Below, piece after piece: positions 1 through 40,899 of a stretch of DNA of 40,899 nt. The position numbers were made by a program, and so were the translations under genes. The notes under the pieces were generated by a model that was not told the origin of the DNA, made no database searches, and saw only the letters and a list, made by a program, of their open reading frames with translations. Position 1 is the stretch's first letter. Every line of letters begins with the position of its first letter. The DNA lies in the IMG/VR virus record IMGVR_UViG_2778261393_000006. The stretch is one strand, 5' to 3'. The stretch comes from a virus (taxonomy: Duplodnaviria; Heunggongvirae; Uroviricota; Caudoviricetes).

Positions 1-1236
1 CTACGATAACCGCGCATTCAACATGGCTATCTGTTCGTCGTTCATGTCATCAATCCACATACCGTAAATTTCATACACCATCTGCGCAGTTTCATGCCCC
101 ATTTGGCTGGCTATAAATGCCGGGTTCGCTCCTGCCGTCAACAGCCAGCAGGCAAAAGTATGCCGCGTATGGTACGGATTACGGCGGCGAATACCAGCAC
201 GTTTTACTGCTGCATTCCACCTTGCCCCCAAACTGCTTACCGAGTAATAAGGTTTTTGTTTTCCGTTACACACCCTGGGCATGAAAACAAAATGCAGTTT
301 TTGCTTTTCGGTTCTGCCGTACTCCCGATGATAAAAGGTGATTTCGCTTTTGCGATGATGCCCGGTCAGTTTGTATTGCTCCTTCAGTGCTTCAAGAGCA
401 GGCTGCAGTAGTGTTACTGTTCGGATCCCGGCATTTGTTTTTGGGGGACCGAACATATCAAGTATCGTCAGGTTTCTTCTGACATTCACTATTCCCTTTT
501 CGAGATCCACATCCTCCCACGCCAGAGCTGCCAGTTCCCCGTGACGAAGTCCTGAGTAAACGGCAAATTTCCACAAGTTCTGGCTCTGTCCTTTTTCACT
601 TTCCATTAATGCATTGAATTCTGTTTTAGATAACGGATCAGGCTTTATTCTGTTTCGCTGTAATTTTTTTACTCCTTCAAATGGTTTGGTTGATATAAAT
701 CCCGACTGATACGCAAAACGCAACAGCGAACAGAGCAGGGCGATATAGTTATCAACTGTGCGCACGGTTCTTCCTTTTTTGTTGGATCTTGGATTATCCA
801 GGTAAAGCGTTTCTCCATGCAGCAGTTCATTCCGGTAGTTTAAGATATCGCTATAACGAATATGTGATATTGGGGTACTTTCACAAATTATTATTCTGAG
901 TGTTTTTAATTGTGATTTCGTTTTCTTCATTGTGTTTGTTGTTAACTCTGTCTCTTTAATTTTTGTCCAGATATCACAAAGCTCTCCGAACGTTTTTATG
1001 ACTCTCGTTGTCACCATTTTTGCCCCAGTGCTGGACTGGGGAAAACGTCTTAAATACTCAAATTCACCGGAGTTTATTTCATGAACTATCAGCGCTCTTA
1101 AATTTCCGGCCTTTTTAATATTACTGTTTGTAATCTCCCAGCCTTTTAATGTTTCCCGACATCGTTTTCCTCGAAACATGAACCAGATGCGAATGTATCT
1201 ACCTCTAATCTCGACACCTGTTGGTAATTTAGACAT
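1..1236 (-). CDS. intR: Phage integrase (tyrosine recombinase), Rac type
   Basis: 411-aa ORF; C-terminal catalytic-region pattern (R...HTRHTFACWLL...YEIYG) typical of tyrosine recombinases; matches E. coli Rac IntR as I recall it; stop codon is window bases 1-3. Confidence 0.9.
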   Translation of the reverse strand: MSKLPTGVEIRGRYIRIWFMFRGKRCRETLKGWEITNSNIKKAGNLRALIVHEINSGEFEYLRRFPQSSTGAKMVTTRVIKTFGELCDIWTKIKETELTTNTMKKTKSQLKTLRIIICESTPISHIRYSDILNYRNELLHGETLYLDNPRSNKKGRTVRTVDNYIALLCSLLRFAYQSGFISTKPFEGVKKLQRNRIKPDPLSKTEFNALMESEKGQSQNLWKFAVYSGLRHGELAALAWEDVDLEKGIVNVRRNLTILDMFGPPKTNAGIRTVTLLQPALEALKEQYKLTGHHRKSEITFYHREYGRTEKQKLHFVFMPRVCNGKQKPYYSVSSLGARWNAAVKRAGIRRRNPYHTRHTFACWLLTAGANPAFIASQMGHETAQMVYEIYGMWIDDMNDEQIAMLNARLS

Positions 1237-1237
1237 A

Positions 1238-1453
1238 TCATGAGTCTTTGATAAACTGATTTATCTTTGGATAGTTGTACCAGATAATCCCTCGTTTGCT
1301 GTCTGGCTTACCTAAAGGAGATACTCGTTTGAAGTGGAAGCCCTCCACCCAACAGTTCTGGCGGTATGCTTCAATTTGTCTGGCCCCCAGACCAGTGCGA
1401 AGCATCAGGCCGTATTCAACCATCCACTCTTCATTAAAGATTACTTGTGCCAT
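1238..1453 (-). CDS. xisR: Excisionase (Xis-like)
   Basis: Small ORF immediately upstream of int, same strand; start taken at internal Met ([10 protein letters not shown]...) preceded by AGAGGTGA; 71 aa, as I recall for Rac XisR/YdaQ. Confidence 0.7.
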
Positions 1454-1531
1454 CGCATCACCTCTGGCAGGCGCCAATGTTAGACTGAAATTGACGCCCG
1501 ATGTTGATTATTAATAATCAGCTATGAAGTT

Positions 1532-1741
1532 TTAATTTGAATATAATGCAATTCTCGAGGACTGAAGTTTCTCGCAATTAAAATTTATCAGTTTTACTTT
1601 CTGCTCTCTGGAAACGCCTGCTTCTTTTTTACCTGAGAGCATTTTTTCGCATTCTGATTTCGTTAGTTTAGATTTTGAATATCTTGTCCAGTTAGTAGGA
1701 GTGCCACCTTCCTTTTCAATAGTGGCGGTAATTTTATACAT
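1532..1741 (-). CDS. ydaC: Rac prophage small protein YdaC-like (DUF1187)
   Basis: ORF translation MYKITATIEKEGGTPTNWTRYSKSKLTKSECEK... matches YdaC from memory; start chosen at Met25 of the track ORF (alternative Met21 at 1753). Confidence 0.65.
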   Translation of the reverse strand: MYKITATIEKEGGTPTNWTRYSKSKLTKSECEKMLSGKKEAGVSREQKVKLINFNCEKLQSSRIALYSN

Positions 1742-1928
1742 GAACACCTCCATTATTATTTCCAGTGGTTCGTTTATTCCATCTTTCGAGTGCTTCTTTT
1801 TCACTTCCACCATAACCGGTTCGGGATTCGCATCCGTTACACTTCGCTCGGTAATATCCTGAAATGGCTTTCACCGTTACTGATGGACAACCACAAAATG
1901 GACATGGTTTAACATTGTCATATCTCAT
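1734..1928 (-). CDS. ralR: Restriction alleviation protein Lar / RalR (type I toxin, DNase)
   Basis: 64-aa reading MRYDNVKPCPFCGCPSVTV...KCNGCESRTGYG with CxxC...CxxC zinc-ribbon motif typical of Lar family; position between ydaC and recT as in Rac. Confidence 0.8.
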   Translation of the reverse strand: MRYDNVKPCPFCGCPSVTVKAISGYYRAKCNGCESRTGYGGSEKEALERWNKRTTGNNNGGVHV

Positions 1929-1984
1929 AATTTTGCTCATAAAAAATATTTCAAGTTGGCGGTGCATTACACCGCCAGGCTGAA

Positions 1985-2794
1985 TTATTCCTCTGAATTA
2001 TCGATTACACTGTATTCCCCGGTTAATACAGAGGAATCTGCAGGATCGATTGTCAGTGGTTCCTTTTCATCCATTGATACTGCACGCTGGATCTCAATTG
2101 ATACGGGCAGATATTTGAACAGGCGACGAATAGCCGTTTTCTTTGCCATTTCTTCCCAGTGAGTTACCCACGGCCCGTTATTACCAGCTTTACTCAGGCT
2201 GCGCACCAGCTCAATCTGTTTGCGCGTCATAACTTCAAACTGAGTACCTCCGTCTTTCAGTCTTGCGACAGCATAGACGTGGGTAACCGGGGCATCTTCG
2301 TTTTCTCCCGGGCGGTGTATTAACTTTTCATCAAGGCCAAATTCGAAGCTAAACTCGTCACCTTCACGGACAACACGGGCTGACAGGCTGGCGATTTGAC
2401 CAGAACGGCGAGCCAGATCAATCATGCCGCGATAGCCAATGATTAGCTGAACGTTCTTTTTACCGCTCTTTTCGTTTTTATTACCAAAAGGCAGTAAATA
2501 TGCATGACCGAGGGCGCTACCTGGCTCAAGTCCGAGCTGTGAACACTGTACGATCGCACTGACAAAACTCATAGTGTCACAGTTTCCTAACGCCGGAACT
2601 TTACGAATTTCTGTAGTGGCGATACGGATCATACGTTCAGCCGTCATATGGCGTGGAAGAGCTGCTGCCAGTTGCTCTTTCATTGATGGCTGGTTAATAA
2701 AACTAATCACGTCGCTATTTTTAACTGCTGCTGGTGCACGGTTTCCCTGAGTTTTTTGCAGATCGGCTTTTGCGATTGGTGGTTGCTTAGTCAT
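1985..2794 (-). CDS. recT: Recombinase RecT (single-strand annealing protein)
   Basis: 269-aa product from [21 protein letters not shown]...; recognised as RecT; start placed at Met20 of the longer track ORF; overlaps recE stop. Confidence 0.9.
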
Positions 2795-5387
2795 TTGCAT
2801 ATTCCTTAGCCCAGCGGGGCAGTGATAATGTCTTAATAGCTGGCCATTCATCGGTATTCAGGCAGTCAGACAGGGTTCGCAGATTGCGGTGATATTCCTG
2901 TTGACCTGCCAGTTTTGCTTCTTCGCCCATCATGAAAATTTCAACCGGATAACGTCCGCATTCAATAGTTGTGCTGGCAACCAGAAAAACGAAAGTTGGC
3001 TGCACTCCAAACAGTGCTTCATAACCGTCACTGTAGAATGCATCCTGAACGTGATAGCGGTAGTCGTAATAAGCGGTTTTGAATCGTTGAATATCCGCCG
3101 TAGTTTTCACGTCCATGATCCAGTGAAATTCAGGGATAATTTTGTCCGGACGGCACCGACACAAAATTCCTGTTTCAGGATCTTCCCAGTAAATTGATGA
3201 TTCAGCGTGTCCGGCGCTTTCAACAAGCCATTGCCCCAGCGGCAAAGCCATAACGCTTTGATACATGAGTTCAATTTTCCGGCCTTCTTCCGCAGTGATA
3301 ACCGTTTTTCCTGTGCTTGCGCATTCCATCAGAAACGCTTTCTCTTCTTCTTTTCCGGCGTTTGTACGGCGGTTAAATTCAGGTGCTACGATAAAGCGGT
3401 TACTGAATTCTTCCGGTTCAAGTACCCGGCAGTGGAAAGCAGTTCCTAAATCGAGCGTTTTTGTCTTTGTGGTGTCCACGGGGGCATTTTTACGCCACAA
3501 ATATAGTGCCGGAGTATCAGCAATGTCATCGAGCTGAGACTTACTGATACCGGGACCCGCGTGGTAATTCTCATTCGAAATTCCGTAATAAATACCTGGC
3601 TCTATGTCTTCTACGATTACGGGATCTGCGACTTCGCCAGTTTCATCACTGCAATCGTGATGCGGATCGCTGCCAGCATTCTCATTGTGCGGATGTTCAG
3701 CGCCTTCCATTTCCTCCGGATCATTTTCCTTAGCTTCAACCTGACTCTCTTCATCGAATGTTTCCTGGTATGTTGCGTCGCCCATCACCGCACCACAGTC
3801 AGGGCAGTTATCCCCGCCAGTCTGGCCGCAGGCATTGCAGGCTATTTCCGGTTCCTGTTGCACTACTGGCTCAGGTTGATTCATATCTGGGCTGGTTTTT
3901 TCCGTTTCTGGCTGGTTCTGGTACACACAATCGCGAGTCTGGATCCCCTTTACCCATTTCGGATCGTTCGGGTCGCTAATTCCGTCAACAAATTCACCAC
4001 GTGATGCAGCAAGCAATTTATCGGCATCGACAGGATTTTTTGATGGAATGTTTTTCCGGGCTTCATGGAGTTCTGCCCGCAGTTCCTGATATTTCGCATC
4101 AACAGAATTTACCTGTGACTGAGCATCCAGCGGCTGCGTGTCCTGATGATGTTCAGTTGCGTCCGGTTCCATTGTTTCAGCCTCTCCCTGTTCAACTGCC
4201 GTTGTTCCAGATGGTTGCGGTTTTTCTTCATCATCCTGTTTTCCTTCTTCTGTTACTCGCTGCGGCATCGGGGCAGAGGAGCGACCGCAGGCAATATCCA
4301 CGATTTCCGGATCAGGGTTGGCATGATCGGTTTCAGTCAGTACTTTGTTCAGATATTCAGTGACGTGCGCGGGGATGACCTCGATCCCAATTGGTGCTTC
4401 TTTTACGGACGCAACCACGATGGCGCGGGAATAATCCAGCCCGCCAGGCATGGTGATGAATTTGTCGCGGAAAACAGAAAAGGGCGGTTTATTTTCAGCG
4501 ATAATTTCCTCAATGCGTTTAGCGTGTGCCGGATGAAGGTTATAGATGTCCAGATCCATTGAACGGGCCAGTACGCCAGTGGCTACGTCGCGCGCCAGTG
4601 ACGTCAGATCGTGTACGAAACCTTCGCCGCGATCGGTGAGGTTTCCGCCGCCAGCATTAGCACCGGAAGCCGTGCGAGTGATGTGTGAAACACGATTACC
4701 CTTCATCCACTCTTTTGTCAGCAGTCCTCGATCGGTGTAGTCAGCGTTCAGGTATGCTTCGAAAAAAGCAGTTATCAGTCCCAGGTTTGAATTACCAGGA
4801 TTAGGGAAAACTTTGTCAGTGTCACGAACCAGTTTGTGGAGTTCGCGAATTTCCAGCGGGTCGAGCAGGCTGGTTTTGTGGGAAACAGCCAGGGCAGTAA
4901 CAGCCGGTAGTTCTTCAGCCCGAGCAATGTGTAATGCCTGGAGTCCGTCGCGTGAAACGTGCGTTACCGGTTTTTCGCTGCCGTGTTGAGCAAGCCAACG
5001 AATGGGCAGTTCCTGGCCAGAAATTGGGAGTAGCATATTCTCCTCAATCTCAGTCATGTCTTCGCCGTTGACGTTGGTATTGCCTTGATAATGAGCGTTG
5101 TCTGGTGCTGCTCCCGGTTTTAGTTCCCATGTCATGGAGTCTTTGCTGAGTTGATAGCGTTCACTCCAGGTAAAATCGATCTCACCTTCAGCGGGCAGGT
5201 CATTAACGACAGGAAAATTCGTGGCAACAGCTTTAAAATAGCTGCTCAGTTTTTTACCTGACTTAACGATCAGGTAGTCCAGAGTGGCACAGGTCGATTC
5301 AAAATCGTTGCTTGCCCACAGGACGACGTCAGGTTCACCGGATGATTTTTTCGCTTTCCGTAACAGGAAGAGTGGTTTTGTGCTCAT
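2787..5387 (-). CDS. recE: Exodeoxyribonuclease VIII RecE
   Basis: 866-aa ORF, length and sequence consistent with RecE; acidic low-complexity middle region and C-terminal nuclease domain; immediately upstream of recT. Confidence 0.9.
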
Positions 5388-5488
5388 TGTTTTTTAACCT
5401 CAACTCAGATTAAAATTCGTTTTGTTCAGTGAATGATCTTGCCGGATACACACTGTTCATAGCCTGCGCCATACGCAGGCTATTTCTT

Positions 5489-5764
5489 TCAGATTTCACC
5501 TTTTAATTTCATTGCAATTAGAGTTGCCAGAAATTCGGCTTTTTTTTCTGCGGGCAGATTCTTTCCGATATGCACCAGGCACATTTTTTTGACACCTTCA
5601 TCAAGTGTTTTTACGTTGCCTGATGGACCATCGATATCAACCACAGTGAATGGGGTTTCTTTATTTTCTGTTTTAATTACGTAGCCAATGCGCTTTCCTT
5701 CCAGATTCACCTCGTGAACAATGTCATCGGTAGTTACAACAGTGGCTTCATAATTGGTAATCAT
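5489..5764 (-). CDS. racC: Rac prophage protein RacC
   Basis: 91-aa product from MITNYEATVVTTDDIVHEVNLEGKR...; start at internal Met preceded by AAGGAG; matches RacC from memory. Confidence 0.7.
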   Translation of the reverse strand: MITNYEATVVTTDDIVHEVNLEGKRIGYVIKTENKETPFTVVDIDGPSGNVKTLDEGVKKMCLVHIGKNLPAEKKAEFLATLIAMKLKGEI

Positions 5765-5838
5765 GTTTTTCTCCTTAATTAAGGTTGAGCGAATACCTGC
5801 CATTTCTGGCATAAATTCAGTTTCGAATAGTCAATTAA

Positions 5839-6009
5839 TTAAAGTTCATGTGCCATCTGGTCTTTTTCGGCACAAGCTTCACTGCAATATTTTCTCGGTT
5901 CGTCTTTTGATAAAATCCCGTGCATGAAGTGAAGCATTCTTTCAATAGCTTTGCTTTCTTCAACGTCTTTTTTGCAAAGGTGGTAAGCACATTTTATTTT
6001 CTTAGTCAT
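5839..6009 (-). CDS. ydaE: Small zinc-binding protein YdaE-like
   Basis: Not in the ORF track (<60 aa). Hand translation of minus strand gives 56 aa [56 protein letters not shown] (Cys-rich); start ATG overlaps kilR stop (ATGA). Confidence 0.7.
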   Translation of the reverse strand: MTKKIKCAYHLCKKDVEESKAIERMLHFMHGILSKDEPRKYCSEACAEKDQMAHEL

Positions 6010-6230
6010 CACCATGACTCCGCCTTTACAGGTAAACCATCACAACCGAGGAAGACTTTAATCATGCGGTCAGTAATGCATGTTTTTGTGGTCAGGTTAC
6101 GAATATATAGTTTTCGCTTTTTAATATTGTTTGCCGAGGCAATATATGTCCGGCCTTCATGAAGAACATAATCGCCAGGAGTCACACACTGACGTGGTAT
6201 TTCATCAGTTCCGAAGTGATGTGCAATCAT
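6009..6230 (-). CDS. kilR: Cell-division (FtsZ) inhibitor KilR
   Basis: 73-aa product [42 protein letters not shown]... recognised as Rac KilR; start at Met5 of track ORF. Confidence 0.8.
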
Positions 6231-6671
6231 AATTATCTCCATTTTTACAAATGAATTTTGTTGATGCGGTGCCTGGTGCCTCCAGGTGACTGCAACCAGT
6301 TAACAATTACAGTCGGCTTTCCCACCCAAACCAATAAGGACTAACATGACTTTTAACTGTGCCACGTGCGCTTAGCCGCATTCACCGCATCACAAAATTC
6401 ACTTTAAAAAGGGCGGACATCAGCCGAACTTCAAGAAAAAAACTGATGCCGCCAGGACTACACACAGCAATGTCGTTATTTACAACCGGAGGCGCACTCC
6501 CACCATTTAAATTTAACAGACAAGACCGACTCTTTATGGATATCGGAAATGCGCCTTCGTGTTGTGCCCGGTTTTATTTCACCACCTCCGGGCTTCGGTG
6601 GTCTCGGCTATACCCCTACAGCGAGAGCTTGTGTTAACATTTCAATACCCTTACAGTTGAGAGTTATTGAT

Positions 6672-7160
6672 ATGTTGGATGTATTTACTCCATTGTTGAA
6701 ACTTTTTGCTAACGAGCCACTCGAAAGACTTATGTATACGATTATCATTTTTGGTCTCACTCTCTGGCTGATACCGAAAGAGTTTGCTGTCGCATTCAAT
6801 GCTTATACTGAAATACCCTGGCTCTTTCAGATTATCGTTTTTGCCTTTTCTTTCGTGGTCGCTATTTCCTTCTCAAGATTGCGAGCACATATTCAAAAGC
6901 ATTATTCATTGCTACCAGAGCAACGAGTATTGCTTCGTTTATCTGAGAAAGAAATCGCTGTATTTAAAGATTTCCTTAAAACAGGAAATCTTATTATCAC
7001 TTCTCCTTGCCGTAACCCGGTTATGAAAAAATTAGAACGGAAGGGCATCATTCAACATCAGAGTGATAGCGCAAACTGTTCTTATTATCTCGTCACCGAA
7101 AAATACTCCCACTTTATGAAGTTATTCTGGAACAGCAGGAGCAGGCGTTTTAATCGTTAG
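6672..7160 (+). CDS. sieB: Superinfection exclusion protein B
   Basis: 162-aa membrane protein from MLDVFTPLLKLFANEPLERLMYTIIIFGLTLWLIPKEF...; recognised as SieB; start at internal Met of longer track ORF. Confidence 0.8.
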   Translation: MLDVFTPLLKLFANEPLERLMYTIIIFGLTLWLIPKEFAVAFNAYTEIPWLFQIIVFAFSFVVAISFSRLRAHIQKHYSLLPEQRVLLRLSEKEIAVFKDFLKTGNLIITSPCRNPVMKKLERKGIIQHQSDSANCSYYLVTEKYSHFMKLFWNSRSRRFNR

Positions 7161-7312
7161 CTTACTGTGTGCTTCTCCAACCATCGTCGTGCGCCAGCTT
7201 CGGTTTTAAACGTTTTGCTTTTGGTATACGTCATGGCAGTGAACGTTCCATCCTGGTTGGGGAACACGCCGCACACCAGGGATTCGTTATTGCCGAGGTC
7301 GATTTTTTGCAT
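7157..7312 (-). CDS. ydaF: Rac prophage small protein YdaF-like
   Basis: Not in track (<60 aa). Hand translation gives 51 aa MQKIDLGNNESLVCGVFPNQDGTFTAMTYTKSKTFKTEAGARRWLEKHTVS; stop overlaps sieB stop region convergently. Confidence 0.6.
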   Translation of the reverse strand: MQKIDLGNNESLVCGVFPNQDGTFTAMTYTKSKTFKTEAGARRWLEKHTVS

Positions 7313-7322
7313 TTTTCGCACC

Positions 7323-7457
7323 TCACATCTTGTTGTTGCGGATAGAGGCTTCTGCCTGCCAGAGATCCCAGTCGTTGCTGCGTAGAGCCTGTACAGCCTG
7401 GCTGTAAGTGATATCGCAACAATCCATCAAATACTGAACTACTTCGTAATGCACCAT
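7323..7457 (-). CDS. ydaG: Rac prophage small protein YdaG-like
   Basis: 44-aa product MVHYEVVQYLMDCCDITYSQAVQALRSNDWDLWQAEASIRNNKM; start at Met17 of track ORF. Confidence 0.65.
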   Translation of the reverse strand: MVHYEVVQYLMDCCDITYSQAVQALRSNDWDLWQAEASIRNNKM

Positions 7458-7629
7458 CTTATCTCTCCCCTTAACGCCGGGTGGCGGAACTGAAACCTGC
7501 TGCACTGCAAAATCTGAACCCTGCCGTCATGTTCATACGCCTCGGGCTGGCTACTTAACCCCTGACCACTGCCTGGTAACTCGAAGTATTGCCCTGCGTT
7601 CTGTGGGGCGGGGTGGGTTGGTAGGTATA

Positions 7630-7675
7630 TGATGTACTTTGTGTTCATTGATGTAAAGTACTTTAAGTACATTTT
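7630..7675. promoter_or_regulatory. Candidate left operator/promoter region (OL/PL analogue) with ATGTACT / AAAGTACTTT repeats
   Basis: Downstream of racR and upstream of the leftward early operon; contains ATGTACT (about 7632-7638), palindrome AAAGTACTTT (about 7655-7664) and inverted AGTACAT (about 7666-7672); the same ATGTACT heptamer recurs in the racR-ydaS intergenic region. Confidence 0.35.
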
Positions 7676-7747
7676 GTGTGTAAAAAAATGAGATGGGATA
7701 AAGTGAAGCACAAACCCGGAGGGGGGAGCTACCGGATTTATGCTGGT

Positions 7748-8167
7748 TTAAGAGGCTTTTTGTTTTTTCTTTCGTGCTAACTCTTCGTAAATTGCATTGT
7801 ACTTCTGTTTTTTCTCCTCAAGAGTTTTTAAAAGTTCATCTGTCTCACTGTCAGGGAGCTCGTCCAGAAGGTCAATGATGATTTTTTGTCTTGGATTTAA
7901 CTCCTGATAGAAACGTACCTGTCCACTTTCTTCTGTATCCTCTCCCAAAAGATAGGTTGGTGTTGTTCCAATGAGTGTTGCTAATTCCCTTAATTTCTCT
8001 CGGCGAGGAATTGTTTCGCCATTAAACCATTTGCTAACCGCTTTTGGTGTTAATTTCATTCGACGGGCAATTTCTGCCTGCCTTCCATGTTGTTCATAAC
8101 CAGCGTTTTCACAGGCTAGCGCAAGCCTACTGGCGAACTCTTTACGCGCTTTATCTTCATGAACCAT
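7748..8167 (-). CDS. racR: CI-like prophage repressor (HTH XRE family), RacR-like
   Basis: 139-aa ORF with N-terminal HTH (QAEIARRMKLTPKAVSKWFNGETIP); divergently arranged with a Cro-like gene, as for lambda cI/cro and Rac racR/ydaS. Confidence 0.75.
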   Translation of the reverse strand: MVHEDKARKEFASRLALACENAGYEQHGRQAEIARRMKLTPKAVSKWFNGETIPRREKLRELATLIGTTPTYLLGEDTEESGQVRFYQELNPRQKIIIDLLDELPDSETDELLKTLEEKKQKYNAIYEELARKKKQKAS

Positions 8168-8246
8168 AAGTTCAATGATATTCGCTCTTGAATGTACTGT
8201 CAGTTCTGTTATAGCATGTACTCAAAGTTCACATTGTGAGGGTGAT
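8168..8246. promoter_or_regulatory. Divergent promoter/operator region between racR and ydaS (OR analogue)
   Basis: 79-bp intergenic region between divergent repressor and Cro-like genes; two direct ATGTACT copies (about 8192-8198 and 8216-8222); weak sigma70-like hexamers (TTGAAT ... TATAGC) only. Confidence 0.4.
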
Positions 8247-8501
8247 ATGAACCAGAAAACACTTGAAGATGTAATCAAAACTGTTCGCGTTTCTGTTGTG
8301 GCCGACGTTTGTGGTGTCAGCCAAAGAGCAATCTACAAATGGATGGATAACGGAAAATTGCCTCGCACAGAATATACCGGCGAAACAAATTACGCTGAAA
8401 AAATCGCTCATGCATCAAACGGATTATTTTCTGCCGATGTAATTTTAACTATTGGCAGAAATAAAACTACTACGAAAAAGCTGATGGGAGTTGATTCATG
8501 A
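8247..8501 (+). CDS. ydaS: Cro-like HTH protein YdaS (toxic when derepressed, per literature)
   Basis: Start at internal ATG preceded by GAGGGTGA; HTH motif VADVCGVSQRAIYKWMDNGKLP; position immediately after the divergent repressor. Confidence 0.7.
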   Translation: MNQKTLEDVIKTVRVSVVADVCGVSQRAIYKWMDNGKLPRTEYTGETNYAEKIAHASNGLFSADVILTIGRNKTTTKKLMGVDS

Positions 8502-8920
8502 AAATCAAGCATGAGCACATCGAGTCAGTGTTGTTAGCCCTGGCAGCCGAAAAAGGGCAGGCATGGGTAGCCAATGCCATTACTGAAGAATATCTGCGCC
8601 AGGGGGGCGGCGAATTGCCCCTGGTACCAGGCAAGGACTGGAATAATCAGCAGAACATCTATCACCGTTGGTTAAAAGGTGAAACGGAAGCGCAAAGGGA
8701 AAAAATTCAGAAACTGATCCCTGCAATTCTGGCAATCCTTCCGCGCGAGCTGCGTCACCGACTCTGCATCTTCGATACCCTGGAACGCCGTGCATTACTG
8801 GCGGCGCAGGAAGCGTTAAGTACGGCAATTGATGCGCATGATGATGCAGTCCAGGCCGTTTACCGGAAAGCGCATTTCAGCGGCGGCGGGTCTTCCGACG
8901 ATTCTGTCATTGTTCATTAA
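8498..8920 (+). CDS. ydaT: Rac prophage protein YdaT
   Basis: 140-aa ORF MKIKHEHIESVLLALAAEKGQAWVANAITEEYLRQGGGELPLVPGKDW... recognised as YdaT; start overlaps ydaS stop (ATGA), suggesting translational coupling. Confidence 0.8.
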   Translation: MKIKHEHIESVLLALAAEKGQAWVANAITEEYLRQGGGELPLVPGKDWNNQQNIYHRWLKGETEAQREKIQKLIPAILAILPRELRHRLCIFDTLERRALLAAQEALSTAIDAHDDAVQAVYRKAHFSGGGSSDDSVIVH

Positions 8921-8932
8921 GCAAAAGTTTCC

Positions 8933-9790
8933 ATGCTGTTTGTGCTTATTCTAAGCAACCGGGCAGCATCATACGGGGCAATTATGGCCGCATTACCATA
9001 CATGCAACTGTACATAGCTGATTACCTGGCTGACACCATGCATTTGTCAGCAGAGGAGCATGGTGCGTATTTGTTGCTGATGTTCAATTACTGGCAAACA
9101 GGAAAGCCAATACCTAAAAACAGGCTGGCAAAAATTGCCCGTCTGACTAACGAGCGATGGGCTGATGTTGAACCATCCTTGCAGGAGTTTTTTTGCGATA
9201 ACGGCGAGGAATGGGTGCATCTTCGGATTGAGGAAGATCTGGCATCAGTCAGGGAAAAATTAACCAAAAAATCAGCCGCAGGAAAAGCATCTGTTCAGGC
9301 CAGAAGAAGCAGAAAGGAAGCAGATGTTCAAACAAAACAAGAGAGAAATTTAACAGGTGTTCAAACAGATGTTGAAGTGGTGTTTGAACATGATGTCAAC
9401 ACAAAGGCAACTAATAAAGATACAGATAAAGATCTAAAAACAGATCCCCCCCTAAATCCCCCCCGGGGGAATCGAGGTGTCAAAAAGTTTGACCCTCTGG
9501 ATATTGCTTTGCCGAACTGGATTTCTGTCTCGCTTTGGCGTGAGTGGGTTGAATTTCGCCAGGCATTGCGAAAACCGATTCGAACGGAGCAGGGCGCTAA
9601 CGGGGCGATACGGGAGCTGGAAAAATTCCGCCAGCAGGGTTTTTCACCTGAGCAGGTGATTCGACACAGCATCGCCAATGAATACCAGGGCTTGTTCGCG
9701 CCGAAAGGTGTTCGACCTGAGACGTTACTCCGACAGGTTAACACCGTCTCGTTACCGGATAGTGCGATCCCGCCAGGCTTCAGGGGGTAA
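8933..9790 (+). CDS. ydaU: Replication initiator-like protein YdaU (DUF1376, lambda O analogue)
   Basis: 285-aa ORF recognised as YdaU; contains an internal iteron-like repeat cluster and a Pro/Asp-rich linker, as in O-type initiators. Confidence 0.8.
   Translation: MLFVLILSNRAASYGAIMAALPYMQLYIADYLADTMHLSAEEHGAYLLLMFNYWQTGKPIPKNRLAKIARLTNERWADVEPSLQEFFCDNGEEWVHLRIEEDLASVREKLTKKSAAGKASVQARRSRKEADVQTKQERNLTGVQTDVEVVFEHDVNTKATNKDTDKDLKTDPPLNPPRGNRGVKKFDPLDIALPNWISVSLWREWVEFRQALRKPIRTEQGANGAIRELEKFRQQGFSPEQVIRHSIANEYQGLFAPKGVRPETLLRQVNTVSLPDSAIPPGFRG
9323..9394. repeat. Iteron-like repeats (candidate replication origin) inside ydaU
   Basis: TGTTCAAACA at about 9325-9334 and 9358-9367 (direct, 33 bp apart) and inverted TGTTTGAACA at about 9381-9390, followed by an A-rich stretch (aactaataaagatacagataaagatc). 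Confidence 0.4.
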
Positions 9791-9796
9791 CTGACC

Positions 9797-10543
9797 ATGA
9801 AAAATATTGCGACAGGCGATGTTCTTGAACGTATCCGCAGACTGGCCCCGTCACATGTAACCGCGCCATTCAAGACGGTAGCGGAGTGGCGCGAGTGGCA
9901 ACTTTCCGAAGGCCAGAAACGTTGTGAGGAGATCAACCGTCAGAATCGTCAGTTGCGGGTGGAAAAAATTCTGAATCGCTCTGGCATCCAGCCATTGCAC
10001 CGCAAATGCTCGTTTTCGAATTACCAGGTGCAGAACGAAGGGCAGCGATACGCGTTGAGTCAGGCGAAATCCATCGCTGATGAACTGATGACCGGGTGTA
10101 CAAATTTTGCGTTCAGCGGAAAACCTGGTACCGGGAAGAACCACTTAGCGGCAGCTATCGGGAATCGCCTGCTGAAAGACGGTCAGACAGTGATTGTGGT
10201 TACCGTGGCTGATGTTATGAGTGCCCTGCACGCCAGCTATGACGATGGGCAGTCAGGCGAAAAATTTTTGCGGGAACTGTGCGAAGTGGATCTGCTGGTT
10301 CTTGATGAAATTGGCATTCAGCGCGAGACGAAAAACGAGCAGGTGGTACTGCACCAGATTGTTGATCGCCGGACAGCGTCGATGCGCAGCGTGGGGATGC
10401 TGACAAACCTGAACTATGAGGCCATGAAAACATTGCTCGGCGAGCGGATTATGGATCGCATGACCATGAACGGCGGGCGATGGGTGAATTTTAACTGGGA
10501 GAGCTGGCGTCCGAATGTCGTCCAGCCAGGAATTGCGAAGTAA
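9797..10543 (+). CDS. ydaV: DnaC-like helicase loader ATPase YdaV
   Basis: 248-aa ORF with Walker A ([15 protein letters not shown]) and Walker B (LLVLDEIG) motifs; recognised as YdaV, IstB/DnaC family. Confidence 0.85.
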
Positions 10544-10565
10544 TTTTTACCGGGAGAAAAATTTA

Positions 10566-11327
10566 ATGGAGACTGTTTTTGACGCACTGAAAGCAATGGG
10601 AAAAGCCACATCCATAGAACTTGCTGCGCGACTTGATATCAGTCGTGAAGAAGTGCTGAACGAACTATGGGAACTGAAAAAGGCTGGTTTTGTTGATAAA
10701 AGCGCGTACACCTGGCGTGTGGCTGATAACAACGTTCAGCAGGAACAGCCAGCGCAGGCAGAACTGCCGGAAGAAATCACCACAGCAACAGTAGCGAAAA
10801 TCTCAGAGTGCGATTTAACCGCGACGATTGAACAACGAGGACCACAAACGGCTGATGAGCTGGCTACATTGTTTGGTACCACATCACGCAAAGTGGCTTC
10901 AACGCTGGCAATGGCAATCAGCAAAGGTCGTCTGATTCGCGTAAATCAGGGCGGTAAATTTCGTTACTGCATACCGGGCGATAATTTACCAGCAGAGCCG
11001 AAAGCAGCATCGGTAGCGGAAACTGATGGTAAGGCCTTTCCTCAGACCGCAGGTGTTGCGTTACCAGTACAGGAGGCTGCAACACAGGAAGATATTAAAA
11101 CAGAAACTGTGGCGGACATTGTGCAGTCGCTGCCATCGTTTACTGAAACGCGAGCGGATGACCTGGTTTTACCATCACTGCATATGGCAAACCGCGAACT
11201 GCGTCGGGCGAAAAATCATGTCCAGAAGTGGGAGCGTGTCTGCGCCGCGCTGCGTGAGTTGAACAAGCACAGGGATATTGTACGACAGATTACTGATTCT
11301 TCCCGCCATGTTGCATCGGAAAAGTGA
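10566..11327 (+). CDS. ydaW: Rac prophage protein YdaW-like (N-terminal winged-helix-like region)
   Basis: Track ORF 10515-11327; start preferred at ATG 10566 ([13 protein letters not shown]...) preceded by GGGAGA; N-terminal part matches my memory of the YdaW fragment in K-12. Confidence 0.6.
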
Positions 11328-11342
11328 TTGCCGGAGGCACCT

Positions 11343-11765
11343 ATGGCAAAAGTATTTACACCAGAAGAGCGAGAAAAAATTAAAGGACAGGTTGTTGAAC
11401 TTGTACCTCTGAGCGGTCGCGAGACGTTACGGCAACTGGAAGCCAAGACAGGTGAGACAAGATATCTGATGAGTGTTCTCGCCAGTGAGCTGGTTGCCAG
11501 TGGCGATGTATACAACTCTGGTTACGGGTTATTCCCGTCTGAACAGGCGCGTAAAGACTGGCAAAACGTCCGCAAAAAACTATCGAGGGCAAAGGTGAAG
11601 AAACCTGCTGTAGTTGATCCGGACCTTATCTGGTCATTACCAGACGGAGAAATACGCCGCTATGACAGGCGTCTGAATATAATCTGTCGCGAGTGCCGGA
11701 AGAGCGAAGTCATGCAGCGTGTACTGGCGTTCTATCAGGGTAATTTTCAGGATGTGCTGTTGTGA
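11343..11765 (+). CDS. Hypothetical phage protein (141 aa)
   Basis: ORF 11328-11765; start preferred at ATG 11343 (MAKVFTPEER...) preceded by GGAGG; C-terminal CRECRK motif; no family recognised. Confidence 0.5.
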   Translation: MAKVFTPEEREKIKGQVVELVPLSGRETLRQLEAKTGETRYLMSVLASELVASGDVYNSGYGLFPSEQARKDWQNVRKKLSRAKVKKPAVVDPDLIWSLPDGEIRRYDRRLNIICRECRKSEVMQRVLAFYQGNFQDVLL

Positions 11766-11927
11766 GCCAAATTAACAATCAGGGAACTGCGTGAACTGAA
11801 AGAGAAATCATAATCCAAATCTGAATAATTAAATTTAGCACTGTAAATAAAATTTAATCCTTAACCGGAGGGGGGGGGCTGCACCCTCAAAATATTAGGA
11901 GGCGGCCCGAAAGGGCGGTAATGAAAA

Positions 11928-12431
11928 ATGACTGAATTAACCAAAAAGCAATTAATCGAAGAAGCTAAATTAAAAATAGCGATTGAGAAATGCCACCCCA
12001 ATTCAGGGATGGCACGGGTAGAGGGCGAATTATTCAAAATTGCTCTGGCATCGCTGGAAGCAGAGCCAGTTGGTGATTTTTATGAATACAAACCGGATGA
12101 CTGGTATCAGCGTTCGGCTGGAGATAAAGCGCCAAAATGGACGCCACCCTATGCCGTTTTTCCAGCGCCCGTAGTGCCGGAAGAAATGGATTTGCTTACA
12201 TGCCATCTCGATGGTGTAACTGAAACATATGCTGAGGGATGGAACGCTTGCCGCGCTGCCCTGCTTCAGGGCAAAGGGGAGCCCGGGAAACAAGTTCGCG
12301 AATTGACAATGCTGGTTAAACAATTGGTTAGTCAACTGAAGAAACCGAAACCGGGCTGCAAATTGCCGGATAAAGTGATGGACTACCTGGAGCGAAGCGG
12401 ACTTATAAGCGTGGAGGATGTTTTACGATGA
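11928..12431 (+). CDS. Hypothetical phage protein (167 aa), possibly Ead/Ea22-like
   Basis: ORF with upstream AGGAGG; N-terminal coiled-coil-like region; family assignment is a weak recollection only. Confidence 0.5.
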   Translation: MTELTKKQLIEEAKLKIAIEKCHPNSGMARVEGELFKIALASLEAEPVGDFYEYKPDDWYQRSAGDKAPKWTPPYAVFPAPVVPEEMDLLTCHLDGVTETYAEGWNACRAALLQGKGEPGKQVRELTMLVKQLVSQLKKPKPGCKLPDKVMDYLERSGLISVEDVLR

Positions 12432-12511
12432 CCTGGCCTGAAGCATTCACAACGGTAGGAATTGCGATGGCGGTGGCGCTGGTGGTGTATTCGATTTGCC
12501 GCTGGGGTTGA
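12428..12511 (+). CDS. Candidate 27-aa hydrophobic peptide (MTWPEAFTTVGIAMAVALVVYSICRWG)
   Basis: Not in track; ATG overlaps the stop of the upstream gene (ATGA), single predicted TM helix; ends 9 bp before IS5. Confidence 0.3.
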   Translation: MTWPEAFTTVGIAMAVALVVYSICRWG

Positions 12512-12520
12512 TAATACTAA

Positions 12521-13715
<1,195 letters not shown>

Positions 13716-13742
13716 CTAAATAACCAGCCCTTATGGGGCTGG
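13716..13742 (-). terminator. Rho-independent terminator-like hairpin downstream of the KilA-N gene
   Basis: Stem CCAGCCC / GGGCTGG (13724-13730 / 13736-13742) with 5-nt loop; on the minus strand it is followed by UUAUUU; IS5 is inserted directly beside it. Confidence 0.4.
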
Positions 13743-13750
13743 CTAATCAT

Positions 13751-14524
13751 TTAGAACTGTTCATTGCCATCGAGGTTAGGTAGCATAATTTTTTCAATCA
13801 AGGCGAGAGCCTTTTTGTCCCGGTCAGCGAAGTATTTCGGGGCATATTGCGGCAACCAAATATTGTTAAAATGTTCTTTGAAATCTGCTAAATATTCATT
13901 TGGGTACAGCCTTGCAGGGTATACGCGACCATCGGGATATTCATGGTCATAGGTAGGGAATGTTTTGGGTTCTACGTTTCTATTATCTCTTAACCATTGT
14001 GAAAATACTCTTCCTTGTGAAATGTCAGGAACCATTTTTTCTGGGAGTGTGTACCCTGCTTGTTCAAGAGGTGCAACCAAGTTGAATGTCAGTTCATTAA
14101 GAATAGAAAAGTGCGTGTGAGGAATTCTACTACGATTAACCATGTACCGTTTTAAATGTACAGGCATTTCTGCTGTAGTTCTTTCCCCTGACATCCATTC
14201 ACGAACCCATCTTGAAACCTGGACTGCAAATTTGGGCGATAGCCACTGCGCTAGATTAATAGCGATGTCAGGATGCACCCATGTCCCTTGGTTTTCAGGT
14301 CTTCCACCTTTAAATGATTGAATTAACTCCGATATGGGAATTCCCATATCGCGTGATAATTCGTCAAAAAACTCTTGAGTAGTTTTGAGTCTAGTGTAAT
14401 CAGAGAGCAGTTTGCCCGCAGTTCTACACATTGATGTGGCGTTTATGTAACCATCTTTGGCACGTAAATGTATTATTTCGCCGTCAATTTCACGAGAAAT
14501 CAAAGATAATTGAAAGGATGTCAT
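13751..14524 (-). CDS. KilA-N domain protein
   Basis: 257-aa ORF; N-terminal region (INATSMCRTAGKLLSDYTRLKTTQEFFDELS...GTWVHPDIAINLAQWLSPKF) fits the KilA-N/APSES DNA-binding domain pattern; GAGGAA upstream of ATG. Confidence 0.65.
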   Translation of the reverse strand: MTSFQLSLISREIDGEIIHLRAKDGYINATSMCRTAGKLLSDYTRLKTTQEFFDELSRDMGIPISELIQSFKGGRPENQGTWVHPDIAINLAQWLSPKFAVQVSRWVREWMSGERTTAEMPVHLKRYMVNRSRIPHTHFSILNELTFNLVAPLEQAGYTLPEKMVPDISQGRVFSQWLRDNRNVEPKTFPTYDHEYPDGRVYPARLYPNEYLADFKEHFNNIWLPQYAPKYFADRDKKALALIEKIMLPNLDGNEQF

Positions 14525-15046
14525 TGAAAATTCCTCAAGTTGGAGAGTTCTGGAACATTAAGGCGAGGTGGCAGTAATGCACCATCTGTAATCTTTTGAT
14601 ACTGACGTAATCGGACCTGATGTGCAACGCCTTGCAAGTATGTAACTCATTGAAAACGATCATTTTTATCTATTGACATCAAATGGCAAACTGTCATTGT
14701 GCGGCTATGGCAAGTGGCAAATGCTTATAAATCATATGGATATAAATAGTACAGAAAGAGTTGTTTTCTCTAGGATATGAGTATACGCCCAATGCTGATT
14801 GGTTGAATTTTGTTCTTGTTTTAAAGGGTAAGAGTTTAAAGTGTTGGCAGTGATGTATTGGATAGTTAGAATTGCTGTGGGTGCTTGAGGCTATCTGCCT
14901 CGGGCATGAACACCAAAGGTAGATAGAGAAAAGCCCCAGTTAACATTACGCGTCCTGCAAGACGTTTAACATTAATCTGAGGCCATATCTATGCGACACA
15001 TAGAGATTAGCCTCTTACGGACCGAAAGGTCAAGGAGAAGCAGGCT

Positions 15047-15172
15047 ATGAAGCAGCAAAAGGCGATGTTAATCGCCCTGATCGTCATCTGTTTAACCGTC
15101 ATAGTGACGGCACTGGTAACGAGGAAAGACCTCTGCGAGGTACGAATCCGAACTGGCAGACGGAGGCTCTGA
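15047..15172 (+). CDS. Hok-family type I toxin homologue, C-terminally truncated/divergent (possibly decayed)
   Basis: Hand translation MKQQKAMLIALIVICLTVIVTALVTRKDLCEVRIRTGRRRL (41 aa); first 37 residues match my memory of HokD/RelF, then the frame diverges and stops early; upstream leader resembles hok mRNA 5' elements; coordinates approximate. Confidence 0.5.
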   Translation: MKQQKAMLIALIVICLTVIVTALVTRKDLCEVRIRTGRRRL

Positions 15173-15254
15173 TTCGTAGACTACTAATCTGAGTAAAAGA
15201 CCCAGCGGGGAAAGAACCACGCCGGGACTAGTTAATAAGATATTTATAGCGTGG

Positions 15255-15596
15255 CTATTCTTTTTTTGCGGTATAGACTTTTTCGCCTGAGAAGTCTGGA
15301 GCTACCCAAAAGTTAATATTAAACTGAGCATCATCGCTTAGTTCAACACGGTGCCAGTATTGTGGTGGGCTTGTTGCAAAAGCGCCAGCATTAATGACTA
15401 CTTTTATCTCCGGTTCAGTAGCATTCTCATCAGCAAAACCATAATATGTTACAGTACCTTCCATCACGCATAACTGTCCAAAAACACCTGCTGCTGTATT
15501 ATGATGTGTTAATAACGCTGAAGGTACGTTCTCTTTTGTGAAGAACGGAGTTGAGCGTTTGATTACCCAGTCTTTAGGAATTCTCTTGTGTGTCAT
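15255..15596 (-). CDS. DUF1971 family protein (YeaR/TehB C-terminal-like)
   Basis: 113-aa product (start at internal ATG preceded by GGGAGGTGG); motif KRSTPFFTKENVPSAL...GAFATSPPQYWHRVE...FNINFWVAPDF resembles YeaR family from memory. Confidence 0.55.
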   Translation of the reverse strand: MTHKRIPKDWVIKRSTPFFTKENVPSALLTHHNTAAGVFGQLCVMEGTVTYYGFADENATEPEIKVVINAGAFATSPPQYWHRVELSDDAQFNINFWVAPDFSGEKVYTAKKE

Positions 15597-16463
15597 AACC
15601 ACCTCCCATAAAACATGCATTATAAATGCACCTTTTTGAGGGTTATGTCAAGCTGTTATGAAACACATAATTGATATGTTGATTAGAGGAGAAGATAGAA
15701 TCAATATGGTTGTTTTTCGTATAACTATTTGTTTTACTTTTAGTTTGTGCATTCTGTGTGTTAGGAATAACTTATTAAAGTTTAACTAAAAAATCTCGAT
15801 ATAGTCCGCATAGATTACTGTTACTGAATCTTATTGTGTGCATTAGTTGTGTTCTGAAATTTCAATTTAATTACTTATGATATATTTTTAACGATAAATG
15901 TTTTCCGGGTGAAAGACAGTGGGGGATGAGATAAGCAATATATCATTAATCTTGATTATTTCCAGGATGCCTTTACTGTGCATATAAATAAATCATATAC
16001 GCATCAAATAATGTAAAGGCATCCTTTTAGATATATCTTATCAAATGTTAATGATTTGAGTGGGAAACATGATTCCAGAAACTAATCATGCGGCTACTTT
16101 ATAAAAATAATGCCCATATAAAACAGCCAGCGAAAAGGATTACGGATAAAAAAGGAGCGAGATGTGCATAGTTGTTATTTTCCATGTTTAACCACCTTAA
16201 ATAATTGATGATGACGGGATGTGCATCTGTAATGCTTTTGTTGAAATGTTATGATAAAAAAGAACTTTTTCATAACATTAAAATGTAATTTATCTAATCG
16301 TTTTTAATAATAAGTGTTGTATTTCTATCCTTGTATCAGCTATTTGATATGTAGTGTTTGTTCATGTTATGTGGAGCTTTACACCATAGCCAGTTTATTT
16401 ATACTTTATTCGTCAGCCTGAACAACTGGCATCTGCTGCACTGCGCCATCGAGAGATTGAGAA

Positions 16464-17063
16464 ATGGCGCATATACAACTGGTCAAACAAACCTCTTCTG
16501 GACTACTTCTCCCGGCGACGCCGGAGAGTTGCGATTTTTTGCATCAAATCAAAATAGGCGAGTGGATACACGCAGACTTTAAGCGTGTGCGTAACTACGC
16601 ATTCCACAAGCGTTTTTTCAAACTCCTGCAACTGGGATTCGATTACTGGACTCCGGTCGGTGGGGCGATCACGCCTCGCGAACGAAAGCTGGTTTCAGGA
16701 TTCGTTGATTACCTATGTGAATCAGTAGGCCGGGAACATACGCCAGCTCTGAGCGAAGCCGCAGAGCAATATCTGAATACAGTTGCGACACGCAGAACCC
16801 GGGATACGGCATTGCTAAAGTCGTTTGAGGCTTTCCGCGAGTGGGTAACCATTCAGGCCGGATTTTACACCGAGCATCTTTATCCTGATGGTAGCCATGG
16901 GCGTCGGGCGAAATCCATCGCTTTTGCGAATATGGACGAAACCGAGTTTCAGCAGGTTTATAAATCTGTTCTGAATGTGCTGTGGAACTGGATTCTGTTC
17001 CGTAAATTTTCCTCTCCGGAACAAGTCGAAAATGTGACCGCGCAGCTGCTGGAGTTTGCGTAA
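16464..17063 (+). CDS. Phage nin-region protein (DUF1367-like), function unknown
   Basis: 199-aa ORF directly upstream of a YbcO-like gene and Q; family name from memory, not verified. Confidence 0.5.
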   Translation: MAHIQLVKQTSSGLLLPATPESCDFLHQIKIGEWIHADFKRVRNYAFHKRFFKLLQLGFDYWTPVGGAITPRERKLVSGFVDYLCESVGREHTPALSEAAEQYLNTVATRRTRDTALLKSFEAFREWVTIQAGFYTEHLYPDGSHGRRAKSIAFANMDETEFQQVYKSVLNVLWNWILFRKFSSPEQVENVTAQLLEFA

Positions 17064-17353
17064 TGGTGGATTTACGTAAAGCGGCGCGGGGGCAGATGTG
17101 CACCGTCAGAATTCCTGGCTACTGCAATCACGATCCGGAAACGTCTGTGCTGGCGCATTACCGACTGGCGGGAACGTGCGGAACAGCGACAAAACCACAC
17201 GATATGCAGGCGGCGATTGCCTGTAGCTCATGCCACGATCTAATCGACGGGCGGGTAAAAACCAGCGATTACACCAAAGAAGAATTACGCCTGATGCATG
17301 CAGAAGGTGTTTTTCGCACACAAGAAATCTGGAGAAAGGAGGGATATTTGTGA
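17063..17353 (+). CDS. YbcO-like protein (DUF1364, Cys-rich putative nuclease)
   Basis: 96-aa ORF MVDLRKAARGQMCTVRIPGYCNHDPETSVLAHYRL...CSSCHDLIDGR, similar to DLP12 YbcO as I recall; start overlaps upstream stop. Confidence 0.65.
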   Translation: MVDLRKAARGQMCTVRIPGYCNHDPETSVLAHYRLAGTCGTATKPHDMQAAIACSSCHDLIDGRVKTSDYTKEELRLMHAEGVFRTQEIWRKEGYL

Positions 17354-17892
17354 TTTACCCAACGAATACAGGAAAAAGCGGAGAACACCTTCGTCTCGCC
17401 ACGCTGGAAAGTGTCTGGATTCAGGGCAAACTGCGTATGTGGGGGCGCTGGTCGTATATTGGCGGTGGCAGGTCAGGAAATATGTTCAATCAGTTGTTGG
17501 CATCCAAAAAATTGACGAAAACAGCCATCAATGAAGCCCTGCGCAGAATGAAAAAAGCGGGAATAGAGAAAGCTGAGCTGGAAGCGTTTTTGCGAGAGAT
17601 GATCAACGGCAAGCAAAAGAGCTGGCTGGCGCATTGTACTGATGCAGAGGCGTTATGTATTGATCGAGTCATAAGTGAGGTGCTGGCAGAGCATCCTGGA
17701 TTGATTAGTGTCCTCCGGCAACGGTATGAAGGACGGGGGATGACTAAGCGCAAAATGGCTGAATTGCTAAATGATGCACATCCTGAGTGGTGTTTTAGCA
17801 CATGCGAAAAGCGAATTGCTAATTGGTTGGCTGTTGCTGAGTATGCCCTATATATTCCCATGCGAGAATCATTTGCTCAAAAAATAGCTTGA
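17350..17892 (+). CDS. Putative late-gene antiterminator Q (phage 82 / QuuD-like family)
   Basis: GTG start preceded by AAGGAGGG at 6-nt spacing and overlapping the ybcO-like stop; position (after nin genes, before tR'-like terminator and lysis genes) and an RMWGRWSY motif reminiscent of QuuD-type Q proteins. Confidence 0.5.
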   Translation: MIYPTNTGKSGEHLRLATLESVWIQGKLRMWGRWSYIGGGRSGNMFNQLLASKKLTKTAINEALRRMKKAGIEKAELEAFLREMINGKQKSWLAHCTDAEALCIDRVISEVLAEHPGLISVLRQRYEGRGMTKRKMAELLNDAHPEWCFSTCEKRIANWLAVAEYALYIPMRESFAQKIA

Positions 17893-17975
17893 TTTTTTAC
17901 GCATAAACTGCTTCAATTCCGGTATGCTTCGCAAAGCTGTATCGCGAGGCGAACCAAGCGCATGAACTTTACCAG

Positions 17976-18004
17976 AACCCGCCATTGAGCGGGTTTTGTT
18001 GTTT
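17976..18004 (+). terminator. Rho-independent terminator (tR' analogue) downstream of Q
   Basis: Stem AACCCGC / GCGGGTT with 6-nt loop followed by TTTTGTTGTTTCT; located about 85 bp after the Q stop, as expected for the short PR' leader transcript. Confidence 0.55.
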
Positions 18005-18113
18005 CTGGTACTGGTGAACCTGATGTTTCATTTCTGGAGCGCGATTCCTGGCGGAATACCTAGAATCGAGACATTCTGGTAAAATTGTTTTCAGTACAGG
18101 ATGTGGAGGTGAG

Positions 18114-26331: not shown

Positions 26332-27738
26332 ATGGCTGATATATCAACACCCAACCTCGACTATAACGATATGCTGGAGGCGTGGGATATTAACGACGCA
26401 CTGATGGGCGGTACGCTTGAAATGCGCAGGCAGGGGGAAAATTATCTCCCAAAATGGCCTAACGAAGATGAAGACGCTTATAAAAAACGCCTGTCTGTGG
26501 CTACGCTACTTCCTGTGTATGAAGAAAGCATCAAGCAAAATATTGGGCGCATATTTGCAGAGCCGACAGTATTGAGTGAGGAAACGCCGGCAAAAATCAG
26601 GGAATATGCAGAAAATATCGACATGGAGGGGAGCCGACTGGATGTGTGGGCGCAGCAATTTTTCAGCCTCGCATTTCAGTATGGTGTGGCACATGCGCTG
26701 GTGGACTATCCACGAACGGATATGAAAGAGATTCGGACAAAAGCCGATGAAAACGCGGCCGGTGGTCGTCCGTACGTTACGATGCTGAATCCACGCCAGG
26801 TTATTGGATGGAAATCGAAAGTTGAAAAAGGGAAAGTTGTTCTCACTGATTTGCGTATAAAAGAGGTCATCATTATTGATGGTGATGATTTCGGGCAGAA
26901 GAAGGTGGAGCAGATCCGCCATATTATGCCCCGTCGAGTTGAAATTTATCGACGTAGCGAAGGCACTAATGGCGAATCTGTCTGGACGCTTCATGAGTCA
27001 TGGAATACCAGCCGTGATGATATTCCTCTGGTAACACTGTACACGAAGAAAACAGGATTTATGCGTGGTACACCGCCATTGCTTAATCTTGGCTTGCTGA
27101 ATATCAAGCACTGGCAAAGCCAGAGCGAGCAGGACAATATTCTTCATGTTGCCCGCGTTCCATTGCTGGTGGCCTACGGGCTGGACAGGAATGAAGAACT
27201 GACGGTTGGTGCATCCACCGCTACGATTTTTGAGGACAGAACAAAAAATGGCCTCGAATATGTTGAACATAGTGGCGCAGCGATAGAATCTGGCGAAACA
27301 TCACTTGAGAAGCTGGAAAATCAGATGCGTCATGCCGGCGCTAAACTTCTGCGTGCTGAAAATACATCCACCAAATCTGTTGATCAGACTAATGAAGAGC
27401 GAATGCAGGAAAACTCGCCGCTTTATACAATGGCGAACTCCCTCGAAGATGCCCTCGATAATATTCTCCAGATAATGGCGGAATGGATCGGAGAGAGTTG
27501 CGGTGGCAATGTGGATGTGCGCACTGAACTGGATGTATCTGCCCAGGTGTTTGACTCATCCTCCGCGCTGGCTGTTCAGTCATTGCGTCAGGGCGGTGAT
27601 ATACGTCAGATTGATGCGGTTCGGGTGTTGCAGGCGTTGAAATTTATCGATCAGGATTCCCGTCCAGAGGAAGTGATCGATGAATTAAAAAATCAGAGTG
27701 TAATGCTGATGGAAATCAATGATGCAAACCGTGAATGA
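26332..27738 (+). CDS. Portal protein (putative)
   Basis: 468-aa ORF directly after terL and before a head-morphogenesis (Mu F/SPP1 gp7-like) gene; assignment by synteny and size. Confidence 0.6.
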   Translation: MADISTPNLDYNDMLEAWDINDALMGGTLEMRRQGENYLPKWPNEDEDAYKKRLSVATLLPVYEESIKQNIGRIFAEPTVLSEETPAKIREYAENIDMEGSRLDVWAQQFFSLAFQYGVAHALVDYPRTDMKEIRTKADENAAGGRPYVTMLNPRQVIGWKSKVEKGKVVLTDLRIKEVIIIDGDDFGQKKVEQIRHIMPRRVEIYRRSEGTNGESVWTLHESWNTSRDDIPLVTLYTKKTGFMRGTPPLLNLGLLNIKHWQSQSEQDNILHVARVPLLVAYGLDRNEELTVGASTATIFEDRTKNGLEYVEHSGAAIESGETSLEKLENQMRHAGAKLLRAENTSTKSVDQTNEERMQENSPLYTMANSLEDALDNILQIMAEWIGESCGGNVDVRTELDVSAQVFDSSSALAVQSLRQGGDIRQIDAVRVLQALKFIDQDSRPEEVIDELKNQSVMLMEINDANRE

Positions 27739-28834
27739 ACGGCTGCGTGATGAATCAATTGCTCATGCAGTCTGGATATCCCGCTATAGCACTGGCGTGG
27801 CTGCCAGAATGGTGAAAATACTGAATGACAGCGATGCGGAACTTACTGCTCGCCTGCTGATAGCACTGGACAGCCTCGATCCAGGTAGTTTTACCGTTAA
27901 GCGCCTGGAGTCACTTCTGGCGAGCGTCAGAGAGGTTAACCGCACTGCTATTAACAGCATGTTTACCAGTCTCTCCGGAGAGCTGAACGAGCTGGCAATT
28001 TATGAGGCTGGTTATCAGTTAAGTCTGTTTGATTCTATGCTACCTGATTTTGTTGCTGATGTTCACCCTCTGGTTGGTATCTCTCCTGATGCACTTTATG
28101 CCGCTGCAATGGCGCGACCATTCCAGGGACGACTGCTCAGTGAGTGGGCCTCAGATCTTGAAGCGGATCGGCTCAGACGCATAACAAATACAGTGCGTCA
28201 GGGTTTTTTGCTGGGGGATACCAATGAGCAGATCGCAAGAAAAATTCGGGGACATGTCAGTAAGGGATTTCAGGATGGTGCATTGCAGATGAGCCGGGCT
28301 AATGCGGCCAGCATTGCAAAAACAGCGGTTGGACATCTTGCTGCTACTGCCCGTGAGAGTTTTGCCAGCGCGAATAATGATTTGATTAAGGGTAAGCAAT
28401 GGTTATCAACGCTTGATAATCGTACTACGCCACAATGTCGAATCAGGGATCGCCTCAAATATACGCTGAATAATAAACCTGTAGGTCACAGCGTGCCTTA
28501 TTTGCAGGGGCCGGGAAAAATTCATTTCTGCTGCCGCTCAACGGAAACGTTCATTCTGAAATCAGCGAAGGAACTGGGTATTGATGTTCGCGATATTTCC
28601 CCGGCTGAGCGGGCCAGCATGGATGGCGTGGTGGCCGGAGATACAACCTACAGGGAATGGTTTTTGCGTCAGCCTTACACCAGACAAAAACAGATTGTGG
28701 GGGAAACCCGAGCAAAGCTGATTCGGGATGGTGGTATGTCGCCAGATGAATTTTACACCGATAAAGGCGAATGGCTGACGCTGAAGCAGCTCCGTGAGCG
28801 TGATGCACAGGTATTCAGAAAAGCAGGGATTTAA
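27719..28834 (+). CDS. Head morphogenesis protein (SPP1 gp7 / Mu F-like)
   Basis: 371-aa ORF; synteny after portal; sequence features reminiscent of Phage_Mu_F family from memory. Confidence 0.6.
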   Translation: MMQTVNERLRDESIAHAVWISRYSTGVAARMVKILNDSDAELTARLLIALDSLDPGSFTVKRLESLLASVREVNRTAINSMFTSLSGELNELAIYEAGYQLSLFDSMLPDFVADVHPLVGISPDALYAAAMARPFQGRLLSEWASDLEADRLRRITNTVRQGFLLGDTNEQIARKIRGHVSKGFQDGALQMSRANAASIAKTAVGHLAATARESFASANNDLIKGKQWLSTLDNRTTPQCRIRDRLKYTLNNKPVGHSVPYLQGPGKIHFCCRSTETFILKSAKELGIDVRDISPAERASMDGVVAGDTTYREWFLRQPYTRQKQIVGETRAKLIRDGGMSPDEFYTDKGEWLTLKQLRERDAQVFRKAGI

Positions 28835-28853
28835 ATAAATCATTTATTACAAC

Positions 28854-28879
28854 AGGCTACCTTCGGGTGGCCTTTTTTA
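28854..28879 (+). terminator. Rho-independent terminator after head-morphogenesis gene
   Basis: Stem AGGCTACC / GGTGGCCT (8 bp incl. one G-U) with TTCG tetraloop followed by TTTTTT; begins 20 bp after the stop codon. Confidence 0.55.
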
Positions 28880-28938
28880 TTGCTGCGATCCGGATGGTGA
28901 GCAGCGTAACTGTCGGAAGACTTAAACCAGGTACTAAT

Positions 28939-29703
28939 ATGAAACTGAAAACGGTCGAGATTAACGGAAAACAATACGCAGAAATTGATACTGCTGGCCT
29001 GCCAGTTTATGTGCACGACGATGGTAAAGAAATTGGCTTCGATGCACCGCTGGCGACAAAAAAAATTACAGAGCTTAATGGCGAGGCAAAAAATCATCGC
29101 CTGGCTAAAGAAGCTGCAGAGGAAAAACTGGCTAAGTTTGCCGCTATCGAAGACCCGAAGAAGGCGATCGAGGCACTGGAAATGCTGTCAAAAATCGACC
29201 AGAAAAAGCTGCTCGATGCGGGACAGGTTGACCAGGTTAAGGCAGAAATTACGAAAAATTTTCAGCAGCAATTAGATGAAGAAAAGCAACGCTCTCAGAT
29301 GCTGGAGAAGCAGCTTTACGATTCTATGATTGGCGGTAGTTTTGCGGGTTCAAAATATATTGCCGATAAAATTGCGATCCCGGCAGATTTATTACAAGCC
29401 CGCTTCGGGCAGGCATTCAAAGTGGAAGAAGGGAGGATCGTTGCTTATGACGCTTCCGGCAACAAAATTTATTCCCGCGCGAAGCCTGGCGAACTGGCGC
29501 AGTTTGATGAGGCGCTGGAGTTCCTTGTCGAAAATTACCCTCAGAAAGACTACATCCTGAAAGCCAGTGGCAACAATGGCGGCGGCTCCCGTCCGACACA
29601 GCATGATATTGGTCAGAAAACGATGAAACGCTCTGCTTTTGATGCACTGGATGTTGCAGGTAAGCAAAACGCATTGAAAGACGGTATCACAATCGTTGAT
29701 TAA
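28939..29703 (+). CDS. Putative scaffolding protein
   Basis: Start at ATG 28939 (MKLKTVEINGKQYAEID...), because the track's upstream GTG lies inside the terminator hairpin; coiled-coil-rich, located directly before the major capsid gene. Confidence 0.5.
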   Translation: MKLKTVEINGKQYAEIDTAGLPVYVHDDGKEIGFDAPLATKKITELNGEAKNHRLAKEAAEEKLAKFAAIEDPKKAIEALEMLSKIDQKKLLDAGQVDQVKAEITKNFQQQLDEEKQRSQMLEKQLYDSMIGGSFAGSKYIADKIAIPADLLQARFGQAFKVEEGRIVAYDASGNKIYSRAKPGELAQFDEALEFLVENYPQKDYILKASGNNGGGSRPTQHDIGQKTMKRSAFDALDVAGKQNALKDGITIVD

Positions 29704-29801
29704 CACATTTGTCAGCTTCCGGATGGGAGCTGGTGTCAGGGCTGGATAGCTCATTACTCCATCTATTCACAATTACGCAAATTTTTAAGGAATATTTAAT
29801 T

Positions 29802-30941
29802 ATGGCTGGAAATACCCTGACCGGGTTGATCCCGACTATTTATACCGCCCTGGATGTTGTATCCCGTGAGCAGGTAGGTTTTATCCCTGCGGTAGCAAAA
29901 AACGCAAAAGCTGACGCCGCAGCAAAAGATCAGACGGTAACCGCGCCAGTTGCGCCTGAGGCGAAAACCGAAGATATCGTACCGGGGCCGTCAGCTCCGA
30001 ATACCGGTGATCAAAATATTGGCACTGTTGATGTAAAAATTACTAAATCCAAAATGGCACCGGTTAAATGGAATGGTGAAGAACAACTGGCTCTTGGCCC
30101 TTCAGGGACTTACAACACCATTCTGGCTGATCAGTTCAAGCAGGCTTTTCGCGCCCTTGCAAACGAGGTTGAGGCTGATCTTGGTGCGTTGTATTTCGGT
30201 GCTTCCCGCGCCGTGGGAACCGCAGGGACAACGCCGTTTGGTGTTAAAGATGATCTTTCTGATGCTGCTCTGGCTCGTCAGGTTCTGGAGGATAACGGCG
30301 CACCGACAACCGATCTGCAGATGGTGCTTGGCTCCACTGCCATTGCTAATTTGCGCGGAAAACAGTCTGTATTGTTTAAAGTGAATGAATCCGGCACTGA
30401 ACAGCTACTGCGTGAGGGCGTGTTGGGGCGTCTGGAGGGATTCAATATTCACAGTTCGGCAGGTGTGAAACGAGCGCCAAAGGTTGCTGCAACTGGTTAT
30501 CTCGTGAATGGAGAGAAAAAAGAAGGCGATGTTCTTATTTCCATTGATACTGGTTCGGGGAGTATTTCTGCAGGTCAGATTGTTACGTTCGCTGGTGATC
30601 CGAATCAGTATGTTGTGGCAGCAGCGACCAGCAATCTGATTACTCTTGCAGCGCCCGGACTGCGTCAGGATCTGGCCGATGATACTGCCATCACAGTTGT
30701 TGGGGCCTTTACTGCAAATATGGCGTTTGATCGCAACGCGTTTCTGCTGGCATCCCGTACTCCGGCAATGCCGGAAGGTGGCGATAATGCTGATGATGTA
30801 ATGAATGTTACGGACCCGATTTCAGGGATTACGTTCCAGATTGCACTGTATCGTCAGTATCGCCAGGTGCGCTATGAAGTTGGACTGGCATGGGGTGTTT
30901 CATCAGTGAAGCCGGCACATGGTTGTCTGATTCTTGGTTAA
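29802..30941 (+). CDS. Major capsid protein
   Basis: 379-aa product from MAGNTLTGLIPTIYTALDVV... (start preceded by AAGGAA); position after scaffold, followed by strong terminator; typical size for coat protein. Confidence 0.65.
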   Translation: MAGNTLTGLIPTIYTALDVVSREQVGFIPAVAKNAKADAAAKDQTVTAPVAPEAKTEDIVPGPSAPNTGDQNIGTVDVKITKSKMAPVKWNGEEQLALGPSGTYNTILADQFKQAFRALANEVEADLGALYFGASRAVGTAGTTPFGVKDDLSDAALARQVLEDNGAPTTDLQMVLGSTAIANLRGKQSVLFKVNESGTEQLLREGVLGRLEGFNIHSSAGVKRAPKVAATGYLVNGEKKEGDVLISIDTGSGSISAGQIVTFAGDPNQYVVAAATSNLITLAAPGLRQDLADDTAITVVGAFTANMAFDRNAFLLASRTPAMPEGGDNADDVMNVTDPISGITFQIALYRQYRQVRYEVGLAWGVSSVKPAHGCLILG

Positions 30942-30951
30942 ACATTCAAAC

Positions 30952-30971
30952 GGGGCTTCGGCCCCATTTTT
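30952..30971 (+). terminator. Rho-independent terminator after major capsid gene
   Basis: GGGGC-TTCG-GCCCC hairpin followed by ATTTTT, 11 bp after the capsid stop codon. Confidence 0.5.
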
Positions 30972-30983
30972 AATGGGGGGCAT

Positions 30984-31160
30984 ATGGCCGGATTAACTAA
31001 AGAGCAAAGAGCACAGCGTGAAGCCGCACAAAAAACGCAAATTGAGTTAGTGGTTATGGTGACCGATTATCAGATGTTTCCCGGCGCACCAACTATCGCT
31101 AATGTTCATCCTGATGAAGTTGACAACTGGAAGGCTATGGGCTGGAAAACTCAGGAGTAA
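30984..31160 (+). CDS. Hypothetical small head-module protein (58 aa)
   Basis: Not in track; hand translation MAGLTKEQRAQREAAQKTQIELVVMVTDYQMFPGAPTIANVHPDEVDNWKAMGWKTQE; ATG preceded by GGGGGG; fills the gap between capsid terminator and next gene. Confidence 0.35.
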   Translation: MAGLTKEQRAQREAAQKTQIELVVMVTDYQMFPGAPTIANVHPDEVDNWKAMGWKTQE

Positions 31161-31163
31161 CAC

Positions 31164-31559
31164 ATGATCACTTACGTGACCTGTGATGACGTTGATAATG
31201 CGTTTGGGAACGCCTGGACGAGTGAGAACGCTAAAAATAAAGCTGTTTTAATGGCTAATGCCTGGCTTAATGGCTTCAACCTGAAAATTAACCCATCCCG
31301 TATTCCGGAAGAGGTAAAACTTGCGGGAGCATATGCAGCCAGAATTGCCTCATTCGGTAAGTTGTTTCAGCAGAAAAATGATTCTGGCGTTGTTATCAGT
31401 AAAGCCGTGTCGGCTGACGGGGTCAGTGTATCGAAATCATTTTCTGAGTTGCCAGCAAACAGCACTGCATTGCTTGAACCCGATTTACAGCTTGCGATAG
31501 CACTGCTGAAACAGTACGGACTTAGTCGCTCACAAGTCAGGGTTGTGAGGGGGGGATAA
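31164..31559 (+). CDS. Head-tail connector / adaptor protein (putative)
   Basis: 131-aa ORF first after the capsid gene; assignment by synteny and size only. Confidence 0.45.
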   Translation: MITYVTCDDVDNAFGNAWTSENAKNKAVLMANAWLNGFNLKINPSRIPEEVKLAGAYAARIASFGKLFQQKNDSGVVISKAVSADGVSVSKSFSELPANSTALLEPDLQLAIALLKQYGLSRSQVRVVRGG

Positions 31560-31942
31560 TGGGGCTTCGTGAAGAGATTCAGTCAGAGGTTGCCGCTGCT
31601 TTTGATGAGGATTTAGCGGACGCCGTGAGTGATTTTTCTGGTTCTTACGTTACGCACCGGCACTGGGATCCTGTGACGGAAACTGGCGGCGAATCCACCG
31701 CAATCTATACCGGGCGAGGCGTGTTGACACGTTATAAGCTGGGCAGAATTGATGGTATTAATATTTTGCATGGTGACCTTAAATTAACCGCTCTGGTATG
31801 CGAGGTTACGGATAAACCAGCTGTCGACCATATTATTGAGATTTATGATCCTGTATCAAGGCAGTTACAACGATACGAGGTAATTACAGCAAGTGTAGAT
31901 CCTTCCGCATCAGTTTACTCTATCCAGTTAAGGAGAGCGTAA
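31559..31942 (+). CDS. Head completion / neck protein (putative)
   Basis: 127-aa ORF, start overlaps upstream stop; synteny only. Confidence 0.4.
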   Translation: MGLREEIQSEVAAAFDEDLADAVSDFSGSYVTHRHWDPVTETGGESTAIYTGRGVLTRYKLGRIDGINILHGDLKLTALVCEVTDKPAVDHIIEIYDPVSRQLQRYEVITASVDPSASVYSIQLRRA

Positions 31943-32323
31943 ATGGCAAAGGCATGGGATATAGAACCGTCAATATTTGCCGGGATGATTGAGGAAGATG
32001 TAGGGCTGAAGATTCGCTACATCGCTATTCAGATTCTTACTGCTATTGATATTGCTGCTCCGGTTGATACCGGACGTTTCAGAAATAACAACCTGGTGTC
32101 GTTACAGCATCCCGATTTTGGTATATCTGATAACGTGGATCCGAACGGTACGATTGCTGTTCAGCGTGGGATCGGGGTTATTTCGAAAGCTGCAAATTAC
32201 GGGGTTATTTATATCCAGAATAACCTTCCTTATGCAGAGGCTCTTGAAAACGGTCATTCACAACAAGCGCCAACTGGCGTGTATGCCAACGCTTTTCATG
32301 GTGTTTTACAGGCTTACAAATGA
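31943..32323 (+). CDS. Tail completion / neck protein (putative)
   Basis: 126-aa ORF in head-to-tail joining block; synteny only. Confidence 0.4.
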   Translation: MAKAWDIEPSIFAGMIEEDVGLKIRYIAIQILTAIDIAAPVDTGRFRNNNLVSLQHPDFGISDNVDPNGTIAVQRGIGVISKAANYGVIYIQNNLPYAEALENGHSQQAPTGVYANAFHGVLQAYK

Positions 32324-32712
32324 AGTTTACTGAAATCAGAAATACGGTTATTTCCAGAATGACGGCACAGACGATTATTGATGGAAAAGACGTATTGTAT
32401 CCGAACGGGCCAACGTTCGATCCTTCCGGTAAGTTAATCTGGGCGCGGTTAAGTAATATTCCCGGGCAAGCTGGAGTTAATGAAATTGGCGCGGGGCCGG
32501 TTGTTTATCGCACGGGGATAATCATTATTCAGTTATTTGTCCCCGCAGGTTCTGGTTCAAAACTCATTACTGAGACAGCCGATAAATTGCGGGAACTGTT
32601 TGAGTTTCAGGATGACGATCGTCTCAGTTACCAGGCTGTTTCCTCAATAGCCGTCGGCGAAAAGAATGGCTGGTTCCAGCTTAATCTTCAAATTCCATAT
32701 CGCGCGCTCTAG
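32320..32712 (+). CDS. Tail terminator-like protein (putative)
   Basis: 130-aa ORF immediately upstream of major tail protein; start overlaps upstream stop (ATGA). Confidence 0.4.
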   Translation: MKFTEIRNTVISRMTAQTIIDGKDVLYPNGPTFDPSGKLIWARLSNIPGQAGVNEIGAGPVVYRTGIIIIQLFVPAGSGSKLITETADKLRELFEFQDDDRLSYQAVSSIAVGEKNGWFQLNLQIPYRAL

Positions 32713-32738
32713 CGCAATTAATGACATAGGAGGCTCCT

Positions 32739-33701
32739 GTGAGTTCAGGTGCAAAGGTTATCTCGGCATTTATCCGGGAGACAGTTGCAGGCACTACGCC
32801 AGCAAGTGGTGACTGGAGTTTATTAAAACGCACAAGCTGGGGAGTAAAACCCACCCAGAATAAAGGCGAAAATAATGAGATTGGTGGCTCCCGGATGGCT
32901 CAGGGGGCGACGCCTGGCACTGTGGATGTCGGCGGTGATGTTGGTACCAAATTTCGCTGGGGTCAACATGATGATTTTCTTGCATCCTGTTTCGGCGCGG
33001 AATGGTCAGGCGATTCTCTGACAATGGGGAATGAGCGAATAACATTTTCTCTGGCGACCTATGCGTCCGATGTCGGAATTGCCTCTGTCGTCAGAGGAGC
33101 GCAGGTTGGCTCATGGAAAATGCAGATCCCTAACGACGGCGATATTACAGCGACCGTAACCTTTGCCGGGCTGGGCTGGGAATCAAAGGCCGATGATACG
33201 AATTTTATCAAAGGCGAACCTGTGGATAGTGCAGGAAAGTTACGCTATTCGTTTAAGGCGGTTTCAGCAGTAAGCCTGAATGGTGTTGCCGGAGGTAACG
33301 GTTTTTGTATCGACAGTTTTGATATTCAGTTCGATAACAAACTCCAGACACAGCGTTGTATCGGGACTGGCTCGCCTTATGCAGGAGCAAATATTCCGAC
33401 TACTTTTACACCGTCCGGTACGGTGACGCTTTCATGGTCTAAAGCCGCGTGGGAAATCTGGAGTAAAACACTGACTGGAGAAACAGTTCCGTTCAGCTTC
33501 ACGCTTTCGAATGGAGAGGGGGCATACACTTTCAGTTTCCCGAAGGTTCAGGTGTCAGGTGAATGGCCTGATGGGGGTAATACTGACATTATCCAGGTTC
33601 AATTGAGCATTACCGCAGCAGATGAAGCACCTACGATAACCAGAAAAAAATGCTCCCCGACTGCCGTGATCGCAAAAGCCAGTGCTGATGCGATTAGTTG
33701 A
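32739..33701 (+). CDS. Major tail (tube) protein
   Basis: 320-aa ORF with GGAGG-GTG start; position directly before chaperone (G/GT) genes and tape measure gene. Confidence 0.6.
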   Translation: MSSGAKVISAFIRETVAGTTPASGDWSLLKRTSWGVKPTQNKGENNEIGGSRMAQGATPGTVDVGGDVGTKFRWGQHDDFLASCFGAEWSGDSLTMGNERITFSLATYASDVGIASVVRGAQVGSWKMQIPNDGDITATVTFAGLGWESKADDTNFIKGEPVDSAGKLRYSFKAVSAVSLNGVAGGNGFCIDSFDIQFDNKLQTQRCIGTGSPYAGANIPTTFTPSGTVTLSWSKAAWEIWSKTLTGETVPFSFTLSNGEGAYTFSFPKVQVSGEWPDGGNTDIIQVQLSITAADEAPTITRKKCSPTAVIAKASADAIS

Positions 33702-33713
33702 TTTTCCGTTATT

Positions 33714-33740
33714 CCCCCTGTGGTACTGCACTACAGGGGG
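33714..33740 (+). other. Stem-loop (8-bp perfect stem CCCCCTGT/ACAGGGGG, 11-nt loop) between major tail and chaperone genes
   Basis: Perfect inverted repeat; no U-tract follows, so more likely an mRNA stability or attenuation element than a full terminator. Confidence 0.4.
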
Positions 33741-33749
33741 ACGCATTGA

Positions 33750-34211
33750 ATGAGGTTATGGATGTTTATTCTTAATCAGAAAATTATCATCGGTGGAGAA
33801 CGCTGGTTTACGCCAATGAAGGACTTAAAACCTATAGACGGGTTAAAACTGTTGGTGGCAAGCAGCGATAACGATCAGTATCGCTCCCGTAATGCATTAA
33901 TCCGTCGTCACATTGAGAAAATGGATGCCAGTTTGCACGTCGGAACGAAGGAGTTTGATATTTCAAAGGTTTCCGAGGTAGATTCTGTTGATGATTTACT
34001 CATTGATAATGCTGCTCGTTATCTGCTGAAAGACTGGAAAGGGGTTGGTGAACTGGTTAATGGTGCTGAGGTTGCACTGGAATATACGCCAGAACGAGGG
34101 ATCGCGCTGCTTAAGCAGAATCCAGAGTTGTACTGGCAGATCCTTGCAGAAGCAGCCAGCATCGCCCAGGGTAAAGAGCAGCAGAAGCAGGATACGATAA
34201 AAAAGCCATAG
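33750..34211 (+). CDS. Tail assembly chaperone (lambda G analogue)
   Basis: 153-aa acidic ORF between major tail and tape measure genes; ends ...DTIKKP with slippery A_AAA_AAG three codons before the stop. Confidence 0.6.
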   Translation: MRLWMFILNQKIIIGGERWFTPMKDLKPIDGLKLLVASSDNDQYRSRNALIRRHIEKMDASLHVGTKEFDISKVSEVDSVDDLLIDNAARYLLKDWKGVGELVNGAEVALEYTPERGIALLKQNPELYWQILAEAASIAQGKEQQKQDTIKKP

Positions 34212-34519
34212 CCGCCCAGCGGTGGTTATCGGAGTTCGGGGGAGAAAGGGGGGAAAAGGCAAGATGGAAGCGAGAAAAACTCAGGTTGCCACCGATACCG
34301 GAACCAGAAATAGACCCGGTGCTAAAGGAATTGTTGTACGCCTATTCGGTAATATCCCGTGCCCGACGTTATGCTGGAATGACCGGGGTGCCTTTGCCTT
34401 TATCTCTGACAGAGATAAATGAATATTTAGCCACTCATCCGGTATTGATTGAGCGCGATGAGTTTGAAGCAGTGATCTTTGCACTGGATGACCAGTATTT
34501 TCAGGAGCAGTGTGTGTAG
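33750..34519 (+). CDS. Tail assembly chaperone frameshift fusion product (G-T analogue), -1 programmed frameshift at about 34199-34205
   Basis: Heptamer A_AAA_AAG (ATA AAA AAG in zero frame) at 34199-34205; the -1 frame is open from 34205 through track ORF 34286-34519 with no stop, ending shortly before the tape measure gene. Confidence 0.5.
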
Positions 34520-34642
34520 TTGTTAATTACGTACACTCTGTTACAGAGATGTGATGGTGTCTTTAATTAAATCGATGATGCTCCTGGAGAAAAGCATTGC
34601 GTGGCCTCGTAATCGCTATATCTACTATTATGTCGCCTGAAA

Positions 34643-34662
34643 CCCACTTCGGTGGGCTTTTT
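34643..34662 (+). terminator. Weak terminator-like hairpin upstream of tape measure gene
   Basis: CCCAC-TTCG-GTGGG hairpin followed by CTTTTTGTTGT; only 5-bp stem. Confidence 0.3.
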
Positions 34663-34682
34663 GTTGTCTGGAGTTTTAATAA

Positions 34683-37600
34683 ATGGCAGAGCAAACCTCG
34701 CGTCTCGCAATAATTATTGATAGCACTGGAGCAAAAAATAATGCTGACAATCTGACCTCCTCATTAGTCAAAATGACGCAGGCCGGGGAAACTGCTGCAA
34801 ATAGCGCAGGGAAAGTGACTAAGGCAACAGAAGATGAGAAGAACGCGCTCGCAAAATTAAAAGCAGCTATTGATCCAGTTGGTGCCGCAATTGATACTGT
34901 CGGTCGACGCTATTCTGAATTAAAGAAATTTTTCGATAAAGGGCTTATTGATAAAGAAGAATATGAATTTCTTGTCCGTAAACTTAATGAAACCACAGAG
35001 GAATTGAGCGGGGTTGCGCAAGCGCAGAGAGAAGCCGAGAAGGCCGGAAAACTTGCTGCCGCCCAGCAGGAAGCGCAGACTCAGGCCTTTCAAAGAATGC
35101 TGGACAAGATCGACCCTCTGGCTGCGGCGCTAAGAAATCTTGAACAACAGCAGGATGAACTTAATGCTGCGTTTGCATCCGGGAAAATAAATGGTTCTCA
35201 GTTTGAGAATTATAGCCGAAAAATACAGGAAACACGGCGAGAGCTTACCGGAGAGGCTCAGGCAGAGCGAGAAGCAGCAAAAGCGCATGATGAACAGGTT
35301 GCTGCTTTGCAACGTCTGATTGCTCAACTTGACCCTGTCGGAACTGCTTTTAATCGTCTGGTAGAACAACAGAAACAGCTCAATGAAGCAAAAGCTAAGG
35401 GGATGCTCTCTCCTGAAATGTATGAGGAACTTTCTGGAAAACTTCGTGCTATGCGGAGTGAGCTTGAGGTTACTCAATCTCAATTAAGCAAAACCGGAAT
35501 GTCGGCAAAACAAACGGCTTTTGCTATGCGCATGTTGCCTGCACAAATGACGGATATTGTTGTTGGGTTGTCCACTGGTCAGTCGCCTTTTATGGTGTTA
35601 ATGCAGCAGGGCGGCCAGCTAAAAGATATGTTCGGTGGGATTGGCCCGGCGATCAAAGGTGTTGGTTCTTATGTGCTGGGATTAATTAATCCTTTTACCC
35701 TGGCCGCAGCAGCCGTTGGCGTCTTAGGGCTGGCTTACTATAAAGGCTCTCAGGAGCAGGACGAATTTAATAAGTCTCTTATTCTTACCGGAAATCAGTT
35801 GGGGACAACCAGCGGGCAATTGGCCGATATAGTTCAACGTGCCGGGAATGCGGCTGATTCGACAACTGGCGCTGCGGCGGCAGTATTAAACCAGCTTGTG
35901 CGTTCGGGAAAGGTAGCGAGCAGTTCGCTGGAGCAAGTGACGACAGCGATAGTAAAAACGAGCGAAGTAACAGGAATATCAACCGAACAACTGGTTAATG
36001 ACTTCAATGAAATTGCAAAGGATCCTGTCAGTGCCATATCAAAACTTAATGATCAGTACCATTTTCTGACAATTGCGACTTATAACCAGATTAAGGCGCT
36101 ACAGGATGAAGGGAACCAGCAGGAGGCCGCCCGCATTGCGACAGAAGCATACTCATCCTCAATGATCCAGCGCACCAACCAGATTAAAGAAAATCTTGGT
36201 TATCTTGAGACTGCATGGAAAGCTGTCGCAGACTCCGCAAAATGGGCATGGGATTCCATGCTGGATATTGGCCGTGAGGCCTCCCTTGATCAAAAAATCT
36301 CAGATGTTCTCCGTCAAATTGATGAAATAGAAAAAAATACCCGACCCGGAGTTTTCGGGTTAGGTGGCATTGGAGATGGCGGAGCTCAAAATAAAAGGCT
36401 GGCACGATTAAAGCAGCAATTGGGCGTACTTCAAGCAGAAAAAATTGCTCAGGACGTACTAAATTCATCAATAAACGATTACAACAAGCGACAACAGGAA
36501 GGAATTGAACTCAGACAGAGAGCAGATGCCTTTTCAAAACAATATCAGACCCGGGAGCAGCAGAGAGCTAGTGAACTTGCAAAACTGGAAAAACTAAAGA
36601 GTCAGTATTCAAAGGAAGAATATAATAATCTTATCGCTCAAATAAATGAGCGTTATAAAGATCCAAAGCAACCAAAGGCGAAAGGTTATTCGGATGATGC
36701 TGCCCAACGAATGATTGATCATCTGAATCAACAGAATGCGTTACTAAGTTCACAAACTGAATTAACCGTTAAATTAAGTTCCTCTGAACAGGAACTGGTT
36801 AAGTGGCGTCAGCAGATTGCCGACCTGGAGTCACGACCGTCATCGAAATTAACCAAGGATCAGAAATCGCTTCTCTTACACCGGGAAGAAATAACCGCGT
36901 TGATGGAGAAAAATGTTGCGATTGAAAAAAATAACAGGCTAATCAAGGAATCCGCCGAAATAGCTGCATGGCGTGATTCATTGCAGGCTTCGATTGATAA
37001 TCGTCAACAGGGGTATGATATTCAGATTGCTGGTTATGGGGTTGGCGATAAAAATCAGCAACGCCAGCAGGAATTACTGCGGATTGAACGTGAATATAAC
37101 AATCAGCGTCTGCAACTTGAACGTGACTATGCAGATAAATCCCGTGGGATGTCAAATCATGTTTTTCAGGAGAAAATGCAGGCTCTGAATGATGCTCTGG
37201 AACGAGAAAAAGAAATTGTCAGACAGAAAAACGAGCAGCTCGATATTCAGGCAGGAGACTGGGTTAGTGGTGCCTCCCAGGGATTCAATAACTGGCTGGA
37301 TGACACTAAGGATATCAGTGAGCAGATAAAATCAACCACGACTCAGATGTTTGATGGAATGACCGATGCGCTGGGTGATTTTGTCACGACAGGCAAAGCA
37401 AATTTTCGTTCTTTCGCTACTTCCGTGATTTCGGATCTTAGTCGAATAGCATTAAAGGCTTCAATTACTGGGATTTTCGACAGCATTAGTAACAGTTCTT
37501 CTGGGGGGATTTTAGGAACTATCGGGAGTGCTATTAGTAAATTTATTCCGAATGCAAAGGGCGGTGTTTATGAGTCTCCGTCATTGAACACGTATTCGAA

Positions 37601-37916
37601 CGGTATTTATGATTCCCCGCAATTTTTTGCTTTTGCAAGAGGGGCTGGTGTTTTTGGTGAGGCTGGTCCGGAAGCCATTATGCCATTAACACGAACTTCC
37701 GATGGTTCTCTTGGTGTCAGAGCTGTTAATAGTAAAAGTGGTAATGGAGGCGGAGATATTACCTATGCCCCTGTATACCAAATCACTATTCAAAATGACG
37801 GCCAGAATGGAGAGATTGGCCCTCAGGCAATAAAAGCACTTATGGGGATGGTTGATCAGCGGGTGCAGGGCAATCTGTTAAATATGCGACGTGATGGGGG
37901 AATGTTAAGTGGCTAA
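34683..37916 (+). CDS. Tail tape measure protein
   Basis: 1077-aa ORF, coiled-coil-rich N-terminal half with internal repeats, hydrophobic segment, C-terminal region; position and size typical of siphovirus TMP. Confidence 0.85.
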
Positions 37917-38247
37917 TACGGAAGAATTTCACTGGTTACCAGAGGATGGAATGAAAACAGAAAATAAACCATCGATAAAAACTGTAAGATTTGGCGATGG
38001 TTATGAGCAACGAAGTCCAAATGGACTTAATCATTCTCTGCGCGTTTTCACCTGTGATTTCAAAGTTGAGGCGAATGAACGTGATTCATTTGAAAAATTT
38101 TTAGCCCGGCATGAAGGCTATAAATCTTTTTTTTGGCGCCCGCCGGGTATTAACAGAAAAATCAGAGTGGTGTGTCGAACGTGGTCAGCGACAGAACATA
38201 TCACCTATACCGATTTTTCGTGTCAGTTTGACGAAGTGGTGATCTGA
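37909..38247 (+). CDS. Minor tail protein M (lambda gpM-like)
   Basis: 112-aa ORF with [16 protein letters not shown]... similar to lambda gpM from memory; synteny. Confidence 0.8.
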
Positions 38248-38945
38248 TGCAGGACATACAACAGGAAACGCTGAATGAATGCATTCGTGCGGAGCAGTCG
38301 GCCAGCGTGGTGCTCTGGGAAATCGACCTGACCGAGGTAGGCAGGGATCGCTACTTTTTCTGTAATGAGCAGAACGAAAAAGGTGAGTCTGTCACCTGGC
38401 AGAGTCGGCAGTATCAGGCCTATCCCATTCAGGGGAGTGGATTTGAGATGAACGGCAAGGGCAGTGCTGCCCGTCCGACACTGGCGGTCTCTAACCTGCA
38501 CGGCATGATCACCGGGATGGCGGAAGATCTGCAGAGTCTGGTCGGCGGAACGGTGGTCCGGCGTAAGGTTTACGCCCGCTTTCTGGATGCGGTGAACTTC
38601 GTCAACGGAAACAGCGAAGCCGATCCGGAGCAGGAGGTGATCAGCCGCTGGCGCATCGAGCAGTGCAGCGAACTGAGCGCGGTCAGTGCCTCTTTTGTAC
38701 TGTCCACGCCGACTGAAACGGATGGCGCTGTTTTTCCGGGACGTATCATGCTGGCCAACACCTGCACCTGGACCTATCGCGGCGATGAGTGCGGTTATAG
38801 CGGTCCGGCGGTCGCGGATGAATATGACCAGCCGACGTCCGATATCACGAAGGATAAATGCAGCAAATGCCTGAGTGGCTGTAAGTTTCGCAATAATGTC
38901 GGCAACTTTGGCAGCTTCCTTTCCATTAACAAACTTTCGCAGTAA
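38247..38945 (+). CDS. Minor tail protein L (lambda gpL-like)
   Basis: 232-aa [35 protein letters not shown]... matches lambda gpL from memory, including C-terminal Cys cluster. Confidence 0.85.
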   Translation: MQDIQQETLNECIRAEQSASVVLWEIDLTEVGRDRYFFCNEQNEKGESVTWQSRQYQAYPIQGSGFEMNGKGSAARPTLAVSNLHGMITGMAEDLQSLVGGTVVRRKVYARFLDAVNFVNGNSEADPEQEVISRWRIEQCSELSAVSASFVLSTPTETDGAVFPGRIMLANTCTWTYRGDECGYSGPAVADEYDQPTSDITKDKCSKCLSGCKFRNNVGNFGSFLSINKLSQ

Positions 38946-38950
38946 ATCCC

Positions 38951-39694
38951 ATGACAGAGACAGAATCAGCGATTCTGGCGCACGCCCGGCGATGTGCGCC
39001 AGCGGAGTCGTGCGGCTTCGTGGTGAGAACGCCGGAGGAGGAAAGATATTTTCCCTGCGTGAATATCTCCGGTGAGCCGGAGGAGTATTTCCGGATGTCG
39101 CCGGAGGACTGGCTGAGTGCAGAAATGCAGGGAGAGATTGTGGCGCTGGTCCACAGCCACCCCGGTGGTCTGCCCTGGCTGAGTGAGGCCGACCGGCGGC
39201 TGCAGGTACAGAGTGATTTGCCGTGGTGGCTGGTCTGCCGGGGGGCGATTCATAAATTCCGCTGTGTGCCGCATCTCACCGGGCGGCGCTTTGAGCACGG
39301 GGTAACGGACTGTTACACGCTGTTCCGGGACGCTTACCATCTGGCGGGAATTGAGATGCCGGATTTTCATCGCGGGGATGACTGGTGGCGTAACGGTCAG
39401 AATCTCTATCTGGATAATCTGGAGGCCACAGGGCTGTATCAGGTGCCGTTGTCAGCGGCGCAGCCGGGCGATGTGCTGCTGTGCTGTTTTGGTTCATCGG
39501 TGCCGAATCATGCCGCCATTTACTGTGGTGACAGCGAGCTGCTGCACCATATTCCTGAACAACTGAGCAAACGAGAGAGGTACACCGACAAATGGCAGCG
39601 ACGCACACACTCCCTCTGGCGTCACCGGGCATGGCACGCATCTGCCTTTACGGGGATTTACAACGATTTGGCCGCCGCATCGACCTTCGAGTGA
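38951..39694 (+). CDS. Tail assembly protein K (lambda gpK-like, MPN/NlpC-P60 type)
   Basis: ORF MTETESAILAHARRCAPAESCGFVV...HSHPGG (JAB/MPN motif) matches lambda gpK from memory; track ORF is longer than I recall for lambda K and overlaps gene I by about 100 nt. Confidence 0.8.
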   Translation: MTETESAILAHARRCAPAESCGFVVRTPEEERYFPCVNISGEPEEYFRMSPEDWLSAEMQGEIVALVHSHPGGLPWLSEADRRLQVQSDLPWWLVCRGAIHKFRCVPHLTGRRFEHGVTDCYTLFRDAYHLAGIEMPDFHRGDDWWRNGQNLYLDNLEATGLYQVPLSAAQPGDVLLCCFGSSVPNHAAIYCGDSELLHHIPEQLSKRERYTDKWQRRTHSLWRHRAWHASAFTGIYNDLAAASTFE

Positions 39695-40233
39695 AAACGG
39701 GGTCCGAAGCCATCCGGGCGCTGGCCATGCAGATCCCGGCATTTCGTCAGAAACTGAGCGACGGCTGGTACCAGGTACGCATTGCCGGGCGTGATGCAGG
39801 TGAAACCGAATTGTCTGCCCGTCTTAATGAGCCGCTGGAAAATGGTGCCGTGATCCATATCGTGCCGCGTCTGGCAGGAGCCAAAAGTGGCGGTGTGTTT
39901 CAGGCTGTGCTGGGGGCGGCTGTTATGGCGGTTGCTATATGGATGCCGGGGGTAGGAATTATGGCGAGTAATCTGCTGTTTTCTCTCGGTGCCAGTATGA
40001 CGCTTGGCGGTGTTGCACAGATGCTGGCCCCTAAACCCAAAACCCCCCGCACACAGACAACGGATAACGGCAAACAGAACACCTATTTTTCTTCACTGGA
40101 TAACATGGTTGCCCAGGGCAATGTTCTGCCGGTTCTGTACGGTGAAATGCGCGTGGGGTCACGCGTGGTTTCTCAGGAGATCAGCACGGCAGACGAAGGG
40201 GATGGTGGTCAGGTTGTGGTGATTGGTCGCTGA
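39592..40233 (+). CDS. Tail assembly protein I (lambda gpI-like)
   Basis: 213-aa ORF MAATHTLPLASPGMARICLYGDLQRFGRRIDLRV... matches lambda gpI from memory. Confidence 0.8.
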   Translation: MAATHTLPLASPGMARICLYGDLQRFGRRIDLRVKTGSEAIRALAMQIPAFRQKLSDGWYQVRIAGRDAGETELSARLNEPLENGAVIHIVPRLAGAKSGGVFQAVLGAAVMAVAIWMPGVGIMASNLLFSLGASMTLGGVAQMLAPKPKTPRTQTTDNGKQNTYFSSLDNMVAQGNVLPVLYGEMRVGSRVVSQEISTADEGDGGQVVVIGR

Positions 40234-40251
40234 TGCAAAATGTTTTATGTG

Positions 40252-40275
40252 AAACCGCCTCCGGGCGGTTTTATC
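40252..40275 (+). terminator. Terminator-like hairpin between genes I and J
   Basis: AAACCGCC-TCCG-GGCGGTTT stem-loop followed by TATCGTTTA; lies 19 bp after the I stop and before the J ribosome-binding site. Confidence 0.35.
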
Positions 40276-40293
40276 GTTTATGGAGCATGACGA

Positions 40294-40899
40294 ATGGGTA
40301 AAGGCAGCAGTAAGGGGCATACCCCGCGCGAAGCGAAGGACAACCTGAAGTCCACGCAGCTGCTGAGTGTGATCGATGCCATCAGCGAAGGGCCGGTTGA
40401 AGGTCCGGTGGATGGATTAAAAAGCGTGCTGCTGAACAGTACGCCGGTGCTGGACAGTGAGGGGAATACCAATATATCCGGCGTCACGGTGGTGTTCCGG
40501 GCAGGTGAGCAGGAGCAGACACCGCCGGAGGGATTTGAATCCTCCGGCTCCGAGACGGTGCTGGGTACGGAAGTGAAGTACGACACGCCGATTACCCGGA
40601 CCATCACGTCTGCAAACATCGACCGTCTGCGCTTTACCTTCGGTGTGCAGGCACTGGTGGAAACCACCTCAAAGGGTGACAGGAATCCGTCGGAAGTCCG
40701 TCTGCTGGTTCAGATACAGCGTAATGGTGGCTGGGTGACGGAAAAAGACATCACCATTAAGGGCAAAACCACCTCGCAGTATCTGGCCTCGGTGGTGGTG
40801 GATAACCTGCCGCCGCGCCCGTTCAATATCCGGATGCGCAGGATGACGCCGGACAGCACCACAGACCAGCTGCAGAACAAAACGCTCTGGTCGTCATAC
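40294..40899 (+). CDS. Tail tip / host-specificity protein J (lambda gpJ-like), 5' portion only; runs off window end
   Basis: Not in track because no stop in window; hand translation from ATG 40294 (preceded by TGGAG): MGKGSSKGHTPREAKDNLKSTQLLSVIDAISEGPVEGPVDG..., matching lambda J N-terminus from memory. Confidence 0.8.
   Translation, partial: MGKGSSKGHTPREAKDNLKSTQLLSVIDAISEGPVEGPVDGLKSVLLNSTPVLDSEGNTNISGVTVVFRAGEQEQTPPEGFESSGSETVLGTEVKYDTPITRTITSANIDRLRFTFGVQALVETTSKGDRNPSEVRLLVQIQRNGGWVTEKDITIKGKTTSQYLASVVVDNLPPRPFNIRMRRMTPDSTTDQLQNKTLWSSY

Follow-up and report, generated by a model that had tools for sequence, protein, structure and literature searches.

In phage lambda the replication origin, ori-lambda, lies in the middle of gene O, within the stretch encoding the interdomain linker, where dyad-symmetric iterons are followed by an AT-rich tract downstream and by a helicase-loading gene next (PMC7466680). 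The principle of an origin placed within an initiator gene is already known. Plasmid iterons are about 17–22 bp long, are in most cases located outside the rep gene and frequently occur together with DnaA boxes. E. coli DnaT acts upstream of DnaB-DnaC loading and, to our knowledge, has neither a sequence-specific duplex-binding domain nor an origin.

An origin in the Rac prophage has been recognised from genetic work since the 1970s, and oriJ was reportedly defined in genetic terms by Diaz and Pritchard (1978/79) and by Potrykus et al. (2000, Plasmid 44:111). Rac has been described as having an active origin, oriJ (PMC3945230), for which the work of Potrykus from 2000 is considered here as cited in PMC11014345, whereas two recent papers call the Rac element of K-12 replication-defective (PMC11014345, PMC11879457). 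Here we describe a phased array of short DNA units in the linker-coding region of ydaU, which we consider probably to be the initiator-binding part of a Rac-type origin.

Replication genes of the prophage

The window, by which we mean the whole 40.9-kb stretch of DNA that was analysed, is a Rac-type E. coli prophage, and its gene order is that of a lambdoid early region: repressor, Cro-like gene, YdaT (CII-like), ydaU and ydaV. The features of the replication genes are as follows.

8984..9790, + strand: ydaU, replication initiator gene (ORF list, homology)
8996..9244, + strand: region encoding the N-terminal DUF1376 domain (Pfam, residues 5–87)
9449..9787, + strand: region encoding the C-terminal half of YdaU (tblastn; PDB phmmer)
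9797..10543, + strand: ydaV, DnaC-like helicase loader (Pfam IstB_IS21; NCBIfam PRK12377/DnaC; PHROG 50)

The ydaU gene shows 100% identity with its counterpart in strain TUM14771, 99.8% with K-12 ydaU and 99.7% with the gene of phage vB_EcoS-683R6, and over 700 E. coli genomes carry it intact. The ATG at 8984, giving a protein of 268 aa, is the likely true start, although the K-12 annotation begins at 8933; MAALPY is the N-terminus in all homologues. YdaU belongs to PHROG 6451 (‘primosomal protein’), and NCBIfam holds no YdaU model.

The preliminary description of this DNA had called ydaU ‘O-like’, which is accurate for the C-terminal half of the protein but not for its N-terminal domain. Pfam found DUF1376 alone in YdaU, with no Phage_rep_O (PF04492), a family which was recovered from the control, the O protein of Gifsy-2. 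The AlphaFold2 model of the N-domain has a pLDDT of 88.6, and the structures matched by it were mostly winged-helix proteins, replication initiators among them (RepA, 4pta). DUF1376 is thus a predicted winged helix, and we propose it as the origin binder. The C-terminal half (residues 156–268) is common to the ‘replication protein O’ of Gifsy-1/2, SPN3UB, mEpX1 and others, as judged by tblastn, and those proteins have N-domains of the lambda O type. The last 76 residues (193–268) give a weak match to DnaT (2ru8 and 9zbt, E 0.003–0.009 by phmmer against the PDB), and the tail NTVS.PDS.IPPGFRG is identical in YdaU and DnaT. A role of the C-terminal half in helicase-loader recruitment is proposed.

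Three exact 10-mers in the linker-coding region

The 10-mer TGTTCAAACA occurs three times in the whole window, at 9325–9334 and 9358–9367 on the + strand and at 9381–9390 on the − strand, where it reads TGTTTGAACA as seen on the + strand. All three copies lie within 66 bp, with start-to-start distances of 33 and 23 bp. The two direct copies 33 bp apart are therefore exactly as first described, and so is the presence of an inverted copy, while the 14 bp previously given between the second and third copies has to be corrected to a gap of 13 nt. There is no fourth exact copy in the 40.9 kb, in which four other matches, each with one mismatch, are scattered. The 10-mer is near-palindromic (TGTT-CA-AACA), so that the inverted copy differs from the direct ones only at the central two bases.

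As originally placed, the repeats fall in the region encoding the linker: the segment specifies YdaU residues ~114–136 (counted from the ATG at 8984), between DUF1376 and NKDTDKDLKTDPPLNPP. Both direct copies encode V-Q-T (gaT GTT CAA ACA and ggT GTT CAA ACA), and the inverted copy is read in a different frame (gTG TTT GAA CAt, VFEH). In order to assess the cluster, synonymous codons were shuffled within ydaU, keeping the protein and the codon composition, and any k-mer was counted. At least three copies of a 10-mer inside 100 bp were obtained in 1 of 5000 permutations; the corresponding figures for a 9-mer and an 8-mer were 6 and 31 of 5000.

The 10-mers are part of a helically phased array

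The three 10-mers are the best units of an array of about seven positions, extending from ~9325 to 9414, in which GTT..AAC units are spaced by 11–12 bp. Recognisable units start at 9325, (9348), 9358, 9370, 9381, 9394 and 9407, and their AAC cores are found at 9331, 9352, 9364, ~9375, 9387, 9398 and 9409. The units, together with an isolated one upstream, are listed below.

9164..9173, + strand: isolated upstream unit GATGTTGAAC, at the site where many homologues have a second CGTTSAACG pair (gene nt 183 and 194)
9325..9334, + strand: unit 1, TGTTCAAACA, within an 11-nt stretch missing from 11 other aligned sequences
9348..9357, + strand: weak unit ATTTAACAGG, aligned with the conserved TAACG unit of homologues; AAC columns invariant
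9358..9367, + strand: unit 2, TGTTCAAACA, aligned with the best-conserved CGTTCAACG unit of the family, plus one A
9370..9379, + strand: degenerate unit TGTTGAAGTG, from the alignment
9381..9390, − strand: unit 3, inverted copy, TGTTTGAACA on the + strand; exact match and alignment
9394..9401, + strand: short unit TGTCAACA, conserved xCAAC(G/A) in the alignment
9407..9414, + strand: last unit GCAACTAA, AAC invariant, abutting AATAAAGAT

The self-identity of the 90-nt segment at lag 11 is 0.43, a value that 183 of 20000 synonymous permutations attained and that falls in the top 0.16% among all 90-nt windows of the 40.9 kb. A scan for promoters and terminators found none at the array.

Homologues conserve the DNA units rather than the peptide

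A genome scan with a four-sequence alignment yielded 53 loci, the scan hosts being Enterobacteriaceae, Pseudomonas, Rahnella, Serratia, Azotobacter, Methylococcaceae, Propionivibrio and various metagenome-assembled genomes, and seven phage loci were added. A scan of viral contigs with YdaU residues 1–155 matched solely copies that were 98–100% identical. For quantitative comparison we used a non-redundant set of 31 linker segments with pairwise identity below 80%, which includes Enterobacteriaceae, Pseudomonas, Bordetella, Azotobacter and others.

In nearly all genes of the YdaU clade, gene nt 330–420 contain (C/T)GTT(C/G)AAC(G/A) units, with (GATACA)n or AATAAAGATACAGAT immediately behind them. 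Nucleotide self-identity of the 31 segments peaks at lags 11, 22 and 33 (0.47, 0.38 and 0.34, respectively), over a baseline of ~0.25, and the downstream control region gave a flat profile without a peak in the same test. A position weight matrix refined on the 31 segments has the consensus CGTTCAACG(A/G), and its hits are spaced by 11 bp (18 times), 22 (6 times), 23 and 33 (3 times each) and 99 (once). The strict 9-mer CGTT(C/G)AACG is present 34 times at gene nt 300–470, 13 times at nt 149–194 and 7 times in the other ~140 kb, which amounts to a 45-fold density in the linker relative to all other sequence. Many homologues have a second pair of sites, at gene nt 183 and 194.

Since 11 cannot be divided by 3, a single motif is translated in three ways, as R-S-T (CGT TCA ACG), V-E-(R) and (P)-L-N-(E), and this reading in three frames explains the odd semi-conserved peptide RST.VE.PLNE..STN. 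The codons used for RST are CGT TCA ACG in 16 of 18 cases and CGC TCA ACG in the remaining two; CGT, TCA and ACG have a usage of 20%, 16% and 23%, respectively, elsewhere in the same genes. As a control for relatedness, the codon of identical residues was found to be shared by 93% of sequence pairs for the linker RST, but by 43% over the first 42 codons, which are well conserved. In the flanking tract, 71 of the 85 TD dipeptides are written as ACA GAT, and in high-GC hosts GC3 drops there from 0.72–0.88 to 0.45–0.53. The preliminary description had allowed that the repeats might be explained by a repeated peptide whose DNA diverges in homologues. The opposite holds: homologues keep the DNA units at 11-bp spacing, in three frames and with frozen synonymous sites, rather than the peptide.

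The E. coli version of the array

In an alignment of 12 DNA sequences, nine of them from Enterobacteriaceae, the first 10-mer is contained in an 11-nt stretch that only E. coli has and that is missing from all 11 other sequences. A 1-nt insertion in E. coli turns the GTTC-AAC unit of the family into GTTCAAAC. The third unit, (C/T)GTTTGAACA, is found in five of the nine aligned Enterobacteriaceae (E. coli and four of the eight others). The strict family 9-mer has zero matches in the 40.9-kb window, and the 10-bp units of E. coli are, from the alignment, a variant of the family-wide 9-bp palindrome. Either a shift in specificity or some decay could account for this deviation.

In a set of 28 distinct E. 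coli sequences no change is seen in the second 10-mer, while the first carries one (C to A) in two sequences and the third carries one in a single recombinant-type sequence (the L095/L096 form). Variation between E. coli copies is too low for constraint on the 10-mers to be shown from it.

The array travels with the N-terminal domain

The array is always found together with the DUF1376 N-domain, while the C-terminal half of the protein and the next gene vary among relatives, being DnaC/IstB-like, lambda-P-like (PF06992) or a DnaB-like helicase. DUF1376 fusions without the linker are also without the array. Distant DUF1376 genes have units at the same place: seven TGCAAA units at 11–12 bp in Acetobacter phiAX1, and seven xAACC units at 8 bp in Acinetobacter Ap7. 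Initiators that lack DUF1376 and share the same C-terminal module have repeats of their own, namely 22-bp iterons in Gifsy-2 O and GTAAC/GTTAC sites with 20-bp palindromes in phage 673R7. The linkage of the array to the N-domain, along with the different motifs of other initiators, lends support, short of proof, to the N-domain as the candidate binder of the units.

An A-rich flank and a mosaic junction adjoin the array

An A-rich stretch had been noted immediately after the repeats, and the base composition bears this out. The GC content of 30% at 9380–9439 is the minimum of ydaU-ydaV, and 9390–9439 is the least stable 50-bp duplex of the two genes, at −58.1 kcal/mol (98th percentile; window mean −69.2 kcal/mol, sd 5.0). 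Two features lie here.

9415..9446, + strand: A-rich tract of low stability in which GAT recurs in hexamer phase (GATACAGATAAAGATCTAAAAACAGATC), with two GATC sites, counterpart of the (GATACA)n of homologues
9446..9464, + strand: CCCCCCC-TAAAT-CCCCCCC (PPLNPP), start of the exchangeable C-terminal module, mosaic junction

The tract at 9415–9446 is the proposed unwinding element. In E. coli genomes the N-terminal part with the repeats (query 45–495) and the C-terminal part (497–858) are found separately, which places a mosaic junction just downstream of the repeats; the actual junction is at the GAT and C-tract region, downstream of the array.

Comparison with described origins

The likeness to ori-lambda seen in the preliminary description extends to the architecture of the region. 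As in ori-lambda and in the origins that Stx and other lambdoid phages have in O, the array at 9325–9414 lies in a linker, here between residues 5–87 and 156–268, and consists of several units with internal dyad symmetry (six or seven here; TGTT-CA-AACA) that are translated within the initiator. Directly downstream there is an AT-rich low-stability tract (9390–9439), the helicase-loader gene comes next, and a mosaic boundary adjoins the candidate origin, following the repeats. Gifsy-2 O, whose C-terminal half is common with YdaU, has six or seven iterons at the equivalent place.

There are also clear differences. The units are 9–10 bp long at 11–12-bp spacing, against four or more iterons of ~19 bp at ~22 bp in ori-lambda, and the N-domain is DUF1376 instead of the Phage_rep_O (PF04492) of lambda O. 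The flank is made up of hexamers, either GAT-phased or as (GATACA)n, and the partner protein is the DnaC-like YdaV rather than lambda P. As two defining features of lambda O and ori-lambda, the N-domain family and the iteron size, are not those of YdaU, we do not class it as a member of that group.

Iteron plasmids (the staphylococcal RepA_N initiator 4pta, and those of pPS10/RK2 type) resemble this system in having a winged-helix initiator, which for YdaU is a structural prediction. The array differs from those of iteron plasmids in being without DnaA boxes: no match to TTATNCACA with up to one mismatch was found in 8933–10543, and the count in the whole window was at chance level. The likeness to E. 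coli DnaT consists of the identical tail motif and a weak alignment of YdaU residues 193–268 with the DnaT C-terminal region (E 0.003–0.009).

Alternative explanations

All sequence-level checks support the candidate origin put forward in the preliminary description, and four other explanations have to be weighed against it. The first is that the array is an ancestral origin which has degenerated and is non-functional in this Rac-type element, the 10-mers being left over from it or having arisen by local duplication in recent times. The E. coli units do depart from the family 9-mer, through a lineage-specific 11-nt stretch and a 1-nt insertion, and the descriptions of K-12 Rac as replication-defective (PMC11014345, PMC11879457) would agree with such a loss. 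Nevertheless, the three copies are exact, decay would not be expected to leave a perfectly complementary inverted copy, and the 11–12-bp phasing is retained. Moreover, the gene persists at 99.7% identity in phage vB_EcoS-683R6 and intact in those more than 700 genomes, and oriJ itself has been reported active (PMC3945230). We therefore regard decay as unlikely.

The conserved DNA could also be a cis element of another kind, such as a site recognised by some other regulator or a conserved sequence at the module boundary that favours recombination among mosaic phages. Mosaic junctions do adjoin the array, and the evidence tying YdaU to the sites is indirect. However, the array stays with the N-domain in relatives whose upstream regulators and C-terminal modules differ, and the junction is located downstream, at the GAT and C-tract, outside the array. 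Phased units next to a low-stability tract within an initiator gene are, in addition, the classical layout of an origin (PMC7466680). One specific candidate, an operator for the CII-like YdaT, was rejected, as the known YdaT box ATGATT-n6-AATCAA differs from the units. An element of this kind seems to us quite improbable.

The repeats could also act as a hairpin in single-stranded DNA or mRNA, either as a primosome-assembly or priming signal for the DnaT-like domain or as an RNA structure. The arms at 9358 and 9381 can form a stem of 10–11 bp (minimum free energy −7.7 to −8.6 kcal/mol, z ~−2.5), and the C-terminal tail of YdaU is DnaT-like, but the whole 91-nt region has a z of just −1.1 to −1.7 and conservation extends to the 11-bp spacing rather than to complementarity. 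In many homologues all units point in the same direction, hence the hairpin is not conserved. A conserved primosome-assembly hairpin was rejected for its weak stability and for the varying orientation of units among homologues, and we give the hairpin explanation in general very little credence.

Finally, a chance cluster, or a by-product of the repeated peptide VQT ... VQT without meaning at the DNA level, would fit the coding of VQT by both direct copies but has a negligible chance of being right and is ruled out by the permutation, periodicity and codon evidence, given that the inverted copy is in another frame, that the cluster appears in one of 5000 synonymous permutations, and that the family has frozen codons and a non-triplet 11-bp period.

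A candidate for oriJ

We favour the explanation that the 10-mers are the strongest units of an initiator-binding array belonging to a Rac-type origin, probably oriJ, in the ydaU linker, and the comparisons above make this the probable one. The candidate array is in the Rac early region beside the replication genes, as expected of oriJ (ydaU being 99.8% identical to that of K-12). One primer pair was the only sequence-level pointer to oriJ found in the surveyed literature, which did not extend to the older oriJ papers. This pair, published as ‘framing oriJ’, amplifies 10054–10208 in ydaV, ~0.65 kb downstream of the array. An amplicon at that distance would serve a copy-number assay equally well, so that the placement of the primers does not contradict an identity of the array with oriJ. 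No rep_origin feature is annotated at the ydaU region of NC_000913.3, and there is none in ON470595. By the position of this amplicon, the published placement of oriJ is imprecise or different, and oriJ may already have been mapped, elsewhere or exactly at the array.

In the mechanism that we propose, the winged-helix DUF1376 domain of YdaU would bind the GTT..AAC units on one face of the helix, at 11–12-bp intervals over ~9325–9414. The resulting nucleoprotein complex would destabilise the adjoining A-rich, GAT-phased tract at 9415–9446, and the DnaT-like C-terminal half of YdaU would bring in the host DnaB via the DnaC-like loader YdaV, in the manner of O and P at ori-lambda. We infer from this arrangement that YdaU may bind the units, that unwinding may occur in the A-rich tract and that replication may start here.

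More tentatively, proteins of the YdaU type may represent a widespread and apparently undescribed class of phage initiators, defined by DUF1376, whose origin would lie in their own linker as an 11-bp array of CGTT(C/G)AACG read in three frames, followed by a (GATACA)n microsatellite acting as an unwinding element of variable length, perhaps held open by the DnaT-like domain. We would not yet put this extension to the family at even confidence. In the same survey we found no description of the array at sequence level, of its 11-bp phasing, of its translation in three frames, of the (GATACA)n partner or of its conservation in the DUF1376 clade, and searches of full texts for the motif strings returned unrelated primers only.

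If the origin reading is true, oriJ, a genetic entity of 45 years’ standing, would be pinned to a defined segment of 120 bp, and the uncharacterised DUF1376 would be given a testable function, origin binding. The array would be a clean example of amino acids dictated by a DNA-binding array, with one motif read in three frames, and it would allow a prediction of the synonymous changes by which Rac-type replicons should be inactivated. Origins in many prophages of Enterobacteriaceae, Pseudomonas and other Proteobacteria could then be located by a motif consisting of CGTTSAACG units spaced by 11 bp with GATACA repeats behind them.

Placement of oriJ and the ydaU start codon

For oriJ, the genetically defined origin of the Rac prophage, there appears to be no annotation at the sequence level. 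A primer pair that De Paepe et al. (2014, supplement) described as 'framing oriJ' yields an amplicon at window 10054-10208, within the Walker A-coding part of ydaV, the DnaC-like helicase loader gene; no repeat structure was found in this amplicon, and NC_000913.3 contains no rep_origin feature. The K-12 annotation places the start of ydaU, the proposed initiator gene, at window 8933 (285 aa). All homologues, from Pseudomonas to Enterobacteriaceae, begin at MAALPY, the counterpart of which is the ATG at window 8984 (268 aa). The annotation probably places the start 17 codons too far upstream.

Repeats in related initiator genes

The 9-mer CGTTSAACG, which forms the linker array of the ydaU homologues, occurs in many of them as a second pair at gene nt 183 and 194, again 11 bp apart. 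This pair lies within the DUF1376 coding region, in the part specifying the peptide DVE.TLNEFF, a position shared with the domain's predicted helix 56-66. One unit is retained in E. coli:

Window 9164-9173: single upstream unit, GATGTTGAAC

The upstream pair, at a distance of about 170 bp, might serve as a second locus for binding. More distant DUF1376 initiator genes carry different repeat motifs at the position equivalent to the array; repeats of these and of a further initiator gene were:

Gene nt 327-411, Acetobacter phage phiAX1 (L090): seven TGCAAA units, 11-12 bp spacing
Gene nt 403-468, Acinetobacter phage Ap7 (L091): seven xAACC units, 8 bp spacing
2021-2041, 2213-2233 and 2421-2440, E. 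coli phage 673R7 (L003), O-like gene: a 20-21-bp palindrome, TGTAACGC..GCGTTACA, in three copies

The 673R7 palindromes are spaced about 200 bp apart, one copy preceding the start codon, and the linker of this gene also holds GTAAC/GTTAC half-sites. Elsewhere in the window, the positions 24091-24164, about 21861 and about 15726 account for 2.1 copies of a 36-bp tandem repeat and, besides the array, for two other 90-nt segments of high lag-11 self-identity.

Mosaic junctions and the DUF1376 module

The GATACA tract that follows the array in homologues varies from 2 to about 10 units among close relatives (L113 versus L114; L101, L102 and L104; L129), a microsatellite-like variation in length, while the unit sequence is unchanged across distant hosts. 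Beyond the array lies a paired C-tract:

Window 9446-9464: CCCCCCC-TAAAT-CCCCCCC, encoding PPLNPP

A near-identical tract is present in the 673R7 initiator gene, which has an unrelated N-domain (L003, about 2506-2524), and paired C-tracts of similar kind occur in Bordetella and in some metagenome-assembled genomes. The tract is a marker of the mosaic boundary at which the N and C modules join. The immunity region (window 7748-8501) encodes a 139-aa repressor and an 84-aa Cro-like protein, unlike K-12 racR/ydaS; its gene sizes and layout agree with phage 673R7, whereas ydaT-ydaU-ydaV is of K-12 type, which makes this a further mosaic joint.

DUF1376 also occurs in fusions with T5orf172-like or HNH (PF01844/PF14279) parts (loci L118, L119, L121, L123 and L125; proteins P0034, P0046, P0063 and P0082), and these fusions lack the linker array, so that the domain seems to act as a DNA-binding module that is portable, with a use wider than initiators.

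Follow-up and report, generated by a model that had tools for sequence, protein, structure and literature searches.

A conserved 27-codon reading frame, predicted to encode a small membrane peptide, at the end of a phage accessory block

The window under study, a 40,899-nucleotide stretch of viral DNA (IMG/VR record IMGVR_UViG_2778261393_000006), contains a short accessory block, located between replication genes and an IS5 element and closed by a frame of 27 codons. The comparisons reported below indicate that this frame is a real, conserved phage gene, which would code for a tiny membrane protein. The evidence for the peptide lies in the sequence, from which we infer its translation. The block would lie last in the early rightward operon of a Rac-type lambdoid prophage, with the order ydaU, ydaV, full-length ydaW (DUF1627), followed by a Ren-like winged-helix gene, a mosaic gene of the Ea22/EaA/DUF551 type and the 27-codon gene. 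The joint explanation, combining a distal early-operon block, a genuine 27-codon gene, an inner-membrane helix as its product and a later IS5 insertion, is the best available and is considered probable. The features are listed in Table 1; the three ORFs lie where a previous sequence-only reading of the region had placed them, all on the plus strand.

Table 1. Features of the accessory block and of the adjacent IS5 region, in window coordinates
Feature	Position	Strand	Basis or details
DUF977 / Ren-like gene, 140 aa plus stop	11343-11765	+	Pfam DUF977, PHROG 142
Intergenic spacer with recurrent element TTAACCGGAGGG...TGCACCCTC...AGGAGG	11766-11927	+	G9 run at 11870-11878, AGGAGG at 11897-11902
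Candidate GNRA hairpin between Shine-Dalgarno and ATG of the 167-aa ORF	11903-11918	+	fold not significant against shuffled sequences, z = -1.6
167-aa mosaic accessory protein	11928-12431	+	PHROG 660 at 2.7e-50
Shine-Dalgarno GGAGGA of the 27-codon ORF	12413-12418	+	within the end of the 167-aa gene, 9 nt upstream of the ATG, read from sequence
Putative 27-codon gene, predicted single-pass membrane peptide MTWPEAFTTVGIAMAVALVVYSICRWG	12428-12511	+	ORF list, homology boundaries, pN/pS
IS5, 1195 bp	12521-13715	-	ends GGAAGGTGCGAATAAG... and ...CTTGTTCGCACCTTCC; CTAA duplication at 12517-12520 and 13716-13719
IS5 transposase	12667-13683	-	PGAP 'IS5-like element IS5 family transposase'
GC-rich 8-bp hairpin	13724-13742		fold of the reconstructed junction, -16 kcal/mol

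Conservation, start signals and distribution of the 27-codon frame

The sequence-only reading had suggested following the frame across related prophages. A sample of the family was collected by searching IMG/VR with a 32-nt degenerate pattern that takes in only the first 11 codons. The frame proved intact, as a complete hydrophobic ORF of 23-29 codons, in 130 of the 131 matches, and also in four BLAST hits obtained independently of the pattern, one of which carries an in-frame deletion of 6 nt. The 130 intact matches comprise 36 peptide variants and 50 distinct 84-nt alleles; since the copies were picked by a pattern on the first 11 codons and many are near-identical, these counts do not correspond to independent events. 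The pattern of the family is M-x-W-P-[ED]-A-[FIL]-x-x-[VLIM]-G-x-x-x-A-x-A, followed by a hydrophobic stretch and usually by an RWG end, over 23-29 residues, and in-frame length variants retain the C-terminal motif. As a control, the same pattern was run against GTDB genomes, where about 37 chance matches were found, opening ORFs of 12 to over 80 codons. None of these fits the 27-residue family; two, in Bdellovibrionales, carry a hydrophobic stretch that may or may not be related. Comparison of the 130 intact frames out of 131 with the scattered lengths of the chance matches indicates that conservation of the frame is far beyond chance.

Substitutions within the family follow the same frame, with a pN/pS of 0.36 against 1.38 and 2.00 in the other two sense frames, and minimum numbers of changes of 22, 19 and 41 at codon positions 1, 2 and 3. 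The antisense frame sharing the wobble position likewise gives a pN/pS as low as 0.30, and 49 of the 50 alleles leave it open, so that the substitution pattern alone cannot select the strand, and the choice is decided by the ATG, the Shine-Dalgarno, the stop and the homology boundaries. Start codon, Shine-Dalgarno and stop position are kept across the 50 alleles, with differing stop codons. Homology to other phages begins at 12428, the ATG, and ends at 12507, at the stop end of the ORF; in six phage records the ORF occupies some 84 nt otherwise left empty between two annotated genes, and its stop is followed after 2-5 nt by the start of the next gene. The minus strand of the window over the same 84 nt contains neither a start codon nor an ORF of at least 20 aa. 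An antisense ORF was considered and rejected: the window lacks it, and the antisense CDS annotated in phage POCJ13 coincides with a TGG to TAG change in the sense frame.

The earlier proposal of translational coupling, founded on an ATGA arrangement at 12428 in which the ATG overlaps the TGA of the 167-aa ORF, is supported by the family as a whole. In 121 of the 131 viral-contig copies, the start and the stop of an upstream frame have either 4 nt or 1 nt in common. In 99 copies the overlap is the 4-nt ATGA and the upstream frame is open over 50 codons or more; in 22 further copies the last base of the stop is shared with the ATG (TGATG or TAATG), the stop being confirmed as the true end of the upstream gene by deposited annotation for 2 of these 22. 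A match of at least 4 nt to AGGAGGT is present at -17 to -4 in 133 of 137 copies, extending to all 7 nt in 81. With the overlap and a Shine-Dalgarno of its own, the 27-codon gene would be translated by termination-reinitiation coupling. The ORF is on the same strand as, and contiguous with, ydaS-T-U-V-W, which corresponds to an early-operon position.

The 84-nt sequence was found in 1631 of 5426 complete E. coli genomes (about 30%), ST131 strains among them; a single genome can have as many as 7 copies, and these add up to roughly 3100 in total. An intact frame is present in 933W, VT1-Sakai, PhiR12_1, P1-like and Av-05 phages. Different, unrelated genes precede it in temperate lambdoid phages and the medically important Stx phages (933W, Sakai), in P1-like plasmid prophages and in virulent rV5-like phages. 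One and the same peptide allele was found after different genes, and this speaks against a partnership exclusive to the upstream protein; from this distribution, the 27-codon gene appears to move as a mosaic module of its own. No copy was detected in K-12 Qin, DLP12 and the fetched part of Rac, nor in lambda between int and ninC, and this absence could explain the silence of small-protein screens performed in K-12.

The peptide had not been recognized in the sequence-only reading, and indeed no curated family contains it. Searches of Pfam, NCBIfam, PHROGs, PADLOC and PDB with 18 family members gave no significant match. The best sub-threshold ones were to PHROG 4612 (E 0.011, 3 of the 18 members) and PHROG 8149 (E 0.0023, 1 of the 18), followed by Pfam DUF883_C (0.029), NCBIfam KdpF (0.024) and a PDB entry (E 2.5); the weak matches to KdpF and to the glycine-zipper anchor of DUF883 reflect shared composition. 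RefSeq annotation omits the gene in every region examined. An exact look-up in the protein database revealed that some annotators report the peptide as 'bacteriophage protein' or 'hypothetical protein'; the 121-aa DUF551 protein representing the look-up cluster was evaluated as a possible fusion and discarded as a chaining artefact of partial sequences. A full-text search with four peptide strings found no paper. The 15 supplements of a RIBOseq study of EHEC Sakai contain no entry for the peptide, which was not reportable there, the ORF cut-off being 30 aa. Annotation routinely overlooks small membrane proteins, and several of those overlooked were afterwards recognized as potent regulators. 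Selected genes can lie in the 'gaps' between phage accessory genes, and the 84-bp target offered here is cheap and well defined for experimental work.

The two upstream genes and K-12 Rac

The first ORF of the block, preceded by GGAGG 5 nt before its ATG, codes for 140 aa, the 141 units previously counted being codons with the stop included; its good Shine-Dalgarno was correctly noted. It matches the whole of Pfam PF06163 DUF977 (profile positions 1-134 of 134) with 92.4 bits against a gathering score of 22.1, as well as PHROG 142, 'Ren-like exclusion protein', at 5.1e-44, and is named 'DUF977 family protein' by PGAP. Similarity to lambda Ren is limited to about 20 residues at the C-terminus, 11 of 20 being identical (BLASTP E 1e-6). 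The gene lies two genes past the DnaC-like ydaV, with ydaW/DUF1627 in between, a location comparable to that of ren after P in lambda. In the AF2 model, pLDDT is about 90 over residues 10-80, and the top Foldseek matches, weak as they are (E 0.02-0.1), are all winged-helix regulators; the N-terminal domain is accordingly predicted to be a winged helix. The DUF977 homologue set is shallow (at least 86% identity), and the model is good only for this domain. The ORF, taken at first for an unrecognized one, is thus not an orphan. To our knowledge, lambda Ren has been defined genetically only, so that a Ren-like match is not a match to a well-characterized protein, and to this extent the former view stands. 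No functional literature was found for 'LygF', the name given to the DUF977 protein in one phage record.

The second ORF had also been left unassigned. It matches PHROG 660, and its 2026 homologues, many of which carry PF04448 DUF551, align as a modular mosaic. The modules shared with DUF551/EaA/Ea22-like prophage proteins are '...IALASLEAEP' at the N-terminus, 'GWNACRAALLQ' in the center and '...KLPDKVMDYL..GLISVEDVLR' at the C-terminus. The protein itself has no match in PDB, Pfam, NCBIfam or PADLOC: neither the DUF551 nor the Ead_Ea22 Pfam domain was detected, only one sub-threshold, unrelated Pfam match being obtained, and BLASTP found no significant similarity to lambda Ea22. The AF2 model (pLDDT 56) is confident only in an N-terminal helical hairpin. 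Both upstream genes represent ordinary prophage accessory content.

A good Shine-Dalgarno had been attributed to this second ORF as well. The only strong candidate is the AGGAGG of the spacer, located 25 nt from the ATG, and the attribution would hold only if the hairpin in between shortens the spacing. The spacer element (11861-11905) recurs in at least 30 fetched loci, and in one of these, which was checked (L005), it is located upstream of a DUF4014/DUF551 pair. Its G run is 9 nt long in the window and 7 in strain AR_0077. No Rfam match was found for the spacer.

The statement that K-12 Rac lacks the block was correct. YdaW of K-12 is 99% identical to that of the window over 151 aa, then diverges and is directly followed by rzpR; K-12 Rac lost the block by a deletion inside ydaW.

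The IS5 insertion and the downstream hairpin

The element downstream of the block has the features of an IS5, namely a size of about 1.2 kb, terminal inverted repeats, a 4-bp YTAR duplication (CTAA) and a DDE transposase. Removing it reconstructs the empty site, which 98 genomes match over 80% or more of its length, all 25 listed ones doing so from end to end with 100% identity; the uninterrupted site is also present in phage vB_EcoS-666R9. In the reconstructed site, the GC-rich hairpin originally lay 12 nt past the stop of the peptide frame, between this and a convergent KilA-N/BstA-like gene. Read on the minus strand the hairpin has a good U-tract, on the plus strand a poor one. It is therefore certainly in a position to terminate the KilA-N gene, and only possibly does it serve the peptide operon as well. 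By inserting 9 bp after the peptide stop, IS5 would have parted the operon from the hairpin that it had in common with the convergent BstA-like gene.

Character of the peptide and alternative readings

The description of the peptide as essentially one transmembrane helix agrees with the hydrophobicity of all family variants, in which the maximum Kyte-Doolittle mean over 15 residues ranges from 1.4 to 3.0. W3-P4 is invariant, and conserved small residues occupy two helix faces, G11/A15/S22 and A6/A13/A17. The topology is only weakly constrained, the sole cues being E5 at one end and R25 at the opposite one. Early in lytic growth, the peptide would insert into the inner membrane as one helix, with W3-P4 as a cap at the membrane interface, and may act by helix-helix packing through the two small-residue faces, either with itself or with a membrane protein of the host or the phage. 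A lipoprotein reading was also evaluated and rejected: the sequence ...YSIC has Ile at -1 and some variants have no Cys.

Of the two resemblances suggested, to small membrane toxins or to regulatory peptides, the second is the more likely. As a membrane-damaging toxin, either type-I-toxin-like or viroporin/holin-like, the peptide would kill or depolarize the cell to aid the phage or to stabilize the prophage. Its shortness, its almost wholly hydrophobic composition and the small residues on two faces, compatible with self-association, are in keeping with such a role, as is the location of the gene a few hundred bases upstream of hok/sok in 933W, an O157 strain, strain 504237 and pNJS001-2; in the window the distance is about 2.4 kb, IS5 and the BstA-like gene lying in between. 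Toxin-antitoxin features that would back this role were not found. In consensus scans, which an unconventional RNA could escape, no Rfam antisense RNA was detected at 12400-12520, the sole sok match (14879-15049) belonging to the hok gene, and no promoter-like site on either strand of 11200-12700. The ORF is internal to an operon and coupled to its neighbor, which argues against a stand-alone gene with a structured leader; up to seven copies are tolerated in one genome; virulent phages, which need no addiction, carry it; and no similarity was found to the Hok, Ldr, TisB, Ibs or Sho models in Pfam or NCBIfam. A toxin is on balance unlikely, and the evidence agrees better with a regulatory or accessory membrane peptide.

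Very improbable is a non-coding role of the 84 nt, either as a boundary or linker aiding homologous exchange of accessory genes or as a cis-acting RNA or DNA signal, the frame being incidental. The sharp homology limits of the unit speak for such a role, as does its place beside hypervariable mosaic genes, with a second conserved element at the 5' side of the cassette. Against it, changes cluster at third positions, and pN/pS is low only in the ORF frame and in the antisense frame sharing its wobble position; start, Shine-Dalgarno and stop are preserved; and in divergent members, whose contigs have 40% and 65% GC, the peptide motif and the coupling are retained but the nucleotide sequence is not. 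No conserved RNA structure was found in the alignment of the family (RNAalifold -2.4 kcal/mol, one compensated pair). The least credible reading is that of a C-terminal membrane anchor, joined to the upstream protein by programmed -1 frameshifting or stop-codon suppression: the small ORF is indeed in the -1 frame of the upstream gene and overlaps its stop, which the database homologue P0090 reads through, but no slippery heptamer is conserved before the overlap, junctions differing by upstream class (GTTTTACGATGA, GGTGAATCAATGA, GGTGAAATGATG), the strong, properly spaced Shine-Dalgarno and invariant ATG would be needless for a fusion, and the read-through in P0090 yields WPGLRHSQQ, not the hydrophobic peptide.

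For the regulatory or accessory membrane peptide, a more specific proposal can be made, tentatively and with less than even chances. The 'WPEAF' peptide may represent an undescribed, very common family of phage inner-membrane peptides, coupled to hypervariable Ea22/EaA/DUF551 genes and acting early on a conserved host membrane machine, for example by blocking superinfection or a membrane-associated defence, or by altering envelope physiology. If true, a gene product would be missing from the described complement of 933W, of the Sakai-type Stx phages and of about one E. coli strain in three. A lead related to envelope stress was considered and dropped: deletion of the exo-xis region of Phi24B lowers the envelope-stress genes degP and htpX (PMC10789677), but the single copy of the peptide gene in the related 933W is located outside that region.

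The proteins of the block can be compared with several known systems. The 140-aa protein shares with lambda Ren the post-replication map position, the PHROG and a C-terminal motif (NIICRECRKSEVMQRVLAFY against NLVFKECRQSAAMKRVLAVY); Ren is however only 96 aa long, likeness being confined to about 20 residues, and protection from Rex exclusion would be a putative extension to the window protein. The 167-aa protein shares modules with the proteins named by PGAP 'ead/Ea22-like' or 'DUF551 domain-containing', and is, as the Ea22/EaA/DUF551 proteins of the lambda exo-xis region are, a mosaic and early accessory product; unlike Ea22 and EaA, it is encoded in a post-replication (ren/nin) position, not between exo and xis. 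With the type I toxins of the Hok/Gef group, such as hokW/sokW of 933W, the 27-codon family has in common the small, hydrophobic, prophage-encoded peptide and, often, a location within a few hundred bases of hok/sok, but the peptide lacks an antisense RNA, a mok-like leader ORF and a fold-back mRNA, has half the length of Hok and no homology to it, and is found also in virulent phages. A further parallel is with the bacterial single-pass membrane regulators AcrZ, MgrB, MgtS, KdpF and CydX, which are of the same size class (under 50 aa), consist of one hydrophobic helix with small-residue packing faces and are often unannotated. The phage peptide has no sequence homology to them, is borne by phages as a mosaic module and is coupled to variable accessory genes; the likeness would be one of functional analogy only.

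Gene content of the block and its downstream border

The three ORFs lie in the sequence exactly where the sequence-only reading had placed them, and are directly preceded by ydaT, ydaU, ydaV and a full-length DUF1627 gene, all on the same strand. The ATG of ORF 3 and the stop codon of ORF 2 overlap as ATGA. Each of ORFs 1 and 2 had been credited with a good Shine-Dalgarno (SD) sequence; this holds for ORF 1, but for ORF 2 only if the effective spacing is shortened by a small GNRA hairpin, whose fold is not significant: the candidate AGGAGG is found 25 nt from the ATG, with the hairpin in between.

Location of the features discussed in the text
Feature	Position	Strand	Remarks
DUF1627 gene	10515-11327	+	PGAP start at 10566, not at the ATG at 10515
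ORF 1	11343-11765	+	140 aa plus stop; GGAGG 5 nt 5'
Intergenic element	11861-11905		G9 run at 11870-11878
ORF 2	11928-12431	+	167 aa
ORF 3	12428-12511	+	27 aa, MTWPEAFTTVGIAMAVALVVYSICRWG; GGAGGA 9 nt 5' of ATG
IS5	12521-13715		CTAA duplication on both sides; 9 bp past the peptide stop
KilA-N protein gene	13751-14524	-	BstA abortive-infection models: PHROG 6287 (2.7e-89), PADLOC BstA (3e-21)
hok/sok locus	14879-15172	+	Rfam sok, 101 bits

The ORF 1 protein matches the DUF977 profile over its full length with 92 bits, the cut-off being 22. Among the PHROGs its match is PHROG 142, 'Ren-like exclusion protein' (5e-44), but lambda Ren aligns with it only over a 20-residue C-terminal motif (E 1e-6). 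The gene is located two genes past the DnaC-like ydaV, with ydaW/DUF1627 in between, a position comparable to that of ren after P in lambda. Its AF2 model contains a confident N-terminal three-helix-plus-wing domain, for which the top Foldseek matches are all winged-helix regulators, with weak E-values. The ORF 2 protein belongs to PHROG 660 and has 2026 database relatives, from Escherichia, Shigella and Salmonella. The family alignment is a patchwork, where an N-terminal '...IALASLEAEP' module and a C-terminal module are common and the middles are variable; a 'GWNACRAAMLQ' motif is present, and DUF551 is added in many relatives. Profile, sequence and structure comparisons revealed neither a Pfam domain nor similarity to lambda Ea22, nor any relative of solved structure, and the AF2 model is poor. 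Both proteins are encoded by ordinary prophage accessory genes, and neither matches a well-characterised phage protein, Ren itself being defined genetically only.

The intergenic element between ORFs 1 and 2 is conserved in at least 30 of the fetched loci, in the form TTAACCGGAGGG-ATTYC-TGCACCCTC...CAGGAGG; in the one locus checked, it is located 5' of a DUF4014/DUF551 gene pair. In the window copy the loop is replaced by a homopolymer of nine G, which are seven in strain AR_0077, so that the run varies in length. Prophage Pas sRNAs have been reported close to DUF1627 genes, and the element might be a relative of these.

The window's DUF1627 gene corresponds to K-12 ydaW in intact form. The two proteins share 151 aa at 99% identity; past this point the K-12 sequence is different, with a novel tail, and runs into rzpR. 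K-12 YdaW is therefore a deletion-truncated DUF1627 protein, and the absence of the block from K-12 Rac, previously noted in the sequence-only reading, is explained by a deletion inside ydaW, directly followed by rzpR. The phage vB_EcoS-666R9 (ON470614.1, a 38.7-kb record) matches the window at 100% identity over 11900-12520. Its annotated genes follow the order of the window from ydaT through to the KilA-N gene, with IS5 absent and its site uninterrupted; this phage record suggests that an intact Rac-type element can still form virions.

The IS5 insertion is recent, and parts the early operon from a downstream hairpin. It occupies the same site in strain GN02461, the one top match whose region was examined. 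The empty site was reconstructed in silico by removing IS5 and one CTAA copy; 98 genomes match 80% or more of the resulting junction, with 100% identity in all 25 listed. The ancestral junction includes an 8-bp GC hairpin, 12 nt past the peptide stop, which the peptide gene shares with the convergent KilA-N gene and which has a convincing U-tract on the minus strand only. Judging from its profile matches, the prophage probably carries the KilA-N/BstA-like gene as a defence against phages, inserted between the peptide gene and hok/sok. A hok/sok locus is found a few hundred bases downstream of the peptide gene in 933W, O157:H7 strain 2159, strain 504237 and plasmid pNJS001-2, a recurrent neighbourhood but a positional association only.

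Conservation and mobility of the 27-codon frame

BLAST comparison of the 3' end of the block revealed a class of matches beginning exactly at 12428 and ending at 12507, which in O157:H7 strains are 100% identical and located behind DUF551 genes rather than the 167-aa gene. The unit is found in 933W between L0139 and the sokW/hokW locus, in VT1-Sakai after H0068 and 5' of xis and int, in the lambdoid phages PhiR12_1 and PhiR5_1 after 'Ea22', in the P1-like phages SJ46 and 813R1, and in the virulent Vequintavirinae Av-05 and 18-1-2. Translation of units from other phages produces clearly related peptides, such as MTWPEAFANVGTVMAVVLVVYSICRWR, MNWPEAFTAVGVAIAVAFILYSLFRWG, MSWPDAIVTLGMVFAAAFVVYSICRWG and MSWPEAFAIVGVAMAIAAIFIFWG. 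In the fetched phage records the upstream CDS runs 1 or 4 bases into the unit, over which no forward-strand CDS is annotated, and in six of them the following gene begins 2-5 nt past its stop. Upstream partners are mosaic EaA/Ea22-like/DUF551 proteins, MazG-like-DUF551 fusions or coiled-coil proteins. Since DUF551 genes also occur without the ORF, and identical peptide alleles are found behind differing partners, the peptide gene is a module of its own rather than an appendage of any single protein.

IMG/VR was scanned with a degenerate pattern covering codons 1-11 only. A complete ORF of 23-29 codons is present in 130 of the 131 matches (36 peptide variants, 50 distinct 84-nt alleles). Over codons 12-26, outside the pattern, the ORF frame has a pooled pN/pS of 0.36, while the remaining sense frames reach 1.38 and 2.00; the minimum changes by codon position are 16/14/27. 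The frame is also intact in all four BLAST hits picked without the pattern, one of which has an in-frame 6-nt deletion and keeps ...ICRWG. Conservation of the frame, proposed earlier as a test, is thus confirmed. RNAalifold detected no conserved RNA structure at the unit (-2.4 kcal/mol), nor is any Rfam family found at its site. The antisense frame with common wobble positions is mostly open and also has a low pN/pS (0.30), and for this reason the strand was chosen by the ATG, the SD, the stop and the boundaries of the unit rather than by the substitution pattern; in the window, the antisense strand of the unit contains neither a start codon nor an ORF of at least 20 aa. Only two disrupted copies were encountered, one being a pseudogene in Shigella phage POCJ13 (1501-1581 of the fetched locus; TGG>TAG at codon 3). 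An antisense CDS is annotated on this remnant.

In 99 of the 131 copies the ATG overlaps by 4 nt (ATGA) the end of an upstream frame that stays open for 50 codons or more. In 22 more the last base of the stop is the first of the ATG (TGATG or TAATG), and this stop ends a real upstream gene in the deposited annotation of VT1-Sakai and SJ46, the two checked; in the remaining 10, upstream frames are open for only 12-46 codons. An SD match of at least 4 nt occurs in 133 of 137 copies (AGGAGGT in 81). These counts are in line with the translational coupling earlier suggested from the ATGA arrangement. Junction sequences vary with the class of upstream gene and no class features a slippery heptamer, which favours reinitiation over frameshift fusion as the simple reading of the coupling. 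Taken together, sequence comparisons argue that the 27-codon ORF is a separate, mobile, selected gene.

Prevalence and annotation

Matches to the 84-nt query were found in 1631 of 5426 complete E. coli genomes (3104 places in all, up to 7 per genome), as well as in 181 plasmids (155 from Escherichia, 25 from Salmonella, 1 from Klebsiella). 174 of these plasmids are non-mobilizable and, among those listed, most measure about 85-130 kb; we infer that they are P1-like plasmid prophages. No copy was found in lambda between int and ninC, or in those regions of the K-12 prophages Rac, Qin and DLP12 that were scanned.

Searching 596 Gb of GTDB genomes with the codon 1-11 pattern produced 48 matches. 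True members come from E. coli, Shigella, Escherichia sp. and two tiny contigs resembling contaminants; about 37 are chance matches, with frames from 12 to over 80 codons, none of them matching the 27-residue family. Two matches in Bdellovibrionales MAGs, and two IMG/VR contigs of 40% and 65% GC, encode peptides beginning MTWPEAF.../MSWPEAL... and continuing with a hydrophobic stretch. The two contigs share little nucleotide sequence, while motif and stop/start overlaps with neighbouring genes are kept. Members may exist well outside enterobacterial phages, or the MAG matches may be due to chance.

No PGAP CDS covers the unit in any region examined, and the exact peptide is named 'hypothetical' or 'bacteriophage protein' by a few submitters. 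Comparison with Pfam, NCBIfam, PHROG, PADLOC and PDB produced nothing significant, and full-text search of the literature library used found no publication containing its sequence.

Possible roles of the peptide

The gene is a selected, SD-equipped ORF, coupled to an upstream stop, encoding one hydrophobic helix and located, in temperate and virulent phages alike, within accessory operons of the early class (pR- or pL-type). The peptide would insert in the inner membrane at an early stage of lytic growth, with the invariant W3-P4 and A6 at the membrane interface. Conserved small residues line two faces of the helix (G11/A15/S22 and A6/A13/A17), suggesting that it packs tightly against a host or phage membrane protein, or against itself. 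A binding or modulating role, which could include superinfection exclusion or interference with a membrane-associated host function, is tentatively predicted, with a likelihood slightly short of even. A membrane-perturbing role is rather unlikely. The larger part of that small likelihood belongs to a peptide resembling type I toxins, itself improbable: the single hydrophobic helix of the sequence-only reading stands, while the resemblance to small membrane toxins gains no support from the defining features of type I toxins. Rfam and consensus promoter scans revealed neither an antisense RNA family nor a promoter-like site, and the coupling counts argue against an independent transcription unit.

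Overall, the block is made up of ordinary prophage accessory genes. Small phage membrane proteins are a known class, to which the 27-codon gene adds a new and unnamed but very common member that deserves modest experimental follow-up.

Follow-up and report, generated by a model that had tools for sequence, protein, structure and literature searches.

The window analysed here, that is, the whole 40,899-nucleotide stretch of the Caudoviricetes record IMGVR_UViG_2778261393_000006, carries a type I toxin-antitoxin (TA) locus of the hok/sok type with a truncated Hok reading frame, as had been proposed from the DNA letters in the original prediction; this assignment is upheld by Pfam and Rfam matches and by 92-97% DNA identity to annotated hokD and hokW/sokW/mokW loci. 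The element that hosts the locus is a Rac-like E. coli prophage. The truncated hok ORF is preceded by a predicted promoter, an mRNA leader, a mok-like ORF and an antisense Sok gene, and is followed by the decayed remainder of its coding sequence, a hairpin at a recombination junction and, on the minus strand, a DUF1971 gene, whose convergent orientation had been recognized correctly (Table 1). All RNA structures described below are predictions, and statements on expression and toxicity rest on the sequence and on the literature on homologues.

Table 1. Features of the truncated hok/sok locus and its surroundings (positions in the window)
Feature	Position	Strand	Basis
Predicted hok promoter (TTGGCA 14844-14849, 17-nt spacer, TAGAAT 14867-14872)	14844-14872	plus	consensus scan
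hok mRNA leader	14879-15049	plus	full-length match to Rfam RF01794
Sok antisense RNA, about 69 nt	14929-14997	minus	coordinates transferred from the annotated 933W sokW misc_RNA by alignment
mok-like leader ORF, 19 codons (MRHIEISLLRTERSRRSRL, then stop)	14991-15050	plus	direct reading, translation
Predicted Sok promoter (TTGACC 15033-15028, 18-nt spacer, TAATCT 15009-15004)	15004-15033	minus	manual reading
Truncated hok ORF, 41 aa (MKQQKAMLIALIVICLTVIVTALVTRKDLCEVRIRTGRRRL, then stop)	15047-15172	plus	translation, Pfam
Decayed tail of the ancestral hok CDS	15157-15196	plus	alignments to CFT073 hokD and hokW-type loci
Hairpin at the recombination junction	15199-15229		alignment, folds
DUF1971/TehB-like gene, convergent with hok, outside the TA system	15255-15620	minus	Pfam PF09313, E = 3.5e-26

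The upstream part of the locus is well preserved. The putative hok promoter agrees with the consensus at 10 of 12 positions and places the expected transcript start at ~14879-14880; its -10 hexamer is kept in CFT073, 933W and strain 48, and the promoter presumably functions. The resemblance of the upstream ~170 nt to the hok mRNA leader, suggested originally from a few motifs, extends to the entire RF01794 model (101.5 bits, gathering score 59, E = 1.5e-23), and the quoted motifs are present. The leader differs from that of CFT073 by 4 substitutions in 168 nt (plus 1 indel; 169 columns) and has a predicted fold with a z-score of -4.7, in which the 5' tac element GGGUGCUU (14879-14886) is base-paired to AAGCCCC in the ucb/anti-SD region (14931-14937), with the first hairpin enclosed between them. 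This pairing of nt 1-8 with nt 53-59 is recovered in the minimum free energy (MFE) fold whichever of four 3' ends is tried.

The mok-like ORF is served by a GAGG Shine-Dalgarno (SD) sequence at 14979-14982, starts at the ATG at 14991, the counterpart in the alignment of the start codon annotated for mokW in phage 933W, and is identical in the full-length hokD locus of CFT073. The overlapping mok-like frame of the original prediction thus exists as a 19-codon ORF, but its overlap with hok amounts merely to ATGA, the stop codon being TGA at 15048-15050, and a longer frame overlapping hok in the phase of R1 mok has no ATG, GTG or TTG start. The leader ATG of 933W shares its frame with hokW, so that MokW is an extended HokW, whereas the leader ORF of the truncated locus terminates at the start codon of hok. 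Translation of mok has been reported to be needed only over the first 19 codons, upstream of the hok start (Le Rhun 2022, PMC9841398), and we propose that the mok-like ORF may be coupled to hok through the ATGA overlap.

The Sok gene also appears complete. The predicted RNA, which is complementary to the mok initiation region, comprises a single-stranded 5' tail and a long hairpin followed by CUUUUCUCU, the hairpin and U-run being the putative terminator; its fold has an energy of -28.7 kcal/mol (z = -4.9), matched by 0 of 200 shuffled sequences, and a single substitution separates it from Sok of CFT073 and AVS0787. The Sok promoter fell below the threshold of the consensus promoter scan and was not reported by it; it is proposed from manual reading and from the predicted start at ~14997, the very position to which the 5' end of sokW, as annotated in 933W, maps. 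Transcription of Sok probably continues.

The reading of the truncated ORF as ending in RRRL after 41 aa was reproduced exactly, and its departure from HokD after residue 37 was likewise confirmed: over residues 1-37 there is 100% identity to HokD, a protein of 51 aa (WP_000813254.1 / HOKD_ECOLI), and the last four residues are out of frame. The ORF has an AAGGAG SD sequence at 15032-15037 and matches the Pfam family PF01848 (HOK_GEF) with 59.1 bits (cutoff 22, E = 3.2e-16) over residues 6-39, corresponding to profile positions 1-34 of 42. The native parts of the product are the N-terminal flank MKQQK, the transmembrane (TM) helix (residues 6-24, hydrophobic stretch AMLIALIVICLTVIVTALV) and TRKDLCEVRIRTG. 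As the native frame stops at residue 37, the periplasmic C-terminal region of about 27 residues is incomplete; Tyr47, which occupies the position of the second Cys or editable Tyr, is missing, and the net charge of the C-terminal flank changes from -2 in the native protein to +5. The exact 41-aa protein is present in RefSeq as WP_001445775.1, under the name "Hok/Gef family protein"; PADLOC models gave no match to the 41-aa peptide or to the DUF1971 protein.

The remainder of the ancestral coding sequence has been damaged at several points. Compared with CFT073, hok codons 1-37 contain 1 substitution in 111 nt; the tail, aligned over 70 columns, has 19 substitutions as well as 7 columns with indels. 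There are deletions of 1 nt after 15156, 2 nt after 15172 and 3 nt after 15191; the premature TGA lies at 15170-15172 and the ancestral TAA stop at 15194-15196. A further nonsense change (GAA>TAA at 15185) has converted the former TadA editing site from TACG, the editing motif described in PMC5630033, to TACT at 15182-15185, also creating an in-frame TAA.

A sequencing or assembly error, or bypass of the lesion by frameshifting, with full-length Hok as the real product, would be another explanation of the truncation, and three consecutive rare Arg codons (AGA CGG AGG) do lie at the shifted segment. Still, repair of the first deletion alone yields a frame ending in GQTEALIRRLLI and a stop rather than a canonical Hok, and there are four separate lesions. 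Since more than 100 complete genomes share an identical allele with several lesions, a one-base error that would restore a full-length hok, as contemplated in the original prediction, fails as an explanation; the complete genomes with the same DNA number 103-104, and three phage genomes and several metagenomic viral contigs have it too. Programmed ribosomal frameshifting was rejected as well, as a search for a slippery heptamer in truncated hok found none and the conserved VAVF..Y tail is absent from both alternative frames. The population data contradict this explanation, which we regard as exceedingly improbable.

The 3' end of the transcription unit has been lost together with the C-terminus of the toxin, a loss of the fold-back inhibitory element (fbi), which is complementary to the mRNA 5' end, and of the native terminator that was overlooked in the original prediction. 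The resemblance to hok loci breaks off at ~15224, at the start of the DUF1971 gene flank, and fbi and the native terminator CCCGCTTCGGCGGGTTTTT, the latter absent by alignment and in whole-mRNA folds, are gone because this recombination junction replaced the hok 3' end. In three full-length loci, fbi reads CCUCAAYGCACCC, lies 33-60 nt after the stop and pairs with the 5' end GGGUGCUUGAGG with -27.6 to -31.0 kcal/mol; at the truncated locus, no duplex above the shuffled level was found within 400 nt downstream (best -23.9 vs shuffled -22.0 +/- 2.9). Accordingly, in the MFE fold of the full-length mRNA from AVS0787, nt 375-387 pair back onto nt 1-12, whereas the 5' end of the truncated-locus mRNA pairs locally in all folds. 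An alternative fbi farther downstream was rejected, as none occurs within these 400 nt and four different 3' ends fold alike. The GC-rich 3' stem after the hok stop, which in hok loci forms the end of the processed mRNA, is interrupted and weakened to -13.0 kcal/mol, compared with -17.7 to -23.6 in full-length loci; in R1, one broken C-G pair in this stem abolishes active mRNA and toxicity (PMC9841398). On the plus strand, the junction hairpin is weak and interrupted (-15.5 kcal/mol, z -2.7); its minus-strand form is stronger (-18.9 kcal/mol, z -4.5) and is followed by UCUUUUAC, so that it is probably the terminator of the DUF1971 gene. A terminator scan of 14700-15400 on both strands reported no terminator-like site.

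Among the known systems that most resemble the locus are the hokD-type prophage loci of CFT073 and AVS0787, which occupy an equivalent lambdoid prophage slot and share the leader, the 19-codon leader ORF, Sok, the SD sequences and Hok residues 1-37; across the leader and the first 37 codons, DNA identity to hokD of CFT073 is 96.7%. Unlike the truncated locus, full-length hokD loci keep the C-terminal 14 residues QTEVAVFTAYEPEE, including the editable Tyr codon (TACG), as well as the strong 3' stem, fbi and the terminator. The hokW/sokW/mokW locus of the Stx phage 933W (AF125520) shows 91.8% DNA identity over 344 nt, and the decayed tail is nearest to the hokW-type tail (TTCGTAGACTAC.AATCTGAG); hokW of 933W/Sp5, however, encodes 51 aa and has fbi. 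With hok/sok (parB) of R1, the locus has in common the promoter, the tac/ucb leader, a mok SD about 57 nt before hok, a Sok RNA antisense to the region where mok translation starts, and a toxin of the Hok/Gef family, but R1 possesses a 70-codon mok, a 52-aa Hok, a tac/fbi closing stem and 3' processing, which lead to delayed killing, and it is the fbi and the Hok C-terminus of R1 that are missing here. The hokD (relF) locus of K-12 is likewise naturally crippled, in the reverse manner: it has lost the 5' regulatory part and kept a full-length toxin, whereas the truncated locus has lost the 3' parts of the gene and the mRNA. In K-12-type genomes, similarity begins only at 15033, the leader and Sok being missing, and two leader-less copies of the truncated allele (L008 and L011) resemble K-12 hokD. 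Decay of hok loci is an already known phenomenon (PMC5630033), and inactivated chromosomal loci have been described (Pedersen & Gerdes 1999, as cited in PMC5630033).

The allele is widespread. Identical copies occur in 104 of 5,426 complete E. coli genomes (counts of 103-104), in three sequenced phages and in at least 1,000 contigs. Identity reaches at least 99% for nearly all copies, and some are borne by isolated and sequenced phages and by several metagenomic viral contigs. The E. coli genomes that match the locus contain a median of 2 and a maximum of 9 matching places, with 4 in strain 7/2. The truncated hok consistently travels with the DUF1971 gene, which lies beside the 41-aa ORF in each of the 8 places retrieved from NCBI, and the junction sequence on the DUF1971 side is the same in 7 of 7 IMG/VR contigs; in one copy (L013), an indel near 15267 left the DUF1971 gene uncalled. 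Intermediates combining the DUF1971 junction with an intact tail were sought in several ways. The exact junction 24-mer had no match among species-representative genomes, a gapped pattern retrieved 7 IMG/VR contigs that all carry an identical 67-nt decayed tail, and the 8 NCBI contexts all represent the same allele. The nearest non-identical tail belongs to a normal 51-aa hok in strain 48. Besides the leader-less copies, one relative with the same tail (L023) has a 93-nt deletion that takes out the Sok promoter, the mok ORF and the hok start.

Studies of R1 Hok, HokB and Gef, rather than of HokD itself, indicate that toxicity requires the missing C-terminal part. In the R1 hok DNA, exactly 20 codons are one substitution away from becoming stops, including the four codons 41, 48, 49 and 52, and published mutagenesis recovered 18 of these 20 possible stop positions as loss-of-function; the possible positions were counted by us from the DNA, and the recovered number is the published one. 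It follows that at least two truncations retaining more native sequence than the 41-aa allele are non-toxic. Toxicity of R1 Hok is also abolished by M46I, by Y48N, by read-through of the stop codon and by a C-terminal FLAG tag. Edited HokB needs a C29-C46 disulfide, position 46 being the editable Tyr in HokC, HokD and HokE, and the periplasmic part of Gef has been reported as its toxic domain. Saturation mutagenesis of HokC has revealed that toxicity depends also on the TM region, many type I toxins are TM peptides of less than 41 aa, and a 2026 catalogue applies a 40-aa cutoff for 'non-degenerate' Hok.

Taken together, the locus is likely a degenerate hok/sok remnant incapable of delayed killing, from which Sok is probably still made, and a decayed hok is favoured over a shortened but still active toxin. 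The 5' two-thirds, namely the promoter, the tac/ucb leader, the mok-like ORF, the Sok gene and Hok residues 1-37, have remained intact, recombination at ~15224 has put the flank of the DUF1971 gene in place of the original 3' end of the hok unit, and the last third of the hok CDS has also gathered three deletions, a nonsense change and many substitutions. Lacking fbi, the mRNA could not reach the closed, stable, Sok-resistant full-length form, and with no such form there would be no reservoir of toxin mRNA, which should make post-segregational killing impossible. The transcript would fold directly into the open tac/ucb form and be bound by Sok, and its weakened 3' stem would likely render it an exonuclease target. 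The 41-aa product is devoid of the C-terminal periplasmic beta-strand region, including the disulfide-forming Tyr/Cys position, and the altered charge of the flank should hamper export of the tail; with this region missing and the charge reversed, the product is most likely non-toxic or only weakly toxic, and we infer that both toxicity and the killing function have been lost. The relatives with the same tail (L008, L011 and L023) suggest continuing erosion. Counter to the remnant reading, uniform neutral decay would not leave a conserved 5' part beside a scrambled tail, a contrast that could reflect either selection on the 5' part or import of a tail that had already diverged; the abundance of the allele and its presence in isolated and sequenced phages also run counter to it.

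A rival reading is a shortened but functional TA pair, in which the 41-aa peptide, a TM helix with a short basic tail, would damage the membrane under the control of Sok, without the fbi-dependent delay. On induction, such a pair might contribute to lysis or to the release of phage; hokW-sokW of the related Stx prophage Sp5 has been reported to do so, being a working TA that aids phage release (PMC8621323). The promoter, leader, SD sequences, leader ORF, Sok and TM segment are all undamaged and hardly vary among copies, the allele occurs in isolated phages, the TM region also matters for HokC toxicity, and 41 aa clears the cutoff of the 2026 catalogue. Nevertheless, we consider a functional pair unlikely, given that C-terminal truncations and point mutants of R1 Hok are non-toxic, the position of the disulfide partner is gone, the several independent tail lesions resemble relaxed constraint, the 3' stem required for mRNA stability is weakened, and copies with the same tail that lack Sok and the leader, or the start codon, give no sign of harm. 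Alternatively, the toxin may be dead and the cassette kept for the sake of Sok, which would act in trans on closely related hokD/hokW-type mRNAs of other prophages or plasmids sharing the cell and provide anti-addiction or cross-immunity. This idea draws on the intact Sok gene and predicted promoter, one base from Sok of full-length hokD loci, on the multiple matching places per genome, and on the better conservation of the 5' part relative to the tail; it is rather improbable, because copies wholly without Sok argue against strong selection, and the 5' conservation may reflect a recent origin of the near-identical copies or gene conversion. That active temperate phages carry, under selection, a 'minimal' hok/sok without fbi, serving either as a TM-only toxin under simple Sok control or as a Sok donor against related hok cassettes of competing prophages and plasmids, is a similarly doubtful proposition; if true, the invariant 5' two-thirds beside the scrambled tail would be the product of selection.

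The significance of the locus beyond annotation is slight: the element belongs to a textbook family, and public databases already annotate the exact 41-aa protein. Automatic pipelines call the ORF an ordinary 'Hok/Gef family protein' despite the missing C-terminal region and fbi, so counts of 'active' hok genes, such as those of catalogues with a 40-aa cutoff, will include it. Should the 41-aa peptide turn out to be toxic, the minimal active portion of HokD would be defined by it. The locus also offers a clean natural case of prophage mosaic junctions eroding type I TA cassettes from the 3' side.

[quoted passage not shown] The truncated hok ORF, whose product is MKQQKAMLIALIVICLTVIVTALVTRKDLCEVRIRTGRRRL, matches Pfam HOK_GEF (E = 3.2e-16; score 59.1 bits, cutoff 22), the alignment being limited to positions 1-34 of the 42-position profile, and its residues 1-37 are a 100% match to the 51-aa HokD of the full-length loci of CFT073 and AVS0787, which is the HOKD_ECOLI sequence. 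Upstream, the stretch of 171 nt that begins at 14879 and runs up to the hok ATG is covered by the complete Rfam model RF01794 (E = 1.5e-23; 101.5 bits, gathering score 59). Because these Pfam, Rfam and HokD matches are far beyond chance, the original prediction of a Hok ORF with HokD-like first 37 residues, a hok leader and a convergent DUF1971 gene is borne out. RF01794, although named "sok antitoxin (CssrC)", is a model of the hok-mRNA sense strand, with a consensus that contains the tac/ucb stem and ends at the hok AUG; hence, the match certifies the hok leader and not the ~70-nt antisense Sok. A strand annotation copied from this Rfam entry would mislead as to Sok.

Features of the hok/sok locus and its neighbors in the window
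Feature	Position	Strand	Remarks
KilA-N/BstA-type gene	13751-14524	-	left neighbor of hok, divergent; 257 aa; KilA-N domain N-terminal
Predicted hok promoter	14844-14872	+	TTGGCA-17-TAGAAT, directly upstream of leader; consensus scan
Sok	14929-14997	-	transferred from annotated sokW of 933W by alignment
mok-like leader ORF	ATG 14991, 19 codons	+	GAGG before ATG; TGA overlaps hok ATG as ATGA
Predicted Sok promoter	15033-15004	-	TTGACC-18-TAATCT
Truncated hok ORF	15047-15172	+	
DUF1971 gene	15255-15620	-	convergent with hok; Pfam

Everything needed for transcribing a hok-type mRNA and a Sok RNA is kept at the locus, including predicted promoters for both. The leader is strongly structured (fold z = -4.7), and in all predicted folds of the window transcript nt 53-59 (AAGCCCC) are paired with its 5' end, GGGUGCUU; this tac/ucb stem also forms the outer stem in the RF01794 consensus. 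In phage 933W, where mokW/hokW/sokW are annotated in a locus 91.8% identical to that of the window, the mokW ATG aligns with 14991, the start of a 19-codon leader ORF that the full-length locus of CFT073 shares unchanged. This ORF stops on the hok ATG in the window as in the hokD type, whereas in the hokW type (retrieved contexts L004, strain 110, and L016, phage 933W) a +2/-1 indel pair in the leader places the equivalent ATG in frame with hok, so that "MokW" is an N-terminally extended HokW. Since translation of only the first 19 mok codons, as far as the hok start, is required in plasmid R1 (PMC9841398), such a short mok is compatible with function. The mok-like frame originally proposed to overlap hok is thus present as a leader ORF, but it has 19 codons and overlaps hok by ATGA only; a frame in the R1 mok phase also overlaps hok and stays open over ~63 codons, but it contains no start codon. 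The 5' end of Sok mapped from sokW coincides with the start predicted from its promoter, and the RNA, one base apart from Sok of full-length hokD loci, is predicted to fold (-28.7 kcal/mol, z = -4.9) into a 5' tail and a long hairpin, with CUUUUCUCU after it.

The coding tail of hok is, by contrast, scrambled. Alignments to four full-length loci reveal a 1-nt deletion after 15156, a frameshifted segment GRRRL ending at TGA 15170-15172, a 2-nt deletion after 15172 that would have restored the frame, GAA>TAA at 15185 and a 3-nt deletion after 15191. Relative to CFT073, the leader carries 4 substitutions and 1 indel in 169 columns and hok codons 1-37 a single substitution, versus 19 substitutions and 7 indel columns in the 70 columns of the tail; selection could account for this difference, as could gene conversion from other hok copies or a tail that was already diverged when it was imported. 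A single-base error hiding a full-length hok had been considered as well. However, mending the first lesion alone yields ...GQTEALIRRLLI and then a stop, and the allele recurs in >100 genomes; sequencing error is excluded by its presence in 104 genomes, phages and IMG/VR contigs alike, and programmed frameshifting was also rejected.

Together with the Hok C-terminus, the locus is devoid of fbi, the native terminator and a strong 3' stem. Likeness to all hok loci ends at ~15224, beyond which the window tracks a DUF1971 flank known from other prophages without hok. In full-length loci, fbi (CCUCAAYGCACCC) lies 33-60 nt past the stop, forms a duplex of -27.6 to -31.0 kcal/mol with the 5' end of the mRNA and is followed by the terminator. 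When an fbi partner for the 5' end was sought over 400 nt of downstream sequence, the best duplex reached -23.9 versus -22.0 +/- 2.9 for shuffled sequences, with none better, and the closure of nt 1-12 onto nt 375-387 predicted in the MFE structure of the full-length AVS0787 mRNA was never seen in folds of the window transcript. The GC stem past the hok stop is interrupted (-13.0 versus -17.7 to -23.6 kcal/mol in full-length loci). The minus-strand version of this hairpin is stronger (-18.9, z = -4.5), precedes UCUUUUAC and, on the folding model, now looks like the DUF1971 terminator. The hairpin found 3' of DUF1971 in hok-less prophages, GAGACCCGTCGGGGATAGCCCTGCCGGGTCTGA (contexts L005 and L006, ~2950-2990), resembles the full-length hok post-stop stem GAGACCCGGCGAGGGATAAATCCCTCGCCACCTCTGA. 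The short sequence common to both stems (window 15199-15229) may be the site of the hok-truncating recombination or an older hok remnant.

In the R1 model, the tac/fbi stem holds the full-length mRNA in a closed form that is stable and cannot be translated, until it is opened by slow processing at the 3' end (PMC9841398). Without this stem, the window transcript would fold straight into the open, Sok-accessible tac/ucb form and would provide no stable mRNA reservoir, and hence, by analogy with R1, no post-segregational killing would be expected. Loss of just one C-G pair from the 3' stem is enough to eliminate active R1 mRNA (PMC9841398), which, given the weakened stem, suggests that the window message is unstable.

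The protein is probably impaired too. As counted from the DNA, 20 codons of R1 hok are one substitution from a stop (2, 5, 10, 11, 13, 16, 20, 24, 27, 28, 29, 31, 32, 35, 36, 38, 41, 48, 49 and 52), the same number as in PMC9841398, where 18 of the 20 stops were recovered as loss-of-function. Two or more of the stops at codons 41, 48, 49 and 52 are therefore inactivating, although all four retain more native sequence than the window allele, which ends at R1-equivalent residue 38. Toxicity of R1 Hok is also abolished by M46I, Y48N, stop-codon read-through and a C-terminal FLAG tag (PMC9841398). In HokB, the C29-C46 disulfide is essential. The equivalent of HokB position 46 in HokC, HokD and HokE is an editable TACG Tyr codon (PMC5630033); in the window, this codon is no longer in frame, and its motif has become TACT. 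In Gef the periplasmic part has been reported as the toxic domain. The net charge of the C-terminal flank changes from -2 to +5 in the window allele. Under the positive-inside rule, such a flank should disfavor export of the tail. Taken together, the R1, HokB and Gef data and the charge flip make a non-toxic or weakly toxic 41-aa product the most likely outcome.

That the short Hok is still an active toxin appears unlikely, even with its TM helix intact, the 5' part of the locus strikingly conserved relative to the tail, and lengths below 41 aa found in many type I toxins. The toxicity of HokC has been published to depend on the TM region too. It is quite improbable that the cassette is kept as a source of Sok acting on related hok mRNAs: the E. 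coli genomes matching the locus do hold a median of 2 and a maximum of 9 matching places, but copies without Sok (L008, L011) or without its promoter (L023) argue against strong selection for Sok.

The decayed allele is widespread. The hok-DUF1971 junction occurs in 104 of 5,426 complete E. coli genomes, with 103 copies at least 99% identical, and the exact 41-aa protein is present on at least 1,000 contigs, E. marmotae contigs among them. Copies with 100% identity are present in strain 7/2, in a prophage adjoining trkG where the protein is annotated as WP_001445775.1, "Hok/Gef family protein", and in the temperate ~38-kb phages vB_EcoS-666R9, 673R7 and 613R10 (ON470614, ON470616, ON470590; e.g. 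2501-2901 in L017), whose records leave both the hok ORF and Sok unannotated. The window is probably a phage of this type, residing as a prophage beside trkG as in strain 7/2. Each of the 8 NCBI contexts and 7 IMG/VR contigs that were retrieved carries this decayed tail fused to the DUF1971 flank, and no intact-tail version of the junction was found among these or the species-representative genomes. Upstream erosion differs from copy to copy: in L008 and L011 (~2880-3126) the entire leader and Sok are replaced and the ORF lies 118 nt behind a DUF1627 gene, in L023 a 93-nt deletion (aligned to window 14970-15062) takes out the Sok promoter, leader ORF and hok start, and in L021 the leader 5' end and promoter are recombinant. 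In L013 (CP070403.1; aligned to window ~15267), an indel in a T-run just inside the DUF1971 3' end leaves that gene uncalled, so this neighbor is also decaying in some lineages.

Three defining hok/sok features fail at the locus (fbi, the 3' stem with terminator, and the full C-terminal domain), and a degenerate representative of the hokD/hokW prophage group is the description that suits it best. K-12 hokD (relF) mirrors it, with the 5' regulatory part gone and the toxin kept, a crippled locus according to Pedersen & Gerdes 1999, as cited in PMC5630033. Degenerate hok loci are a recognized class (of the unique CDS in a 2026 catalogue, 5.1% fall below 40 aa and 2.6% contain internal stops), and RefSeq already lists the exact protein under the family name. 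In the 257-aa left neighbor, residues 119-238 are hit by the PADLOC BstA model (E = 3.2e-21), and loci identical to it carry a precomputed Pfam BstA_C match, which identifies it as a BstA-family prophage abortive-infection defense protein; its RefSeq label is "KilA-N domain-containing protein" only.

Follow-up and report, generated by a model that had tools for sequence, protein, structure and literature searches.

A predicted NsrR-controlled DUF1971 gene and a candidate 28-codon gene in two accessory cassettes of a Rac-type lambdoid prophage of Escherichia coli

Results

The window analyzed here, a stretch of 40,899 nucleotides from a Caudoviricetes virus (IMG/VR record IMGVR_UViG_2778261393_000006), appears to carry two independent accessory cassettes in the cargo slot of a Rac-type lambdoid prophage of E. 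coli, a slot bounded by hok/sok on one side and by a late-regulator operon (DUF1367-YbcO-Q-like) on the other (Table 1). At the left border, the hok reading frame is shifted by a 1-nt deletion and is probably a pseudogene. At the right border, the DUF1367 gene is the first of the DUF1367-YbcO-DUF1133 (Q-like) operon; a literature search linking DUF1367 with antitermination returned nothing relevant. Between these borders lie the DUF1971 gene on the minus strand, as the initial annotation had it, and then the largest unannotated gap of the identical annotated prophage, the next in size being 527, 523, and 442 bp. Three 300-bp windows spanning the gap have a GC content of 0.28, 0.33, and 0.34, compared with ~47% for the window overall and ~0.41-0.52 across most of it. 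The gap had first been described as ~840 bp of AT-rich DNA without an open reading frame (ORF) of 60 codons or more; the composition stands, the extent is corrected in Table 1, and the statement on ORFs applies to those wholly inside the gap, of which the longest has 43 aa (15658-15789, plus strand), while a 74-aa ORF with a TTG start (16358-16582, plus strand) begins in the gap and overlaps the DUF1367 gene out of frame.

The gap had also been treated as one unit, and here the first description did not stand. A BLAST search against 5,426 complete E. coli genomes separated three classes: the entire gap occurred in 463 genomes, positions 16098-16463 alone occurred at ~75% identity in roughly 700 further genomes, and in the remaining class the match was confined to the last 49 nt. 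On these classes and the alignments, the gap is a mosaic of two unrelated modules that meet at ~16098. The right-hand 365 bp appear to be a separate, widespread module, present in roughly 1,100-1,200 of the genomes (~1 in 5) and standing between variable cargo and the late-regulator operon. Specifically, across 130 loci, its left flank held hok, DUF1971, IteAS defence genes, or others, its right flank held DUF1367-YbcO or hyp92-DUF968, and the two sides occurred in nearly all combinations.

Table 1. Features of the cargo slot and its borders (window coordinates)
Feature	Position	Strand	Basis or remark
hok mRNA leader / sok region, RF01794	14879-15049	+	Rfam gathering-score match, 101.5 bits; left neighbour of the slot
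hok reading frame, frameshifted, 41 aa instead of ~51	15047-15172	+	Alignment with the intact hokD locus L008
DUF1971 cargo gene, 113 aa, STM1808 / TehB-like cupin type	15255-15596	-	Pfam PF09313
Unannotated gap, 867 bp	15597-16463		Between DUF1971 and DUF1367 genes; RefSeq annotation empty there
Shine-Dalgarno of DUF1971 gene, GGAGGTGG	15601-15608	-	Read directly from the sequence
Predicted NsrR operator, 11-1-11 inverted repeat AAGGTGCATTTATAATGCATGTT, 23 bp	15612-15634	-	Position weight matrix (PWM), 26.5 bits
Cassette-specific AT-rich spacer, ~460 bp	15635-16097		BLAST classes
Strong hairpin, 13-bp perfect arms, 36-nt loop	15964-16025		Inverted repeat; TTTT follows on + strand
Candidate 28-codon gene, unannotated, MENNNYAHLAPFLSVILFAGCFIWALFL plus stop	16099-16185	-	Conserved frame; 87 nt including stop
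Mini-ORF of the initial annotation	16162-16191	+	Lies antisense to the 28-codon gene, as its shadow; a gene here is not supported
Shine-Dalgarno AAGGTGG of 28-codon gene	16192-16198	-	6 nt upstream of ATG
Short hairpin P3 (window version), GCAT-CTGTA-ATGC then TTTTGTT	16224-16243	+	Variant comparison
Hairpin/palindrome P1, AATGTTATG-N17-CATAACATT	16245-16279		Flanked by the 28-codon ORF and the conserved block upstream of that ORF
Non-coding block, the best conserved in the module, CATAACATTAAAATKTAATTT...CGYTTTTAATAATAAG	16270-16318		Alignments
Promoter-like TTTACA-16-TATACT	16378-16405	+	Promoter scan, 10/12 matches; 58 nt upstream of DUF1367 start codon
Divergent promoter-like TTGTTC-16-TATAAA	16398-16425	-	Consensus match only; 67/70 variants
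DUF1367 (NinB/Orf-like) gene	16464-17063	+	Pfam, PHROG 319, annotation; right border of the slot

The full DUF1971 ORF spans 15255-15620 (121 aa), and the ATG at 15596, which is the annotated start, is also the best supported because GGAGGTGG precedes it and the orthologues have 111-114 aa. Its product matches PF09313 over the whole profile (1-80 of 80; E=3e-26; 91.6 bits, cut-off 23.1), and its closest solved structure is PDB 3DL3 (E=2.6e-59) and not the YeaR structure 3BB6. It is 79-81% identical over its full length to the dsbB-adjacent proteins of Salmonella (STM1808) and Klebsiella, and 75-81% when the norVW-linked Vibrio proteins are taken together with these; in V. parahaemolyticus and A. 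fischeri the orthologous gene comes after norV-norW. Hence, the first reading as a host-type stress gene carried as cargo holds, but the YeaR-like label gives way to an assignment, on sequence identity, to the STM1808-type subfamily of DUF1971 genes associated with nitric oxide (NO) stress. An orthologue of K-12 YeaR was considered and rejected, as identity is 44% and no DUF1869 (yoaG) gene lies downstream, where the next feature is the hok locus. STM1808 is described as a member of the NsrR regulon that plays a part in virulence (Karlinsey 2012, cited in PMC7527575). In plasmid and chromosome searches, homology to the DUF1971 cassette stopped at the coding sequence, the flanking DNA being unrelated.

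The region directly upstream of this gene points to the same regulon. With a PWM built from 27 published NsrR sites of E. coli CFT073, the predicted operator would rank second among these reference sites, below ytfE alone, while the runner-up in the window reached 12.1 bits and none of 1000 shuffles attained its score. It differs from the ytfE site by three mismatches, where 0.01 chance matches would be expected, and is kept in two related loci, L154 (25.6 bits) and L004 (20.6 bits). Further, the Salmonella and Klebsiella orthologues have sites of 25.5 and 29.7 bits, respectively, 26-28 nt before the ATG. In the prophage, the site lies 15 nt upstream of the start codon and contains a perfect -10 TATAAT (reverse complement of 15619-15624), such that the predicted operator both matches the NsrR matrix and overlies the likely promoter. 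The only good -35 element is a perfect TTGACA at 21 bp from the -10, therefore too far for a normal sigma-70 promoter, and NarL heptamers, sought by eye at this promoter, gave partial matches only. Taken together, the DUF1971 gene is most likely a moron that is derepressed by NO, as predicted from this architecture.

The core of the right-hand module appears to be a 28-codon gene under purifying selection on the minus strand. Of 130 marker hits, 125 had its ORF intact at exactly 28 codons, and the remaining five were chance matches or truncated at the end of a locus. The ORF is free of indels although its flanks show them. Among 18 distinct DNA variants, variable sites fell 5/9/17 by codon position, dN/dS was about 0.2 (0.21), and the remaining frames were closed by stops in most or all. 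The most diverged pair (L003 and L143) differs at 15 nucleotides but in just 4 amino acids (P=0.00015, pairwise randomisation). The ATG is preceded by a Shine-Dalgarno sequence that most variants have as AAGGTGA/G and one class as AAAGTGA. Thus, a constant-length frame, a start with ribosome-binding site, and a synonymous excess, the marks of a small protein-coding gene, are all present; these 18 sequences fall into about three lineages within Escherichia and Shigella, so few independent events underlie the statistics. The peptide has a polar N-terminus followed by an 18-residue hydrophobic C-terminal segment (mean hydropathy of residues 11-28, 2.3-2.7) and is nearly devoid of charged residues.

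No existing annotation includes this gene, which at 3 nt below the usual 90-nt minimum for gene calling is annotated by no pipeline. The peptide gave chance-level hydrophobic matches only in Pfam, NCBIfam, PHROGs, and PADLOC; none of six peptide variants had an exact counterpart among 15 billion predicted proteins, and a full-text search of 8 million papers for peptide substrings was likewise negative. A scan of genomes across species with a pattern derived from the ORF gave genuine matches solely in Shigella flexneri and Escherichia ruysiae, the rest being mostly chance matches in AT-rich genomes, and the Qin prophage of K-12 (hokD-rem-ydfU) has no homologue of the module. Because the putative gene is absent from K-12, it lies outside the ribosome-profiling studies that revealed small membrane proteins in E. 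coli.

The initial annotation had instead singled out the plus-strand mini-ORF that overlaps this gene, reading MCIVVIFHV behind an AAAGGAG motif, as a possible leader peptide or small protein. The mini-ORF and its motif are present, and within the window the ATG and GGAG are well spaced, but frame, length, and Shine-Dalgarno sequence are not conserved among relatives. Specifically, its reading changes from MCIVVIFHV* to MYRFVVFHIYSP* (9 or 12 aa, including Ile to Arg), a radical alteration with a moving stop. The AAAGGAG is the reverse complement of Ala-Pro-Phe codons of the 28-codon ORF, and it becomes AAAGGAAC, with loss of the GGAG, wherever that ORF has Val at this position. As the minus-strand frame accounts for all of the conservation, we regard a plus-strand gene here as scarcely credible.

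Beyond the ORF, the module holds conserved hairpins and promoter-like sequences. The block at 16270-16318 contains hairpin P2 and a minus-strand TATTAT, and is kept even in the divergent L143, whose sequence to its right differs entirely. P1 is unique in the window (0 expected by chance) and folds with z ~ -4 on both strands; base pairing of its 8-bp core holds in all 26 variants compared, whereas its inner stem is swapped for other self-complementary sequences. Separately, the P1 half-sites were considered as a repeated operator, for which the window held no further copies beyond chance. At the P3 position, a hairpin with a T-tract was found, under relaxed criteria, in 43 of 70 variants on the plus strand and in 0 of 70 on the minus strand, with stem sequences that are completely different between classes and unrelated among the three lineages. 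The asymmetry between G-U and A-C pairs favors the minus strand for the P1 core and the plus strand for P2, and is roughly equal for the P1 inner stem and P3, while RNAalifold gave weak consensus energies on both strands. The covariation is therefore read here as fitting either an RNA of either strand or palindromes that would act as DNA sites. The leader upstream of the Shine-Dalgarno sequence of the 28-codon gene is thus structured by conserved hairpins, and the gene is oriented divergently from the late-regulator operon, whose own promoter-like sequence also lies in the module. The divergent TTGTTC-16-TATAAA is one candidate promoter for the small gene, with a predicted leader of ~200 nt.

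These features raise the alternative that the module serves only to control transcription of the late-regulator operon, with nin-type terminators, promoter, and operators, in which the 28-codon frame lies open by chance in conserved regulatory DNA or non-coding RNA. In phage lambda, terminators in the nin region upstream of Q are established and offer a precedent, and in one variant (L005), in which P3 scored as terminator-like, such hairpins cluster on the plus strand (4 versus 0.6 expected), although those of the window itself are weaker than in other variants. Further, TTTACA-16-TATACT occurs in 69 of 70 variants and, together with the 5' untranslated region, is conserved even where the downstream genes differ. 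However, an accidental frame would not account for the mostly synonymous, third-position substitutions, the invariant length despite flanking indels, the conserved start and Shine-Dalgarno sequence, or the closure of the other frames, and L143 retains the ORF with its upstream block while the promoter side has been replaced. We thus consider control without a gene quite unlikely; the plus-strand hairpins could nonetheless insulate the Q operon from upstream transcription.

The same hairpins could alternatively delimit a cis-antisense RNA over the 28-codon ORF, which would make the locus a type I toxin-antitoxin-like pair with the hydrophobic peptide as a membrane toxin. This is a sharper form of the small-gene explanation, not an exclusive alternative to it. 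The model envisages an RNA of ~115 nt, running from a TTKAYT-17-TATAAA beside the stop of the ORF to the P3 hairpin and T-tract, that would block translation of the peptide or destabilise its mRNA. The peptide is of fitting size (28 aa, below ~60 aa) and hydrophobicity, it shares its slot with hok/sok and its prophage with ralR/ralA, its leader is structured, the plus-strand promoter-like site occurs in 53 of 70 variants, and the strand-specific P3 hairpin lies just beyond the ORF start. Yet the -10 of the antisense promoter is dictated by the codons Phe-Leu-stop and its -35 lies within the T-tract of the neighboring terminator, for which reason it may be incidental, and it is missing from the window's own variant. 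The database searches above returned no match to Hok, Ldr, Ibs, TisB, ShoB, or Zor, Rfam matched nothing other than the neighboring sok, and the peptide is almost uncharged, whereas most known type I toxins carry charged residues. On balance, we hold a type I locus to be possible, and only tentatively.

By comparison, the left-hand spacer has the appearance of DNA without a gene. It occurs solely together with the DUF1971 cassette, and outside that coding sequence the plasmid searches found no homologue. In a three-way alignment the spacer is 88-94% identical; one lineage lacks 54 nt, and the changes scattered through the spacer's ORFs are for the most part non-synonymous. Owing to such changes, and to loss of its stop in L004, the 43-aa ORF, annotated in one phage record, was rejected as a gene. 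The spacer's hairpin folds at -22.7 (plus strand) and -28.1 (minus strand) kcal/mol, with z-scores of -5.1 and -6.1, and L154 and L004 show partial conservation of its arms; it may insulate the two cassettes from each other, terminate transcription between them, or form the 3' end of a plus-strand RNA. A possible small RNA on the plus strand would run from a promoter-like site at 15854-15881 to the hairpin end at 16025, its 5' part being deleted in one lineage.

The first description had expected regulatory DNA, small RNAs, or small proteins in the gap. Regulatory DNA and a small protein gene are what the analysis points to; no known RNA family was found, as Rfam 15 gave chance-level matches only (E>1) across 15597-16463 (gathering scores for the whole window, E-value mode for 14500-16800), the spacer included, and the commoner module variant likewise gave E>1. 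In promoter and terminator prediction, promoter-like sites were no commoner than in shuffled sequence, all promoters named here being consensus matches in AT-rich DNA, and the terminator scan found none inside the gap, its single match (16515-16532) lying within the DUF1367 gene. The low GC content, the missing Rfam family and long ORF, and the scattered changes and 54-nt deletion in the left 460 bp would also fit an inert gap of foreign origin, either a spacer silenced by H-NS or the remnants of decayed genes, with the DUF1971 promoter as its sole function. That reading applies at most to 15635-16097, since the right-hand part is kept across different flanks in about a fifth of the genomes and has a coding signature and structure-preserving replacements; for the gap as a whole we judge it very unlikely.

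Discussion

The explanation that we favor, as probable though well short of certain, is a mosaic of two cassettes: a DUF1971 gene under predicted NsrR control, and a module with a gene for a 28-codon membrane peptide, separated by a geneless spacer. Under this explanation, the DUF1971 gene would have arrived as an STM1808-type nitrosative-stress gene that brought its own control region. Host NsrR would occlude its promoter until NO destroyed the Fe-S cluster of the repressor, so that a lysogen meeting NO would produce an additional NO-stress protein. The spacer would be an insulator, or foreign DNA under silencing, and the peptide, with its one hydrophobic helix, may insert in the inner membrane.

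A more far-reaching possibility, which we offer as speculative and rather unlikely, is that the 28-codon gene and an opposite-strand RNA together make up a hitherto unrecognised family of type I toxin-antitoxin-like switches, fixed at the boundary between cargo slot and late regulators in Rac/Gifsy-type lambdoid prophages. Such a switch would couple production of the membrane peptide to transcription that reads through into the Q operon, via divergent, overlapping promoters and antisense terminators. If so, the peptide would act in the lysis-lysogeny or abortive-infection decision and would not be simple cargo.

The two-cassette explanation has several implications. First, a prophage that is common among E. 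coli of extraintestinal and animal origin would bring a second copy of an NO-defence gene together with a predicted site for the host's NO sensor, a clear case of a moron tied to a stress regulon of its host if the predicted control holds, and its lysogens are predicted to respond differently to host-derived NO. Second, ~1 in 5 complete E. coli genomes would carry a conserved gene that pipelines pass over, at a fixed place beside the late-gene regulators of many prophages that otherwise differ, and this constant placement suggests a role in phage or lysogen biology. Finally, a Shine-Dalgarno-like motif in AT-rich DNA can be the mere antisense image of codons.

Both cassettes can be set against known systems. 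The STM1808-type, dsbB-adjacent orthologues of Salmonella, Klebsiella, and Raoultella share with the prophage gene its domain, 79-81% identity, and a high-scoring 11-1-11 NsrR operator near the start that overlaps the likely -10. They differ in location (beside dsbB rather than in a prophage cargo slot), in the greater distance from operator to ATG in Salmonella and Klebsiella, and in that NsrR regulation is reported for STM1808 and predicted here. The K-12 yeaR-yoaG operon, which is NsrR-repressed and nitrate/NarL-activated, likewise shares the Pfam domain and an NsrR promoter site (AAATGGTATTTAAAATGCAAATT, 23.7 bits with the same matrix), but it belongs to a different subfamily and includes the yoaG partner that the prophage gene lacks.

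For the 28-codon gene, a comparison is offered by the small inner-membrane proteins that ribosome profiling has revealed in E. coli (among them the Ynf proteins of the Qin prophage), which are of similar size with a single hydrophobic helix, and like them the prophage ORF escapes gene callers. Enterobacterial type I loci (hok/sok, ibs/sib, shoB/ohsC, zorO/orzO, and tisB/istR) also have a short, unannotated hydrophobic ORF (<30 codons) and share with the module a structured leader, a possible cis-antisense RNA unit, and a prophage site adjoining hok/sok; unlike these, the peptide has no sequence similarity to their families and almost no charge, and both antisense RNA and toxicity are putative here. 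Lastly, lambdoid morons, with their own promoter and terminator, lie between phage operons, as both cassettes do between the early/replication genes and the Q operon. Each cassette is present or absent independently of its neighbors, deviates in base composition, and appears from prediction to have its own control signals. Unlike typical moron cargo, however, the small-ORF module is far more constant and behaves as part of the upstream region of the Q operon.

Prophage Context and Composition of the Gap

The window comprises a Rac-type lambdoid prophage that is integrated at ttcA in Escherichia coli and matches NZ_CP033884 at 99.9-100% identity across the region studied here. The initial annotation had singled out a DUF1971 gene and, beside it, a strongly AT-rich and unusually long stretch of DNA, and both properties of the stretch hold: its GC content is 28-34%, against ~47% for the window, and in the annotated twin prophage it is the longest unannotated stretch. 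The claim that it lacks ORFs of 60 codons or more applies to its interior (largest ORF, 43 aa), but a 74-codon TTG frame starts at 16358 and enters the DUF1367 gene out of frame. Elsewhere, an IS5 (12521-13715; transposase ORF of 338 aa, 12667-13683, minus strand) is inserted beside the KilA-N gene relative to the otherwise near-identical NZ_CP033884 prophage. Near the ydaT/replication genes, 8918-9533 does not align with that otherwise 98-99.9% identical prophage, in what looks like a local module exchange.

Features in and around the gap (positions in the window)
Feature	Position	Strand	Basis	Remarks
KilA-N gene	13751-14524	-	gene order around gap	
hok/sok	sok match 14879-15049; hok frame 15047-15172	+	Rfam, ORF list	
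DUF1971 gene	15255-15596	-	Pfam	
Unannotated gap	15597-16463			867 bp
Promoter-like site	15854-15881	+	9/12 matches	CTGAAA-16-TATGAT; ~140 nt upstream of hairpin 15964-16025
Very stable hairpin	15964-16025	both		13-bp perfect arms, then TTTT on + strand
28-codon ORF	16185-16099	-	comparative sequence	MENNNYAHLAPFLSVILFAGCFIWALFL
P3	16224-16243	+	variant comparison	short hairpin, then T-rich run
P1	16245-16279			hairpin or palindrome, AATGTTATG-N17-CATAACATT
Most conserved block	16270-16318			contains hairpin P2 and minus-strand TATTAT
Promoter-like site	16378-16405	+	consensus; 69/70 variants	TTTACA-16-TATACT
Promoter-like site	16425-16398	-	consensus; 67/70 variants	TTGTTC-16-TATAAA
DUF1367 (NinB/Orf-like), YbcO (DUF1364), DUF1133 Q-type antiterminator	right of gap	all +		

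A Mosaic of Two Cassettes

A sensitive BLAST search with the gap as query, against 5,426 complete E. coli genomes, resolved three classes: the whole gap in 463 genomes (identity of at least 87%); query positions 502-867 alone (window 16098-16463) in ~700 further genomes, at ~75% identity; and other genomes with the last 49 nt alone. In the second class, the left neighbor is an intact hokD or the IteA/IteS defense pair rather than DUF1971; on the right stand DUF1367-YbcO-DUF1133 or, in its place, a different late module (a 92-aa protein, then DUF968, RusA, and Q). A marker scan of IMG/VR and E. coli loci returned 130 marker-bearing loci, a few of them chance matches and most of the remainder classifiable, and nearly all combinations of left and right neighbors were seen among the classified loci, which argues that 15226-16097 and 16098-16463 are two separate units. 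By this distribution, the first (DUF1971 plus ~500 bp; cassette A), which starts directly after the hok 3' region, is one cassette, and the second (cassette B) is a distinct and much more widespread module.

Accessory cassettes most likely collect in the slot that separates hok/sok from the late-regulator operon, and this slot appears, from the loci compared, to be a hotspot for defense and stress cargo. In two other E. coli prophages (L002 and L005), anti-phage IteA/IteS (ATPase and S8 peptidase) lies directly left of cassette B, and an O157 prophage (L007) holds an ATP-binding protein and an O-methyltransferase in the same slot. Compared with intact hokD loci, the hok frame itself has lost 1 nt and stops after 41 aa (…RTGRRRL*) rather than ~51 aa, beside a sok/leader region that still scores 101.5 bits in Rfam; this looks like a decaying type I toxin-antitoxin locus next to the cargo. 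Also present is RalA, the antitoxin RNA of the type I pair ralR/ralA (1557-1735, plus strand; Rfam, 225 bits), giving the prophage at least two type I loci, the decayed hok/sok included.

The DUF1971 Cargo Gene and a Predicted NsrR Operator

Pfam bore out the DUF1971 call (E=3e-26). Counted from the ATG at 15596, which is preceded by GGAGGTGG, the product is 113 aa long; the ORF reaches 15620, and orthologues of 111-114 aa favor the 15596 start. The product shares only 44% identity with K-12 YeaR but 75-81% with a DUF1971 subfamily of Salmonella, Klebsiella, Raoultella, Vibrio, Aliivibrio, and Photobacterium, and its closest solved structure is 3DL3. In Vibrio parahaemolyticus and Aliivibrio fischeri (loci L160/L161 and L158), the orthologue (76-80% identity) directly follows norV-norW, the genes for the flavorubredoxin NO reductase (flavorubredoxin and its reductase), and in L160 it is also near a hemerythrin (ytfE-like) gene. 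The norVW neighborhood argues strongly for a tie between this subfamily and NO detoxification. In Salmonella and Klebsiella, the gene comes after nhaB-dsbB, and from this gene order, we take it to be the STM1808 locus. Where PMC7527575 cites Karlinsey 2012, STM1808 is given as an NsrR-regulon gene with a virulence role.

Directly upstream of the cargo gene, a predicted NsrR site, AAGGTGCATTTATAATGCATGTT (minus strand, 15634-15612), differs at three positions from that of ytfE (AAGATGCATTTAAAATGCATCTT); by chance, the window would be expected to contain 0.01 matches this close. Under a PWM trained on the 27 NsrR 11-1-11 sites listed for E. coli CFT073 in Table 4 of PMC5320621, it scores 26.5 bits, above 26 of the 27 training sites; elsewhere in the 40.9-kb window, no site exceeds 12.1 bits, and the best of 1000 shuffled versions of the AT-rich gap reached 20.1 bits. 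The site is retained in diverged prophage copies (L154, 25.6 bits; L004, 20.6 bits), and those of the chromosomal orthologues lie 26-28 nt before the ATG (Salmonella, 25.5 bits; Klebsiella, 29.7 bits). Within the prophage site, 22 nt before the ATG, is a perfect TATAAT (reverse complement of 15619-15624), so that the -10 would be masked by a bound repressor. A good -35 occurs at one place only, a perfect TTGACA at 15651-15646 (minus strand); in all three variants it stands 21 bp from the -10, more than a normal sigma-70 promoter allows, and the NsrR site occupies the spacer and -10 of this arrangement (15619-15651, minus strand). The sequences establish that an operator match is present, where it lies, and that orthologues conserve it, and we infer that holo-NsrR represses the gene and that NO derepresses it. 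It is quite likely that lysogens would make extra STM1808-type protein from the DUF1971 cassette when NO inactivates NsrR. Both the class of the cargo gene and its regulatory logic are known; what is new is the location.

The spacer that completes cassette A (15635-16097) was found only together with the DUF1971 gene in the BLAST classes, and plasmid and chromosome searches matched the coding sequence alone. It is 88-94% conserved in three lineages, with a 54-nt deletion in one (L004). It had no match in an Rfam search, and changes in its ORFs are mostly non-synonymous. Its hairpin folds at -22.7 kcal/mol on the plus strand and -28.1 kcal/mol on the minus strand (z of -5 to -6), and the spacer can be given at most a likely role as insulator or terminator between the two cassettes. 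A small plus-strand RNA from the promoter-like site to this hairpin (15854-16030) is possible; the L004 deletion falls inside this candidate region.

A Probable Gene for a Small Hydrophobic Peptide in Cassette B

The edge of the conserved module is exactly the stop codon of a 28-codon minus-strand ORF, which is preceded by AAGGTGG at a 6-nt spacing. Of 130 marker hits, 125 have the frame intact at a length of exactly 28 codons; the remaining five are chance marker matches or copies cut by the locus end. Across 18 distinct DNA versions, variable sites number 5/9/17 by codon position, dN/dS is 0.21 (NG86), and stop codons interrupt the remaining frames in most or all versions. The most diverged pair (loci L003 and L143) differs at 15 nt (2/2/11 by codon position) with four conservative amino-acid changes, a conservation matched in 0.015% of random-substitution trials; indels are present in both flanks and absent from the ORF. 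These comparisons make it very probable that the ORF is a real coding gene.

The suggestion that the gap carries a small protein fits this ORF rather than the plus-strand mini-ORF then proposed (16162-16191). That mini-ORF and its AAAGGAG are present, but they are antisense to codons 1-8 of the 28-codon gene: the ATG is the complement of the His-8 codon, the AAAGGAG is that of Ala-Pro-Phe and becomes AAAGGAAC in variants with Val, and the product changes from MCIVVIFHV* in the window to MYRFVVFHIYSP* in the commoner class. As a gene, the mini-ORF is unsupported.

The predicted peptide starts with a polar segment of ten residues and ends with a hydrophobic one of 18. It matched no family in Pfam, NCBIfam, PHROG, or PADLOC, was absent from a look-up among 15 billion predicted proteins, was not annotated in the RefSeq and phage records compared, and was not found in a full-text literature search with peptide sequence strings. 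At 87 nt with its stop, the gene is just under the usual gene-caller minimum. Beyond E. coli, copies were found only in Shigella flexneri and Escherichia ruysiae, and K-12 has none. By sequence analysis, this is probably a new, unannotated member of the class of small hydrophobic bacterial proteins, a more informative result than the “AT-rich non-coding DNA” first reported.

Non-coding Anatomy and Proposed Working of Cassette B

Three hairpins (P1-P3) lie between the small ORF and DUF1367. P1 is unique in the window (z ~ -4), and its 8-bp core pairs in 26/26 aligned variants, with the inner stem swapped for different self-complementary sequences. The P3 stem is wholly different in three lineages (AACCC/GGGTT, GCAT/ATGC, and ATTCC/GGAAT), and when the criteria are relaxed to a stem of 4 or more pairs, at least 2 of them G-C, a hairpin with a T-tract occurs at its position on the plus strand in 43 of 70 variants and on the minus strand in none of the 70. 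Overall, 83.7% of the proposed pairs are paired, versus 30-41% with partners slid, and six show double changes; their wobble asymmetry did not distinguish the strand of the functional RNA. The most conserved block is kept even in L143, which is different throughout to the right of it. Past the small ORF's stop, the commoner classes carry a GC-rich terminator at 15-25 nt, which in the IteS class is 15-bp and bidirectional, and L005 has four terminator-like sites in 570 bp versus 0.6 expected.

The cassette's two promoter-like sites stand face to face; in a scan, promoter-like sites showed no excess over shuffles, and all are consensus matches in AT-rich DNA. The first 30-40 nt past the plus-strand site (ACGTCAGCCTGAACAACTGGCATCTGCTGC; window 16405-16440, L003 3790-3836) are conserved, even with a different downstream operon (hyp92-DUF968-RusA-Q), which suggests a function for a 5' leader or for the overlapping minus-strand -35.

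We propose that cassette B has a structured mRNA of its own, from which a small membrane peptide would be made. Its plus-strand hairpins probably terminate transcription coming from the left, so that the Q operon would have to rely on antitermination or on a promoter of its own, a role like that of the lambda nin terminators. Instead of this, or besides it, the hairpins could end a cis-antisense RNA over the small ORF, forming a type I toxin-antitoxin-like pair, which we consider doubtful: an antisense promoter-like site (TTKAYT-17-TATAAA) occurs in 53 of 70 variants, but it is missing from the window's own variant, and the codons Phe-Leu-stop dictate part of its sequence. The peptide resembles type I toxins only in size and hydrophobicity and showed no homology to any known type I family, and thus the small gene is not classed as a type I toxin.
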